A stretch of 64,000 nucleotides of DNA. Origin: Candidatus Heimdallarchaeum endolithica (lineage in GTDB: Archaea > Asgardarchaeota > Heimdallarchaeia > Heimdallarchaeales > Heimdallarchaeaceae). The notes beneath the pieces are model-generated. The model ran no database searches. It saw only the letters and a list, made by a program, of their open reading frames with translations, and was not told where the DNA came from. Below are positions 1 to 64,000 of this stretch, piece after piece. A program made the translations under genes and the position numbers. The stretch covers positions 1,504,001 through 1,568,000 of the forward strand of contig CP084167.1 in NCBI GenBank assembly GCA_021513715.1. The letters are read 5' to 3'. Every line of letters begins with the position of its first letter. Within the stretch, counting starts at the first letter, position 1.

Positions 1-11
1 CAGATTTACCA

Positions 12-2789
12 ATGTTATCAAAAGATGAACTTAGAAAGAGATTTTCTGAGAAAGATTATGAAGTAGAGTTGTTCAGAGAAGGGGGATTCGTTAGGAAACA
101 GTGCCCTAAATGCGGACATTTTTATTGGACAGTGAATCCAGACCAAGAAACCTGTGGAGATACAATTTGTAATGGTGGTTACAAATTTTTAGATAAAAAA
201 GGAAAAAATCTAAACTTTGATGAAACGATCAAGAGCCTTACTAATTTTTTTGTTAAACATGGACACACTGCAATAAAGGATTATCCTGTTGTTGCTCGCT
301 GGAGAGCAGATATGGAATTTACTATTGCATCAATAGCAGATTTTCAACCGTGGGTTCTAAATGGTATTATTCCTCCTCCAGCTAACCCTTTAGTTGTTCC
401 ACAGTTTTGTATTAGAACTGGAGGAGAATTCAGTGACATTGATAACATTGGTAAAACAGCTAGACATCTAACAAGTTTTGTCATGTTTGGTCAACATTCA
501 TTTAACTCAAAAGAACTTACTGATGGATACTGGATGGATAGATGCATTGAACTTAATTTCAAGTATCTGACAGAAGAACTTGGATTAAAGAAAGAAGAGA
601 TTTCTTACTCTGAGGGAATTTGGGCTGGAGGAGGGAATTTTGGTCCTAACTTAGAAGCTTTTGCCTATGGTTCCGAACTTGTTAATAATGTCTTTATTGC
701 ATATGGATTTGAAAATGGTAATGTTAAAAAACTAGACATGCAAGTCATAGATGTTGGTTGGGGGTTAGAAAGAGTATCCTGGTTTTCACAAGGAACACCT
801 ACAATTTATGAAGCAATATTTCCAAAAGCTATTGAATATTTACAAAAAGAAAATGGGTATAAAGCAGATCATGAACTATTAGTTAAATACAGCAAATTAG
901 CTGGAATGCTTGCTGTTGATGAAGTTAAAAATCTTAAAAAAGCAAGAAGAGAAATGGCCAAAAAACTTGGACTATCATATGAGGAAATGTTGAAAAAACT
1001 TGGACCTCAAGAAGCAATGTATGCTATAGCAGATCATACAAGAACACTTTCTATTGCTATCGCAGATGGAGCTATTCCCTCAAATGTAGGAGGCGGATAC
1101 AACTTAAGGGTGCTTCTTAGAAGGATTTTATCACTTAAAGAGATTTACAATTTAGAATTTTCATTAGCTAAATTGTTTGATTTACAAATAGATCATCTTT
1201 CTGTTTCTTATCCCCGTGTAAAGGATGGCAGAAATCAAATACAAGAAATAGTAAATGTTGAAGTATCAAGATTTTATGAAACTAGAAAAACAGGAAGAAA
1301 AATTGTTAGTAATATTCTAAAAAAGAGAACAAAAATAGATTTCAATACGCTAGTTGACCTCTATCAAACCAAAGGGATAAATCCTCTAATGGTGAAAGAG
1401 ATTGCAAAAGAATACAATAAAACTGTAGATGTACCTGAAGACTTCTACATCAAACTTAATGAGTATCTCTCTGAAAAAAATGGAAGTGGAGTTAAAGAAG
1501 AGAAGAAAGAAGACGAGTACGACAAGCTTTCAATTGACAGAACTTTGTACACAGAACAAACTTATTACAAAGATGTATATGCTCACAAATTTAAAGCGAA
1601 AATATTAGAAGTAATAAACAAGAAGTATGTTATTCTTGATAAAACCTTATTCTATCCTACAGGAGGAGGACAAATACACGATACAGGAAAGCTTATTGTG
1701 GGCAAAAAGCAATATAACGTTATTGATGTCGTTAAGAAGGGGCAATCTATAATTCATAAATTAGAAAAAGAAAGCGATTTAAAGAAAGGAATCACGGTTG
1801 TAGGCGAAATAGATAGAGAACGAAGGCTTGACATTATGAGACACCATACAGCAGTACATGTAGTTAATAATGCTGCAAGAGAAGTATTAGGTTCTCATGT
1901 ATGGCAAGCAGGTGCAGATAAAACAGAGGATAAAGCTAGATTGGATATAACTCACTATAAATCTATTTCTTTTGAAGAACTTCAAAAAATAGAATACATT
2001 GCTAATAAAATTGTTCTAGAAAAAAGACCTATTAAAAAAATAGACCTAGAGAGAGATGAAGCAGAGAAAAAATATGGCTTTACTATCTATCAAGGAGGAG
2101 TTGTTCCAGGCAAAGAGTTGCATATTGTAATTATAGATGAATGGGATGTAGAAGCTTGCGGAGGAACACATTTAGATAATACAACAGACATAGGACTTAT
2201 CAAACTTGTTGGTAGTGAAAGAATACAAGATGGTGTTGTTAGATTAGAGATTGTAGCTGGGCGTAAGGCAATTAAATATATCCAAAAACAAGAAACAATT
2301 CTTAAAAAATCAGGTGAGATTTTAAGCGTAAATCCAGATATTTTGCCAAAAACAATTAAACGGTTTTTCGAAGAATGGAAAAAACAGAGGAAAACCATAG
2401 AAAATCTAAATAAGAAAATTGCTGAACTACAATTCAGTCATGAAAAAGAAGATGTTCTAAAATTTGGCGAAACAATTGCAGTGGTACAAAAAACTGATGG
2501 TAGTCAAAAAGAACTCATATTGCAAGCAAGTGAAGCAATAAAAAATAAAGAAAAAGCAGTATGCATACTATTTTCTGATTTTAAAGGTAAAGCAATTATA
2601 GTTGGGATGAAGAGCCCTAACACACAAATTGATATAGTAAGAATAGTTAAAGATATCTCAGAGATGTTAGGTGGTTCAGGAGGGGGTAAAGGAGAGCTCG
2701 CTAGAGGTGGCGGTTCAAAAATTGAAATGATCAGTAAAGCAATTGAGAAAACAAAACAACTATTAGAAAAAGAATTAGGTGAAAATTAA
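12..2789 (+). CDS. alaS: Alanine--tRNA ligase, archaeal type
   Basis: N-terminal CPKC zinc motif, ASIADFQP, IDVGWGLER, editing-domain HHTAVH...EACGGTH, C-terminal GGSGGG DHHA1-like tail. Confidence 0.97.
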   Translation: MLSKDELRKRFSEKDYEVELFREGGFVRKQCPKCGHFYWTVNPDQETCGDTICNGGYKFLDKKGKNLNFDETIKSLTNFFVKHGHTAIKDYPVVARWRADMEFTIASIADFQPWVLNGIIPPPANPLVVPQFCIRTGGEFSDIDNIGKTARHLTSFVMFGQHSFNSKELTDGYWMDRCIELNFKYLTEELGLKKEEISYSEGIWAGGGNFGPNLEAFAYGSELVNNVFIAYGFENGNVKKLDMQVIDVGWGLERVSWFSQGTPTIYEAIFPKAIEYLQKENGYKADHELLVKYSKLAGMLAVDEVKNLKKARREMAKKLGLSYEEMLKKLGPQEAMYAIADHTRTLSIAIADGAIPSNVGGGYNLRVLLRRILSLKEIYNLEFSLAKLFDLQIDHLSVSYPRVKDGRNQIQEIVNVEVSRFYETRKTGRKIVSNILKKRTKIDFNTLVDLYQTKGINPLMVKEIAKEYNKTVDVPEDFYIKLNEYLSEKNGSGVKEEKKEDEYDKLSIDRTLYTEQTYYKDVYAHKFKAKILEVINKKYVILDKTLFYPTGGGQIHDTGKLIVGKKQYNVIDVVKKGQSIIHKLEKESDLKKGITVVGEIDRERRLDIMRHHTAVHVVNNAAREVLGSHVWQAGADKTEDKARLDITHYKSISFEELQKIEYIANKIVLEKRPIKKIDLERDEAEKKYGFTIYQGGVVPGKELHIVIIDEWDVEACGGTHLDNTTDIGLIKLVGSERIQDGVVRLEIVAGRKAIKYIQKQETILKKSGEILSVNPDILPKTIKRFFEEWKKQRKTIENLNKKIAELQFSHEKEDVLKFGETIAVVQKTDGSQKELILQASEAIKNKEKAVCILFSDFKGKAIIVGMKSPNTQIDIVRIVKDISEMLGGSGGGKGELARGGGSKIEMISKAIEKTKQLLEKELGEN

Positions 2790-2810
2790 CAAACAAAAAC
2801 AAATGAAGAA

Positions 2811-3179
2811 TTACTCTCCTGCCTTTCTTTCTTTTTGGTTAGCTGGTCCTAAATTTCTTATATGAATTGGTATCGTTGAAGGAATAATCATTACTGTATC
2901 TTCACTAACCATTCTAACAGTAGAGAATGATTCTGAAGCACAGAGTTTTAGAGCAGTTAAAAATCTTTTTCGACGATCTGGATAAGGATTTATTTTTCCT
3001 ATATTTAGAAAAACTAAATTTCCTGTTTTTACTTCTTCAACTATTGGTTCAGCATTAACTACATCGGAAAGACGATAAAATTTTACTTGAGGCTGGATTA
3101 TCTTAGGTTCATCTTTTATTTCTACACTTTCCTCTTCCTTACTCTGAGCAAAAAATTTTCCTATTCTCAAGATTAGCAC
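2811..3179 (-). CDS. sepF: Cell division protein SepF (archaeal-type)
   Basis: 122 aa with 'IVEEVKTGNLVFLNI...VRMVSEDTVMIIP' pattern resembling the archaeal SepF core; GTG start. Confidence 0.7.
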   Translation of the reverse strand: MLILRIGKFFAQSKEEESVEIKDEPKIIQPQVKFYRLSDVVNAEPIVEEVKTGNLVFLNIGKINPYPDRRKRFLTALKLCASESFSTVRMVSEDTVMIIPSTIPIHIRNLGPANQKERKAGE

Positions 3180-3322
3180 CAGTATATTTTTTTCTCATTT
3201 TCTCTTAAATTTAGATTAATATCTCGACAACATGTGGGTATTACGAGAAAAATTTCCTTTCTTAAAAACAAAGAAGTAAAAATTTGTAAAAATTAAAAAA
3301 ACAATGATTAAATGGAAAAAAA

Positions 3323-4333
3323 TTATCTTTTCCAAGGATCTTTAAGATATACTGGTGCTGATGCAGCTCCTCTTTTTACAATCACGTTTGCTAATTCTAA
3401 AGCATCAACAATTTCTCTAAAGCGGTTTCTTAATGTAACAGGAGTTGTTTTAGCTGCTTTAGAAACCTGTTGTTGAGTTCTTCTTTCTCCAGTTCTTATT
3501 CCAGCTATATAAATAGAAGCTGCTGCAATACTTGAAGGATTCTTACCAACGTCTAGCCGTAAATGTTTTGTTTCTTCTAGTATTTTAATTGCTTCATTTT
3601 GTGTTCTCATTGTTAACTCAAGTTCATCACATATCTTTGAAATAAGCACTACTGGATTCACTGGAGTTGGTCTAATTTGAAGTTCTTGCACAAAAAGTCT
3701 AAAGCATCTAGCTATCACTTTTCTGTCAGCATTAATATGATTCTCAATATCCTTTAAGGTTACAGGAATATTTGCTTGCCTTGCTGCGAGATATATTGCT
3801 GCAGCAACCATTGATTCTATGCTTCTGCCCCTAATCAAATCTTCTTTTAGGGCTTTTCGATAGAATGTAGCTGCAATTTCTGCGATTTCATCACTTAACT
3901 CAAGTTGAGAACAAATCCTTTTTAGTTCCCTTAACGCTATTCTCAAGTTTCGAATATGAGATCTAGATTCTCTTCTGTTTAATCTTCTTAATCTTCTCAT
4001 TTTCGATAAGATATTAGGATTCAGTTTATTTCCGTATATATCCTTATCTCCATAACTAATGCTAGAAGATACTCCGAAATCTGTTTTTAATGCAGATATA
4101 GGTGAACCCACTCTACTTCGAGAGGTTTTTTCATCCTCTGAGAAAGCTCTCCACTCTGGAGAACGGTCAATTATTTTTGACATAACTAATCCACAATTTC
4201 TACAGATCATCTCTCCACGAGTATAATCGTATTTTACATCTTTTGAACTACAATTTGGACAAACATCATTAGTATGGTTCAATGTTTTACCACTAAGGTA
4301 GTTGTTCTCACCTACATATATAAACGTTTCCAA
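3323..4333 (-). CDS. tfb: Transcription initiation factor IIB
   Basis: CPNC..CRNC zinc ribbon, PEWRAF B-reader, two cyclin repeats (GRSIESMVAAAIY; GKNPSSIAAASIY); start codon uncertain. Confidence 0.96.
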   Translation of the reverse strand: METFIYVGENNYLSGKTLNHTNDVCPNCSSKDVKYDYTRGEMICRNCGLVMSKIIDRSPEWRAFSEDEKTSRSRVGSPISALKTDFGVSSSISYGDKDIYGNKLNPNILSKMRRLRRLNRRESRSHIRNLRIALRELKRICSQLELSDEIAEIAATFYRKALKEDLIRGRSIESMVAAAIYLAARQANIPVTLKDIENHINADRKVIARCFRLFVQELQIRPTPVNPVVLISKICDELELTMRTQNEAIKILEETKHLRLDVGKNPSSIAAASIYIAGIRTGERRTQQQVSKAAKTTPVTLRNRFREIVDALELANVIVKRGAASAPVYLKDPWKR

Positions 4334-4449
4334 ATAAAGTTGGCGAAACGCTCTTATTTTAAAGAATTTGCATACATACTAAAAAACCGTATCAATATAT
4401 TTAGAAAAACAGAAATAATAAAAAAAATAGTTAAAAGAATAGAAAAAAG

Positions 4450-4779
4450 TTAATTTTCTTCATTTATTGCTTCTTCAATAAATTTGAGCAACTTTTTTCT
4501 TGTAGCTCCAACAAATGAATTATGAGGTTTACCGTCTTTGAAAACAATAAACGTAGGAACACCCGTGATCATATACCGTTGGGCGATTTCAGACTCTTCT
4601 TCAATATTTATACTCAAGAAACGCAATTTATCTCCGAATTGTTCACTTAAAGTTTCAAAGTAGGGAGAAATAGATTTACAAGGTCCACAAGTAGGAGTCC
4701 AGGTATCTACTATTATTTTTTTCTTCTCAGAGGACAAGATTTTATCAAATTCTTCTTTTGTCACATGTTCTACAACCAT
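4450..4779 (-). CDS. trxA: Thioredoxin
   Basis: 109 aa, CGPC active site (WTPTCGPC), cis-Pro motif GVPTF. Confidence 0.92.
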   Translation of the reverse strand: MVVEHVTKEEFDKILSSEKKKIIVDTWTPTCGPCKSISPYFETLSEQFGDKLRFLSINIEEESEIAQRYMITGVPTFIVFKDGKPHNSFVGATRKKLLKFIEEAINEEN

Positions 4780-4963
4780 AATGATACAACCTTTAGAGTT
4801 TTTAATTCTATTTTAGCAGAATAATTTTAATTATTTTCCTTAAGTCACAAAAAACAATATTCTATTCTTCAGAATCAAAATATTTGTTTAAGGAAGATTT
4901 AAGTATTAAATTAACAACCGAAAGATAAAGTAAAGAACTATTACTTCACAAAGGAGGAAGAAT

Positions 4964-6991
4964 ATGAACGAAAAACCAGTAGACAAAATTGCTGGAATTA
5001 TTTATCAACATATTATTGAAAATTATGAAAAAGACATTTCTATTATCTGGAATAAACCTCCTTCTGCAAATTTAGGTGATGTGAGTTTTCCTCTTTTCTC
5101 AATAGCTAAAAATGTTGGAGAAGAAGTAGGAGTAATTGGTCAATCACTTAAACCAAAAATTGAAAATCAAGAAATTATTGAGAGAGTAGAATTAAAAGGT
5201 GGTTTTCTTAATATCTTTTTTAATAGAACTATTTTCTCTGATAAAGTACTAAAAAATGCTTTAAAAACAGAAAAATATGGCAAATCATCAGAAGAGTCAA
5301 CTAGACGGATTATTATTGAACACACATCAAGTAACCCCAATGGTCCACTTCATATAGGAAATTTTAGAGGGTCTGTAATTGGAGATCTACTATCTAGACT
5401 TTACAAAATGAGTGGAGCTGCAGTAAACGTTAGGTATTATGTAAACGATTTAGGGAGACAAATAGCTCCTGTTGTTATAGGTTATAAACTACTTAAAGAT
5501 AATAATATTGAACCAGATTCAAAAATTGATTTGTGGATTGGAAAAATTTATGCCACCATGAACACACTATTAGATATTCAAGAATTAAAAAAGGAGATCA
5601 AATCTAAAACTGGAAACTGTTTTGTAAGTGAGAATTTAAAATATGAAATTAATCAAAATAATAAAGAAGAGATTGAAAAAATATTATCCTCCGCTGAGTT
5701 GGATGAAAAAACAAGAGAATATCTATTGAAAAGTTTAAAGAAACTATTTTCTGTTCAAAATTCTCTTTCATCAAAAATACCTAAGCTTTTTGGTTTATTG
5801 AGGGATCTTACAGAAAAAAAAGTAGAAGATTTATCATCTTTAACTCAAGAATATATCGAACAATATCTAAAAGGAAATAACAAACAAATTGTAGATGAAT
5901 ATAGAGAATTGACAGAAAAAGCTCTTAGAGGACATATAGAAACTTTATCAAGGTTTAACATTTTTCATGATGATTTTGATAGAGAGTCAGACATAGCTTG
6001 GTCAGGAGAAGTAAAACAAATTCTTCAAAAATTGGAAACAAAGCAATGGTTAAGACATGATGGAAAAGCCAGATTATTAAAAAATAATGAAATAGCGACA
6101 TCTCTACGATTTAAAGAGAAATATAATATTAAGCATGAGATTCCAGATTTAATACTTGTAAATTCAGAAGGAATTCCTCTCTATCCATGTAGAGACATTG
6201 CTTACCACTTACACAAATTAGAAAAATTTAATGCTAATTTATGTATAAATGTTATAGGAAAACAACAACAATCTCTTCAACTAGGGGTTCGTTTGGCTTT
6301 ATATGCTCTTAATAGGAGTGATATTGCTGATAAAATCATTCATTTTGATTACGAATATGTCACATTAGTCGGGAGAAAAATGGCCGGAAGAGAACTTGAA
6401 TATGTAACTCCTGACGAGTTATATTCACTTGCTAGAGAAGAAGTCTATAAATTTCTTAACGAAAGAGATTATTCTGAAGAAGAAAAAGCAAAAATAGCCA
6501 ATATTGTTTCAGCTGCTAGTGTTAAAATATCAATTGCGAAGATTGATCCAAACAAAGCAGTAATGTTTGATGTTAAAAAAGCTACTGACTTAAATGAAAA
6601 TAGTGGACCTTTTTTGTTGTATTCATTCACTAGAGCAAAGAATATTATTTCAAAAGCAAAGAAAGCGAATATACCAATTGAAGAGATTATAAACAACCTT
6701 GAATCAGTTGAGATTTCGATTATAGAAGATGAAGAGTGGAATCTTATCAAACTTATAGAGGAATTACCTATGATATATAAACGTGCAATAAATACAAAAC
6801 GCCCAGATACAATTGTAAACTTTAGTTTTGAAATATGTAAAGCATTTAACAAATTTTATGATAATTGCCCAGTGATTAGTGAAAAGAATAAAAAAATCAG
6901 AGAAACAAGAATATTAATTGTACAAGCTACAATTAAAACTCTTGAAAGTCTATTTGAGGTCCTAGGAATAGAATCTCTTGAAAAAATGTGA
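4964..6991 (+). CDS. argS: Arginine--tRNA ligase
   Basis: EHTSSNPNGPLHIGN (HIGH motif), YVNDLGRQ, KMAGR, C-terminal FNKFYDNCPV anticodon-binding domain. Confidence 0.96.
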   Translation: MNEKPVDKIAGIIYQHIIENYEKDISIIWNKPPSANLGDVSFPLFSIAKNVGEEVGVIGQSLKPKIENQEIIERVELKGGFLNIFFNRTIFSDKVLKNALKTEKYGKSSEESTRRIIIEHTSSNPNGPLHIGNFRGSVIGDLLSRLYKMSGAAVNVRYYVNDLGRQIAPVVIGYKLLKDNNIEPDSKIDLWIGKIYATMNTLLDIQELKKEIKSKTGNCFVSENLKYEINQNNKEEIEKILSSAELDEKTREYLLKSLKKLFSVQNSLSSKIPKLFGLLRDLTEKKVEDLSSLTQEYIEQYLKGNNKQIVDEYRELTEKALRGHIETLSRFNIFHDDFDRESDIAWSGEVKQILQKLETKQWLRHDGKARLLKNNEIATSLRFKEKYNIKHEIPDLILVNSEGIPLYPCRDIAYHLHKLEKFNANLCINVIGKQQQSLQLGVRLALYALNRSDIADKIIHFDYEYVTLVGRKMAGRELEYVTPDELYSLAREEVYKFLNERDYSEEEKAKIANIVSAASVKISIAKIDPNKAVMFDVKKATDLNENSGPFLLYSFTRAKNIISKAKKANIPIEEIINNLESVEISIIEDEEWNLIKLIEELPMIYKRAINTKRPDTIVNFSFEICKAFNKFYDNCPVISEKNKKIRETRILIVQATIKTLESLFEVLGIESLEKM

Positions 6992-7991
6992 AGGTAAAAA
7001 AATGATTTATGCAGGATTTGATCCGTCCTTTATCGATATAAACATCAGACCTTTAGAAATTGAAAGCGATAATAAACTGTTATCTAAACTTCCAATGTTT
7101 GGAGAACATTGGCCAAATACAGAAATAACTTTTATTCCTGGAGGAAATGGGTTCAACTTTTGTCGTACTTTATCTTCATTAGGAGAAAATATCACCTATG
7201 TTGGTCCTTTAGATGATTTCTTTATTTCATTAGTAAAAGACCAAAAAATAGATGTTTGTCTTACAGAAATAGAAGGCGCAAAAGTTAACTATACAGCAAT
7301 ATTAAATACCCATGATGGTGAAATCCAGTTTAATAATATTCGCGGTGAACTTTCTCCAAGTTTACTAAATGAAAAAATCCTAAAACTTTTCATTAAATCA
7401 CCGATCAAATCTATAAGTAACATTGCTTTTAACCCAAAAGCTATTGAATGGATTAGTTCTCTACTACTTGGATTGAGAGAGGAATATGACAAGATATTGT
7501 TTAACGATAACGCAAAGTTGGAGGAAAAAATAAATCTCTTAAATGGTATTTCTTTTGAAGGAATAATTTTTGTTGATCCTTCTGATATCTCTCAATATTC
7601 ACAAATAAAGGACTTTTTTGATATACTCTTGGCACTAAATACAATGGAAGGAGATAAATATCTTTCAGTGAATGAATTTGAAATGAATAAACTTCTATCA
7701 CTACAAGGCATTTCCCCACTAAAACTATCTAAAACCCTTAACTATCCTATTATTTTTCATACTTCAAAGGTTGTAAAGTTTTATTACAATGGAAATGAAT
7801 TATATTCATTAGAAACTCAAAAACTTTCAGAGAAGAAGACTTTTGTAGGAGCTGGAGATGTTTTCAATGCTTCTTTCATTTTTAAAATTTTAAAGAATAG
7901 TCATATTGAGGATGCATTAAAGTTTGCAATAAAATCAGCAAGTTTTTTAATTGAGAAAGGAGTCTATCCCTCTAGTGAAAACTTGAAATAA
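6978..7991 (+). CDS. PfkB/ribokinase-family carbohydrate or nucleoside kinase
   Basis: PGGNGFN N-terminal motif, SVNEFE, C-terminal VGAGDVFNASF signature; true start may be the ATG at 7002. Confidence 0.8.
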   Translation: MKKCEGKKMIYAGFDPSFIDINIRPLEIESDNKLLSKLPMFGEHWPNTEITFIPGGNGFNFCRTLSSLGENITYVGPLDDFFISLVKDQKIDVCLTEIEGAKVNYTAILNTHDGEIQFNNIRGELSPSLLNEKILKLFIKSPIKSISNIAFNPKAIEWISSLLLGLREEYDKILFNDNAKLEEKINLLNGISFEGIIFVDPSDISQYSQIKDFFDILLALNTMEGDKYLSVNEFEMNKLLSLQGISPLKLSKTLNYPIIFHTSKVVKFYYNGNELYSLETQKLSEKKTFVGAGDVFNASFIFKILKNSHIEDALKFAIKSASFLIEKGVYPSSENLK

Positions 7992-8048
7992 CATTAAATT
8001 AATAATAAATAAGATATAATAACTTCATATTTCTTAAGTGTGATATAA

Positions 8049-9083
8049 ATGAAAAAATTATCTGTTGAAGATTCAGAAGCTTACAAGAAGATCGAAAAAA
8101 GAGTAGCGATGTTAAATTTAGTTAAACAATATTACGCCTCAGGAGCTAATTACTATGAATTTGATTCTGGCGATATTCCTCTACGAGAATTAATAAGATT
8201 TATGAATGATGAAGGATATCCAAGACGACTACCAGAAGCAGATATAGTTTTGAAAAGGATAGATGAAGAAATCAGTGAATTAAATGAAAAGAAGAAAAAT
8301 ATGCGTTTAGAAGAAATTGAATCTCGCAATTTAAATTCTCTACTTATTATTCCAAGTTGGACTAAACTTATTGGTACGCAAATGAAAGGTTTCTATTTAG
8401 GCAAACCTGTTAGAGAATTGAAAAGAGATACTATTGTGATGCTAACAGATACTACTCAAATGTTTAAAGAAATCACTGAAGAGAGAATTGCTGTTATTTT
8501 TGGTCCTGGTATCTTTTACAGTGAATTTTCTATCGAACCTGGAAACTTCTTGACAAATAGTTTTGAAATTAATGGAATATGTCTCCCTTTGGACCTATTA
8601 GGTAAAATATATACAGCAGAAAAGATATATCACTCTGATAAGATTGAAGCAACAATTACTGAGGTATCAACAATTTTACCTTTTCATATTATAGAACAGC
8701 CACAAACAATACAAGCTTATATAAGAGGGGTTATTAGTCGTAATGTCTTTTATCCAAACAAAGCTGCACTAGAATTTTTCAATAAACATGCTGTTGATGA
8801 CAATTCTTACAAAATTGAGGAAGGTTTCAAAATTGTTTCAGCACACCCACTTTGGTTTAATAAACTTTTAGTAAACAGTAGCCAAATACCAAAAACTGGA
8901 AGTGGAAAAAAAGAGTATAGTACAGCTGGTTTAGGAACTGTTTCTGCTTCAATCAACAAGATTTTACCTCTAATATTCTCTTCTCCGTCAAAAGAGGAAG
9001 AACAACTAAAGAAAATTAAAGAAATAGCAAAACAATATAAGGAAATGGGTTTAGGTATACTAAAAAGTTGGATTCCAACTTAA
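8049..9083 (+). CDS. Hypothetical protein (344 aa, soluble)
   Basis: Long ORF collinear with its neighbours; no motif recognised. Confidence 0.75.
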   Translation: MKKLSVEDSEAYKKIEKRVAMLNLVKQYYASGANYYEFDSGDIPLRELIRFMNDEGYPRRLPEADIVLKRIDEEISELNEKKKNMRLEEIESRNLNSLLIIPSWTKLIGTQMKGFYLGKPVRELKRDTIVMLTDTTQMFKEITEERIAVIFGPGIFYSEFSIEPGNFLTNSFEINGICLPLDLLGKIYTAEKIYHSDKIEATITEVSTILPFHIIEQPQTIQAYIRGVISRNVFYPNKAALEFFNKHAVDDNSYKIEEGFKIVSAHPLWFNKLLVNSSQIPKTGSGKKEYSTAGLGTVSASINKILPLIFSSPSKEEEQLKKIKEIAKQYKEMGLGILKSWIPT

Positions 9084-9180
9084 ACACTAAGTTATTTTCT
9101 AACCATTTCTTAGGAAAATATTTCGTAAGATTCACAACGTTTTTTAACATAGCAAGGATTTTTTTATAATAAAAGGAAAT

Positions 9181-10704
9181 GTGATAACTATGATTATAAA
9201 AATTGAACCTAGCTTAGATAATGAACCTTATTTTGCGTTAATTAATTCAGAATTCGCTTCCAAATATTCTTTACATCCGGGTCAACTTGTTGAGATTACA
9301 CCTTATAATGTAGGAATGAAATTAAGACCTAGTGAGACATATCCCCCCAACACATTAGGGATATCACAGAAAGCTTCAAAAGAATTTTCAATAAGAGGGG
9401 GCGACGAAGTTGAAATCAGAGAGATTATTAATGAAAATATAATTCACATCATTCACAAAAAGATGAAAGGTACTCACCTTAATGAGAATGAGATTAATAT
9501 GTTATTTTCTGCAATTGATAAAAACCTCATTCATCCATCTCAAATTGCAGTATTAATGAGTTTATTTGAAGTAGTAGGACTATCTATGGATGAAACAACT
9601 TCAGTAGCAAAAGCCATTATTAATAATTCAAGAAGACTTATCCACAAAAACAAGCCAGTTGTTGATAAACACAGTATTGGAGGAATAGCAGGAAATAGAA
9701 TCACACCCATAATGATACCTATTTTGGCTTCTGCAGGACTAACTATTCCTAAAATTTCTACAAGAGCGATTACATCTCCTGCAGGAACAATAGACACTGT
9801 AGAACTTCTAATGCCCTGTGATCTAACACTATCAGAGATGTCAGAAGTGGTTGAAAAAACAGGAGGATGTGTTGTTAGTGGTGAAAATGTAGGTCTTGCA
9901 GACGTAACAGATAAAATTATCCATGTTTTAGATAGTATTAAAATCGATCCAAAAGAATTTATGGTAGCAAGTATTTTAAGTAAAAAAATTGTAGCCGGTT
10001 CCGAATATGTTCTTATTGATTTACCAACAGGTAAAGGAGCAAAAGTTTCTAGTAGAGAAAAAGCTAAAGACCTTGGAAGACTATTTACCTCAATTGGAAC
10101 TTCATTGAAACTGCAAATGGACTGTATTATTAGCCCAGGAGATCGACCAATTGGAAGTATGATAGGACCAAGTTTAGAAGCTATTGATGTCCTAAAGATA
10201 TTAAAAAATCAATTAGGAAGTAATGACTTAATGAATAAAGCTGTTTCCCTTTCTGGAATCATACTGGAAGCTCAAAACTTAGTACCTCGGGGATCTGGGC
10301 ACAAAATGGCTTTAGGCTTACTAAAGAGTGGTAAAGCTTATGAAAAATTCAAAGAAATTGTAGAAGCACAAGGAGGAAACCCAGAAATAAAAGTTGATGA
10401 TATTCCAAGAGCAAAATATATAGAAGAAATAAAAGCTACTCAAGATGGAGTGATTTATGCAATAGATAGCGCTAGCATCTCAACTTTAGCTCGTCAAGCT
10501 GGAGCTCCTTTTGACAAAACAGCAGGAGTAAAAATTTTAGTAAAAAGAGGAGACAGAGTAAAAAAAGGTGATACGCTCTTTGAAATTCATTCCTCATCAG
10601 CTAGTAAATTGAGTGCTTCTGCAGAATTGGCAAGAACAAAGTTTGAAGCTATAGACATGGAAAAAATGATACTGGAAGTAATATCAGGACCAAAAGAGAT
10701 GTGA
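9181..10704 (+). CDS. AMP phosphorylase (thymidine phosphorylase family, archaeal)
   Basis: DKHSIGG, RAITSPAGT, SILSKK, IVEAQGG, AGAPFDKTAG motifs plus the N-terminal extension typical of archaeal AMP phosphorylases. Confidence 0.9.
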   Translation: MITMIIKIEPSLDNEPYFALINSEFASKYSLHPGQLVEITPYNVGMKLRPSETYPPNTLGISQKASKEFSIRGGDEVEIREIINENIIHIIHKKMKGTHLNENEINMLFSAIDKNLIHPSQIAVLMSLFEVVGLSMDETTSVAKAIINNSRRLIHKNKPVVDKHSIGGIAGNRITPIMIPILASAGLTIPKISTRAITSPAGTIDTVELLMPCDLTLSEMSEVVEKTGGCVVSGENVGLADVTDKIIHVLDSIKIDPKEFMVASILSKKIVAGSEYVLIDLPTGKGAKVSSREKAKDLGRLFTSIGTSLKLQMDCIISPGDRPIGSMIGPSLEAIDVLKILKNQLGSNDLMNKAVSLSGIILEAQNLVPRGSGHKMALGLLKSGKAYEKFKEIVEAQGGNPEIKVDDIPRAKYIEEIKATQDGVIYAIDSASISTLARQAGAPFDKTAGVKILVKRGDRVKKGDTLFEIHSSSASKLSASAELARTKFEAIDMEKMILEVISGPKEM

Positions 10705-10708
10705 AAGA

Positions 10709-11245
10709 ATGAAAGAACAGGATAACAATTCCTTTACTTTTTCTTTTTCATACATGATTCACAGATTACATGAAAATTTTTCAATAAATAAGATACTGGA
10801 TCTAATCAAAAGAGTTAATTTAACAAACGAAAGTACAACCTTGCAAGTTTTAAATCCGAAGTATATAATCAGTAAAAGACAATTGGAGATAGCCATATAT
10901 CAAACAATAACAGCCTTTCACTCAAATGAGAATAGAGCTAGAGACAAAGGGACAGAATTGTTGCTTAGGCTCTCAGGATATAGACAAATAAAAAAAGCTC
11001 TAAAAATTTTTGGAATTGAGGATAAGTCTGAATATATTATGTTTATCGGTTTTGGAGATTCAGAAGAAGAAATAAATAAAAATTTAATTGAAATATCAGA
11101 GAAAATGGGAACAGACATAAAAGACTCTATTACTCAACTACCAGTTTCCAATGCTGAGATACTAAAGGAATATTACAATTGTAATGATATTGCCATCATA
11201 GAAAAAGCAGCCATAGAAAAAATAGCAACGCTAAAATTAGAATAA
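10709..11245 (+). CDS. cgi121: KEOPS complex subunit Cgi121
   Basis: 'NRARDKGTELLLRLSGYRQIKKALKIFGI' and C-terminal 'AIEKIA' match the Cgi121 pattern. Confidence 0.88.
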   Translation: MKEQDNNSFTFSFSYMIHRLHENFSINKILDLIKRVNLTNESTTLQVLNPKYIISKRQLEIAIYQTITAFHSNENRARDKGTELLLRLSGYRQIKKALKIFGIEDKSEYIMFIGFGDSEEEINKNLIEISEKMGTDIKDSITQLPVSNAEILKEYYNCNDIAIIEKAAIEKIATLKLE

Positions 11246-20114: not shown

Positions 20115-20788
20115 TGGAACAAAAAACTGACTATGATTATGATTTTTGGGGAGCAGAAGCAGAATTAACAAAGATTAAATGGTTTGGGTTAGAATCCATA
20201 AAGAAAGTAAGAATTTCAAAAAAATATAGAATTTCTGAAATTGATGAAATATTAAGAAAAAAACGGACAATCACAGAAGCAAAACTTCTAATTTCAGCAA
20301 AAAAAGCCAAAGTGCAGACTCCTTTTGTATATGATATTGAGACAAAAAAAAGAACAATAATCATGGAATTTATTAATGGAACTAAAGTCAAAGATTTTTT
20401 GAAATCTAAAGAAATTGATAAGAAAGTTAAAAGGGAATTAATGGAAGAGATAGGAAAAAAAGTAGGATTACTTCACTCAAATGGTTTGATCCATGGAGAT
20501 CTAACTACCAGCAATATTCTCATCAAGAATAACAAACTAGTGTTCATTGATTTTGGTTTGGGAAAGTTTTCAAATGAAATTGAAGATAAAGCTGTAGATG
20601 TTCTACTTATGAAAAAATGTTTAACCAGTACTCACGCAGAGGATAATAAGGAATACTTTTATGCTTTTCAAAAAGGATATATATCAACTTATATCAAAGG
20701 AAGTGAAATATTAAAACGTGCTCTAAAGGTCGAAGCAAGGGGAAGACATCTAAAAGAGTCAGATGTAATTTCAGAATACATACTTTAA
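20114..20788 (+). CDS. bud32: KEOPS kinase Bud32
   Basis: GAEA, 'RKKRTITEAKLL', IHGDLTTSN, IDFGLG, EDKAVD, VEARGR. Confidence 0.95.
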   Translation: MEQKTDYDYDFWGAEAELTKIKWFGLESIKKVRISKKYRISEIDEILRKKRTITEAKLLISAKKAKVQTPFVYDIETKKRTIIMEFINGTKVKDFLKSKEIDKKVKRELMEEIGKKVGLLHSNGLIHGDLTTSNILIKNNKLVFIDFGLGKFSNEIEDKAVDVLLMKKCLTSTHAEDNKEYFYAFQKGYISTYIKGSEILKRALKVEARGRHLKESDVISEYIL

Positions 20789-20796
20789 ATATAGAA

Positions 20797-22101
20797 TCAT
20801 ATTTTTCTAATAATTGGTAACGAATTTATTTTTTTTATTATTTTCCACGTTTCTTCTGCATATTTCTCTTGATGTGTCCAATTACCCTCTATTAATTTTT
20901 GTTTTGATAGTTTTCCTAATTCTTTTCTTATTTTTTTGGAAGTCTTACCAACTGGAGCATTTGCTAATTTTGAACCTGGTAAAGGCATAAAAACATGTGC
21001 TCTAATTTTTGCTCCTATTTTACTAAGAGATTTAATAACTTCGATAGATTGCAATTCATCTGATTCTGTAGCATCTGGTAACCCAAAAATAAAGTCTACA
21101 ATTGGCACAAAACCTGCATCACGGATATGTTTTATTGCTCTTATCCCTTCTTCTACAGAATGCCCTCTATGGTACATTCTTAAAATTTTATCACTCCCAG
21201 ATTGTAACCCTATAGCTATTTTATTATTAGAAACTATTTTTTTTAATTTAGTCATGATGCTTTTAGTAACAGTTTCTGGTCTGACTTCTCCGGGAAAAGT
21301 CCCGAAAAAGACTCTTCTTATTCCATCTGTATTTTTTATTCTTGTGAGTAAATCTATTATTGCCTCTTCATTAATCTCTTTTGGATTTCGAGATAAATAA
21401 CCAAAAGAATTTGGAGTAATAAATCTTATATCATCTAATTTATGTTTTCCCATCCATTGAACAGTCTCCAATATCACATCTGGTGACCTATGTCGTGTTT
21501 TTCTGTTAAATATACTTGGAACTTGACAGAATGCACACCCAAAAGAGCAACCTCTTGTAATTTCCAAGGGCGGAAATAATTTTCTCTTTCTTGAGATCAT
21601 TGGGTAGCTATCTAAATTTATTTGAGGAGGAGAAGGATTAACAATTAGTTTTTCTTTATTTTCAGTTAAATAAGCTATTCCTGGTGTTTTTTCTAATTTC
21701 TCTTGATTTAACCATTTTTCTAAAAAAAGAGAAAATGATAATTCTCCTTCACCGATAAAAGCATAGTCAAATCCAAGTCTTAAAGTGCTCATAGGGTCTC
21801 CAGTAGAGTGACTCCCTCCTGCGATAAACATAATTCTTTTCAAATCTTGAGTTTTTAGGTTAATGTACAGTTCATTCATAGCAGAATATATTTTTTCCAG
21901 TTGTGCAGTTCTAAAGGAAAAAGCAATAATCACTCTATAATATTTTTTTAAGTATGATTGTGTCTTTTTGCTGTCGACATCTGATTCAAGTATAAGATCA
22001 AACCCACAGAGTTTTTCATTTTGGTCTATTGCTGCAACTAGTGGAGTAATACTATAGAAATTCTTTTTCTCAAGACTAAAAATAAGGGCAGAGTTGTTCA
22101 A
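20797..22101 (-). CDS. B12-binding domain radical SAM protein (TIGR04013-like)
   Basis: AGGSH..GDP...GEGE cobalamin domain; EITRGCSFGCAFCQ CxxxCxxC; GTFPGEVRPE. Confidence 0.88.
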   Translation of the reverse strand: MNNSALIFSLEKKNFYSITPLVAAIDQNEKLCGFDLILESDVDSKKTQSYLKKYYRVIIAFSFRTAQLEKIYSAMNELYINLKTQDLKRIMFIAGGSHSTGDPMSTLRLGFDYAFIGEGELSFSLFLEKWLNQEKLEKTPGIAYLTENKEKLIVNPSPPQINLDSYPMISRKRKLFPPLEITRGCSFGCAFCQVPSIFNRKTRHRSPDVILETVQWMGKHKLDDIRFITPNSFGYLSRNPKEINEEAIIDLLTRIKNTDGIRRVFFGTFPGEVRPETVTKSIMTKLKKIVSNNKIAIGLQSGSDKILRMYHRGHSVEEGIRAIKHIRDAGFVPIVDFIFGLPDATESDELQSIEVIKSLSKIGAKIRAHVFMPLPGSKLANAPVGKTSKKIRKELGKLSKQKLIEGNWTHQEKYAEETWKIIKKINSLPIIRKI

Positions 22102-23102
22102 TTTTCATTTCTCCAGTTAACAACTACATCTTCAACTCTATAATGTTGATCAACAATTGTTTCTTTTAGGGGAGTAGAATACCCTCTACTATACATTATA
22201 AGCCCTAACCAAGCGATCATTAATCCGTTATCAATTGCTAAACTAGGTTCTAAACCAAAAAATCTTGACTCATGGGATTCTGCCATAACTTTTAGCATTT
22301 CTTTTAGTCGATTGTTTGAAGCAACCCCCCCACATACTAACACTTCATTTTTTTTGGTATGTGCTAATGCCCTTTCAGTAACTTCAACTAGCATTGCAAA
22401 AACAGTCTCTTGCAAACTATAAGACAAATCCTCAAGAGTATATTCTTTTTTCTTAATCAACTTAGAAATATGTGTTAAAATACCAGAAAAAGACACATCC
22501 ATTCCTTTTATAACATAAGGAATTGGAATATATTTTGTACCCTTTTCTGCCAATAATTCGATTACACGCCCCATTGGAGCTTTTTTATCACTTAAACCAG
22601 CATTTCTTCCAAAAACATCCAAACAATTTCCGACAGGAATATCGATAGTTTCCCCAAAAACACGATATCTACCTTCACTAAAAGCAATTATTTGTGTGTT
22701 TCCTCCTGAAACATACAAAACAACAGGATCCACCATATTCCCTACCAATCGTCCGATTTCAACATGAGCTATAGGGTGGTTTACACCTACTAATGGTTTT
22801 TCGTACTTTAGCGCTAGTGTTCTTGCAGCAACTGCACCTACTCTAAGGCAAGGGCCCAACCCTGGACCTTTTGTAAAAGAGACAATATCTATATCATCCA
22901 TAGTAAGTTTAGAAATATTAAGTGCTTCATTTATCACATCAGGAATATTTTTAGCATGAAATTCAGATGCCTCACGAGGATGAATACCTGAACCTAATGG
23001 GGGTTTGTAGGTTCTTCTGATATTTGCAAGTATTTTTCCATCGTTATCTATTATTCCAACTCCTAATTTGTCAGCAGAGCTTTCAATACCGAGAGATAAC
23101 AT
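22098..23102 (-). CDS. kae1: tRNA N6-threonylcarbamoyltransferase Kae1
   Basis: LGIESSA, GIHPRE, GPGLGPCL, VNHPIAHVE, LYVSGGNTQ, GGVASN, DNGLMIA. Confidence 0.96.
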   Translation of the reverse strand: MLSLGIESSADKLGVGIIDNDGKILANIRRTYKPPLGSGIHPREASEFHAKNIPDVINEALNISKLTMDDIDIVSFTKGPGLGPCLRVGAVAARTLALKYEKPLVGVNHPIAHVEIGRLVGNMVDPVVLYVSGGNTQIIAFSEGRYRVFGETIDIPVGNCLDVFGRNAGLSDKKAPMGRVIELLAEKGTKYIPIPYVIKGMDVSFSGILTHISKLIKKKEYTLEDLSYSLQETVFAMLVEVTERALAHTKKNEVLVCGGVASNNRLKEMLKVMAESHESRFFGLEPSLAIDNGLMIAWLGLIMYSRGYSTPLKETIVDQHYRVEDVVVNWRNEN

Positions 23103-23190
23103 ATTATTTACTCACGATAACCACTTAATATTACACTTAAAAAGATATTTCTGTAAAAGTAGGTTAATATTTTAATATTAGAAAGATATT

Positions 23191-24081
23191 TTGAAAATAA
23201 TGAATAGATTCTTTTTGATTATTTATCCTTGGGATTCTATTGATAAAAAAAATGAAAAAAAGAAGAATTTGACAGGTACTTTTCTCATGATGTCGTTATC
23301 AGGAATATATTCATTCATTTTGATAAGTTTAATTTTGAGAAATATATTACCTATAATTTCTAAATCAGAGTATGAGCTTCTAGGTAAAAACAGCATAACA
23401 TTAAGATTCTTAAATTCTGTTTTTTCTAAAGGTTGGGAATTCGCCCTTATTTTTATCTTTTTAGTTATCTCTTATATTCTAATTTATATCTATAACCTTA
23501 ATATTAAACGAACAACCATTCAATTTCTTTTTTCAAAAATAAAAGCTACAAAAGAATACTATGATTCTCTGTATCGTGTGATTGTTATAATTTGTAAAGA
23601 ATTTATTGAAGTCATTTTCATTGCGCTATTTAATTTCATTATTGCAGAAATATTAACTCTTGGATTGGTTTCAATAGTTTCTACGATTGCTATTTCTTTA
23701 GTTCTTAACTCTAGCCTTTCTGTTTATGGTGTAGCCTTAGCTACAGGAATCATTGTTCATATCCTCACTTATCCAATCATGAATGTTTTGTACTTTCTTA
23801 TTCTTATAAAAGAAAAAAAAGAGAAAACAGTTTTCGAGCGTTTAGATCATGAAAAAATAGACTTTGAATTGGAAAATTGGAGAGATCTCACATGGGGAAA
23901 GAAAGGCTATTCTTATGATTGGAAGGATGAAGAATATGCACCTTTCATCTGTCCAAATTGTAATTCCGTTATCTCAAGCAATTTAGTTATTTGCCCAATT
24001 TGTGGTACAAACGTAGTTGAATTATTAGAAAAAATTATTGAAGAAGAACAGCAAAAAGAAGAACAGCAAAAAGAAGAATAA
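23191..24081 (+). CDS. Multi-pass membrane protein with C-terminal zinc ribbon
   Basis: About four hydrophobic segments, then CPNC-x10-CPIC and an acidic EEQQK-repeat tail. Confidence 0.7.
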   Translation: MKIMNRFFLIIYPWDSIDKKNEKKKNLTGTFLMMSLSGIYSFILISLILRNILPIISKSEYELLGKNSITLRFLNSVFSKGWEFALIFIFLVISYILIYIYNLNIKRTTIQFLFSKIKATKEYYDSLYRVIVIICKEFIEVIFIALFNFIIAEILTLGLVSIVSTIAISLVLNSSLSVYGVALATGIIVHILTYPIMNVLYFLILIKEKKEKTVFERLDHEKIDFELENWRDLTWGKKGYSYDWKDEEYAPFICPNCNSVISSNLVICPICGTNVVELLEKIIEEEQQKEEQQKEE

Positions 24082-24096
24082 GGAAATTAGTTCAAA

Positions 24097-25341
24097 TTAT
24101 ATAGCCGTTGGAAACTTTGCATAGCTTCTAAACTCTATCCAATCTTCTAAGTGCCTGTTAATTATATTTTCTATTTCATCTTGATCTAGTTTTCTTGCAA
24201 CTGATTCATCAGATGTTAATAAAGCCATAATATATCTTTCATTTTTAAATTCTAGATCTCGTAGTATGAAAATTTCATTTGTTTTTTCTTCATCATCTAG
24301 AACGTATCTTCTTATTCTTAGAAAAGGTTCTCTCATATTTGCTATAGTTTCAATTGCTTCATAGTATGCATTATGGGATAGTTCTTCTAGTTTCTCATTT
24401 TTTGAGTATTGAGCAAAGCAGATATTACTTCTAAAATCATATAAACCAAAGAATTCTGCATTAAGAGTTTCAGCTACTTGTTTTGATGCATTTGCGATAT
24501 AATCTTGAATTAAACTTATGTTTCTAAATATGTGTGAAAAAGCACCTAGTATGGAAGAACGTATATGAACGCTCGTTCTAAAGATTCCTTTTGCTGGATC
24601 AAATGAAGGAACATTAGAATGTAAATATTGCACCATTGAACCAAATATTGAATTAGCTTTTTCACTTAAGACAAAATCAGGGTCAGATTTGTGGAAGAAT
24701 ATAGTCCATGGAACATCTAACCTTAGTTTTTGAGTAACATTAACTATTTGTTTTAAATATTCAAAACTTTCTTCATATCTATCTTCCGCTTGAACATCTA
24801 CCACATAAATAATTGTATCTGTTCCGATAAAATACTGTTCAGGATTATTGAGATAGTCATCTCTGTATATTTTTTGTCCTCCTAATTCATGTAAGTGAAT
24901 ATCAAGACCAAAAACCTCTAACTTTCCACGTAAAAGCCCTCTTGTAGGAGTTAAAGCATTTAACTTCTGGAAAAGCAGAGAAAAAGCTCCTCTGTGTTTC
25001 AAAGCAATGGAAAGTGAGGTTTTTCCTACATTATCTATCCCTGCTAAAATAATTTTAGCTCCTGTGGTTATTTTTTCAGTTTTCTCCACAAGCAAAAGTT
25101 TGCTTGCAGCAATCCAACTATCTATACGCTCTTTTGGAAAAAGTTTTGACAGTTCATTGTAATGTTTATTCCACTCCTTTGCCAATTTTTCAATTGTTTC
25201 TAAACCAAAATTCTCAAGAGACTTAACCTCACTTTCTCTAATATCTAAGAGGGCTATTACTGGTAAATCAGCTAAATTAGTTTCTTTTCTATAATCCTCT
25301 TTTAACAGCTTTTCTTTTATATCTAACACTTTTTTCACCAA
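24097..25341 (-). CDS. Arf/Rag-like small GTPase with N-terminal HhH-like and C-terminal roadblock/longin-like domains
   Basis: G1 GIDNVGKTS, G2 PTRG, G3 ELGGQ, G4 HKSD, G5 TSV; flanking-domain folds are inferred. Confidence 0.85.
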   Translation of the reverse strand: MVKKVLDIKEKLLKEDYRKETNLADLPVIALLDIRESEVKSLENFGLETIEKLAKEWNKHYNELSKLFPKERIDSWIAASKLLLVEKTEKITTGAKIILAGIDNVGKTSLSIALKHRGAFSLLFQKLNALTPTRGLLRGKLEVFGLDIHLHELGGQKIYRDDYLNNPEQYFIGTDTIIYVVDVQAEDRYEESFEYLKQIVNVTQKLRLDVPWTIFFHKSDPDFVLSEKANSIFGSMVQYLHSNVPSFDPAKGIFRTSVHIRSSILGAFSHIFRNISLIQDYIANASKQVAETLNAEFFGLYDFRSNICFAQYSKNEKLEELSHNAYYEAIETIANMREPFLRIRRYVLDDEEKTNEIFILRDLEFKNERYIMALLTSDESVARKLDQDEIENIINRHLEDWIEFRSYAKFPTAI

Positions 25342-25514
25342 ATTCTGCGAAATAATTACACGTAAGAGCGCTTGAAATATAGTTGTCTAACTATCAAAAT
25401 AAGTATTTTGTTTCTATTACTAAGAATATTAAAAAAAAGAGAGAAATAAATTAAGGAAAACAAAAACAATCTAAAAAAAAATAGAACTTACGACGGAAAA
25501 GTTAAAAAGATTTT

Positions 25515-27524
25515 ATGTTTTTTACGGATAAACAGCAACGAATGGAGAAAAGAAAATTGCGTGCACGTAGATTAAACAAAATACTGTTGATTACATTATT
25601 ATTAATTACCACTTTTTCGGTAAGCATATTTGGAAGAGCATATTTTTCTTCAGTTAGTGATTTTGGAAAGACAGACCCAAATTATTCGATAAATAATATC
25701 GTAGCTTTTGACACCAATGAGCCCATAATTGACGGGAATTTAGAAACTTATGAAGGAGAGTGGGCTAATGCTACAGTTTATAGTAATATCATAGATGGGA
25801 TAAACTATACTATTACTTTAAAAGCCAATGAAACTCATCTTTTCTTTGGAATAAGTTATGAAACCAATTTGTTTGTCGAACTTACAGAATCTAACGCAAG
25901 CATCCCTCACACCTGGTATACAATTGTCTTTGATAGCAATTTTGACAAAGAATTTGGAACAGAACTAGTCCCTGAAGACACAATCCTATTTAACTATCAA
26001 GAAAAGGATGCTACAGATGCTACTTTAAACGGAACAGAAACAAATTCATTGACTTTAGATGAAGAACTAGGAGGAGAAGACAATACTGTTGGAGCAATGC
26101 AAACAGATCTTTTTGTTGAAGAATACACAGTAACAATTGAAATAGCTAAAGAATTAAATTCAGGAGATAAAAAAGGAAATGACATATCTCTACACCCAAG
26201 CGATGCAATTCTATTTGCTTTAATTCCATTTGCTAATCATACAAATATATTCAACAATACTGAGGTTCCCACTTTACAATGGAATTCTTTGAGACTAGAA
26301 CCCACACAGGAGTTCTACTCTTATGTAAAAAATACTGAAGATTTATCAGTAGTAACTTATATTACAGATTCAGTAAGATCTAATAAAAAAGATTTTAATT
26401 CAATAGGACACATGTTAGAAGCCTATCAACTAAATTCTCAGTTGGCAGATAAAAATAACTTTGAGATCACAACAGAAAATCTTAACGATGTTGATCTATT
26501 TATTATGGCAGGAAATCAAAAATCTTTAACATCTAGCCAAATTGCAGTATTACGTTCATATTTGACTAGTGGAGGCAGCATACTTCTTATTGCAGATGAA
26601 GTAAAAAATGAGAGTTCAATTAACGAATTATTAAGAATGTTTAATATGGAATTTTACAATGCAACACTTTACTCCAACAATACTGCAATAAATGATTCTC
26701 TTACTTTTGATCAAACAGCCCTTGCACAATTAGATTATCTACAAGAGGATAGCGTATTTACTGAAACTACATTCGACAACGTCTTTTACACAGGTACTGC
26801 AATAAAAAATATCTCAACTTATGGAGAAAATATTTTGTTTGGTCAAGATGCAGACTTATATCCTATTCTTTCCAAAGAAGGAGAATTTTTCATCAATCTA
26901 GGTGAAAAAACAACTTATAATAGTTCAGAAGATATCCCAATAAATAATGCAATATTACAAACTGCTTTAGAACTAAAATATGGAGGAAAAATGATAGTTT
27001 CTGCATCCTCTGACATGTACAATTCTACAAATCTTGTTTTTGGTTCAAATAAAATGTTACTTCTTAAAGAGATTCAGTGGTTACTTAATTTCAGATTTAG
27101 GATAAACTACGAAAACTTTAATGTCCCTCAAACAAAAGTTACAGAAGGCAATCCAATTGAAATGAATATTAGTGTCACAGGAAATAATGATACAGTTTTG
27201 GCAGATGTAGAAGTGCAAGGAAGAGTGCTTGTTCTCAAATCAGTTGTTTCATCTGTTACATTAAATGTTTCAGATAACAACATTGACTTCTATGGACAAA
27301 TTGTTCCAAAAACTAAAGCTTCTTGGGTTGATGTTGAGATACTGATGCATAAGAGAGGATATGGATACAACTACACTGAACTAGTAGAAATTCTAATTGA
27401 GAAACAAATAGAGATTCCAATAGCAATAGATTATGTATCTTTAATAATATTTATAGCTTCAATAGGATTGGCTATAATAGGAATAATAACCCTAAAAAGG
27501 CACAAGATTCGAAAAGAAGAATAG
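25515..27524 (+). CDS. Secreted/membrane-anchored surface protein with a GldG/IFT52(GIFT)-like domain
   Basis: N-terminal signal/TM, 'PIIDGNL...EW' sugar-binding-like start, 'LNDVDLFIM...LRSYLTSGGSILLIAD...NELLRMFNM...GGKMIVSAS', C-terminal TM followed by a basic tail. Confidence 0.65.
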   Translation: MFFTDKQQRMEKRKLRARRLNKILLITLLLITTFSVSIFGRAYFSSVSDFGKTDPNYSINNIVAFDTNEPIIDGNLETYEGEWANATVYSNIIDGINYTITLKANETHLFFGISYETNLFVELTESNASIPHTWYTIVFDSNFDKEFGTELVPEDTILFNYQEKDATDATLNGTETNSLTLDEELGGEDNTVGAMQTDLFVEEYTVTIEIAKELNSGDKKGNDISLHPSDAILFALIPFANHTNIFNNTEVPTLQWNSLRLEPTQEFYSYVKNTEDLSVVTYITDSVRSNKKDFNSIGHMLEAYQLNSQLADKNNFEITTENLNDVDLFIMAGNQKSLTSSQIAVLRSYLTSGGSILLIADEVKNESSINELLRMFNMEFYNATLYSNNTAINDSLTFDQTALAQLDYLQEDSVFTETTFDNVFYTGTAIKNISTYGENILFGQDADLYPILSKEGEFFINLGEKTTYNSSEDIPINNAILQTALELKYGGKMIVSASSDMYNSTNLVFGSNKMLLLKEIQWLLNFRFRINYENFNVPQTKVTEGNPIEMNISVTGNNDTVLADVEVQGRVLVLKSVVSSVTLNVSDNNIDFYGQIVPKTKASWVDVEILMHKRGYGYNYTELVEILIEKQIEIPIAIDYVSLIIFIASIGLAIIGIITLKRHKIRKEE

Positions 27525-27652
27525 TTGTCACAATTATTTTTTACTTTTTTTACTTTTTAAAAAGCTAGTTTATGTTTTATCTTGGAAACAACTATTTTAA
27601 TGAATAATGATAGTAGGTAAAATTTTTATTTTTATAGAGGATAGAAGAAGTT

Positions 27653-28354
27653 ATGTCAGAAATTCAAAGAAAAATAGATCTGCTCATATCAGAGGCAAAT
27701 GCCCATTATGAAACTAAACGGTATAAGGATGCTGCAAAAACTTTTGCTCATTTAATCGATTTAACATTAAAAAATAACGATCCTGAGGAAGCAATATATT
27801 TTGGTTATCGTGTTGCAGACTGTTGGAAAAAAGAGAAAAATGAATTAAATAGAGCAAAAACCTTCAAACTCATTTCAGAAATAGCTAACTCTTCAACTGC
27901 ATTAGTATCGGAGAGTTATGCAAAAAGAACAAAAAATCTACAAGAAAAGGCAGAATCACTAATTATAGCTGGTGAATCTTATTTCGCTAGTAATAAAACA
28001 AAAGCAAAAGAAAAAATAAAAGAAGCAATAGTTATCCTTGAAACAATAGAAAAAAAGACAACAAAATTGGAAAAGAAAGAAGAGATTTTAAATGAGATAG
28101 TAAAAGCTATCAGACTTACTGGTAATACTAGAAAACTAAAGTCTATTAATACAAAACTAATATCTCTAAAAAAGGAAATAGCCGAGAAAGCTCTAAAAGA
28201 GGGAGGACAAACTAATTTGTTAACTGCACTCCGTGAATTTGAAGATATTATTCAGATTTATGAGGAAAATAAAATCCCAAAAGATAGTGATATAATTTCA
28301 AAAATTAAAATGATCAAACAAAAAGTCGAGGATTATGATCCATTCTCAACTTAG
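27653..28354 (+). CDS. TPR/alpha-SNAP-like helical repeat protein
   Basis: 'ANAHYETKRYKDAAKTF...EEAIYFGYRVADCWKK' resembles SNAP/TPR helical hairpins. Confidence 0.55.
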   Translation: MSEIQRKIDLLISEANAHYETKRYKDAAKTFAHLIDLTLKNNDPEEAIYFGYRVADCWKKEKNELNRAKTFKLISEIANSSTALVSESYAKRTKNLQEKAESLIIAGESYFASNKTKAKEKIKEAIVILETIEKKTTKLEKKEEILNEIVKAIRLTGNTRKLKSINTKLISLKKEIAEKALKEGGQTNLLTALREFEDIIQIYEENKIPKDSDIISKIKMIKQKVEDYDPFST

Positions 28355-28365
28355 ACTCTTTAAAA

Positions 28366-29370
28366 ATGTTTATAGGAGTTCAATGTCCTTTTGGTTTAGA
28401 ATTGGTAGATAGAAAAATGTTTAATCAGATAGAGAATAAGAGAAGTTTTCTGAAAAATTTACTTAAGTACAAAGAAGTATTTTTTTCACAAATTTTCCAT
28501 ATTTATTCTTATGGTCTATTTTTAGCTATGTATTTATGGTTCGTTTTCTTTGACATTATAGCACTTCATCTTATAATATTCAGTTTTATAGTTGGGTTTT
28601 TAGCAATAGTAGCAGATATTGTAATTTATTATACACTAAAGAATCTTTACTATGACACTTTTGATTTTGGAAAAGTAATTGTAACCTTTTTAGTCTTTTA
28701 CTTATTTCAAATGTCATATTTTTTAAAAGCTTGGTTCAATATTGAGCCCCAGCAATTAATGTTAGGTTACCTAATAGGATACTCTCAATTAAAAATGACT
28801 GGAGTTTTAGCAACGATTCTAAAGTCTGTGGGGTCATTTGCCTTATTATTGTCTTTTATTTCTTGTTTAAATTATTCTAAATCAGGATATAGTAGACTTA
28901 TTCCAGGATGGAATAAAAAAGTTAGTTCAGGAGAATTTATTTTTTTATCTTTTATTGTTGCCACAATCAATATAATTGCTGCGTTACAGATGGCTAGTTA
29001 CATAAAAGATAGAATTATTAATGTGTACATTTTACTAACATTTTTCACTTTAGCAAGCTTATTAATTATTCCAACTTATAAATCTAAAATCAAAATTTTC
29101 TCTGAAGAGTCTCCAGAAACCAAAAAAATGTTACAGATGATCAAAAATAATAAGTCAGCAATTATAATTGATTCTATATTTCTCTTTGCTAGCGACACTA
29201 TTCTTTTCTTTAGTTTCTCTGTAATAGGCCCTTGGGAGGTATTTTCTATCTTATTATCAGCTTCAGTAATAATTAGAAATAGAGTTAGAGCTATTGGTTC
29301 AGTCCAAAGAGAAAGAAAAGAAGAAGAATTAGATTTAATATCCCAGAAATTATTTAACAATTTTAATTAA
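28366..29370 (+). CDS. Polytopic membrane protein of unknown function
   Basis: About 7-8 hydrophobic segments; no motif recognised. Confidence 0.7.
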   Translation: MFIGVQCPFGLELVDRKMFNQIENKRSFLKNLLKYKEVFFSQIFHIYSYGLFLAMYLWFVFFDIIALHLIIFSFIVGFLAIVADIVIYYTLKNLYYDTFDFGKVIVTFLVFYLFQMSYFLKAWFNIEPQQLMLGYLIGYSQLKMTGVLATILKSVGSFALLLSFISCLNYSKSGYSRLIPGWNKKVSSGEFIFLSFIVATINIIAALQMASYIKDRIINVYILLTFFTLASLLIIPTYKSKIKIFSEESPETKKMLQMIKNNKSAIIIDSIFLFASDTILFFSFSVIGPWEVFSILLSASVIIRNRVRAIGSVQRERKEEELDLISQKLFNNFN

Positions 29371-29409
29371 ATCTGAAAAAATGAACAACTAAAGCAAAAA
29401 ATAAATAGT

Positions 29410-29420
29410 AAATTATAAGA
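29410..29420 (+). promoter_or_regulatory. Putative TATA box of the tRNA-Arg(CCT) gene
   Basis: aaattataaga centred about 25 nt upstream of the mature tRNA 5' end; weak evidence given the AT-rich background. Confidence 0.4.
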
Positions 29421-29438
29421 AAAGACATAAGAATATCA

Positions 29439-29515
29439 GACCCTGTAGCTCAGTAGGATAGAGCACCTGCCTCCTAAGCAGGGGGTCGACGGTTCGAATC
29501 CGCCCAGGGTCGCCA
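29439..29515 (+). tRNA. tRNA-Arg(CCT), intronless, CCA encoded
   Basis: Acceptor GACCCTG/CAGGGTC, anticodon arm CCTGC-ctCCTaa-GCAGG, T-loop GGTTCGAATCC, ends GCCA. Confidence 0.97.
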
Positions 29516-29600
29516 AGCTTGATTGTTTATTATTAATAAATACTCAACATTTCTTTAAGTTATATATTTATAATATTAAGAAAGAAAGCAGGTAAAAAAA

Positions 29601-30128
29601 ATGCCTTATGACAAAATTCCTGTCTACATTTGTGATTTTCACACATGTAATCCAAAAAAATGTACAGCAAACAGAATACTTCGTTTCAACAAGGCTAAAG
29701 AAATTAAAAAAAGAGAAATTTCTAAATTTCAAATAGTTTTAACGCCCTTTTCAAGTATTGCTCTTTCTCAAGCAGATAAAAAACAAGCTATAAAACATGG
29801 GATAGTAGGCGTTGATTGCAGTTGGAACAACATAGAATCAGGAAAAGAAGCTTTAACTAAAGGAACTGGAAGAGCTTTACCATACCTTGTACCTGCAAAC
29901 CCTATAAACTATGGAAAGCCTACAAAATTAAGTACTTTAGAAGCAATAGCTTCTGCATTAATAATTTTAGGTAATATAAGACAAGCAGAAGAGATTTTAC
30001 AATTAGAGAAATGGGGATCTGAGTTCTATAAAATTAACAAAGAGTATCTTGATCTCTACTCTAAAGCAAAAACAAGCAAAGAAATAGTTCAAATTCAATC
30101 ACAGATTATTTCTAAACTGAGAAGATAA
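29601..30128 (+). CDS. tsr3: 16S rRNA aminocarboxypropyltransferase Tsr3 (DUF367)
   Basis: CNPKKCT, VDCSW, RALPYLVPANPINYGKP.KLSTLEA. Confidence 0.95.
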   Translation: MPYDKIPVYICDFHTCNPKKCTANRILRFNKAKEIKKREISKFQIVLTPFSSIALSQADKKQAIKHGIVGVDCSWNNIESGKEALTKGTGRALPYLVPANPINYGKPTKLSTLEAIASALIILGNIRQAEEILQLEKWGSEFYKINKEYLDLYSKAKTSKEIVQIQSQIISKLRR

Positions 30129-30241
30129 TTCTTTTTTCCATTTGCAAAAATTTCATTGAAATCTAAAATTCAGAAAAATAAGAATATTTTTACAAATAGT
30201 TCTTTCAAAAATTTTTTTAATACAATAACGACAAGTTCTCG

Positions 30242-31363
30242 ATGAAAATAGGATTATGTTTTTTCCCTAAAGTTGGAGGTTCAGGGATCGCTGCAACTCA
30301 ACTAGCTATTGAATTTGCAAAAAAAGGACATGAAGTCGTCATTTTCACATATGATACACCATTCCTACTTAGACAATCAAGACATGAAAATATAAAATTA
30401 ATGCTTATTGATCTTGTTTCGTATCCTCTTTTCAAAGACATAGGATATCCTTACACAATTTCAAGTGCTAGCAAGTTTGTAGAAGTAATAACAAAAGAAA
30501 AACTTGATGTTTTAAACGTACATTATGCTATTCCAGCAGGTGTTTCTGCTTATTTGGCAAAAGAAATAACAGGTATCCCAGTAGGAATCACAGCTCATGG
30601 AAGCGACATTCACATCTTAGGGATTGATCCTGCTTACAATTCTGTTATGAGCCATGTTTTCAAAAAAACTGATGGGATTTCTACTGTTTCAAAATATATG
30701 AAAAAAGAGATCTTCAAAAACTTCTTAGAAGATAATAACAAGATCCATGTTATCTACAATCCGATTGATACTGAAAGGTTCAAAAACCAAGAAGTGATAC
30801 AATGTGACTTTAAAAAGTTGTACAACAACTATTTTATTCATGTTTCGAATTTCAGGAAAGTCAAAAATGCTCCCTTTATCGTAGAAGCTTTTTCAGAAGT
30901 AGTTAAAGAGAATAACGATGTTGGATTAATAATGGTTGGAGAAGGACCTGAAAGGAAAGACTGTGAGATCATTGCAAAAAATCTTGGAATTGAAGAACAT
31001 GTTTTATTTCAAGGAGTTAGATATAACCTTACACCACTTTACAGTTGTTCTTCTGCTTTAATAAGCGCAAGCGAGAATGAAAGTTTTGGTTTAACATTAG
31101 CTGAAGCGATGGCTTGTGAAACGCCTGTTATAGCTTCAAGAGTCGGAGGAATACCTGAAGTTGTAAAAGACAGAGAAACAGGTTTATTATATGATTATGG
31201 TAATAAAGAACAACTAGTGAAACATATGTTTACATTATTAGAAAATAAAGAATTAGCTAAGAAAATGGGTTTAAAAGGAAGAAAAAGAGTATTAGAGAAC
31301 TTCAGATTCGACAAAATTGCAGACCAATATATAAAATGGTATGAAACTCTAATCAAAAGATAA
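30242..31363 (+). CDS. bshA: N-acetyl-alpha-D-glucosaminyl L-malate synthase (GT4)
   Basis: CFFPKVGGSGIAATQLA, YPLF, HYAIP, HGSDI, HVSNFRKVK, ESFGL: BshA-specific pattern. Confidence 0.9.
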   Translation: MKIGLCFFPKVGGSGIAATQLAIEFAKKGHEVVIFTYDTPFLLRQSRHENIKLMLIDLVSYPLFKDIGYPYTISSASKFVEVITKEKLDVLNVHYAIPAGVSAYLAKEITGIPVGITAHGSDIHILGIDPAYNSVMSHVFKKTDGISTVSKYMKKEIFKNFLEDNNKIHVIYNPIDTERFKNQEVIQCDFKKLYNNYFIHVSNFRKVKNAPFIVEAFSEVVKENNDVGLIMVGEGPERKDCEIIAKNLGIEEHVLFQGVRYNLTPLYSCSSALISASENESFGLTLAEAMACETPVIASRVGGIPEVVKDRETGLLYDYGNKEQLVKHMFTLLENKELAKKMGLKGRKRVLENFRFDKIADQYIKWYETLIKR

Positions 31364-31400
31364 TTTTCTAAGTTGATTTTCACTTTTTTAGGGAAATCAA

Positions 31401-33035
31401 CTAGATATGAGTATTTAAGAATTGAATCCCACCTACAGGAGAGTATTTTGAATATTGACGTTTATAAGCTCTTAAATAATCTGACAAACCAGTTATACTG
31501 GCTAGACAGAACCAAGGATAACTAACTTCTTGCCAAGTTTTTTTACTATTATACATTCCCCATTGCCAAGATTTTAATAAGGAAACTTTTGAAGTTGGTG
31601 ATTCATTCACTTTTTTCATTTTTTCTAACTTTTCAAGTATCAGAGTTCTAAGATTTTTTGCATTTTCAAAAAGTCTGTCTTTTTCATTTTTCCTCTTCGC
31701 TTTTGACATTTGCCCAAGAAGTTTAAATAATTCTGGTTTAATTAAACTATATTCACCCAATTCTGGAGAGTTACTCATTTCTTCTATCCAATTGGAGTTA
31801 TAGACCATTCTTGTATATTTTAGTAATATAGGAAATCTCACGCCCACACGTCTAATTGCAGGGATAACCTGAGCATTATAATTTATTTCACCAGGTCCAG
31901 AAACTCTCAAATAAACAGGCATGACAGATTGAAATGTTGCTTGATTTGTATCTAATCTTGCTGCTAGATTTTTTGCATAGGGATCTAAATTCAATTGCTC
32001 TTTATCAATATCGAAGTGTATTTTTTGTCCGTCAAGTTTGCATTTTCCAGAAAATATTAGAGCATCTTTTTCTTCTTTGCATGATAAAACAACTCTATGT
32101 CCATTTTCACATTCATAGAAAAAGGGAGAATAACTATCTTCTTTTTTTGGAGTTGTAGGGCGAAAGCCTAAAGAAAGAAGTTTGTTAGAAGCTCTATTAA
32201 ACTCTTCAATATATTCAACCCTGTTTTTAAGAATAGGTTTGTATCCCTTTACAAGTAGTTCTCTAATTTCGGGATGTGATGTTGGAAACAATATTAATCC
32301 CCAATCGTTAATAATATTAGCTTGAACCCCATAAATTAAGGCAATCCAATCACCAAAAGAATAAGAAGAACGGTAAGTTTCTCTCATGAATGTGAGTATA
32401 TGTTCAACTCTCTCAAAAAACAGATTTTGTTTTTCTTTGGGTAGAAGAGAGCGAAATTCAAAAAATATGTTCTTTATTATCCCTAAATTCTCATTTAACC
32501 AATCAAACTTTTTCATTGGAATTGCAAAAGAGGCAATATTTTCTTGAATACCAGTTAAAGAAATAGGTTTAGTAAATGATGATTGAGCATTTGGTATGTG
32601 GATTGTTGCGATTTCTGGTTGGATTACATCATGTGTATTAACCAGAAAAACGGGTGATAAACGTCTTCCGTATTCATTACTTAATTCTGAAAGTGCGATT
32701 GTAGCAGCAATTTTATTCCCAATTAAACTTACCCCCCCAAAAATTGTTGCTTGTTGACCAGCTAGGACAACACCATTATTAATGTTATCAATATTGAATT
32801 TTACAGTTTCTGTAAGTAAACCTAATTTTTCATGATATGCTAGTAAAATTCTTTTTAGAGAGTCAATGGTTTTTTCTTCTATATATACTTCAGGAAGTTT
32901 ACTTGCTTTTTCCAAGGCTTCATGAAAATTTTTGGGTACATAATTATAAAAATACTCTAAATCTGGATTTTTTTTATCTTCCCAAATGTATGATGAATAT
33001 AAATCTCCTGCAGTATTCATTAAAAAATTAAACAA
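31401..33035 (-). CDS. bshC: Bacillithiol biosynthesis cysteine-adding enzyme BshC-like
   Basis: VLAGQQATIFGG, THD..EI, SGPGEINYNAQ motifs; 544 aa; convergent with bshA. Confidence 0.8.
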   Translation of the reverse strand: MFNFLMNTAGDLYSSYIWEDKKNPDLEYFYNYVPKNFHEALEKASKLPEVYIEEKTIDSLKRILLAYHEKLGLLTETVKFNIDNINNGVVLAGQQATIFGGVSLIGNKIAATIALSELSNEYGRRLSPVFLVNTHDVIQPEIATIHIPNAQSSFTKPISLTGIQENIASFAIPMKKFDWLNENLGIIKNIFFEFRSLLPKEKQNLFFERVEHILTFMRETYRSSYSFGDWIALIYGVQANIINDWGLILFPTSHPEIRELLVKGYKPILKNRVEYIEEFNRASNKLLSLGFRPTTPKKEDSYSPFFYECENGHRVVLSCKEEKDALIFSGKCKLDGQKIHFDIDKEQLNLDPYAKNLAARLDTNQATFQSVMPVYLRVSGPGEINYNAQVIPAIRRVGVRFPILLKYTRMVYNSNWIEEMSNSPELGEYSLIKPELFKLLGQMSKAKRKNEKDRLFENAKNLRTLILEKLEKMKKVNESPTSKVSLLKSWQWGMYNSKKTWQEVSYPWFCLASITGLSDYLRAYKRQYSKYSPVGGIQFLNTHI

Positions 33036-33289
33036 ATAGATAGATAAGAATGTTCTGTTACGACAAAATATTCATCATATTAAAGAATAGAGGATTTCAT
33101 TTTTAATGTTCTTTATTTTTTTGTTTTGGTTCATTTAAAATTCATTTTTTTAGAATCGTCCCTTTTTAAAGAAAATAACAATTACTGTCTAAAAACACTC
33201 AAAATTTAACTAATTATTCATTATTTGTATTTTCTTTGCCTAAACAAGATAGTCACTCTTGCAAAAAAGTTTTAAATGAATAATTCTTA

Positions 33290-33490
33290 ATGTCTCAAGA
33301 AGAAAATCGAAGTTTTCTTAAAGGTGAGAAAATGGCAAGAGTAGAATGTCCTAAATGTAAGAGTTTAAATGTAAAAGAGGTAGAAGACAAGAGTAAAGTG
33401 ATTGCATACTTTAATCACGTACCAGTCTACAAGAAAAAGATTGTTTGTAAAGACTGTACGTATGAATGGTATCCTGATGAGAAAGAATAG
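33290..33490 (+). CDS. Small zinc-ribbon protein
   Basis: CPKC...CKDC..EW; likely starts at the second Met (33332) after a ggtga SD-like motif. Confidence 0.75.
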   Translation: MSQEENRSFLKGEKMARVECPKCKSLNVKEVEDKSKVIAYFNHVPVYKKKIVCKDCTYEWYPDEKE

Positions 33491-33555
33491 AAATACTCTA
33501 CCTTTAAAACTTTTTTTTATAATTTTCAACAGCCCATATTATTTTTGTTAAAACT

Positions 33556-34278
33556 TTAAAAGCCTTTTGACAACCTATTTATTAAAAATTTATTAAATCC
33601 TTTTTCTTTCATTTTTTCTTGAGTGGTTTCAACATCATATTTTAATCTAACGAGTTCATAGTCAAAATTCAATGTTTCTTCATCTATATTGAAAACCATA
33701 AAAGAGGCTCGAGGATCACCATCTCTTGGTTGTCCAACTGAACCAGGATTAAAAAGGTGTTTTCTTCCAACAACAATATGTAAAGGTTTATGTGTATGAC
33801 CCAAAAACAAAAAATCTATTTCTGTAAAATCATTGGATATTTCAAAAAAGACTGTATATGTCCATGAAGGAAGGTCTGGGCTGACATAATCTTTTAGAGG
33901 GCTTCTTGGGGAACCATGTACAAACATCGCATTTTCTCCACTCTTACTAAAAGGAAAAATAGAATAAAATGGAAGTGAACCTAATTTCTTTTTTTCATAA
34001 TCGGTTAGTATATCTCTTGTCCAGAAGAAAGATTCTCTTGGGATTTCGTTAAAATGCTCGTATTCGTTTTTATAAACAGCATAATCCCAATTTCCTATAA
34101 TTTGGATATTAGCCTTTTTTTCAATTAAATGCAAGCATTCTCTAGGATTAGGTCCATATCCAACTATATCACCTAATGAAATAATAATGTCAGGAGACAA
34201 ATCATCAATGTAATCTAGCACAGTGGTTAAAGCCTCTAGATTACTGTGAATATCTGAAATAATTGCGTAAGTTTTCAT
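33556..34278 (-). CDS. Metallophosphoesterase (YfcE/calcineurin-like family)
   Basis: SDIHSN, LGDIVGYG, GNWD, HGSP, GHTH, NPGSVGQPRDG. Confidence 0.92.
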   Translation of the reverse strand: MKTYAIISDIHSNLEALTTVLDYIDDLSPDIIISLGDIVGYGPNPRECLHLIEKKANIQIIGNWDYAVYKNEYEHFNEIPRESFFWTRDILTDYEKKKLGSLPFYSIFPFSKSGENAMFVHGSPRSPLKDYVSPDLPSWTYTVFFEISNDFTEIDFLFLGHTHKPLHIVVGRKHLFNPGSVGQPRDGDPRASFMVFNIDEETLNFDYELVRLKYDVETTQEKMKEKGFNKFLINRLSKGF

Positions 34279-34347
34279 TAGTTGACACTTATAATTGGAG
34301 AAATGGAATTCAATATTTAAAAATTTTTAAGGTACAATTAAACGAAT

Positions 34348-35357
34348 TGTTTACTCAATAGACTTGGGTTACACTTTTGGGTACTAGAGAAACATAGGGG
34401 TGATTCATAAATCTTTCTCCTGGGGTGAGGAAGTTAAGAGATTGGTGAGGACGACTAAAATTGTAGTAAGAGCGATAGTAGGAGAGGTCGGGGTTGCAGT
34501 ATTTTAGACCTAATCTTTCCATCTCACGGATGATTGTCCCATGTAGTCTTTCTACTTTTCCACATGTTTCAGGGTGAAAAACTCTAGCTCTGATGTGCTT
34601 TATTCCTTCTGTTTGACACCAACGGGAGAAGGTACTTGTTCCTCCTCTAACGGAAGAGAAGAGTGCTCCATTGTCAGTAAGTATAGACTCGGGGTAACCG
34701 TACTCTTTTATTGCTTCCTCTAGCAAACTTATTATCTGCTCTTTTTTTGGTGCAAAAGGGTGGAATTCAGCTCCCAGACAGAATCGTGAGTGGTCGTCTA
34801 TCAAGGTTATGAGGTGGAGATGTTGTCCCTGTTCTTCTACCCAGAATGGTCCTTTCACATCTATTTGCCAGAGTTCGTTAGGTTTTTGACGTTCAAAACT
34901 CTTGTATCGAGGTCTTTTCCTCTTTTTTCTATTAACCCATAAAGGAAGACCTAACTCTTTTATTACTTTCGTCACTGTCGTCTGAGAGAGTGCTTTTCCT
35001 TCTCTCTTCAACAAATAAGCTATCTTCTCCACATTCATTCCTTGTTTTATTCTTAACTCCCTTATCCTCTCTTTTAACTCCTCATCTACTTTCCTGTGTA
35101 TAGTTTTTGGTCTGGAAGATCTATCTTTCCACCATACTCCTTCAGGGTTCTCTCTGAACCTCTTCAACCACTTATACACAAACTTCCTACTCACCATATA
35201 CTTGTGAGCTACCTCTTTTATCTTCTCTCCTTCCAAAGCTTTTTTAACCACAATCTTTCTTAGTTTCTCCAGGTTACGTTCGTTTTTGTTCATAATATAT
35301 CACTTACCCACGTAACCCACTTCTATTTATTTGTTACCAATGTGAGTTGAGTATACA
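34348..35357 (-). mobile_element. Complete IS481-family insertion sequence (1010 bp)
   Basis: TGT...ACA termini with imperfect 26-bp IRs (19/26 match); flanked by the direct repeat gtacaattaaacgaat at 34332-34347 and 35358-35373. Confidence 0.93.
34355..35293 (-). CDS. IS481-family transposase (HTH plus rve DDE core)
   Basis: WQIDVK, IDDHSRF, LTDNG, GKVERLH, YNFSRPHQSL. Confidence 0.95.
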   Translation of the reverse strand: MNKNERNLEKLRKIVVKKALEGEKIKEVAHKYMVSRKFVYKWLKRFRENPEGVWWKDRSSRPKTIHRKVDEELKERIRELRIKQGMNVEKIAYLLKREGKALSQTTVTKVIKELGLPLWVNRKKRKRPRYKSFERQKPNELWQIDVKGPFWVEEQGQHLHLITLIDDHSRFCLGAEFHPFAPKKEQIISLLEEAIKEYGYPESILTDNGALFSSVRGGTSTFSRWCQTEGIKHIRARVFHPETCGKVERLHGTIIREMERLGLKYCNPDLSYYRSYYNFSRPHQSLNFLTPGERFMNHPYVSLVPKSVTQVY

Positions 35358-35407
35358 GTACAATTAAACGAATAAAAAAGAATAAAAGTAACAAAGTTTT
35401 CAAAAGG

Positions 35408-37840
35408 TTGAATAAGATGGCATTCAATGATTTATTAATTTATTTTTGGTCTTATATTACATCAGATACTAGAATAGTCTTAGGGCTTTTAATTGCGTTA
35501 ATTGGGTTTATTTTCCTAATTTCAGAAATATATACGAAACTAAAACATGATACAACAAGTGAAAATATGGTTTTATCCGCGATAGGATTAACATTTGGTT
35601 TAATTTTATTTTTCCTGCAGGATTGGCTAATTGCAATCGCATTTAGTTTTTTCATTTTAGCAGTATATCAAACATGGCAACTAAGAGAGTCTCCTGTGTG
35701 GAGAGAACTAATGATTACTTCAGTAGCTACATATTTTGTTTTTTTAGTTGGAACTGTTGCTGACAAGATATATGAAATTGTGAAAGGAGAAGAAACAGAA
35801 ATATTCACTGGATGGGCATACAATTTAATGATTTATGTTTTCCTTATCATGGCTTTAATATTCTTTGGGAAAAAGTTCATTTTAGTTACAAGGTTTATGT
35901 CTCCGCAAATCTTGTATCTAACACTGTTTGCATTTGCTTACCTTGCTTTATGGACAGTTGGTAAATTTATCCCTAATTTTGATAATCTTACATTAAACTA
36001 TTTGCCAATAAATCCTGAAATTTCAAAAAGAATTATTTTTCTTTCTTTTGGACCTTATGAAATAATAATCATTTTATCATTTTTCTTATATTTTATTTCA
36101 GGGTGGCTTCTTGACGTACTATTAGGTATAAAGCGTACAGAAGATGAGAGATTAAGAAGACTTGTGAATGAAGTAAAAGAAAGATTAGAAATTAAAAAAG
36201 AAATTAAGATTGGAACAGTGAAAGCACCTATTCTCAATGCAATGGCATATGGGCCGTTTTTTGACCAAAGAGTGGCTTTTATTTCTAATGATTTAAACGA
36301 ATTTAGCGATGATGATATCAGAGGAATTGTTGCACATGAGCTAGCACACAATAAAAGAGCTCATGTCATTTGGTTACAAGTCATTTCATCGATGGAAATG
36401 ATAATAAAAAAAGCGTTTCTACTCCCAGCAACAACTCTAGATTATGCAGTAGTAAAAGAAAATATTCCTTTCATTCAATACTTCTTTCTTAGTTATGGGA
36501 TTATTGCTTTTTTAATGATATTTGTTAGAATTATGGAAGGAGATGCAGATAGAAAAACAAAGGAAGTAGGATATGGAAAAGAACTAGCGCAAGCATTATA
36601 CAAATTAGAAGGATTTTATCAAGGAATAGCTGGTGATTTTGGACTAAATGTTCAATTGTTAACTGGAAAAGAATTTACTGAATCTGAAAAACTTCGTTTT
36701 AGGGGAGAAGCAGCTATTTCTCTTTACACTCAATTATACAAACCTAGTAGATGGGCAATGTTCTCTAATATTTTCATGTCTCATCCTAGAACATCATTCA
36801 GAATCGTAGCAGCTATTGATGACAGTTTATCCCCAGTAAAAGGTGCCTTACTACCATATTGGTTAATTCTTCCCAACTTTATAAGAAAAAAAGCAGTAAA
36901 AAATCTAACTAAAAAAAGAGATACTTTTGATGAACTAATATCTAGTAGATTCAGGGAGTATTATGGGAGTGAAGGAGTAAAGCAATTCCTAGAGATTACC
37001 CATTTTAATGAGCTATACCAACCTTATTTTGGAAAAAATGTTGTAGCGTTTGACAAAACTGAAAATGTCATTATTTCAGGTAAAGCAAAAGAATTAATAA
37101 TTAAAGAATCTATTTGTCGTCCCTTACAATTGCTTATTGTTACAGAAATAGAAGAAAAACCGATATATGTAACTGATTACATCATTAATGAAGCAGAAAC
37201 AGGTGAAAAGTACATACTAAAGAATGGAAAGATGGGAGAATTAAAATCCTACATTGTCAAAGAGAAAAGCAACAGACCTATTTTCATTCTAATTGATCAT
37301 AAAGGAAAAGAAATCGAAAGTTATTCAACAGGAAAATCACTCGAATACTTACTATCTAAAGTTAACCAACAAATATTCATTTACAAAGATGGAATTGATC
37401 AAATTACTAAATTATCAAACATTAATGTTGCTGAAACTTATGACGAAACAATTTTTGAGTTTGAAGAAGCAAGTGGAAAACTTTTCTCAATAAAAGGAAA
37501 AGAGCTTATCATTGAATTTCCTCCAGTTCTATTAAGGATTAGAGGTAAAAACAATGAATTGCGCCATCAGCTACTAGAAGGATTAGAAGGTATGTCAGTT
37601 ATTTTGTACACAAAAGAGGAGATAGAAGTAGGAATAGCTTGCAAGATCAAAGGTATTGAAGAAGACAAATTAACTTATGAGACCAGAGAAGGCGAGAATA
37701 AAGTACAAATAAATAAAATTGACTATGTTACTGTATATGCAGACAAACCAAAAGTGTTTTTGAAAAAGCACTTAAGCGCTATAGATAGATTTTTTATCTG
37801 GTGGGAGAATAAAAATAATGATAAATACATTTTTCCATAA
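35408..37840 (+). CDS. M48 (HtpX/Ste24-like) integral membrane zinc metalloprotease with long C-terminal extension
   Basis: Many N-terminal TM helices, NAMA, HELAH, EGDAD, LAQALYKL, MSHP. Confidence 0.85.
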   Translation: MNKMAFNDLLIYFWSYITSDTRIVLGLLIALIGFIFLISEIYTKLKHDTTSENMVLSAIGLTFGLILFFLQDWLIAIAFSFFILAVYQTWQLRESPVWRELMITSVATYFVFLVGTVADKIYEIVKGEETEIFTGWAYNLMIYVFLIMALIFFGKKFILVTRFMSPQILYLTLFAFAYLALWTVGKFIPNFDNLTLNYLPINPEISKRIIFLSFGPYEIIIILSFFLYFISGWLLDVLLGIKRTEDERLRRLVNEVKERLEIKKEIKIGTVKAPILNAMAYGPFFDQRVAFISNDLNEFSDDDIRGIVAHELAHNKRAHVIWLQVISSMEMIIKKAFLLPATTLDYAVVKENIPFIQYFFLSYGIIAFLMIFVRIMEGDADRKTKEVGYGKELAQALYKLEGFYQGIAGDFGLNVQLLTGKEFTESEKLRFRGEAAISLYTQLYKPSRWAMFSNIFMSHPRTSFRIVAAIDDSLSPVKGALLPYWLILPNFIRKKAVKNLTKKRDTFDELISSRFREYYGSEGVKQFLEITHFNELYQPYFGKNVVAFDKTENVIISGKAKELIIKESICRPLQLLIVTEIEEKPIYVTDYIINEAETGEKYILKNGKMGELKSYIVKEKSNRPIFILIDHKGKEIESYSTGKSLEYLLSKVNQQIFIYKDGIDQITKLSNINVAETYDETIFEFEEASGKLFSIKGKELIIEFPPVLLRIRGKNNELRHQLLEGLEGMSVILYTKEEIEVGIACKIKGIEEDKLTYETREGENKVQINKIDYVTVYADKPKVFLKKHLSAIDRFFIWWENKNNDKYIFP

Positions 37841-37948
37841 CTTATTTGCATTTTTTATTATTTAATTTTCTTTTTTTTTGTCGATAGATATTATTGTGAT
37901 ATTATTTCAATAATTCTTAATAATTTAAATAATCTTTAAAACATTTAA

Positions 37949-38308
37949 TTGAGACCTATGGAAGCCAAACAAGTACTAAGAGATCAATTTAATGAAAGAA
38001 AGCTCAATATAAGTGAAAATGTTAGAATAAGAATGGGAAGAAAGGATTATAGAGTAGACTTTTATTTAAAAGATTATAAAATAGGAATTATAACTTTAGA
38101 CTGGAATAGAACCATCCCAGTAAGTAAAATTTTGCAGTTAGAAAGAGTAAAACAAGCATTAAAATTAAAGAAACTAATCTTAGTATGTAATTCAATCAGC
38201 GAAAATGCAAAGGAATTTTTAACATACAGAAATCAAATCAACATACAAGTTGTTCATTCTTCAGAAATAGAGAAATTAGAAAGAAAAATTGATGATTTCG
38301 TTAGTTAA
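37949..38308 (+). CDS. Mrr-like PD-(D/E)XK-fold protein, probably degenerate
   Basis: 'YRVDFYL...DWNRTIPVSKI...LILVCNSISENAKEF' resembles Mrr_cat but lacks the ExK motif. Confidence 0.5.
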   Translation: MRPMEAKQVLRDQFNERKLNISENVRIRMGRKDYRVDFYLKDYKIGIITLDWNRTIPVSKILQLERVKQALKLKKLILVCNSISENAKEFLTYRNQINIQVVHSSEIEKLERKIDDFVS

Positions 38309-39340
38309 TCACAGATAAAAATCTAAAGTTTTTTGTTTTGTTAGCGGATAAGCATTAAAACCTCTTCTCTTTAGTTCAGAAGCAAAACAGAGAGAAGAAC
38401 CATAGATTGTATATACTTTTCTGGGATTACATTTTTCTACTATACCAAGTAATTCATTAAAATCAGCATGGTCACTAACAATAATTCCGTGATCAATTGA
38501 CATTTGAAACTTATAGCTGGAAAAATTACACCAACCTGAAAAGGCAAATAATCTCGCATTATATTTTGATTTTAGATTTCGAAGAAACTCATTTCTTCCA
38601 CTAATTAAAGGAGAAAATAAAATCCAGGGTTTCTTATTTTCCAATAAATTATTTTCTCTCATACATTTATATGAATTATAATTAAAACTCAGATTATGGT
38701 TAACAGATTCAAGAATTTTCTGTATCTTTAGGTTAGATTCATGCAAAATAAGATTATCAGAGAGACTTGAAAAATTGTCGTATAATATTTGAGCTTTGCC
38801 ATAAGGATACCCCATCAAAACTACAGGTATATTTTTTAACAAATAGTCTTCAATAAGGTCTTTTGCTCTTTTAATCTCTTCTTCAAATGGTGGAAATTGG
38901 TACTTAGGCTCTCCAAAAGTAGATTCAATGATTAATGTATCACATTTTTTTGGTCGAAAGGGTTCAATTAGTTTTCCTTTTTTTTGAATAGAAACATCAC
39001 CAGTATAAATTACTCTTTTACCGTAAGAATCAATTTGTAAAGCAGTAGAACCTAATGTATGTCCGCTTGAAACTTGACTAAATTTTACTTCTTCGAACTC
39101 CAAATTTCGAACAAAATTATTTGTTTTTAGTTTTGGAAAAAAGTGTTTTATTAAAGCTTCAGTGTAATGACTACTAAGAATAGTTGTATTTTCTAAAACA
39201 TGTCTAGTTGTATGATCAGAGTGGGCATGACTTACAAATAAAAGATCTGTTTTATTTTTCCTTGTAACGTCACAAGCAATAGACCAACCTCTATCAATTA
39301 ATTGAATACCAGAATTCTTTATGATTTTCATTTCAATCAA
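38309..39340 (-). CDS. MBL-fold beta-CASP nuclease
   Basis: SHAHSDH, SGHTLGS, YTGD, IESTFG, GKAQ, SGW, SDHADF. Confidence 0.9.
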   Translation of the reverse strand: MIEMKIIKNSGIQLIDRGWSIACDVTRKNKTDLLFVSHAHSDHTTRHVLENTTILSSHYTEALIKHFFPKLKTNNFVRNLEFEEVKFSQVSSGHTLGSTALQIDSYGKRVIYTGDVSIQKKGKLIEPFRPKKCDTLIIESTFGEPKYQFPPFEEEIKRAKDLIEDYLLKNIPVVLMGYPYGKAQILYDNFSSLSDNLILHESNLKIQKILESVNHNLSFNYNSYKCMRENNLLENKKPWILFSPLISGRNEFLRNLKSKYNARLFAFSGWCNFSSYKFQMSIDHGIIVSDHADFNELLGIVEKCNPRKVYTIYGSSLCFASELKRRGFNAYPLTKQKTLDFYL

Positions 39341-39374
39341 TAAAAAACAAGAATTCTTAAAGAAAAAAAGAGAA

Positions 39375-40025
39375 TTATTGAATGGGTATGGAAACCACCA
39401 TTATGTCTTTCTCATCTACTTCGTCTTTGACTATTTTCTTAATAACATCTTTTGCTAATGTTTCCATCTCTTCAATAGTTAAATCTTCTTTATAGTTTTC
39501 TTTTAGAATAGATATAGCTTCAGTATCTCCTTCTCCTATAGCTTTTGCTTTTACAGAGATTACTCCACCACCAGGATCTACATAATACAAAGATGATCCT
39601 GTGTCATCTACGCCTCCTATCAGCAATCCTACTCCAAAAGGTCTTACTCCTCCTTGTTGTGTATAAAGTTGGCAGTAATCCCCTATTTTTGTAGATAATC
39701 CTTTAATGTCTGTTGGAAGGTCATAGGTCATTCTAAATATTTGAGCTTCTAGTCTTGCTCTTGAAATTAACACTCTTCCATCTGCTGCAACACCAGCAAA
39801 AGTCGCATACACGTTGTCATCTATTTTATGTACTTTAGCATCTGGTTCGTTTAAATCGACAACACGTAGCAATCCAGCTAGAACCACACCATTTTTGCTT
39901 TTTATTCCTACTGCAATGCTTCCTCGTCTTACTGATTCTCTTGCATATTCTACTTGTATTAATCGTCCTTCTGGACTATACATAATTGAAGTTCTATCAT
40001 ATCCCATTGATTGTGGACCTAACAT
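39375..40025 (-). CDS. psmA: 20S proteasome alpha subunit
   Basis: YDR...YSPEGRLIQVEYA, YTQQGGVRPFGV. Confidence 0.96.
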   Translation of the reverse strand: MLGPQSMGYDRTSIMYSPEGRLIQVEYARESVRRGSIAVGIKSKNGVVLAGLLRVVDLNEPDAKVHKIDDNVYATFAGVAADGRVLISRARLEAQIFRMTYDLPTDIKGLSTKIGDYCQLYTQQGGVRPFGVGLLIGGVDDTGSSLYYVDPGGGVISVKAKAIGEGDTEAISILKENYKEDLTIEEMETLAKDVIKKIVKDEVDEKDIMVVSIPIQ

Positions 40026-40026
40026 T

Positions 40027-40689
40027 TTATAACTCCTCCAATATTTTCTTTATTTCTTCTTCAGTTAACCATCGGATTCCGTCTTTGTTTACAACCAATG
40101 CATCCATACCATTACCTGTTGCTGTATCTCTACTAATTGAAGTAGAGAGTGCTCTTAATCCTAGTTTAATAGCTTCCTTTTCTGTAAGATCTTCTTTCCA
40201 GAAAGCTTCTAATACACCATAAGTGAAGAGTGAACCAGAACCTGTAGAAGCGTAGTCTTCATCAATTATTGCTCCTGATGCATCCAAATTGTAAACATGG
40301 GGACCATATTTATCTAGACCACACACTAACATTGCAACATAGAAAGGCATGTAAGATCTAAATTGTTCATATAATACAGAAGCAAGAAGATTACCTGCCA
40401 TTTTTGTTGTAGGAGGATAACCTCTGTTTAGTTCATATAGATTTAAGTTAGCTTTAGTAAGATTAACTAAATATTGGGCATCAGCTACTAAACCAGCGAT
40501 CGTTGCTACTGTATAATCATTTAATTGATGAAGCTTTTTAGCTCTTTTTGAAGCAACGAAGGTTCCTGCAGAAGCTCGTCTATCAGTTGCAACAACAACA
40601 CCATCCTTAAATCTAAGAGCAACAGTTGTTGTCCCTTTCATTGGATTTTCAAATGGATTTTGTTGTCCATAATTATTCATCATATTCAT
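40027..40689 (-). CDS. psmB: 20S proteasome beta subunit
   Basis: Propeptide then KG|TTTV catalytic Thr, DRRAS, TGSGS, RDTATG. Confidence 0.96.
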   Translation of the reverse strand: MNMMNNYGQQNPFENPMKGTTTVALRFKDGVVVATDRRASAGTFVASKRAKKLHQLNDYTVATIAGLVADAQYLVNLTKANLNLYELNRGYPPTTKMAGNLLASVLYEQFRSYMPFYVAMLVCGLDKYGPHVYNLDASGAIIDEDYASTGSGSLFTYGVLEAFWKEDLTEKEAIKLGLRALSTSISRDTATGNGMDALVVNKDGIRWLTEEEIKKILEEL

Positions 40690-40869
40690 TTTTAAACCTC
40701 TATTTTTTTTTAATTACCAATATTGTGATTGTTGCTATATATCAATTATTTTTTTTCCTTTATAATGACTCACTTTTTACAGAAACTTAAAGGAGAAAAT
40801 TGCTAATTTTACAATCAATCACAATTCGTATATAAAGATATATTTATTATATTTGCTACTATTTTAATA

Positions 40870-41565
40870 ATGAATGCAATGAATCTGCATAGAGACTATT
40901 TTGAGAAATTCGAATATAGTGAGCCTAACTTAGGAAACTTACCATATGACCTTTTTTACTCAAATGAATATAATTACATCACTCTTCCTGAAGTGCAAGT
41001 TCTCTTTGCTTTAACAGATTCAAGTACTTCATATACCTTTTCAGGTTTAAGAAAGAGAACTCAACTACATCAATATAAAATCTCTAAATCTTTAAAGAGG
41101 TTACAAGAACGGGACTTAATAGATAAGGAACAAGATGGAACATATTCTTTAACAGCTAAAGGAGAAGAATTTTCACGAAAACTTATTAAAGAACTATTAA
41201 AAAGAAAAGACATTTCTTATCCAAAATATAATAATTTTCAAATTCAAAGAGTAAAATTGTTTGCAAAAAGAAATTTAGACCAAAAATACATAAAAAAGAA
41301 ACTTTATGGACGTTGGTTCGGTGATTTCAGATTTCTGTACGCTAAAGAAGATGAAAAAAGTTTGAAACTTTGTTGGGAAGATACAGAAAATTGGCAAATA
41401 ATTTTAGAGAACACCATATATAACCAATTGTACATTCAATTTAATCTCAGAGATTACGAAAAAACAAAAATTGATAATTTTACTAATTGGTTATCCAAAG
41501 AACTTCTCACAGAGGTTGATATTCCATCTTATTCACTAAACCAAAAATCTGAAGTTTACAATTAA
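40870..41565 (+). CDS. Winged-helix (MarR-like) DNA-binding protein
   Basis: 'FSGLRKRTQLHQYKISKSLKRLQERDLIDK...YSLT'; divergent from psmB-psmA. Confidence 0.75.
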   Translation: MNAMNLHRDYFEKFEYSEPNLGNLPYDLFYSNEYNYITLPEVQVLFALTDSSTSYTFSGLRKRTQLHQYKISKSLKRLQERDLIDKEQDGTYSLTAKGEEFSRKLIKELLKRKDISYPKYNNFQIQRVKLFAKRNLDQKYIKKKLYGRWFGDFRFLYAKEDEKSLKLCWEDTENWQIILENTIYNQLYIQFNLRDYEKTKIDNFTNWLSKELLTEVDIPSYSLNQKSEVYN

Positions 41566-41598
41566 ATAAAATTCTCTACTAAATTTTTTCATATCCAA

Positions 41599-43344
41599 TT
41601 AGTTTTCAAAAACTGAATGCATATCTGAAAGATGGTCTTCTGGTGCCTCTGCAGTGGGGTGTAAAAACACTTCACCATCTAATATTGTAAATGGGATCCT
41701 CCTTTTATCGATCCATGGAGCAATTTCCCTAAATTCCTTAAATAGGTCATTACTCACAATCATTGCTGTTTCTTCTTCTGCAATACGAAGAATAAATTTA
41801 TCTCCATCTACTCTTGCAGGTAACATCTTTATTGCACCTTCTTTTACTAATTGATCCAGTCTCTTTTGATTATCAATCTGATATCGAAGTGCAGCGTCAG
41901 CCACAGTAATTATTTTCTTAAAATTAGACCTACTAAGTTTGTTTATCATTGCTTCAATGTTAGCTAACTTTGGATGTCCAGCAGAATCTTTTTCTTCCCA
42001 AGCAACATTACTACCATCTACAATAACTATATCATAAGGATATGTGGTTTCAGGAAAGATGCGTTCTTGCTCTCCTCTAGTCATTTTTACTAATCCTTTA
42101 ATAATATCTCTTGAAAAATAACCTATTCCTAAAAGTATTGTTATCAAGAGAATAATAATTGTAATATTTTTGTCAAAAGGGTTCAATGGTTCATCATTAG
42201 ATATAATTTGTATATAGAACTCTCCACTAAAATAGAAACTTGTAAACCAATAAATCTCTGGTTGAATTTTCCAAGCAATTTGAATCGAGAGAGTGATACT
42301 TGTATTACCAGCTTCTATAGGTTCATCTTTTAAGATTATATGATGCCCTGAAAAACTAGGAGATATGGCAAATATTTTTCCATTAATTTCAGAGAATGAT
42401 ATGAGAGAGCAAGTAATCTCATGCTCAATGTAAACAACATCAGTTTCGTAATTAGCTATGTCATAAGTAATTAGATATTCCTTGTTTAGCGATGCATTCA
42501 CAGAAAAATGAACATTACTGACTGAAATATTTGGGTAACAGATTATATACAATGGTTCACTTAAAACAATAACAGGATTATCTGGATCATCAAGATTTGT
42601 AAATGAAACTTGATACGAATGTTTTTGATATAAGGGTTCATTTGTAAAAAACCTTATCGTTCCTTTATAACTTTCTCCACTATTTAACATTAGATTCAAA
42701 TATGGAAGATAGATAATTGGACTAGCTTCTGTTCCTTGGCGATCAACTAAGGCTGAGATAGTTACATTAGTAACAGCTGTTCCACCTACATTTACCAACT
42801 GAAAGTCTACTTCAGTAGTTGAATTACGTTTTAAAATAATTTTATTATTGACGAATGTCATTTCTATTTGTCCACTAGGTAGAACCTCAAGGGTAAAAGT
42901 AGCAGTTTGATAAGTAGTTATAACATTTGTACCGTTAACAAAACTTTCGACAGAATAGTTTCCTGTTGGTTGACTATAAAAATCTTTTTTGTTAATTTGA
43001 ACAACATAGTCTAATGAAGAATTAGTTATTATATAGTTATTTTCAATTATTTTTGTAGTTTCATAAGAGATGTTATAAAAAATAGTAGCATCATCGTCTA
43101 CTGGACTACCATTAAGCCAAGACAGGTGGAAAAGTATAACTAAATCGTCAATTCCACGCTTTATTACAGAAGAATTCAGCGATAAGGTAAAATTTACTTC
43201 TGATTTTTCTGAATGATAATAATATCTGGAAATAGGCTCTTGTGATTCAGTTACTTCAGTATTTAACATTGGAGAACGAATAATGAAGCACGAGATTGTG
43301 AGGAACGTAAGAATGGATAGCATGATTAGTAGTTTTTTTTTCAT
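41599..43344 (-). CDS. Single-pass membrane protein: extracellular Ig/CARDB-like domains, TM helix, cytoplasmic Zc3h12a/Regnase-type NYN (PIN) ribonuclease
   Basis: Signal peptide MKKKLLIMLSIL...; Asn-rich beta ectodomain (LVNVGG); TM ITIIILLITILLGIGYF; IVIVDGSNVAW, DGDKFIL, IVSNDLFKEF. Confidence 0.85.
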   Translation of the reverse strand: MKKKLLIMLSILTFLTISCFIIRSPMLNTEVTESQEPISRYYYHSEKSEVNFTLSLNSSVIKRGIDDLVILFHLSWLNGSPVDDDATIFYNISYETTKIIENNYIITNSSLDYVVQINKKDFYSQPTGNYSVESFVNGTNVITTYQTATFTLEVLPSGQIEMTFVNNKIILKRNSTTEVDFQLVNVGGTAVTNVTISALVDRQGTEASPIIYLPYLNLMLNSGESYKGTIRFFTNEPLYQKHSYQVSFTNLDDPDNPVIVLSEPLYIICYPNISVSNVHFSVNASLNKEYLITYDIANYETDVVYIEHEITCSLISFSEINGKIFAISPSFSGHHIILKDEPIEAGNTSITLSIQIAWKIQPEIYWFTSFYFSGEFYIQIISNDEPLNPFDKNITIIILLITILLGIGYFSRDIIKGLVKMTRGEQERIFPETTYPYDIVIVDGSNVAWEEKDSAGHPKLANIEAMINKLSRSNFKKIITVADAALRYQIDNQKRLDQLVKEGAIKMLPARVDGDKFILRIAEEETAMIVSNDLFKEFREIAPWIDKRRIPFTILDGEVFLHPTAEAPEDHLSDMHSVFEN

Positions 43345-43417
43345 TTAATGACCTCCAATGCTTTTATTGAAGTAATAATTCCATATAATATATTCACTTA
43401 ATAAGTTTTTATCTTAA

Positions 43418-43738
43418 AGGGTGTGCGGGAATACCCCTGATTCTGTTCGGAAGTCATTTAGATGAAACTTCCTAGCAACATTCATCTATGCGCTTTACCC
43501 GACTTAGAAAGTCCTATTTAAGCTTGCACCACGATGTATGATCGTTTCATCGCTCCCTCTTTACTCCTCAATAACTTCACAGGTCACCCTATGTGCCATA
43601 TCATTGTCAACGTAAAGAGGACGTGTCGTTTCTATTTCAGGGACCACGTTCTCACGTGATGGGTTTGCACCCATATCGTTTTTTAGGTGTCAGGAGGTTC
43701 CTCAGGTTTAACCCGAAAGTTGCTCTCCCGCTCACCCT
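43418..43738 (-). ncRNA. rnpB: RNase P RNA
   Basis: Minus strand: P1 AGGGUGAGCGGGA/UCCCGCACACCCU; CR-I GAGGAACCUCCUGA pairs with CR-V ACAGAAUCAGGGGUA (P4 with bulged U); about 320 nt GC-enriched island. Confidence 0.92.
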
Positions 43739-43908
43739 AATAGTACTATATTTTTATCAAAAATAAAGCTAGCTGTTACAGATTGTTAAATAAATTTTGA
43801 AAATGGAACAAAAATATTAAATCTTAAGTCGATACTTTATAACAAAAGACATTAAATATCGAATGATTTATTTAGGTAGGGAAAATTCAATGTTTGAAGA
43901 GTGAAAAA

Positions 43909-43986
43909 GGGCCAGTAGTCTAGCTTGGATAAGGCACCTGCCTGCGGAGCAGGGTATCGCAGGTTCAAGTCCTGCCTGGCCCGCCA
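43909..43986 (+). tRNA. tRNA-Arg(GCG), intronless, CCA encoded
   Basis: Acceptor GGGCCAG/CTGGCCC, anticodon arm CCTGC-ctGCGga-GCAGG, GGTTCAAGTCC, ends GCCA followed by a T-run. Confidence 0.97.
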
Positions 43987-43989
43987 TTT

Positions 43990-44640
43990 TTACAAAAGTG
44001 AATGTTTTGTTTTATAAAAAGGGCTTGTTTTTTTCAAGGGGACCTCCAAAAATGCTTCTGCAAACTCCACTTGTGCTTGTGTACCTCTCATTTTTGTTCT
44101 ATACTTATGAAACTCGATATAGAAATTATTTCCTCCTTTGTCGAGCTGAGAACTATAACATTTCATAGCTTTTTCTTTTACTTCAACAAAATCTGAAATG
44201 TCAACAATTACATGAGGATTCGACAATAGAACAGTCGTTTCAGTGAAGTAAAGCTTAGAAACAACAAATGAGTTTGAATACTGTGTTTCATGTGCTGCCC
44301 ATTCTATTGCCTCTTTAACCATAGAACTTGTTAAACGATGTTCAACGTGATAATCATCATCCATATGGGTCACTATTATTTCAGGACGATAAGTGAGAAT
44401 AAATTCAATAATTTGATTTTTTATTTCTACTTCATTATTTTCTATTTCTTTATAATTTAGGATTATTGCTTTTTTAACGTTCAGAATCTTTGTAGCTTCT
44501 ATGTATTCTTTTCTTCTTACCCCATTTGAAGTTAAACAAAGCGAATACACATCATTTCCCAAAGCGGAATAGCGAGCAATAGTTCCCCCTGTACTAAAAC
44601 TTTCATCATCAGGGTGCGCAAAAATAAAGGCAATGTTCAT
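43990..44640 (-). CDS. PIG-L/LmbE-family deacetylase (BshB-like)
   Basis: AHPDDE, RRKE, H..DYHVEH, VDIS...K..A..CYSSQ, RG....VEFAEAF. Confidence 0.88.
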   Translation of the reverse strand: MNIAFIFAHPDDESFSTGGTIARYSALGNDVYSLCLTSNGVRRKEYIEATKILNVKKAIILNYKEIENNEVEIKNQIIEFILTYRPEIIVTHMDDDYHVEHRLTSSMVKEAIEWAAHETQYSNSFVVSKLYFTETTVLLSNPHVIVDISDFVEVKEKAMKCYSSQLDKGGNNFYIEFHKYRTKMRGTQAQVEFAEAFLEVPLKKTSPFYKTKHSLL

Positions 44641-44693
44641 AAAGAAAATTAAAAAAAAGTAGAGATAAAGATTTCTATCTTCTAAAAAACAAA

Positions 44694-45737
44694 TTATTTT
44701 TTGTTGATATAGTTTACTGCATTAATTCCAGCCTTGTATCCTTCACCCATTAATATTGCACAATAATCTTCTTCTCCTGTTATTACTCCTGCTGCAAAAA
44801 TCCCTGGAATGGTTGTTTCTTTTTTACTATTTGTCACTAAAAATCCTTCTTCATTAATTTTTATATCGAGTTCTTTCAACATTGAGAGATCAGGCTTATC
44901 TTTTAATTCTATAAAAACTGCATTTACTGAAAGTTCTTTTTCTTCTCCATCTTCAACAAATTTTATTCCAGTTACAAACTGTGTTCCTACTACTTCAACT
45001 TTTGATAGATCAATTCCATATTTTATTTTTACATTTGGGGATTTTTCTAATTTTTTCATAAAACGCTTGTCAATGTCAAGAGTAGAAGATGGACAAATAA
45101 CAGTGACTTTTCTGCAATATTTTCTCAAGAAAAGAGCTCCTCTTGCTGCAAAATTATCCTTTCCAATAATACAAACTTTTTTTCCTCTGAACAAAGCCCC
45201 GTCACATACTGCACAATAAGAAAGGCCCTGACTTTCAAATTCTTCTTCTCCTTTAATTGCCCCTTTTAATTCTGGGAGATCATAAGCGAGGATTACAGCT
45301 TTCGCTCTAATTGTTTCTCCTTCTTCAGTTACTAAAACAAAGTTTTCTTCTTCTTTCTTAATCTTTGAAATTTTCTCTTCTTCAATTTCAATTCTTTTTC
45401 CTTTCATTTCTAAATTGTCATTTTGCTCTTCAGAAGATGAAAAAGAAGAAATATACTCGTTGTTAAACTTTTCAATTTGCCCTAAAATCTGAACAATATA
45501 GTCAACTCCTACTACACTTTCAATTCCAGGGATCGTATCAATAGTTCCTTTTTTTGCTGTAATAGTATTATAGGGTATCCCAAAAAGTTTTACTTTAAGG
45601 TCAGGGTTTTTTGAATAAGCAGCTATTGCAGCTGATAATCCTGTTAATCCTGAACCAATTATAACTAAATCAATAGTCCCATCTTTTTTGTTCATATAAG
45701 TAGTAAACACAGAATTAAAAATAAAGTTAACTGTCAT
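44694..45737 (-). CDS. Thioredoxin reductase-like flavoprotein with atypical NAD(P)H site
   Basis: IIGSGLTGLSAA FAD motif, GLSYCAVCDG redox motif, TTIPGIFAAG; probable start at 45695. Confidence 0.85.
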   Translation of the reverse strand: MTVNFIFNSVFTTYMNKKDGTIDLVIIGSGLTGLSAAIAAYSKNPDLKVKLFGIPYNTITAKKGTIDTIPGIESVVGVDYIVQILGQIEKFNNEYISSFSSSEEQNDNLEMKGKRIEIEEEKISKIKKEEENFVLVTEEGETIRAKAVILAYDLPELKGAIKGEEEFESQGLSYCAVCDGALFRGKKVCIIGKDNFAARGALFLRKYCRKVTVICPSSTLDIDKRFMKKLEKSPNVKIKYGIDLSKVEVVGTQFVTGIKFVEDGEEKELSVNAVFIELKDKPDLSMLKELDIKINEEGFLVTNSKKETTIPGIFAAGVITGEEDYCAILMGEGYKAGINAVNYINKK

Positions 45738-45817
45738 TTGTTTTGCGGATAATTTTTCGACATCCTTTTTATAAAATAAAGAGAAAATATATATAGAAAA
45801 TTTTATGGGGACTTAAA

Positions 45818-46036
45818 ATGGGCAAACAAGAAATTTCTGTTTCAGGAAAAAGATTAATACAATTACTAGAAGAAAAGGGGCCTTTGACACAAAAACAACT
45901 AATTATTGAGTCTGAGATACCCGCTCGAACAGCTAGATATGCTTTAAAGAGATTAATCGAAATGGGGTTAATCATAAAGAGAAATAACCTAGCTGATATG
46001 AGAAGCGTTTATTATTTCTTAGTTGAGGAAAACTAA
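45818..46036 (+). CDS. Small winged-helix transcription regulator
   Basis: 'LEEKGPLTQKQLIIESEIPARTARYALKRL...DMRSVYY'. Confidence 0.85.
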   Translation: MGKQEISVSGKRLIQLLEEKGPLTQKQLIIESEIPARTARYALKRLIEMGLIIKRNNLADMRSVYYFLVEEN

Positions 46037-46076
46037 TTTAATAGTAACTTCCCCAACTTTCTATTGTATATTCTCT

Positions 46077-47648
46077 TTAAATAATCTTTGAGTTAACATT
46101 ACTATTTATTTCAGTTCCTGGGAATATTCCTAATATCCTTCTAAAATTAGAGGGTATAAAAACTTCAGATACCACAATTGCTCCATCTGAAGAAATATCT
46201 ATTATATTGAAGCTATTTTCACTACTTGCTGTCTTTTGAGATGAAAAAGTATTGCAATTCACAAATACTGTTTTTTCTACTCTAGTACAAAAAGCTTTAC
46301 CCAAATGTCCAGACAAAACTAAATTCACATTAGTGTCAACTAATAACCTCAACACATCTCCAGCATCTTCTAATGCAGAAGTCTCTCTAGTACCAGGAAT
46401 AGGAACAAGATGATGGTGCATTACAACACTATTAAATTGCTTACTTTTTTCCTTCTTAGTTTGATGTACATAACGATGTAACTTTAATTGTGTTCTTCTT
46501 CCAACCACTCCAATATCTGTTCCAGCCTCAGAAGTGTTGAGAATATAAAAATTAGAATTCTCTTTCTCGATCAAATGCTCAATATCAAAATATTTGTTTA
46601 GGAGAGATTCTCCATACCCTCTTAAATCTCTTGGACCAGGACAAAAAATAAATTTCTCTTTATATTTCAGAAAATGTTCTATTGCTTGTTCATACTCGTC
46701 AGAATATCCACTATATGTTAAATTTCCATTATGGATTATTACATCAGGGTTAGTTTCATCTATTAGTTTCATTCCTTTTTTAAAATACTCAAATTGTTTA
46801 TTCCAAGAAGAACCAAAATCAGTACCAGATAATTGAACAATACGCAACCATTTTCCTCCAGAGGAATTAACCATACGAAAACTTCTTGTTATGGTTTTAA
46901 TCTCTTCATGGAGAGCATTTCCTTTAGTGTTTATTGTTTTAATTTTCACATCTTTTTGAGGTCTTATTTCAACTAAGTTAAATGAATGAGGTTCTCCACT
47001 TCTTGTTTTATAACTCGAAATTGATCCAGAAGAAATAATGATAGTATCTTCCACTTTGTATACGTTAGGATGGTGTTTATGACCTGTAAAAACTGCATCT
47101 ACACCATAATCAAGTAAAATTGAAAGCATTTCCCCAGAATCCACTGCATTAGACCTTTCTCTTCCTACTTTAGGAATTGGTAGAAGATGATGATGGAAAG
47201 ACACTATCTTTATTCTATCCTCGCCAAATTTTCTAAGTATTTTTTTGGCAAAATCAAAAGCCTTCCTTCCAAAACGCCCACTATCCCTATCTGGAACACA
47301 AGAGTCTAATCCAATAAAAAGAACTTTTTCATCAACATCAAAAAAATCTCTTTCTCCCACCATTTTTTCCCAAACTTCAAAACCACCAGAACGACTATCG
47401 TGGTTTCCAATGATCCAGTGAATCTTAGGAAGTTTAATTAGTTCTCGCAACTTGTTTGCAAACACATAGTCTTCAAATAACCCATCTTGAGTTAAGTCTC
47501 CAGAAAAAACTCCAAAGTCAACTTTCAATCTATTTGCCAACGAATTAATTTCATTGACAGCTGCAAAATATTCAGAAGAGACAAATTGTGGTCTAGAAGT
47601 TATGTGAGTGTCACCAAAGTGGATTATCCTAACAGCAGAATCACGCAT
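46077..47648 (-). CDS. Tandem metallophosphoesterase (CpdA/Icc-like duplication)
   Basis: Domain 1: GDTH, GDLT, GNHD, HHH, GHKH; domain 2: SGTD, GNLT, GPRD, HHH, SGHLG. Confidence 0.88.
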   Translation of the reverse strand: MRDSAVRIIHFGDTHITSRPQFVSSEYFAAVNEINSLANRLKVDFGVFSGDLTQDGLFEDYVFANKLRELIKLPKIHWIIGNHDSRSGGFEVWEKMVGERDFFDVDEKVLFIGLDSCVPDRDSGRFGRKAFDFAKKILRKFGEDRIKIVSFHHHLLPIPKVGRERSNAVDSGEMLSILLDYGVDAVFTGHKHHPNVYKVEDTIIISSGSISSYKTRSGEPHSFNLVEIRPQKDVKIKTINTKGNALHEEIKTITRSFRMVNSSGGKWLRIVQLSGTDFGSSWNKQFEYFKKGMKLIDETNPDVIIHNGNLTYSGYSDEYEQAIEHFLKYKEKFIFCPGPRDLRGYGESLLNKYFDIEHLIEKENSNFYILNTSEAGTDIGVVGRRTQLKLHRYVHQTKKEKSKQFNSVVMHHHLVPIPGTRETSALEDAGDVLRLLVDTNVNLVLSGHLGKAFCTRVEKTVFVNCNTFSSQKTASSENSFNIIDISSDGAIVVSEVFIPSNFRRILGIFPGTEINSNVNSKII

Positions 47649-47714
47649 TGTGACAAGTATTAGTAAATAGATAAAAAACCTTTTTCTAAAAAATTCAAAA
47701 TGAAGATTTAAATT

Positions 47715-48101
47715 TTAAACAACAAGTAAATTCAGTGGGTTTAACATCCCTATTATTTTTTCTCCATCTTTAACTATTAAGTGGTTAATACGCTTTTCTT
47801 TCATTTTAACAAGAGCTACTGAAATTGTTTCTCTTGAAGAGATTGAAATTAAAGGACTAGTCATAATTTCTTTAATCTTTGTTTTACCAAAATCTAGTTT
47901 CTTGAATAGAGCTTTTACAATGTCCTTAGTTGTAATAATTCCTGCTGGTTCATTGTTTACTGTTACAAGAACAGAACCTACATCAAAATCAGCGATTATT
48001 TTAACAGCATCATTCAGATTCTTTTCTCCCTCAATAAATAATACACCTTTGGTCATAACACTTGTAACAGGTTCTTCATAAATTGGTTCTCGCAGAGTCA
48101 T
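47715..48101 (-). CDS. CBS-domain pair protein
   Basis: VTSVMT, GIITTKDI, IKEIMTSP, INHLIV. Confidence 0.9.
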   Translation of the reverse strand: MTLREPIYEEPVTSVMTKGVLFIEGEKNLNDAVKIIADFDVGSVLVTVNNEPAGIITTKDIVKALFKKLDFGKTKIKEIMTSPLISISSRETISVALVKMKEKRINHLIVKDGEKIIGMLNPLNLLVV

Positions 48102-48252
48102 TATTCTCAGGATAAGATTGTTTTTGATTTTTTAATGTTTTTGGGAGGAATAAACGAAAAGAAAAAGAAAAAAAGAAAAAATTCGATACGAAAAACTAAT
48201 ATGTAGAATTATTATAATAATAGAATCGAGAGAACTAGGAGTAGGAAAAAAG

Positions 48253-48699
48253 TTGTATACCGACAGTCAAGAGATATTTCATTTAGCGACACAATTACAA
48301 AGGATAAATTACTTAGGGCATGTACAGACTTTTCAAATAGAATTTGACCTTTTAGAAGAAGAAATGAAAAAGAAACTTTTAGATGTGTTTAATGATTCTA
48401 CAGGTATTGGTCAATTTAAATCAGATATGATTATAATAGAGCAAGTAGGAGAAAGAGATTTCCTTAAAACTGTTGAAACATTTCAATATTTAGCTAAGGT
48501 CATGGGAGATTTGTCAGCTATAGATAGTATAACAGCCTTAGTAGAAATAAGCTACAAAAACGATGTTCATTTTATTGTTGTTTCGTTTATTCCCCCTGAT
48601 TCATTAGAACTAATAAGTACCAGTGAGAGTAAACTATACTTTGAGCTTTTAAACTATGTGAGAACAAAATGGGCATTTTCAAAGACATTTATTAGATAA
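48253..48699 (+). CDS. Hypothetical protein
   Basis: 148-aa ORF, TTG start preceded by ggag; no motif recognised. Confidence 0.6.
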   Translation: MYTDSQEIFHLATQLQRINYLGHVQTFQIEFDLLEEEMKKKLLDVFNDSTGIGQFKSDMIIIEQVGERDFLKTVETFQYLAKVMGDLSAIDSITALVEISYKNDVHFIVVSFIPPDSLELISTSESKLYFELLNYVRTKWAFSKTFIR

Positions 48700-48714
48700 T
48701 ATTTTTTAGTTTCA

Positions 48715-49800
48715 TTATGCAAATGGTCTTTCTCTCAATAATGCTCGAAGTAGTTCTAAATTTGTTTGTATTTTAGAAGAATCAATTGACAATTTTTCAT
48801 TTTTTATTGCATCGATTATATCATACAGTATATATGTGGCTACATGAAAATCTATTGTATAACCATCTGGATACATTGATTGGAGATCTTGCTCTACTCC
48901 AATTTCTTTAAGAGTTTTATCGTATTCATATATAAATTTCATAATTTTATTTTTAATTGAAATAAAAGATTTATTATTTTTATATTCAGTCAAAACATCA
49001 AGAGCAAAATAAGCACCAATATCTTCACATCTATCCCTATTTGCTTCTATAAACTCTGAATTAAAAACGTAAACTTTTACTTTTTCACAATTTTGTGTAG
49101 TTAAACTAGAATGATCTGAAGATGAATCAACAACCATTTTTAAGTTAGATTTATGAAAATCACCATGAATAACAGCAGAACCTTTAGATATTTTTAAAAT
49201 AGCTAATGAAGGAACGAGAAGATTAATCAATTCTTGTTCTAAAGATTCATTGTTTAGCAAGGAAATCAAAAAAAGTATGACAGTTTTATAGGGTTCAATA
49301 TCAATCTCTTTTGATCCTACACCATGAATTAAGGCCAATGTTCTTGCTGCAAATTTAAGTGAATCATCTTCTGAGATATTACTTTTTGCATCAACTCCTA
49401 AACCAGCTTCATAAATAATGCACTTGTTTTTTGCACTCTTATAAATAATAGGAGGAACCAAAACACATGGATAACTTTTCAATGAAGAGGATAGAATCTC
49501 ATAATTACTAATTTCTTTAATATAAGCTTCTTCATCCTTGCTGAATTTTACTATTAGAGAAACGACGTGTTTACCTATTTCAGTTTCCAAATTATAAGTG
49601 ACAAAATGTGTTTTTGAACGAGATGAATGGAAATCCTGAGAAGTAACATCAATAATGGATATTTCATTAGGAGTAATGTTAGTTTCTTTTTCGATAGATT
49701 GTTTGAAATATTCTTTTAGACTCTCTCCAATAATAGTTAGTATTCTTCTTAATTTTTCGAAATTTTTTTCATTGTTTGGAGAGTTATTTACTTTTTGCAT
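48715..49800 (-). CDS. Protein-kinase-like phosphotransferase, paralog of 13666..14703
   Basis: LIVKF, HGDFHKSNL, DRCEDIGAYF, MYPDGYTIDFHVA. Confidence 0.75.
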   Translation of the reverse strand: MQKVNNSPNNEKNFEKLRRILTIIGESLKEYFKQSIEKETNITPNEISIIDVTSQDFHSSRSKTHFVTYNLETEIGKHVVSLIVKFSKDEEAYIKEISNYEILSSSLKSYPCVLVPPIIYKSAKNKCIIYEAGLGVDAKSNISEDDSLKFAARTLALIHGVGSKEIDIEPYKTVILFLISLLNNESLEQELINLLVPSLAILKISKGSAVIHGDFHKSNLKMVVDSSSDHSSLTTQNCEKVKVYVFNSEFIEANRDRCEDIGAYFALDVLTEYKNNKSFISIKNKIMKFIYEYDKTLKEIGVEQDLQSMYPDGYTIDFHVATYILYDIIDAIKNEKLSIDSSKIQTNLELLRALLRERPFA

Positions 49801-50184
49801 TTAATTCAACTTATAAGTATAATTCAAACTTATAAAAGCTTTATGTGTTTACTTCACTAATTTCTTCTACAAGAATAAAAAAGACAAAAGGTTAAAGCAC
49901 GTTTTCCAAAAAAACTTTTCAGAAAAAAATAAAACTTTATTTATCAAAATAAATTAAAATACTAGTAAAACTAATATATAATTGTAAATAGAATAAAGAG
50001 AGGAGTTAATCTTTTTCAGATAGGATTTAAATAGAATGATATACAGAATTGTTTTAATGAGTGATAATTATCGAAAAATCGGAATAATATTTACTTTAAT
50101 AGTCTTATTTAATGTAAATTTTACAAATCCAATAGAACAAAAAAATGCTTTAACAAATATAAGCAACAATATTTTCGACAATAT

Positions 50185-51188
50185 AAGCATGTCCAAAAAT
50201 TCTTTTTCACCTACTAAACGGTCCGAAGGAGTAAAAGGTAGTTGTAACAGAGGAGAGAACTATAAAGCGTAGAGAGAATGGTGGAGGGTAAACGATCAAG
50301 GATTGGGGGAAGAGAGAGTTTAAGGAGACCAAAGACGTGTTCAATACTACTACGATACTCGGGATGATGATTACGACGATACAGACCAGGGTAGAGACGA
50401 TGAGCTTGAACTATTGGTCCGAGGGGAGGAGGAGAGGGATAACGAGCATTACTTTTTGGGGGAATAACAGGAAAAAAGGAATGTTGGCTAAGAAGTCCAA
50501 CGATATTTTCTGTCCAGTAGGCACAGTCTCCATAAAATCGCAAGAAAGGTCTCAAGAGTGCAGAAGGAAGTTTCTGCCAGAGTAAACCGAAGACTTTACT
50601 ATCGTGAGTGTTACTAGCAGAATGAGCGAGAGAGACTATAGCTCGAGAGGGTAAACCAACTATAAGGTGTATCTTCCAGAAAAGTTTAGAGGTTTTCTTT
50701 AGTGTCCCTCTTGACCATTTGAGAAAACGCCAAACAGAAGCTTGACGGATTTTAAACCCTGAACTATCCACTGCCATAGCTTTCAAGCCTTTTTTCCTCA
50801 CTATTTCCCTACCTAACTCTATTATCCACTGCTCTAAGATTTTACTTTCTGTCGCTCTCCACACTGCATGAAAAGTAGATTTAGAAGGAATCTTCTTCAT
50901 CCACCCCTCTTCTATCAAAAAATCGCATAAAGACAACTTTTCCTCTAACTTCCTCCAAGCTATCCCTTCTATTCTAGCAATGATTGCTAAAGCCAGTATC
51001 ACCCATCTTTCTGCTATTCTCTTTCTCCCTCTCTTGCTTTCTCTCGGTTCCTCTTTCACCAGTTTCTTAAGGAAAGGTTCATTAATGATTATGAATTCTC
51101 TTGCTTTGTGGGGGTCTATGATCTGAAAGAAATTCATACTTCCGACATAAACCCCCACATTAATAAAAATTAATTTTTGGACATGCTT
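50185..51188 (-). mobile_element. Complete IS5/IS4-type (DDE_Tnp_1) insertion sequence (1004 bp)
   Basis: Perfect 17-bp IR aagcatgtccaaaaatt (50185-50201) / aatttttggacatgctt (51172-51188); target duplication gacaatat at 50177-50184 and 51189-51196. Confidence 0.95.
50214..51158 (-). CDS. IS5-like DDE transposase
   Basis: AVDSSG, WKIH, HDS, GDCAY, RSSIEHVFGLLK. Confidence 0.92.
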   Translation of the reverse strand: MGVYVGSMNFFQIIDPHKAREFIIINEPFLKKLVKEEPRESKRGRKRIAERWVILALAIIARIEGIAWRKLEEKLSLCDFLIEEGWMKKIPSKSTFHAVWRATESKILEQWIIELGREIVRKKGLKAMAVDSSGFKIRQASVWRFLKWSRGTLKKTSKLFWKIHLIVGLPSRAIVSLAHSASNTHDSKVFGLLWQKLPSALLRPFLRFYGDCAYWTENIVGLLSQHSFFPVIPPKSNARYPSPPPLGPIVQAHRLYPGLYRRNHHPEYRSSIEHVFGLLKLSLPPILDRLPSTILSTLYSSLLCYNYLLLLRTV

Positions 51189-52049
51189 GACAATATAGAC
51201 AAAAGTAATTCAACAAATAAAATTCAAGAACCAAATAGTATAGAAGAAATAGGTATAAAACAAGAAGTAAGACCAGAAGAAAAAGGAACGTCTTATACTG
51301 CAATAACTTCAACTAAAGGAGCAGGAAGTATCAAAATATTAGAGATGACCTAAAATATTCAGAAAGTCACTCTTTAAGTTTAAAAACTACACATACGAAC
51401 TCAATCGATAATTATTTTATTGGAGATCAATATTCTGTTAGTGATATTGGATACAGTCAAGATTCTATAGACTATCAAATAAACTCTATGACACCTATAA
51501 CTGACTTTTATGAAATAGAAGCTCACCCTGATTATAACAATTATAAAAAGCTGAGCTTGGATGATAATAGATTATACGCTCAAGGTTTTGAAATAAAATG
51601 GGATTATGCTAATTTTACGCGAGCAGGTATATATTTATATAAAGATGGAGCAGCGCCGAGTAGTGATAATATTAGTATTTATATAGTTCCTGAAGGTTCA
51701 GATAGTAAACCCAATATCACCAATATTCTCACAAGCACTGGAAATATATCAATCAATGCGCTACCTAGCGCAACTTTTTCATGTTCTCAGTTAGTTAGAT
51801 TACCTATATATGATTTTACAGATATTACTCTTAGCAAAAGAAAATACTATGCTGTTGTTGATTTAGTTGAAACAAGTGATAGCGAAAGTATACATGCAGT
51901 TTGGTATGCTAATGATATAAACGCTGGAGGTTACCCAACTTACAGAAGTGTCGAAAATACACAAGGTACTGTTGTCTGGTATTCGTACAGTTCTGCTTTT
52001 GATTTCACTCTCGAAGTAGAGCTTACCCATCAATTCGTCAGGACAAGTA

Positions 52050-55000
52050 TTGGAGATTACAGACCCAAAAACTATTGATTTAAGTGACAACGGAATAAGA
52101 ATAAATAGTACAAATGAAAAAATTACTGGAAATTTTGTTGGTACATATAAAATTACATCAAATACATCAGTTTCACTTGATATGAATACATATTACAACT
52201 TTTATGATTCATATACTGCAGTTTCATCATTTGAAGCTTCAAACTCTTCTTTTAATTCACATTCAATAAACTGGGAAATAACATGGAGTTCAAATTCTAT
52301 TGATACTACATATACTTTAACTTCTAGAATTCAATCATTAGTTGTTCGAGATGATTGGAATGATTCTTTCAACTGGTTATATAATGGTACTTCTTCTTTC
52401 TCTTCTTCACGAGTTGGTAATAAATATACATGTACTATTGGTACAAATACAAGTGCCGGGGATTGGAAAATAACAACTACATCACCCAATCACATATATT
52501 CAGTATCATTAAGTGAAGATGGAATAGAAACAGATAGATTTTATTTAGGAAATTGGTCAACTGATCAAACCAATGTTTATGGACATAATGGTTCTCAAGT
52601 TGATTTTGAGACTGTAATAAGCGGAAACAATGGTTCAGTTTATAATGAAACAACAGGAACACTAAATATCACCTTATTTGATCCTAATGGAAATGTTCTA
52701 CCGAACAAAGGCAACTTAACAACAATTGATCCAAAATATATTTTCAACGATGTAACAGCCTATACAAAAGCAGGGTTAGGTTTTTCTAGTCCAGGATTAG
52801 TTAAAGATAACATTATTATTGACCCTTCAAATGGAACTGACCTTCCTGGCTTTTGGACAGCAGTTGTATTTTGGAATAATGGAACAGAAGTAGGATTTTA
52901 TACAAAAAGAATTATTGTCCAATCTCAAACATTTTTCACAGCAGAATGGGAGACAGAACCATCTTCTGGTGTTTGGACAAATAGTAATATTGCAAGGAAA
53001 AGTGGAGATACAATAAGAATTAACACAACATTTTACAATATTTCAGAACCATTTTTCAGCGGTTTAGGAACCCCCATACCTGATGCTAGGGTCACTTACA
53101 CTACAGAGTGGGGTAGTTCTGATAATTTAACGGATTATCACCCCATTTACAATGGAACAATATCTGTTTCCACAGGAGTGGGTGTATATTTAATTAGCCT
53201 TGTTGCAACAGGAGCTTTTGTTGAAAATCAAACAAATAATTTTACTGTAAGTGTTTTCTACGAATCAAATATTGATCCAGATTACTTATCTTACACAACC
53301 AATTATACTAATGATGCTATCTTTAAATTTGATTTCCAGGATGTTACAGGTTCTACATCTATGTTACCTGATGATTTAATTGTAAGAATAAATGGGTCTG
53401 TGTTAAACCCAAGTTTCTACTCATATGCTGATAATGGAGGAAAAGTTAAAGTTACAATAAATACTAGTTCTGCTAGTTTGAATCCAGGCTACTGGGAAGT
53501 GGAAGTAGAAGCCTATAAACTTAATTTTAGAAAAAGTTATAGTCAACAGAATGCAACACAACTTTTTGATCTAACAATTACTGATAATCCTACAGATATT
53601 ATTGTTGACTCTGCTGATTCAGAAGTTTATGTTTATTATAATGCCAGCATTGATTTTCGATATAGAGACTTAAACCATTCAGTCGACCTTTATGGTACTA
53701 CTTACTTGGTCTACTCCAACGCTTCCAATGTTGATATTTCTGTTAGTGAATCTTCAGGAGTATATCATATTGATTTACAGAACAACAATTATTCTGTAAC
53801 TGTAATTGGAATCTTTGTCAATATTTCCAAACTAGGATATGAAAGTCAAGAAAAGATTTTACTTGTAGAATTAAACGTAAAAACTAACCCAACAGAAGCC
53901 ACTGTTGAGACTGCTCCAACTGACTGTTACATAGGTTATAACTCTTCAATAGAGATACTTTATAATGATACTGTTCATGATACTGGAATAGAAAGTGCAG
54001 TAGTTACAAACGTAGAAGTTAATGCTACATCACCAATTGACTGGTGGGTTGAGGAACTAGGAAGTAGAAAGTATAACATTACTTTTCTTAACACTAATTC
54101 ATCAGTTTCAGCTCTAAATATTACTATAACAGTATCAAAAGATGGTTACGTTCTAGCTAAGACATGGGTAATTATTAATCGGGCAGATATTCCAACACAT
54201 TATGAATATTATACTTCTCCTCCAGAAAATATTACTTATTTAGAGACAGAAACTTTCAAAATATTCTACTGGGATGATATCTCAACAATTAAAATAAATA
54301 ACTCTCAGTTATTATTCAGCGGAAATTTGACATCTGTTGCGCTTACTTCCTTCACTGTTTACTCTAATGGAACATATTTTATAACAATCTCCGACCTTAC
54401 TGCTTTTGGCAAATATCAATTAGTAGTGTTATTAACTTTAGATGGTTACGTTGACCAAAGCTTCTCTCTGAGCATTTTACTTTTAAAGAGAGAAACAACA
54501 TTGAGTTCAACTACAGGAACAAACCTACAGATTTACGCAATTGACACCTTAGACCTATTTTTAGAATACAAAGACAAAGATACTGATACAGCAATAGAAG
54601 CAGATGATAACCAAATTTCTTTTGCTCAAGGAACAGGAAATGAAACTTTAACCCTCAGTTTTTACTTTGAATCAATAAGTTACAATGGTTACACAGTCAC
54701 TCTTCATTCTTTCACTTTTGACCCTAATGAAGATACTGCAGCGGGATATGTCTTTGTTTTTAACATAACACTTTCTAAATTCGGATATTCTAACAATTCA
54801 ATTGTCATTTATTTAAGAGTTAATATTAATCCTTCTGACATTCAGTGTGTAGAGGACAGTATAGTTATTGATTCATCACAACAAGCATCATTTACAATTT
54901 TTTATATTGATACTGTTTCTAATAAAAACATTACTGGCGCATTCATTAACGTTTTTCAGTTAAATGGTTCTTCTTCTGATATTGACTCTCTTCTATCATA

Positions 55001-56642
55001 TAGTTCTACACCCTTTTACATCGTCTATATTGACCCCGATAATGTAAATGCAGTAGATAAGACTTTTATGTTTAATGTTACACTTTACAAAGCTGGATAT
55101 ACGAATCAATCCTACATTATCTATCTAACCGTAGTCTATAATCCTACAACAATCAATACAGAGGAAACAGAAATAACTATTTTTGCCGATCAAGAGGGTG
55201 AATTTATTCTTTATTTTGTAAATGATAAAACAGATACAAATATCGAAGATGCATTAGTGACCATTGATATAGTTAATGGTTCAATGTATATAGAAGATTA
55301 CCAAGCTACTGGAACAAGTCCATATTATGTGTACATTAACCCTTATGATTCAAATTCCTCTGATTTAACTTTTGAAATAAGCGTCACAATATCAAAAGGA
55401 GGATATGAAGAACAGTCCATTATACTTTATTTACATGTGAAGATTCATCCTACAAAGGTATTTACCTCTAGTGATACACAAACTATATATGCTGATGAAA
55501 TTGCAGAATTTACTGTTTACTACTGGGATATTTACAATGTTTCAGTGGAAGAGGCTAATTATACAGTTACTCTCACTTTTGGTGAAACAATCGATGTTGA
55601 AGGAATAACTTTCTCGTACAATCAAGTGCTGGGCTCATTCATTTTCTCATTTGACTTTAATGATTTTACAGTAACAAACGAAACGTTCATTTTTAATATT
55701 ACAATGTGGAAAGAAGGATTCGAAAATCAATCAATAATTTTAACTACAAAAATTCATGATTTCATCAAATATGATTTAAGCATAATCATCGATGGTGACA
55801 CTATTCACCTTCTGAGCACAGTAACATTTACATTAATCTTGAAAGAAGCATTATTGCAATTACTTGCTAATGATGATACAAAATTGGCTTATTCACCTAT
55901 TGGAGAAAATATAACTTTAACCTTAAATCTTCTTGACAGCTCTAATAATATTATTGAGACATCTATTTTTAACATAACAATAAATAATATCCAAAACAGC
56001 AATTACATTGGACAATTCAAATATAGAATCGAAAGCTGGAGAGCAAAAAGTCTTGAAATTGAATGTACATATCTGCCTAAACAAGCAAATATAGTTTCCA
56101 CAACAAACTTTAATCAATCTTTTGATATTAAATTCCCACTTTTCCATGATCTATTCTACGAATATCTTAGTTACATGATTACAGCGATTTCAATAATCAC
56201 AGTTACAGCAATTACTTTAGCAGTTTACTTTGGTGTAATTCGACCTAAAAAACAAAAGAAACAAGCAAAAAGGAAACAATATTGTGATACTGTTTCCAAT
56301 ATTCTCCAGAGCGTTACTTCTATGAAAAAGGTTCTTATTGTTCATAAAGACACTAGTTCTCCTGTTTATGAATTAGATCTAGGTTCTGATATGAGGGTAA
56401 GTTCAGCACTTGTAACAGGATTTTTACAAGCTGTATCTACAATGGCTAAAGAGATTACAGGAAAAGACAAAGACGTTGTCAAAAAATTAGATTATGGTGA
56501 TTTCATAGTTACTTCTGCAGGGACTAAAAACTATATTACATATATTTTCTCTGATAAAGAACTTTCAGAAGATATAACAAGTGGTTTAAAAGAGTTTGTA
56601 AAATATTTTGAGAGAAGATTTGCACATGTTGCTGAGAACTGA
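52050..56642 (+). CDS. Largest remaining fragment of the disrupted surface protein
   Basis: About 100-aa beta repeats ending in 'K.G(Y/F)', many NxS/T sequons, TM ITAISIITVTAITLAVYFGVI, cytoplasmic 'LIVHKDTSSPVY...LVTGFLQAV...YFERRF'. Confidence 0.7.
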   Translation: MEITDPKTIDLSDNGIRINSTNEKITGNFVGTYKITSNTSVSLDMNTYYNFYDSYTAVSSFEASNSSFNSHSINWEITWSSNSIDTTYTLTSRIQSLVVRDDWNDSFNWLYNGTSSFSSSRVGNKYTCTIGTNTSAGDWKITTTSPNHIYSVSLSEDGIETDRFYLGNWSTDQTNVYGHNGSQVDFETVISGNNGSVYNETTGTLNITLFDPNGNVLPNKGNLTTIDPKYIFNDVTAYTKAGLGFSSPGLVKDNIIIDPSNGTDLPGFWTAVVFWNNGTEVGFYTKRIIVQSQTFFTAEWETEPSSGVWTNSNIARKSGDTIRINTTFYNISEPFFSGLGTPIPDARVTYTTEWGSSDNLTDYHPIYNGTISVSTGVGVYLISLVATGAFVENQTNNFTVSVFYESNIDPDYLSYTTNYTNDAIFKFDFQDVTGSTSMLPDDLIVRINGSVLNPSFYSYADNGGKVKVTINTSSASLNPGYWEVEVEAYKLNFRKSYSQQNATQLFDLTITDNPTDIIVDSADSEVYVYYNASIDFRYRDLNHSVDLYGTTYLVYSNASNVDISVSESSGVYHIDLQNNNYSVTVIGIFVNISKLGYESQEKILLVELNVKTNPTEATVETAPTDCYIGYNSSIEILYNDTVHDTGIESAVVTNVEVNATSPIDWWVEELGSRKYNITFLNTNSSVSALNITITVSKDGYVLAKTWVIINRADIPTHYEYYTSPPENITYLETETFKIFYWDDISTIKINNSQLLFSGNLTSVALTSFTVYSNGTYFITISDLTAFGKYQLVVLLTLDGYVDQSFSLSILLLKRETTLSSTTGTNLQIYAIDTLDLFLEYKDKDTDTAIEADDNQISFAQGTGNETLTLSFYFESISYNGYTVTLHSFTFDPNEDTAAGYVFVFNITLSKFGYSNNSIVIYLRVNINPSDIQCVEDSIVIDSSQQASFTIFYIDTVSNKNITGAFINVFQLNGSSSDIDSLLSYSSTPFYIVYIDPDNVNAVDKTFMFNVTLYKAGYTNQSYIIYLTVVYNPTTINTEETEITIFADQEGEFILYFVNDKTDTNIEDALVTIDIVNGSMYIEDYQATGTSPYYVYINPYDSNSSDLTFEISVTISKGGYEEQSIILYLHVKIHPTKVFTSSDTQTIYADEIAEFTVYYWDIYNVSVEEANYTVTLTFGETIDVEGITFSYNQVLGSFIFSFDFNDFTVTNETFIFNITMWKEGFENQSIILTTKIHDFIKYDLSIIIDGDTIHLLSTVTFTLILKEALLQLLANDDTKLAYSPIGENITLTLNLLDSSNNIIETSIFNITINNIQNSNYIGQFKYRIESWRAKSLEIECTYLPKQANIVSTTNFNQSFDIKFPLFHDLFYEYLSYMITAISIITVTAITLAVYFGVIRPKKQKKQAKRKQYCDTVSNILQSVTSMKKVLIVHKDTSSPVYELDLGSDMRVSSALVTGFLQAVSTMAKEITGKDKDVVKKLDYGDFIVTSAGTKNYITYIFSDKELSEDITSGLKEFVKYFERRFAHVAEN

Positions 56643-56995
56643 ATTGGGTCATTAGAAGAGTATAGAAAAGCAGAAAAAGTAATTTTACGTAATCTAACAG
56701 AGCACCTATATATCTGGACACTATATTCTATTACTACCAACCCTATGATGGAGAAAGAAATAAAGAAATTAGGCCCAATGAGTCAAAAAATAATTAAATT
56801 CGTCAAAAATACTAAAGAAGTAACAATTGGAATAATACTTCAATATTTCAATAGATGGCCAAGAGAAGAAATTATTTCACTTGTCTTTGCTTTAGTTGAA
56901 GATCATTACCTTCTTACAAAAAGAATATAACCCTTCTTTTTTGTCTTTAATGTTAACTTTATTAATTTACCTTAGACTCTTTCTTTTAGATTATA

Positions 56996-57718
56996 ATGAA
57001 AAAGTGGGAAGGATATGCGATCCTTTGCGACATGGACGGAGTCATTATAAGCATTAAAGAAAGATGGATAAAACCTTTTGAAAAAGCACTAAGGAAAGTT
57101 AAACAAGATATAGACGAACATGCTTTAAAAGAGCAAGCTCCATCTTTGCTTCTAACTCATGGAGGAAGAAGTAAAAAAATATGGTTAAGAGCAATTTTTA
57201 AGGTTTGTAGTTATGCAGGTTTGTCTAGGTTTCAATCTTTAAGAGTGATCATAAATATTGGTTTAATGCTTTTAAAACCTAAAAATTTTAAGATTGTTCC
57301 TTTCGATGAAGTTGAACAAACTTTACAAAATTTAAAAGATTTAGGTTTTAAGCTTGCTTTGGTTACTACAGCTTCAAATTTCACTATTAGAAGGTTAAAA
57401 AAACTATATCCTGAAATACATTCTAAATATGATTTTATTTTTACAAGAAATGACGTAAAATTTACTAAACCCTTTCCAGACCAATTAAATTTAGCAATTA
57501 AAAAACTAGAAGTTGAAAGAAACAAATGTGTTATGATTGGAGATTTGATGACTGATATTCTTGCTGGTAAAAATGCTGGAGTAAAAACAGTAGCTATCCT
57601 TAGTGAATATCCATTCATCACTGAAGCTCTCTTGTCATCAGTAGAACCAGATCATATGATTGAATCATTTTCTTTATTGCCAGACTATTTGAACGATATT
57701 TTTAAATTATACAATTAG
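56996..57718 (+). CDS. HAD-family hydrolase (phosphoglycolate phosphatase-like)
   Basis: DMDGV, LVTT, KPFPD, IGDLMTDILAGKNAG. Confidence 0.92.
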   Translation: MKKWEGYAILCDMDGVIISIKERWIKPFEKALRKVKQDIDEHALKEQAPSLLLTHGGRSKKIWLRAIFKVCSYAGLSRFQSLRVIINIGLMLLKPKNFKIVPFDEVEQTLQNLKDLGFKLALVTTASNFTIRRLKKLYPEIHSKYDFIFTRNDVKFTKPFPDQLNLAIKKLEVERNKCVMIGDLMTDILAGKNAGVKTVAILSEYPFITEALLSSVEPDHMIESFSLLPDYLNDIFKLYN

Positions 57719-57808
57719 ACAGTTGAAAAGTTTAACACAATAGTTTTTTTTCCTAGTCTATTATAAGAAAAAGTTCAAAAACGCTATTAAAAACGCTAAC
57801 ATGTAAGA

Positions 57809-58285
57809 ATGAAAAGGCAGTTTAAATTTCCAGAAGTTCTTCTCTATCAATCAACCTATGTTTGGATAAAAGATATAGGAAGAGGCGTTTACGCAATAGG
57901 GATTACAGATTACGCTCAATACTTATTAGACGACATTGTCACAATATCACTACCAGTTGATGATTATGTAGAACAAGGTGACGAACTAATCTCCATCGAA
58001 TCAATTTATGAAACAATTGAAATTGAAAGTCCGTTTACAGGTAAGATTATAGAAATAAATGATGATGTAAAAGATAATCCTGAGCTCTTAAATGAAGATG
58101 CTTTCAGTTCATGGATACTAAAAATTGAAATAACTGATGATGAAGAACTAGATGATTTGTATACAGCAGATGAAGTTTTCGATCTATTTCAAGAAGAACT
58201 TGAAGAACAAGGAGATGAAGAATTAACAAAAGAGTTTGGTGCCTTTGTTCAATTTAACGACGACAATGAAGATGGATGGGTCTAA
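57809..58285 (+). CDS. Glycine cleavage H-like protein lacking the lipoyl-lysine
   Basis: GITDYAQ..L.DIV, IESIYE (canonical IESVKA), SPFTG.I.EIN, PELLNED...WI. Confidence 0.85.
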   Translation: MKRQFKFPEVLLYQSTYVWIKDIGRGVYAIGITDYAQYLLDDIVTISLPVDDYVEQGDELISIESIYETIEIESPFTGKIIEINDDVKDNPELLNEDAFSSWILKIEITDDEELDDLYTADEVFDLFQEELEEQGDEELTKEFGAFVQFNDDNEDGWV

Positions 58286-58465
58286 TTTACTTTTATAAAA
58301 AAAGAAACCAAAGATTTTTATATTAAACTTATTGTTGAGGTGTAGATAATAATAGAGGACTTGATGCCTTGGAATTTCGATAGCGCCATTATGGAAACTT
58401 GAATTAATTGTAAATTCTAGTAGAACAATTTTAAAAGTCCTTAACTATTTTGGAGTATTGGAAGT

Positions 58466-59953
58466 ATGAACAACGATAAGGAATCTATTTTTTTACCACC
58501 AGAAGCTATTTTGATTTACAAAATAATTAGCGAAAAAAAGGAACTAGAAATCAATGAACTTGAAAACATTTCAAAACTTTCTAGAGGAAAAATTGAATAT
58601 AACCTTCCTTTTTTGCAAAAACACGACCTATTGGACAGAAAAGAGAGAATAAACAAATATTGTTCTTTAACAAAGGAAGGAGAAGAAGCAGAGAAAAATC
58701 AGTTGATTGAAAGAAGAATATACAACCTAATTAAAGAGAAAAAGAAAGTATCCTTTGCTCAACTTGGAGATTTTATCAAAGTAGACAAAAAAGAATTGAA
58801 TGCAGGAGTAGGTTTACTTCGAAAACTTGATGCTATCATAATTGAAAAAGGAGAGATAAGTATAAAACTACCAGAAAAAGATATTAACATTGAATTACAA
58901 CAACACCTCTCTAAAATAAAAAAAGAGAAAGTGAGTTATTCAGATAAAGTTTCTCCCCTTGTTAAAAGAGGATTAGTGAATATCATTGAGGAGAAACAAT
59001 CATTTTTGATAATAAAAGTTCCTTATTCAAAAATAAAGTCCAGAATTAAAGAATTAATTGAAGTAGGAAGATTGTCTTCAAACATGTTAAGAGATGGAAG
59101 TTGGAGAAAAACTCAATTGAAGGCATATAACCTAAAAGGACAACCTCCCACTTATTTTGTTGGGAGAAAACAACCTTATGCAAGATTCATTGATACTGTT
59201 AAACAGAAACTTGTTGCTTTGGGTTTTCAGGAGATGAGAGGACCTATAGTAGAACTAGAATTCTGGAATTTTGATGCCTTATTCCAAGCTCAAGACCACC
59301 CAGCTAGAGAGTGGTCAGATGTTTATAGAGTTTCAAACCCTAAACATGGTAATCTTCCTAAAGAAGAATATGTAACTAATGTTCAGCAAGCTCATGAAAA
59401 TGGGTATAATACAGGAAGTAAAGGTTGGAGATACAAATGGGACCCTAAAAAAAGTTCAAGACTGGTTTTACGAGCTCAAGGCACTTCTGTCAGCGCTCGA
59501 ACTCTAGTAGATTTGAAAATTCCTTCAAAATACTTTAGCATTTCTCGATGTTATAGACCAGATACTGTTGATGCTACTCATCTTTCTGAATTTAACCAAG
59601 TTGAAGGTATTGTCGTTGATCCTTCCATAACTTTCAGAGATCTTTTAGGAATACTAGAAACATTTGCCCTAGATGTTGCTGGAGCAGAAGAATGTACATT
59701 TAAGCCTGATTATTACCCTTTTACTGAACCTTCTGTTGAGCTTAGCGTTGTTGATCCAAATCTTGGAAGAATAGAATTTGGAGGAGCAGGTATCTTTCGT
59801 CCAGAGGTAACCAAACCATTTGGTATAGATGCACCAGTAATAGCTTGGGGTTTAGGAATTGATAGACTGTTCATGGTTAAGTACGGAATAACAGACATCA
59901 GAGAGCTATTTAGTCACAAAATGGAGTGGTTACGTTCCACAAAAATGGTATAG
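58466..59953 (+). CDS. pheS: Phenylalanine--tRNA ligase alpha subunit
   Basis: FWNFDALFQAQDHPARE, DATHLSEFNQVEG, YPFTEPS, GIFRPE, AWGLGIDRL. Confidence 0.97.
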   Translation: MNNDKESIFLPPEAILIYKIISEKKELEINELENISKLSRGKIEYNLPFLQKHDLLDRKERINKYCSLTKEGEEAEKNQLIERRIYNLIKEKKKVSFAQLGDFIKVDKKELNAGVGLLRKLDAIIIEKGEISIKLPEKDINIELQQHLSKIKKEKVSYSDKVSPLVKRGLVNIIEEKQSFLIIKVPYSKIKSRIKELIEVGRLSSNMLRDGSWRKTQLKAYNLKGQPPTYFVGRKQPYARFIDTVKQKLVALGFQEMRGPIVELEFWNFDALFQAQDHPAREWSDVYRVSNPKHGNLPKEEYVTNVQQAHENGYNTGSKGWRYKWDPKKSSRLVLRAQGTSVSARTLVDLKIPSKYFSISRCYRPDTVDATHLSEFNQVEGIVVDPSITFRDLLGILETFALDVAGAEECTFKPDYYPFTEPSVELSVVDPNLGRIEFGGAGIFRPEVTKPFGIDAPVIAWGLGIDRLFMVKYGITDIRELFSHKMEWLRSTKMV

Positions 59954-61657
59954 GTGAAAAAGATGGTCACTATAAAAGCAAGTTACACAAAAATGTTGAA
60001 AACTCTTGGAAAGAATCTTTCAATAGAAGAATTGGATAGACTACTTTCTTTTGCCAAATCTGAAATAGACGAATATGTAGAAGAAGAAGATATGCTAGTA
60101 ATAGATGTAAAAACAAGTAACCGTCCAGATTTATGGATTCCTGAGGGGATGATAAGAGAGATAAAAGGCATATGGGGAGAAGAAAAAGGTATTCCGAAGT
60201 TAGAGCTAAAAGAAAGCGATTATAAGGTTATTGTAGATCCAAAACTATCTAAATCCAGACCCTTTATTGCTTGTGCCATCGCAAAAAATGTCACACTAAC
60301 AGATTATAATATCAAACAACTAATGCAGTTATCAGAAAAAATAGATCATTCCTATGGAAGAAGAAGAAAAAGATCTTCTATTGGAATGTACAACTTATCC
60401 ATGATAAAAAGCCCTATTCAATATAAAGTAATTGACAAAAATCACAAATTCATTCCTCTTGGTTATACAGAACCACAAGATCTAGAAACAATTTTAGAAA
60501 CTCATGAAAAAGGAAAGGAATTTGGCTACATTGTTAAAAGTTATGGCCATTATCCTATTCTTTTGTCAGCAGATGGATTAACACTTTCTATGCCTCCAAT
60601 TATCAACAGTAATGATGTAGGTAGAGTTACAGAAGAGACAACTGATATGTTAATTGAAGTAACAGGAACTCACCTTTGTACAGTACATGTTGTGTTAAAC
60701 ATTCTATGCCAAACATTAGCAGATTTAGGAGCAGAATTATATAATGTAACAATAGAATACCCAAAAGAGATATTAGATAAAACTATAGTTACCCCTACAA
60801 TAGAATATGAAGAAATCGAAATTAATCTCAAAGAGATAAACAAATATCTAGGAACTAAACTAAAACCGAAAAAGGTGGAAGAGGTATTAAATAAAAGAAG
60901 ATTTGATGTCAAGAAAATAGATAAAGACATGATTACAGTACTTATTCCTCCTTATAGGACAGACATTTTACACTGGGTTGACATTGCTGAAGAAATTGCT
61001 ATTGGTTTAGATTATAACAAAATGGGTCCTACAAAATGGAAAGTTCTTACAACTGGAGGACTTTTACCAGAAACAGAAAGTGAAAACATAGTAAGAGATA
61101 TTCTTGTTGGAACTGGTGCAATAGAAGTAATAACTAACACTTTAACAGATCCTGATATACTAACAATAAAAGTAAACATTGAAGAGGACAATTTTGTTAA
61201 GATTTCAAATCCTGTAAGTAAAAACTATAGTGTTATTAGAAACAGTATTTTTCCCAATTTAATAAATATACTTTCTAAAAACACCCATGAAACATATCCA
61301 CAGGTAATCTTTGAGGTAGGAGAAATTGTTAAGTTAGACAAAGGAAGAACTTGGACACAGACCAACGCAGCCTATATGTTAGCAGACACAGAAACAAGCT
61401 TTGAGGATGCTCATAAGGTTCTAGATCAAATGATGAGATTACTTGAAACTAATTATAATCTAATCGAGACTGAACATCCATCATTTATTAGAGGAAGAAG
61501 CGCAGAAATAGAAATTGAAGGCAAAATATGTGGAATCATAGGAGAGGTTAACCCCGAGGTTTTAGAAAAAAATCAAATATGGATGCCTACAGTAGGTTTC
61601 GAAATAGAACTACCATTAATTCCCTCTTTAGAATGTAAAAAGAAGTATACTTATTGA
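59954..61657 (+). CDS. pheT: Phenylalanine--tRNA ligase beta subunit
   Basis: NRPDL, SMPPIINS, PPYRTDILHWVDIAEE, FEVGE, GEVNPEVL; likely start at ATG 59963. Confidence 0.96.
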   Translation: MKKMVTIKASYTKMLKTLGKNLSIEELDRLLSFAKSEIDEYVEEEDMLVIDVKTSNRPDLWIPEGMIREIKGIWGEEKGIPKLELKESDYKVIVDPKLSKSRPFIACAIAKNVTLTDYNIKQLMQLSEKIDHSYGRRRKRSSIGMYNLSMIKSPIQYKVIDKNHKFIPLGYTEPQDLETILETHEKGKEFGYIVKSYGHYPILLSADGLTLSMPPIINSNDVGRVTEETTDMLIEVTGTHLCTVHVVLNILCQTLADLGAELYNVTIEYPKEILDKTIVTPTIEYEEIEINLKEINKYLGTKLKPKKVEEVLNKRRFDVKKIDKDMITVLIPPYRTDILHWVDIAEEIAIGLDYNKMGPTKWKVLTTGGLLPETESENIVRDILVGTGAIEVITNTLTDPDILTIKVNIEEDNFVKISNPVSKNYSVIRNSIFPNLINILSKNTHETYPQVIFEVGEIVKLDKGRTWTQTNAAYMLADTETSFEDAHKVLDQMMRLLETNYNLIETEHPSFIRGRSAEIEIEGKICGIIGEVNPEVLEKNQIWMPTVGFEIELPLIPSLECKKKYTY

Positions 61658-62589
61658 TTAAGTTCTTTTTCTTTCTTTTTATTTTCGTTTTTTATAATTA
61701 CTAGAATACGTTCCCATATAGCATCTAATAATGAGTAGATAACTCTTTGTTGATCTTGTGTTTCAATAATAGGTATTTTATGTCGATTTGCTTCTTCAAC
61801 AAGATATCTCTGAATAGTTCGTATTTCCTCAAAAGCATTAATATAACGCTCTGCATTTCTTTCTACCACTTTTAACCCTCTTCTCTTAAATCGTTCAAGA
61901 TGTTCATGTTCATCTTTTAAGTGTAGAAGAAAAAGCATTACATGTTGTTGACTTATCGTTTCTGTTTTAAACAAGTTAGGAGATAAATGGACACCTTCGA
62001 TAATTGTGTTTTCTCTAGAGTACATAGCTGATTCAATAATAGCTTCAACACCTACAATCACTAATCTACTTTGTTCTTCAAATCCTACAATACTTCTATC
62101 TAAAATCGGATTTATTTCTGACTTTAAATACTTGTAAGCTTCATATGAACTTCCATATAACTCAGGAACTAATTTTTTTGAAATACTCTGCCTTAATATT
62201 TCCCTTATCATATCAGTTCCAATTATATTTGTTATTTCTAGTCTACGTGAGAGTAGTGAAGCGATAGTGCTTTTTCCTATTCCAGGAACTCCAGCTAACA
62301 AAATAATGATTGGCTTGTATACACCCTTTTGTTCAAAAGCGATATATCTCTGTGCATACAAGGGATTAAATTTTTCAAGACTATCTAGGACTATCTGTGA
62401 AAAAGATTCCTGAGAGAGTGTTTTACTTGTCTTACCTACTTGTAATTCTATTTGAGTTGCTAATTCATAAGCATTAATTTCATCTAAACCTATAGCATAA
62501 AAAGTACGAGAAAGAATCCCTTTAGAAAAAATTGTTTTTTTTCCTGATTTTGTCCTAAATTTGATAAAGTTAGATGAAGGTTTACTCAT
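61651..62589 (-). CDS. 2-phosphoglycerate kinase-like P-loop kinase with ATP-cone-like N-terminus
   Basis: FSKGILSR, GVPGIGKST, GTDMIREILR, IIEGVHL. Confidence 0.85.
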   Translation of the reverse strand: MSKPSSNFIKFRTKSGKKTIFSKGILSRTFYAIGLDEINAYELATQIELQVGKTSKTLSQESFSQIVLDSLEKFNPLYAQRYIAFEQKGVYKPIIILLAGVPGIGKSTIASLLSRRLEITNIIGTDMIREILRQSISKKLVPELYGSSYEAYKYLKSEINPILDRSIVGFEEQSRLVIVGVEAIIESAMYSRENTIIEGVHLSPNLFKTETISQQHVMLFLLHLKDEHEHLERFKRRGLKVVERNAERYINAFEEIRTIQRYLVEEANRHKIPIIETQDQQRVIYSLLDAIWERILVIIKNENKKKEKELNQ

Positions 62590-62733
62590 TGAGAAGTTTA
62601 GGTTTTAAAGATATAAAAATTTGGTGTGATTCGAGCCATTATTTTATAATTTCAATTTTGAATCAAAAAAACAAACTGCTTGGATTAGGCTATCAAAACT
62701 TTATTATATAAAAACTATCAATTTTTTCTCAAT

Positions 62734-63624
62734 ATGAACTTTGAATCCCCAATATACGTGAAGAGAGAACAAGCAAGTTACTTATTTAGTAGAGGGATTC
62801 TGGCTACAAGATTAGAAGTTATAGGGCTTAAGTTTCAGCAAGCATATGAGTTATCAAACAAAATCTATCTAAAAATCAAGAAATTACACAAAAATACCAT
62901 ATCAAAGAGTAAACTGGACGAATTTGTCTATAATTCAATTAAACAAGAATACTCTAAAGAGTTAGCAGAAGAATACTTAATGATTGAAAAATTAAGAGAT
63001 ACAAGTATCCCTCTATGGATTGTTATTGCAGGAGCTATTGGAGTAGGAAAAAGTACTTTGTCAAGGAAAATTGCTTCTGATTTTGGAATTAGACATGTAA
63101 TTGGAACAGACATAGTAAGGGACATTCTAAGAAAAACTCTCTCTAAAGATATTGCTCCACAGTTACACACTCCATCATATCTAGCATATAAAACATTGAG
63201 ACCAATTTATAATACACGTTATGATGAAGTGATTATTGGTTACGAAAATCACTCGAAGTATGTTAATATAGGAATTGAAGCTTTACTAAATAGAGCTGCA
63301 ATGGAAAATATTTCTATAATAATTGAAGGAGAGCACTTATTACCTTCTTTTTTTGACAAAGAAACAATAAAAATCTCTAATCTAATTTACATAACTATAT
63401 CTCTAGAAGATGAAAAGGTGCATTTGGAAAATTTAAGTTCACAGTATTCTAGAGAAAAAGATGAGCTAATTAAGCATTTCAAGAATATTCGAAAAATTCA
63501 TGATTTCCTTGTTCATGAAACAAAGATCAGAAAACTACCAGTCATTGAATCTAATGATAAAGAGGCAGTTCTTGCAAATGTTAGGAAATACATAATTGAA
63601 AAAACTAAAAAGGTAATTTTCTGA
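62734..63624 (+). CDS. 2-phosphoglycerate kinase-like P-loop kinase (paralog)
   Basis: FSRGILA, GAIGVGKST, GTDIVRDILR, IIEGEHL. Confidence 0.85.
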   Translation: MNFESPIYVKREQASYLFSRGILATRLEVIGLKFQQAYELSNKIYLKIKKLHKNTISKSKLDEFVYNSIKQEYSKELAEEYLMIEKLRDTSIPLWIVIAGAIGVGKSTLSRKIASDFGIRHVIGTDIVRDILRKTLSKDIAPQLHTPSYLAYKTLRPIYNTRYDEVIIGYENHSKYVNIGIEALLNRAAMENISIIIEGEHLLPSFFDKETIKISNLIYITISLEDEKVHLENLSSQYSREKDELIKHFKNIRKIHDFLVHETKIRKLPVIESNDKEAVLANVRKYIIEKTKKVIF

Positions 63625-63678
63625 ACGGTATACAACATAGTTTCTGAACTAAAATCAAATAGTAAAATAGTGAACCAA

Positions 63679-64000
63679 ATGGTAACAGATCAAGTTTGTT
63701 TAGAATGTATAAAAAGAACAGCAGAAAGAGCAATAAATAAATTAAAAATAAATGAACCTCAAAAGAAAAATATTGTTAAAAATATCAATCTATTATTAGA
63801 GAAAATAGATAAAACATATTCGCCAATCGAGATAAATTTTGAGGTTTTCAGTAAAATAAGTTCTCTTTCAGGGATTTATGATCCATTGAAAGAATTAAAA
63901 GAACAATCTAATCTTAATGCCTATCAACTTTTACCTTATGTTAAAGAAGAAAAGAGAAAATCAAAAGATGTTTTATTTTCACTTATTAAAGCAGCAGTAG
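63679..64000 (+). CDS. DUF89/ARMT1-like damage-control phosphatase (partial, runs off the window)
   Basis: Manual translation MVTDQVCLECIKR...SGIYDPLKELKEQSN...LIKAAV: CxxC and DPxxxxKxxSN pattern. Confidence 0.75.
   Translation, partial: MVTDQVCLECIKRTAERAINKLKINEPQKKNIVKNINLLLEKIDKTYSPIEINFEVFSKISSLSGIYDPLKELKEQSNLNAYQLLPYVKEEKRKSKDVLFSLIKAAV

What the first reader, a model, noticed from the sequence alone, without database searches (positions are those of the whole stretch)
30242..33035. Apparently complete bacillithiol biosynthesis in an Asgard-like archaeon
Seen: convergent bshA and bshC-like genes, plus a PIG-L deacetylase (BshB-like) at 43990..44640. Known: BshA, BshB and BshC make bacillithiol, characterised in bacteria such as Firmicutes and Deinococcus; I know of no biochemical demonstration in archaea. 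The BshC-like protein is divergent and has a 'CENGH...C...CKLD' segment that may bind metal. Base composition looks like the host, suggesting an old acquisition. Inference: this organism uses bacillithiol or a variant as its low-molecular-weight thiol.
Basis: partly seen in the sequence, partly recalled or inferred. Interest (0 to 1): 0.72.

Follow-up and report, generated by a model that had tools for sequence, protein, structure and literature searches.

The report
Archaeal-type bacillithiol pathway genes in Heimdallarchaeum
This Asgard archaeon carries intact genes for all three steps that bacteria use to make the protective thiol bacillithiol, two of them in a deeply diverged archaeal form. 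The presence of such genes in Asgard archaea was already noted in a 2020 review, and the compound has never been detected in any archaeon.

Summary
The window has a convergent bshA (30242-31363, +) and BshC-like gene (31401-33020, -), plus a PIG-L deacetylase (43990-44640, -). All are intact and have the host's GC content. The genome is a Ca. Heimdallarchaeum (Heimdallarchaeaceae).

BshA passes NCBI's equivalog cut-off. The other two proteins do not. The BshC-like protein belongs to a separate archaeal clade: it has the BshC fold and shares core motifs, but carries an added zinc ribbon.

Gene context is the main support for one pathway. bshA and bshC-like are neighbours in more than 100 Asgard genomes of at least six families, in two different arrangements. 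The ortholog of this window's PIG-L completes a three-gene cluster in other families and in Bathyarchaeia-labelled contigs, where DinB/MST-type thiol-transferase genes sit next to bshA.

In all 29 sampled genomes of the family besides the window's own, the PIG-L gene lies directly downstream of a divergent thioredoxin-reductase-like gene.

Most likely product: bacillithiol or a near variant (about 0.65). Caveats:
- no bacilliredoxin, YtxJ or YpdA was found;
- some Asgard families keep the BshC-like gene without bshA;
- the BshC reaction has not been reconstituted in vitro, by a 2018 review.

Rawat and Maupin-Furlow (2020) and NCBI annotation had already flagged these genes.

The parts
30242..31363 (+). 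bshA: GT4 retaining glycosyltransferase, predicted UDP-GlcNAc:L-malate N-acetylglucosaminyltransferase
   Evidence: TIGR03999 gives 337.4 bits, above the 273.7 cut-off. It aligns end to end with solved BshA structures: 2jjm/3mbo at E 2e-75 and 5d00 at E 3e-69. Homologs are named BshA by NCBI and JGI.
31401..33020 (-). bshC-like: archaeal-type member of the BshC superfamily, predicted amino-acid (Cys) ligase acting on GlcN-malate. The ORF is open up to a TTG at 33035, but homologs start at the ATG at 33020.
   Evidence: PF10079 gives 86.4 bits, above the gathering score. TIGR03998 gives 85.7 bits, below the 265.8 cut-off. The AF2 model has pLDDT 87.8 and pTM 0.91; its best PDB match is 4wbd, BshC, at E 2e-19 and TM 0.69. 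Trees place it in a separate clade. It is adjacent to bshA in more than 100 Asgard genomes.
32031..32111 (-). Degenerate zinc-ribbon segment of the BshC-like protein (C304, H308, C314, C327, D330)
   Evidence: C304 and C327 are invariant in 29 of 29 clade representatives, and position 330 is Cys in 27 of 29. A second N-terminal Cys is present in most representatives. The window's family has lost two of the four Cys.
43990..44640 (-). PIG-L/LmbE-type deacetylase, the archaeal-type BshB candidate (GlcNAc-malate to GlcN-malate)
   Evidence: PF02585 gives 81.7 bits. BshB1 (87.4) and BshB2 (66.9) are below their cut-offs. It is 37-45% identical to the PIG-L genes clustered with bshA in families f2, f11 and f17, and 41% identical to the Bathyarchaeia one. 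The genome's second PIG-L is only about 25% identical to them. The AHPDDE and HxxH motifs are kept.
44694..45737 (-). Divergent thioredoxin-reductase-like flavoprotein (CAVC active site), directly upstream of the PIG-L gene; a candidate reductase of the pathway's thiol system (inferred)
   Evidence: TIGR01292 gives 192 bits, below the 343 cut-off. A CAVC motif is present. The gene pair is conserved in all 29 sampled family genomes besides the window's own. The closest solved structure is 3cty.

Best explanation
The window, from a Ca. Heimdallarchaeum genome, encodes an archaeal version of the three-step bacillithiol pathway.

1. BshA joins GlcNAc from UDP-GlcNAc to L-malate.
2. The PIG-L zinc deacetylase removes the acetyl group to give GlcN-malate.
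3. The BshC-like enzyme acylates the free amine with cysteine, giving Cys-GlcN-malate (bacillithiol) or a close variant. This enzyme has a Rossmann fold related to class I tRNA synthetases.

The thioredoxin-reductase-like gene co-transcribed with the deacetylase may help keep the thiol system reduced.

Shown here: gene identity, protein fold, conserved motifs, clade structure, and conserved gene clustering. Inferred: the substrates, the product, and the role of the reductase. The activated cysteine donor was still unknown for bacterial BshC in the 2018 review I read.
For: - BshA passes the curated equivalog cut-off and aligns full-length with solved BshA structures.
- The BshC-like protein has the BshC fold over its whole length. 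It shares the residues that are invariant across both clades: Q90, K103, D131, G375. It also shares the near-invariant GPGE..Y, R309 and QE motifs.
- Of 301 Asgard genomes sampled, 134 have BshA over the cut-off and 169 have a BshC-like gene.
- In families f1, f2, f4, f11, f17 and f22 the two genes are adjacent, in two different arrangements: convergent, or a co-directional bshA-bshC-like pair with a 25-45 nt gap.
- The ortholog of the window's PIG-L completes a three-gene cluster in f2, f4, f11 and f17. It does the same in Bathyarchaeia-labelled contigs, where two DinB_2/MST genes directly precede bshA. The DinB/STL superfamily includes bacillithiol transferases (PMC5815605).
- Family f6, in the same class, has a canonical bshC-bshB1-bshA operon with all three genes over their cut-offs and no archaeal-type copy. 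This fits functional equivalence.
- The TrxR-like and PIG-L gene pair is conserved in all 29 sampled family genomes besides the window's own.
- The genome holds one DinB-family gene.
Against: - The BshC-like protein and the PIG-L both fail their equivalog cut-offs. Canonical BshC representatives score 440-575 bits, while the archaeal clade scores 0-86 bits.
- No bacilliredoxin (PF06491), YtxJ or YpdA over the cut-off was found in a genome estimated 92.6% complete.
- Families f5, f7, f14 and f27 keep a BshC-like gene. BshA was not found in them in the phylum scan, and in five f5 genomes no ortholog of this PIG-L was found either. The enzyme is therefore not always tied to GlcN-malate.
- The sister clade of the archaeal type lies in glycan gene clusters.
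- The zinc ribbon is degenerate in this family.
- Bacillithiol has never been detected in an archaeon (PMC7278568).
- The BshC reaction had not been reconstituted in vitro as of 2018 (PMC5790435), so Cys specificity cannot be read from sequence.
Confidence: 0.65

Rival explanations
1. The module makes a related but different compound. BshA and the deacetylase produce GlcN-malate, but the archaeal BshC-like enzyme adds a different amino acid, or the product is further modified (for example N-methylated). The cellular thiol or metabolite would then not be bacillithiol itself.
For: The BshC-like clade is separated from canonical BshC by a long, fully supported branch and carries an extra zinc ribbon. 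The PIG-L is also outside the BshB1 and BshB2 equivalogs. None of the known bacillithiol-specific redox partners was found. N-methyl-bacillithiol exists in bacteria (PMC12719100).
Against: BshA is a clear equivalog. The core motifs of BshC are kept. DinB/MST genes sit next to the cluster in Bathyarchaeia-labelled contigs, which points to a thiol. The canonical operon replaces the archaeal type in family f6.
Confidence: 0.2
2. The BshC-like ligase and the PIG-L deacetylase work on a cell-envelope or glycan sugar (deacetylation followed by aminoacylation of an amino sugar), not on a soluble thiol. The link to bshA would be incidental, or would serve glycan decoration.
For: The sister clade of BshC-like proteins lies among PIG-L, WbqC, GT2, DegT aminotransferase, ATP-grasp and flippase genes. 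Some Asgard families keep the BshC-like gene without bshA.
Against: In the BshA-linked subclade the cluster holds only bshA, PIG-L and bshC-like. No flippase, polymerase or lipid-carrier genes were seen in the loci examined. The window's protein lies in that subclade.
Confidence: 0.08
3. Only BshA is functional in the classical sense, for example making GlcNAc-malate for some other use. The BshC-like protein would have a function unrelated to BshA.
For: BshC-like genes persist without BshA in f5, f7, f14 and f27. In f5 and f11 the gene sits next to a conserved PLP aminotransferase.
Against: Tight bshA/bshC-like adjacency is kept in more than 100 genomes in two independent arrangements, with the PIG-L joining them in several families. 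This is hard to explain without a shared pathway.
Confidence: 0.05

Closest known systems
Bacterial bacillithiol biosynthesis BshA/BshB/BshC (Bacillus subtilis, Deinococcus radiodurans; NCBIfam TIGR03999, TIGR04001/TIGR04000, TIGR03998; PDB 5d00, 3mbo, 4wbd)
   Same: It has the same three enzyme types in the same logical order. BshA is an equivalog-level match. The BshC fold and core motifs are shared. The deacetylase is a PIG-L enzyme with the zinc-ligand motifs. The genes are clustered, as they often are in bacteria.
   Different: The BshC-like protein and the deacetylase belong to separate archaeal clades that fail the equivalog cut-offs. The BshC-like clade carries a Cys4 zinc ribbon, degenerate in this family, which most bacterial BshC lack. 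No BrxA/B, BrxC (YtxJ) or Bdr (YpdA) was found. The product has not been shown.
Mycothiol biosynthesis MshA/MshB/MshC (Actinobacteria)
   Same: The chemical logic is the same: GT4 glycosyltransferase, then PIG-L deacetylase, then Cys ligation onto the glucosamine amine by a class-I-synthetase-like enzyme. From my own recollection, untested here, MshC and CysRS use zinc to bind cysteine.
   Different: The window's GT4 scores 87 bits on MshA against a cut-off of 462.5, and the PIG-L scores 50 bits on MshB against 224. The ligase is BshC-like, not CysRS-like. No MshD-type acetyltransferase was looked for.
Canonical bshC-bshB1-bshA operon of another Heimdallarchaeia family (f6; loci L040, L041)
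   Same: It lies in the same archaeal class and has the same three steps.
   Different: All three f6 proteins pass the bacterial equivalog cut-offs, and the f6 BshC nests inside the canonical clade. That is a bacterial-type copy, whereas the window has the archaeal type.

Membership tests
[quoted passage not shown] | Score above the curated equivalog cut-off | tested here: met
   337.4 bits against 273.7. It is the only one of 7 GT4 matches in the genome that is over the cut-off.
[quoted passage not shown] | Full-length similarity to biochemically and structurally characterised BshA | tested here: met
   2jjm/3mbo at E 2e-75 over residues 1-368; 5d00 at E 3e-69.
[quoted passage not shown] | Uses L-malate as acceptor | not testable with these tools
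   This needs an enzyme assay. The structural papers that list the malate-binding residues were not held.
BshC (TIGR03998, bacillithiol cysteine-adding enzyme) | Score above the curated equivalog cut-off | tested here: not met
   85.7 bits against 265.8. Canonical representatives score 440-575 bits, other members of the archaeal clade 0-73 bits.
BshC (TIGR03998, bacillithiol cysteine-adding enzyme) | BshC fold and Pfam Rossmann-like_BshC domain | tested here: met
   PF10079 gives 86.4 bits against a gathering score of 27. Foldseek's top hit is 4wbd at E 2e-19 and TM 0.69.
BshC (TIGR03998, bacillithiol cysteine-adding enzyme) | Membership of the canonical BshC clade in a tree | tested here: not met
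   A separate clade, split from canonical BshC with support 100 in both FastTree and IQ-TREE.
BshC (TIGR03998, bacillithiol cysteine-adding enzyme) | Co-occurrence and co-localisation with bshA (how bshC was first identified, PMC5790435) | tested here: met
   Adjacent to bshA in families f1, f2, f4, f11, f17 and f22, more than 100 genomes. This is not met in f5, f7, f14 and f27.
BshC (TIGR03998, bacillithiol cysteine-adding enzyme) | Adds cysteine to GlcN-malate | not testable with these tools
   As of 2018 the activity had not been reconstituted even for bacterial BshC (PMC5790435).
BshB1/BshB2 (TIGR04001/TIGR04000) | Score above the curated equivalog cut-off | tested here: not met
   87.4 bits against 182.5, and 66.9 bits against 195.25. 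The PIG-L genes clustered with bshA in f11 and f17 score about the same, around 95 bits.
BshB1/BshB2 (TIGR04001/TIGR04000) | PIG-L fold with the His/Asp/His zinc-ligand motifs | tested here: met
   PF02585 gives 81.7 bits. AHPDDE and H-x-x-H align with the HPDD and HPDH motifs of the f6 BshB1. The ligands are as listed in PMC5790435.
BshB1/BshB2 (TIGR04001/TIGR04000) | Genomic link to bshA | tested here: met
   Orthologs lie next to bshA in f2, f4, f11, f17 and Bathyarchaeia-labelled contigs. In the window's family the gene lies 11-25 kb from bshA where both are on one contig.
Bacillithiol redox system (BrxA/B, BrxC/YtxJ, Bdr/YpdA) | Presence of bacilliredoxins and the YpdA-type disulfide reductase | tested here: not met
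   PF06491 has no match. TIGR04019 gives 17.6 bits, not significant. The best TIGR04018 match is 73 bits against a cut-off of 339.9. The genome is estimated 92.6% complete.

The most novel reading that the evidence does not exclude
The zinc-ribbon BshC-like proteins are an old, mainly archaeal family of amino-acid:amino-sugar ligases, found in Asgard archaea and in Bathyarchaeia-labelled contigs and distinct from bacterial BshC. Together with BshA and their own PIG-L clade they would make the main low-molecular-weight thiol of Heimdall- and Thor-type Asgard archaea, which may or may not be bacillithiol. A dedicated thioredoxin-reductase-like enzyme with an altered nucleotide site would serve it in place of Bdr and the bacilliredoxins. 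A BshA-independent subclade would have taken on a different, unknown substrate.
Probability: 0.3. Interest if true: 0.65.

Novelty: new variant of a known kind. Interest (0 to 1): 0.42.

Why it matters
No low-molecular-weight thiol has been measured in Asgard archaea, the closest known relatives of eukaryotes, and bacillithiol has never been detected in any archaeon. These genes give a concrete candidate that can be tested by heterologous expression.

The chemistry of BshC is an open problem: by a 2018 review the reaction had never been reconstituted. A second, deeply diverged clade with a zinc ribbon, and a sister clade in glycan clusters, offer new proteins and new context to attack that problem.

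The basic genomic prediction is not new. It is in a 2020 review and in public annotation, so the added value here is the anatomy of the archaeal variant, not its discovery.

Tried and rejected
- **Malate-binding residues of BshA.** I wanted to check these, but the structural papers (PMC5954418, PMC2943542) and the BshC structure paper (PMC4303302) are not held. The equivalog score and the full-length alignment stand in for that test.
- **A second TrxR-like gene as a shared pathway partner.** One lies next to bshC-like in family f2, genus g6. Its best match in the window's genome is the window's TrxR-like gene, but at only 26-30% identity. It lies beside hydantoinase/oxoprolinase genes that may be its real partners. 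I do not count it as evidence.
- **The genome's second PIG-L** (G000:C1:1712509-1713219). It is rejected as the pathway deacetylase, being only about 25% identical to the PIG-L genes clustered with bshA.
- **DinB-type genes near the Asgard clusters.** None was found in the loci fetched.
- **Literature searches.** No paper was found on a zinc ribbon in BshC, on bacillithiol genes in Bathyarchaeia, or on bsh genes in Heimdallarchaeum.
- **NmbA (bacillithiol N-methyltransferase).** Not searched, because I had no family accession or held sequence.
Full report
**What is there.** The window is G000:C1:1504001-1568000 of a single-contig genome of 3.33 Mb with 30.9% GC. The same-genus genome is CP084166.1, Ca. 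Heimdallarchaeum aukensis PM71. NCBI labels the closest BshC-like homologs Heimdallarchaeaceae. The window is therefore from a Ca. Heimdallarchaeum, an Asgard archaeon.

- bshA at 30242-31363 (+);
- a BshC-like ORF at 31401-33035 (-), whose likely start is the ATG at 33020 because all aligned homologs begin there;
- a PIG-L gene at 43990-44640 (-).

Gene GC is 0.31-0.33, like the genome.

**Family tests.** BshA passes NCBI's equivalog cut-off (337.4 against 273.7 bits). It aligns over its whole length with the solved B. anthracis and B. subtilis BshA structures.

The BshC-like protein passes Pfam PF10079 but scores only 85.7 bits on TIGR03998, whose cut-off is 265.8. An AlphaFold model built on 25 homologs is confident (pLDDT 87.8, pTM 0.91). 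Its best PDB match is B. subtilis BshC, 4wbd (E 2e-19, TM 0.69), followed by class I lysyl-tRNA synthetase.

The PIG-L scores 87 bits on BshB1 and 67 bits on BshB2, both below their cut-offs.

**A separate archaeal clade of BshC.** I ran a profile of the Heimdall proteins against 1.84 billion representative proteins. It found the archaeal clade first. After a gap came the canonical BshC proteins, at E 4e-18 and weaker.

Canonical representatives score 440-575 bits on TIGR03998, while the other members of the archaeal clade that I scanned score 0-73 bits. FastTree and IQ-TREE (LG+C20) both split canonical BshC from the rest with support 100. The rest consists of the archaeal type plus a small sister clade.

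Both sides share Q90, K103, D131 and G375, and the near-invariant GPGE..Y, R309 and QE motifs. The catalytic core therefore looks conserved.

**The Cys/His segment.** Among the 29 archaeal-type representatives:
- C304 and C327 are invariant;
- position 330 is Cys in 27;
- most carry a second Cys a few residues after C304.

This is a Cys4 zinc ribbon of the form C-x(1-4)-C ... C-x2-C. It is absent from most canonical BshC but present in the sister clade. In Heimdallarchaeaceae two of the four Cys are lost. The window's protein has C304, H308, C314, C327 and D330, and H308 and C314 vary within the family. Whether it still binds metal is open.

**Gene context.** I sampled 301 Asgard genomes. BshC-like genes occur in 169 of them and BshA over the cut-off in 134. 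The two genes are neighbours in families f1, f2, f4, f11, f17 and f22:
- convergent in the window's family f1, with gaps of about 10-50 nt, and in f17;
- a co-directional bshA-bshC-like pair with a 25-45 nt gap in more than 55 genomes of f11.

The window's PIG-L is 37-45% identical to PIG-L genes that lie directly beside bshA in f2, f4, f11 and f17. The genome's other PIG-L is only about 25% identical to them. In family f1 this gene has moved away from the bsh pair: 11 kb in the window, and 11-25 kb in the relatives where both lie on one contig.

Contigs that NCBI labels Bathyarchaeia carry the same archaeal-type trio. There, two DinB_2/MST genes sit directly upstream of bshA. That superfamily includes bacillithiol transferases (PMC5815605).

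Family f6, of the window's own class, instead has a bshC-bshB1-bshA operon in which all three proteins pass the bacterial cut-offs. It has no archaeal-type copy. This looks like replacement of one version of the pathway by the other.

**A linked reductase-like gene.** Directly upstream of the PIG-L gene lies a thioredoxin-reductase-like gene (44694-45737). It has the CAVC active site but scores only 192 bits on TIGR01292. The pair is kept in all 29 other sampled genomes of the family. The genome also has two near-canonical thioredoxin reductases. A role in reducing the pathway's thiol is an inference only.

**What argues for caution.**
- No bacilliredoxin, YtxJ or YpdA was found.
- Families f5, f7, f14 and f27 keep a BshC-like gene while BshA was not found in them in the phylum scan. 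The f5 proteins I read have an intact ribbon, and five f5 genomes also lack an ortholog of this PIG-L.
- The sister clade lies in glycan gene clusters with PIG-L, WbqC, GT2 and DegT genes. The superfamily's general chemistry is therefore probably aminoacylation of a deacetylated amino sugar, and the acceptor can differ.

**Known or new.** Rawat and Maupin-Furlow (2020, PMC7278568, section 13) report 39 archaeal InterPro hits each for BshA and BshC, mostly Asgard. They suggest that archaea may make bacillithiol. NCBI and JGI already name these proteins BshA and BshC. A 2025 BLAST survey with strict thresholds found no archaeon with the full pathway (PMC12719100). The divergence shown here would explain that result.

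In the papers I could search, I found nothing on the following:
- the separate clade and its zinc ribbon;
- the archaeal BshB clade and the three-gene cluster;
- the two pathway versions within one class;
- the BshA-independent subclade;
- the reductase-like partner.

**Verdict.**
A conserved three-step module very probably makes bacillithiol or a close variant (about 0.65, with 0.2 for a different product).
- It is a variant of a known system. Its presence in Asgard archaea was already published as a genomic inference, so the interest is moderate.

Noticed in passing
window 44694-45737 (-): The TrxR-like protein has the CAVC redox site. Where the closest solved enzyme (3cty, Thermoplasma TrxR) has 'IGGGNSG', it reads 'IGKDNFA'. 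It also has an insertion of about 45 residues (roughly residues 90-135). The nucleotide-binding site may be altered, so the electron donor is uncertain.
   Followed up: partly
L040:6162-9564 and L041:8709-12139 (family f6, same class): A bacterial-type bshC-bshB1-bshA operon in which all three genes are over the NCBIfam cut-offs. Its BshC nests inside the canonical clade. This looks like a separate, probably bacterial-derived, copy of the pathway in another Heimdallarchaeia family.
   Followed up: partly
L038:8155-11135, L039:7454-10430, L035:6323-9350, L036:9090-12136; own genome G000:C1:1770807-1772060: A fold-type-I PLP aminotransferase is convergent with bshC-like in both f5 (which lacks bshA) and f11. 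The two are 55% identical across classes, and no NCBIfam model reaches its cut-off. The window's genome has the ortholog about 234 kb away. The meaning of this pairing is unknown.
   Followed up: partly
L043, L044, L045 (metagenome contigs): A sister clade of zinc-ribbon BshC-like proteins sits among PIG-L (two copies), WbqC, GT2, DegT aminotransferase, ATP-grasp and polysaccharide-flippase genes. One contig carries ribosomal protein S26e, so that contig is archaeal. The genes are likely glycan aminoacylation enzymes.
   Followed up: partly
L079 and L080 (L080 = GCA_026394265.1, JAPKYO010000046.1): Contigs labelled Bathyarchaeia carry the archaeal-type cluster: two DinB_2/MST genes, then bshA, convergent with a 4-Cys bshC-like gene and a PIG-L. 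The module is therefore not confined to Asgard archaea.
   Followed up: partly
window 29601-30128 (+); L032:5040-5594; L033:14693-15226: A Tsr3/DUF367 (16S rRNA aminocarboxypropyltransferase-like) gene lies next to bshA in the window and in f2 genomes. This is probably retained synteny and not a functional link.
   Followed up: no
L032:6747-9315, L033:7301-13263: In genus g6 of family f2, hydantoinase/oxoprolinase A and B genes and another divergent TrxR-like gene (CAVC) are inserted between bshA and bshC-like.
   Followed up: partly
G000:C1:1712509-1713219 (L002:1486-2196): A second PIG-L paralog in the genome scores 94 bits on BshB1. It is not orthologous to the PIG-L genes clustered with bshA. 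Its function is unknown.
   Followed up: partly
window 34355-35293 (-): An IS481-family transposase gene (232 bits, over its cut-off) lies 1.3 kb from the bshC-like gene.
   Followed up: no
G000:C1:3300849-3301271: The genome's single DinB/DinB_2-family gene (157-aa open frame) is a possible thiol S-transferase. It is only 25% identical to the Bathyarchaeia DinB gene next to that cluster.
   Followed up: partly

What the first reader, a model, noticed from the sequence alone, without database searches (positions are those of the whole stretch)
41599..43344. Receptor-like transmembrane ribonuclease (ectodomain, TM, Regnase-type NYN domain)
Seen: a signal peptide, about 365 aa of beta-rich ectodomain with many NxS/T sequons, one TM helix, then a cytoplasmic PIN/NYN domain with acidic catalytic positions retained (VDGSN, DGD.FIL, VSND.FKE). 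Known: this motif set defines Zc3h12a/Regnase-1/N4BP1-type RNases, which are soluble immune and mRNA-decay factors in animals; IRE1 is the precedent for a signal-activated transmembrane RNase but uses an unrelated KEN domain. Inference: a one-component system in which an external cue (virus, partner cell, envelope stress) triggers clustering and cytoplasmic RNA cleavage. It lies just downstream of rnpB on the same strand. This is my best candidate for an undescribed system in the window.
Basis: partly seen in the sequence, partly recalled or inferred. Interest (0 to 1): 0.88.

Follow-up and report, generated by a model that had tools for sequence, protein, structure and literature searches.

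The report
Receptor-shaped membrane RNase of Asgard archaea
This gene encodes a cell-surface protein with three antibody-like domains outside the cell and an apparently intact Regnase-type RNA-cutting domain inside; it is kept as a single, highly conserved core gene across one order of Asgard archaea, and I found no paper describing this layout or its function.

Summary
Observation confirmed. The 581-aa ORF (41599-43344, minus strand; Ca. Heimdallarchaeum, probably endolithica) has an N-terminal signal/anchor, three Ig-like beta-sandwiches, one TM helix (393-411) and a cytoplasmic Zc3h12a/PRORP-group NYN domain (Pfam E 1e-15; Z 16.4 to ZC3H12C). Topology holds in 69 of 69 orthologues. One correction: D513 is not catalytic and the Regnase D225 position is Gly. 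Invariant D483 appears to supply that carboxylate, since the two never co-occur (108 vs 9, none with both). The architecture is in 40 of 47 genomes of the order, nearly always single-copy and one clade, and in 0 of 36 genomes of other orders searched. The NYN domain is more conserved (76-82%) than proteasome subunits (63-71%); the ectodomain is under purifying selection. This fits core physiology, not defence. The link to rnpB is family-level gene order: the gene has its own conserved TATA box and is unlinked in other families. Best reading: a membrane-tethered host-RNA endoribonuclease positioned by its ectodomain (0.45); signal-gated IRE1-like receptor 0.3. Activity, ligand and substrate are untested. 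The scan found this family before in other genomes.

The parts
41599..43344 (-). CDS, 581 aa: signal/anchor - Ig x3 - TM - NYN RNase
43279..43335 (-). N-terminal hydrophobic segment (res 4-22) after MKKK; Sec-type signal peptide or uncleaved anchor
   Evidence: hydropathy; present in most full-length orthologues
42880..43203 (-). Ig-like domain D1 (res 48-155), macroglobulin-MG-like beta-sandwich
   Evidence: AF2 pLDDT about 90; Z 12.7, rmsd 1.9, 96 aligned to alpha2-macroglobulin 2p9r
42535..42879 (-). Ig-like domain D2 (res 156-270), CARDB/TRAP-beta/ASH-like class; most constrained ectodomain part
   Evidence: dN/dS 0.016 vs H. aukensis
42199..42534 (-). Ig-like domain D3 (res 271-382)
   Evidence: Z 11.0, rmsd 3.2, 107 aligned to 7e1y
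42112..42168 (-). Single transmembrane helix (res 393-411), N-out/C-in
   Evidence: more K/R after than before the TM in 69/69 orthologues
42037..42111 (-). Basic juxtamembrane helix, low-confidence linker (420-429) and aromatic FPE..YP arm (res 412-436)
41656..42036 (-). Zc3h12a/PRORP-group NYN (PIN-like) nuclease domain (res 437-563); acids D443, D483, D515, D533, E537
43399..43408 (-). Putative own archaeal BRE/TATA element (AAACTTATTA), 64 nt upstream of the ATG
   Evidence: same motif 54-63 nt upstream in 15 of 20 family loci, vs 3% of genes genome-wide; pattern derived from these loci, function inferred
43351..43356 (-). Shine-Dalgarno GGAGGT
   Evidence: sequence, also in H. aukensis
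43421..43735 (-). rnpB, archaeal RNase P RNA; neighbour, probably not a functional part

Best explanation
A vertically inherited, membrane-tethered, metal-dependent endoribonuclease of core cell physiology. Shown: a type-I membrane protein with a three-Ig ectodomain outside and a NYN domain on a flexible tether inside, bearing a full set of acidic residues (D443, D483, D515, D533, plus E537). Inferred from family knowledge: it cuts single-stranded RNA with Mg/Mn. Inferred: because it lacks the RNA-selecting modules of Regnase (CCCH), KHNYN/N4BP1 (KH) and PRORP (PPR), substrate choice comes from location. The N-glycosylated Ig stalk docks it into a partner complex or envelope site, so it degrades or processes host RNA that comes near the membrane (most simply mRNAs translated at the membrane), much as RNase Y is confined to the membrane. 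The extreme conservation of the NYN surface points to a fixed host substrate or partner. Any control by the ectodomain would act through local concentration, not rigid transmission across the membrane.
For: Topology: 3.2 vs 0.22 sequons per 100 aa outside vs inside, 39% vs 4% of Asn in sequons, positive-inside in 69/69; AglB/STT3 present. Fold: Z 16.4, rmsd 2.2, 132 aligned to ZC3H12C, then PRORP1 Z 12.6. Active site: four Asp invariant in 69 orthologues; D483 and the D225-equivalent are mutually exclusive in 119 prokaryotic NYN domains. Core-gene behaviour: 40/47 genomes of the order, one copy except G025; one clade with family-wise grouping (SH-aLRT 94, quick tree); retained in Ca. Kariarchaeum pelagius. 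NYN identity 76-82% vs psmB 63-71% and psmA 69% in the same loci; dN/dS 0.014-0.07 in unsaturated pairs. Own promoter-like element. Linker pLDDT below 50. Invariant ectodomain residues are structural (G64, N185, G187, P271).
Against: No activity, expression, substrate or partner data. A plain anchor needs only one TM helix, and such TM-NYN proteins exist (P0112, P0142). Yet every full-length member keeps a three-domain ectodomain of constant size under purifying selection (dN/dS 0.08-0.21 in unsaturated pairs), which fits a sensor equally well. One of the four Regnase Asp positions is Gly; compensation by D483 is inferred from covariation in few independent clades, not from coordinates.
Confidence: 0.45

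Rival explanations
1. Signal-gated receptor RNase (IRE1 analogue). The Ig ectodomain binds unfolded envelope proteins, a glycan or a partner cell; clustering brings NYN domains together and switches on cleavage of selected RNAs.
For: Classic type-I receptor layout. Constant three-domain ectodomain under purifying selection, with D2 dN/dS 0.016. Clade-specific conserved NYN residues outside the catalytic acids (W449, Y488, D497, K506, V512, R520, D546, H562) could form an oligomer or partner surface. Proteasome genes lie nearby in three families. The genome has about 28 type-I proteins with large cytoplasmic parts, including wHTH and HATPase_c-like outputs. An independent ectodomain-TM-NYN fusion exists in Thermofilaceae.
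Against: Ectodomain identity is only 30-33% within the family and about 15-19% across families, with no invariant polar pocket residues seen. There is no kinase or other regulatory domain, and the linker is flexible. The downstream wHTH-proteasome genes have their own conserved promoter-like motif and are inverted or unlinked in some lineages.
Confidence: 0.3
2. Antiviral/abortive-infection effector: the ectodomain senses virus attachment and the RNase shuts the cell down, or destroys incoming nucleic acid at the membrane.
For: Eukaryotic relatives (Regnase, KHNYN, N4BP1) are antiviral (PMC12709174; PMC5499597). TM-plus-nuclease layouts are common in prokaryotic defence (own knowledge).
Against: Near-universal single-copy presence, stable housekeeping neighbourhood and strong purifying selection on both halves. 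No PADLOC match. No relative found in phage records or IMG/VR contigs. No antitoxin-like partner gene.
Confidence: 0.1
3. tRNA/RNase P-linked processing enzyme (PRORP-like) that acts with, or on, the adjacent rnpB transcript.
For: rnpB is directly upstream in 20/20 family loci. PRORP is the second-best fold match.
Against: rnpB is absent from 14/14 loci of the other three families and on a different contig in 5/5 genomes checked. Pop5, Rpp29, Rpp21 and Rpp30 are all present. There is no PPR domain. Most relatives have a T-rich tract and a separate TATA element between the two genes.
Confidence: 0.07
4. Catalytically weak or dead domain that tethers RNA or an RNP to the membrane.
For: The D225/D524 position is Gly; there is no direct activity evidence.
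Against: Four Asp are invariant, and the same Gly/Ala-plus-D483 pattern is the rule in 108 of 119 prokaryotic members, most of them soluble.
Confidence: 0.08

Closest known systems
Regnase-1/MCPIP1 (ZC3H12A), ZC3H12B-D, KHNYN, N4BP1 (Pfam PF11977)
   Same: Same NYN/PIN-like fold (Z 16.4, about 23% identity); D141/D226/D244/D248 equivalents kept (D443, D515, D533, E537).
   Different: Those are soluble and carry CCCH, KH or CUE modules. This one is a type-I membrane glycoprotein without an RNA-binding module, and has Gly at the D225 position with D483 instead.
Uncharacterised prokaryotic Zc3h12a-like proteins (23 archaeal, 154 bacterial, 'unknown function', PMC5499597)
   Same: Nearest sequence relatives (33-46% identity in the domain); share the DGSN / DAxL / xDxFI / SND motif set.
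   Different: Mostly stand-alone 140-240 aa or fused to other domains; none examined has the three-Ig + TM ectodomain.
IRE1 (kinase-KEN RNase)
   Same: Single-pass layout with a non-cytoplasmic N-terminal domain and a cytoplasmic RNase; analogy only (own knowledge).
   Different: Unrelated nuclease fold, no kinase, different ectodomain; gating not shown here.
Bacterial RNase Y; PIN-TRAM proteins (COG4956/YacL)
   Same: Ribonuclease domains held at the inner face of the membrane (RNase Y from own knowledge; COG4956 in PMC5499597).
   Different: HD or VapC-type nuclease, N-terminal TM helices, RNA-binding KH/TRAM domain, no large ectodomain.
PRORP (protein-only RNase P)
   Same: Same structural group (Z 12.6).
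   Different: Below the Pfam cut-off (17.5 vs 39.1 bits); no PPR or Zn domain; the RNA-based RNase P is complete in this genome.

Membership tests
RNase_Zc3h12a domain family (PF11977) | Profile match above the gathering score | tested here: met
   58.3 bits vs 23, E 9.5e-16
RNase_Zc3h12a domain family (PF11977) | PRORP-group PIN-like fold | tested here: met
   AF2 pLDDT 95; Z 16.4, rmsd 2.2, 132 aligned to 7ndj
Regnase/KHNYN eukaryotic subfamily | Tetra-Asp motif in register (D141/D225/D226/D244) | tested here: not met
   Three in register; D225 position is G514; D483 is the likely substitute
Regnase/KHNYN eukaryotic subfamily | CCCH zinc finger, KH or CUE accessory domains | tested here: not met
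   No Cys in the cytoplasmic part; no such Pfam hit at E<=1; only an 18-residue tail follows the domain
RNase_Zc3h12a domain family (PF11977) | Metal-dependent ssRNA endonuclease activity | not testable with these tools
   needs an assay
IRE1-type receptor RNase | Kinase plus KEN domain | tested here: not met
IRE1-type receptor RNase | Single-pass topology with the RNase in the cytoplasm | tested here: met
IRE1-type receptor RNase | Activation by ligand-induced clustering | not testable with these tools
   needs a biochemical test
PRORP | PF16953 above cut-off and a PPR domain | tested here: not met
   17.5 vs 39.1 bits; no PPR
Known prokaryotic defence systems | PADLOC model match; patchy, island-associated distribution | tested here: not met
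   no match; 40/47 genomes, stable synteny
TRAP-beta (translocon-associated) | One Ig domain directly before the TM; PF05753 above cut-off | tested here: inconclusive
   weak hits in 10/61 ectodomains (best E 1.6e-5), none for the query; PDB profile hit at E 0.58 maps to D2; a separate TRAP-beta gene exists at G000:3,263,769

The most novel reading that the evidence does not exclude
A one-component envelope-stress receptor RNase, an archaeal functional analogue of IRE1 built from a Regnase-type nuclease. Its CARDB/TRAP-beta-like Ig domains sense misfolded or accumulating surface proteins, possibly at the Sec translocon, and clustering triggers decay of membrane-translated mRNAs in close archaeal relatives of eukaryotes.
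Probability: 0.25. Interest if true: 0.88.

Novelty: new variant of a known kind. Interest (0 to 1): 0.58.

Why it matters
I found no description of a PIN/NYN-family nuclease as the output of a single-pass, receptor-shaped protein, and prokaryotic Zc3h12a-like proteins have no assigned function. This one is a near-universal, strongly conserved gene of Heimdallarchaeaceae, Kariarchaeaceae and related families. It offers a tractable 140-residue domain for the first biochemical test of a prokaryotic Regnase-type enzyme and of its shifted catalytic Asp. If gated from outside, it would show that IRE1-like transmembrane RNA control arose independently in Asgard archaea. It was not found in the other Heimdallarchaeia orders searched and its motif set differs from the eukaryotic one, so it is unlikely to be the direct ancestor of Regnase or IRE1.

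Tried and rejected
Homodimer prediction of res 385-566 gave no answer (score 0.00; neither support nor evidence against). Foldseek of the full model returned only generic tandem beta-sandwich proteins such as integrin legs, complement and ASH repeats; these identify no ligand. The ESM Atlas feature search gave no usable hit. Literature searches for Asgard + Zc3h12a, NYN + transmembrane + archaea, Heimdallarchaeia + receptor + ribonuclease, PF11977 and IRE1 + Asgard found no description of this protein. The genome paper (PMC8813620) and a 2026 Asgard structure survey do not mention NYN in their main text; the library lacks most subscription journals. A functional link to rnpB was rejected. An operon with wHTH-psmB-psmA was not supported. 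A frameshift or assembly chimera was rejected: the fusion occurs in more than 80 proteins from independent assemblies. Identity with TRAP-beta was not supported. The sigma-70 promoter scan was uninformative for an archaeon. The careful tree did not finish; the quick tree was used and contains no eukaryotic sequences. dS is near saturation in most pairs, so only unsaturated pairs were used. The Fisher p-value for D483/D514 exclusivity overstates significance because the nine D514 proteins probably form one clade.

Full report
1. Observation. The ORF is real: 41599-43344, minus strand, 581 aa, with a GGAGGT ribosome-binding site. Hydropathy gives two segments only, residues 4-22 and 393-411. The region between them has 12 N-glycosylation sequons against 5.5 expected (p=0.004); the C-terminal part has none. 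Pfam places RNase_Zc3h12a at 438-556 (E 9.5e-16). rnpB ends 76 nt upstream on the same strand.

2. Source. The genome is one 3.33-Mb contig. The protein is 90% identical to its orthologue in Ca. Heimdallarchaeum aukensis CP084166, a genome of the same genus. PMC8813620 gives 90% amino-acid identity between H. aukensis and H. endolithica, so this is probably H. endolithica (inference).

3. Anatomy. AlphaFold2 with 69 orthologues (mean pLDDT 84.5) gives three beta-sandwich domains (48-155, 156-270, 271-382), a helix running from the TM into a basic juxtamembrane stretch (392-422), a low-confidence linker (420-429) and the nuclease domain. The sandwiches match generic Ig-like folds: alpha2-macroglobulin MG (Z 12.7), CEP192 ASH (Z 10.7) and an archaeal amylopullulanase domain (Z 11.0). 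CARDB is hit weakly by 19 of 61 ectodomains and TRAP-beta by 10. Related repeats occur in giant surface proteins. No ligand can be read from the fold. The nuclease domain alone (pLDDT 95) is closest to ZC3H12C (Z 16.4, rmsd 2.2 over 132 residues), then PRORP1 (12.6), well above Rae1/YacP (7.4) and VapC-type PINs.

4. Topology. Across 69 orthologues the ectodomain carries 3.2 sequons per 100 residues against 0.22 inside, and 39% of its Asn lie in sequons against 4%. Every sequence has more K/R after the TM than before (means 4.9 vs 0.3). The genome encodes AglB/STT3. The NYN domain is therefore cytoplasmic, whether or not the first segment is cleaved.

5. Active site. Regnase-1 uses D141, D225, D226, D244, D248 (PMC5499597); KHNYN uses D443, D524, D525, D543 (PMC12709174). 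D443, D515, D533 and E537 align with these, but the D225/D524 position is G514. A further Asp, D483 at the end of strand 2, is invariant; human proteins have Pro there. Among 119 dereplicated prokaryotic NYN domains, 108 have D483 without D514, 9 have D514 without D483, none has both and 2 have neither. I infer that the two positions are alternative sources of one carboxylate, so the site is probably complete. The nine exceptions likely form one clade, so this is suggestive rather than statistical proof.

6. Distribution. The full architecture is in 40 of 47 genomes of the order (own family 27/31, others 1/1, 2/3, 10/12), three of them split at contig ends. It was not found in any of 36 searched genomes of the other orders of the class. 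It is single-copy except in G025. Named hits are Heimdallarchaeaceae and Kariarchaeaceae, including the marine Ca. Kariarchaeum pelagius. PF11977 itself is in 110 of 251 Asgard genomes, outside this order mostly as short stand-alone proteins. In a quick tree the Ig-TM-NYN proteins form one clade (SH-aLRT 94) with families grouping together, consistent with one fusion and vertical descent. No relative was found in phage records or viral contigs, and PADLOC has no match. Membrane anchoring of this domain recurs independently: a Thermofilaceae protein has signal, unrelated ectodomain, TM and NYN, and single- and multi-TM forms exist.

7. Selection. Against other genera of the family the NYN domain is 76-82% identical, above psmB (63-71%), psmA (69%) and all other neighbours. 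The ectodomain is 30-33%, below all of them. Against H. aukensis dN/dS is 0.014 for NYN, 0.077 for the ectodomain and 0.016 for D2; other unsaturated pairs give 0.13-0.21 for the ectodomain. Both halves are under purifying selection. Invariant ectodomain residues are structural (G64, N185, G187, P271), whereas the NYN domain has clade-specific conserved residues beyond the acids. This points to a fixed substrate or partner inside and a shape-constrained stalk outside.

8. Context. rnpB is directly upstream in 20 of 20 family loci, in 0 of 14 loci from the other families, and on another contig in 5 of 5 such genomes. Most relatives have a T-rich tract after rnpB, then a conserved TATA-like element 54-63 nt before the start. 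The window has the element at 43399-43408; 3% of genes in this genome carry the pattern upstream. All four RNase P proteins are present. Downstream lie wHTH, psmB, psmA and a metallo-beta-lactamase-fold gene. wHTH is inverted in this genus and has its own promoter-like motif elsewhere. The gene is most likely monocistronic within a conserved housekeeping block. The genome has about 28 type-I proteins with cytoplasmic parts of 90 residues or more, some with wHTH, HATPase_c-like or zinc-ribbon/RING-like outputs, so the layout is a common design here and the RNase output is the unusual part.

9. Mechanism. Shown: architecture, topology, fold, conserved acids, vertical single-copy inheritance. From established knowledge: domains of this family are metal-dependent ssRNA endonucleases that depend on extra modules for targeting (PMC5499597). 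Inferred: with no such module, targeting comes from position, and the Ig stalk docks the enzyme at a partner complex or envelope site where it cuts host RNA (0.45). The rival, gating by ligand-induced clustering as in IRE1, explains the retention of a constant ectodomain equally well but lacks a conserved pocket or regulatory domain (0.3). Defence (0.1), an RNase P-linked role (0.07) and a dead RNA tether (0.08) fit the data worse.

10. Novelty and verdict. The domain belongs to a known family, already auto-annotated as 'NYN domain-containing protein' in some records. I found no paper on the receptor-like layout, within a library that lacks most subscription journals. It is not a Regnase or IRE1 member by their defining features, though it may work like either in part. 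Earlier agents of this scan reported the same family from other genomes; my reading was set down before that look-up and agrees with theirs. New variant of a known kind; interest 0.58.

Noticed in passing
L066:3020-4384 (P0120, Thermofilaceae, GCA_038833645.1): Independent receptor-like fusion: signal peptide, about 150-aa beta-rich ectodomain unrelated to the Heimdall one, coiled-coil-like stretch, TM, NYN; downstream of a GH20 gene.
   Followed up: partly
L040:3656-5668; P0130, P0292: PQQ-type beta-propeller fused to a C-terminal Zc3h12a-type NYN. L040 has an N-terminal hydrophobic segment and no internal TM detected, so it may be a secreted or N-anchored RNase.
   Followed up: partly
L026:8000-9865, L030:6897-8705; paralogues at G000:C1:3072574-3074415 and 1273416-1275176: About 600-aa family with an N-terminal VapC-like PIN motif set (DTN...PD...SSD), no Pfam hit for the member scanned; adjacent to the NYN gene in six loci of two other families.
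   Followed up: partly
window 40870-41565: wHTH gene is inverted in this genus (convergent with the NYN gene) but co-oriented with NYN-psmB-psmA in all other genera of the family.
   Followed up: yes
window 40761-40769: The GAGTCATTATA promoter-like motif that precedes wHTH in relatives lies here on the minus strand, about 70 nt upstream of psmB.
   Followed up: partly
G000:C1:608641-640165: Cluster of at least eight large type-I membrane proteins with 290-470-aa cytoplasmic parts; of six scanned, none had a Pfam match over the cut-off. Elsewhere one type-I protein has a cytoplasmic wHTH (938672-940021) and one a HATPase_c-like domain (340478-342985).
   Followed up: partly
P0129, P0134, P0138, P0193, P0216; L041, L044: A prokaryotic NYN subgroup, mostly with DGNN and including Asgard proteins, has the eukaryote-style DD pair and lacks D483; a better candidate relative of eukaryotic Regnase than the membrane clade.
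   Followed up: partly
window 35408-39340: Conserved neighbours: multi-TM M48 (HtpX-like) protease with a long C-terminal extension, a 119-aa Mrr_cat-like ORF, and a metallo-beta-lactamase/RMMBL nuclease-like gene after psmA.
   Followed up: partly
G000:C1:2393450-2393830: Second, weaker Rpp30-like match (below the cut-off) besides the main Rpp30 next to Pop5.
   Followed up: no
window 43909-43986 and 29439-29515: tRNA-Arg(GCG), divergent from rnpB, and tRNA-Arg(CCT).
   Followed up: no
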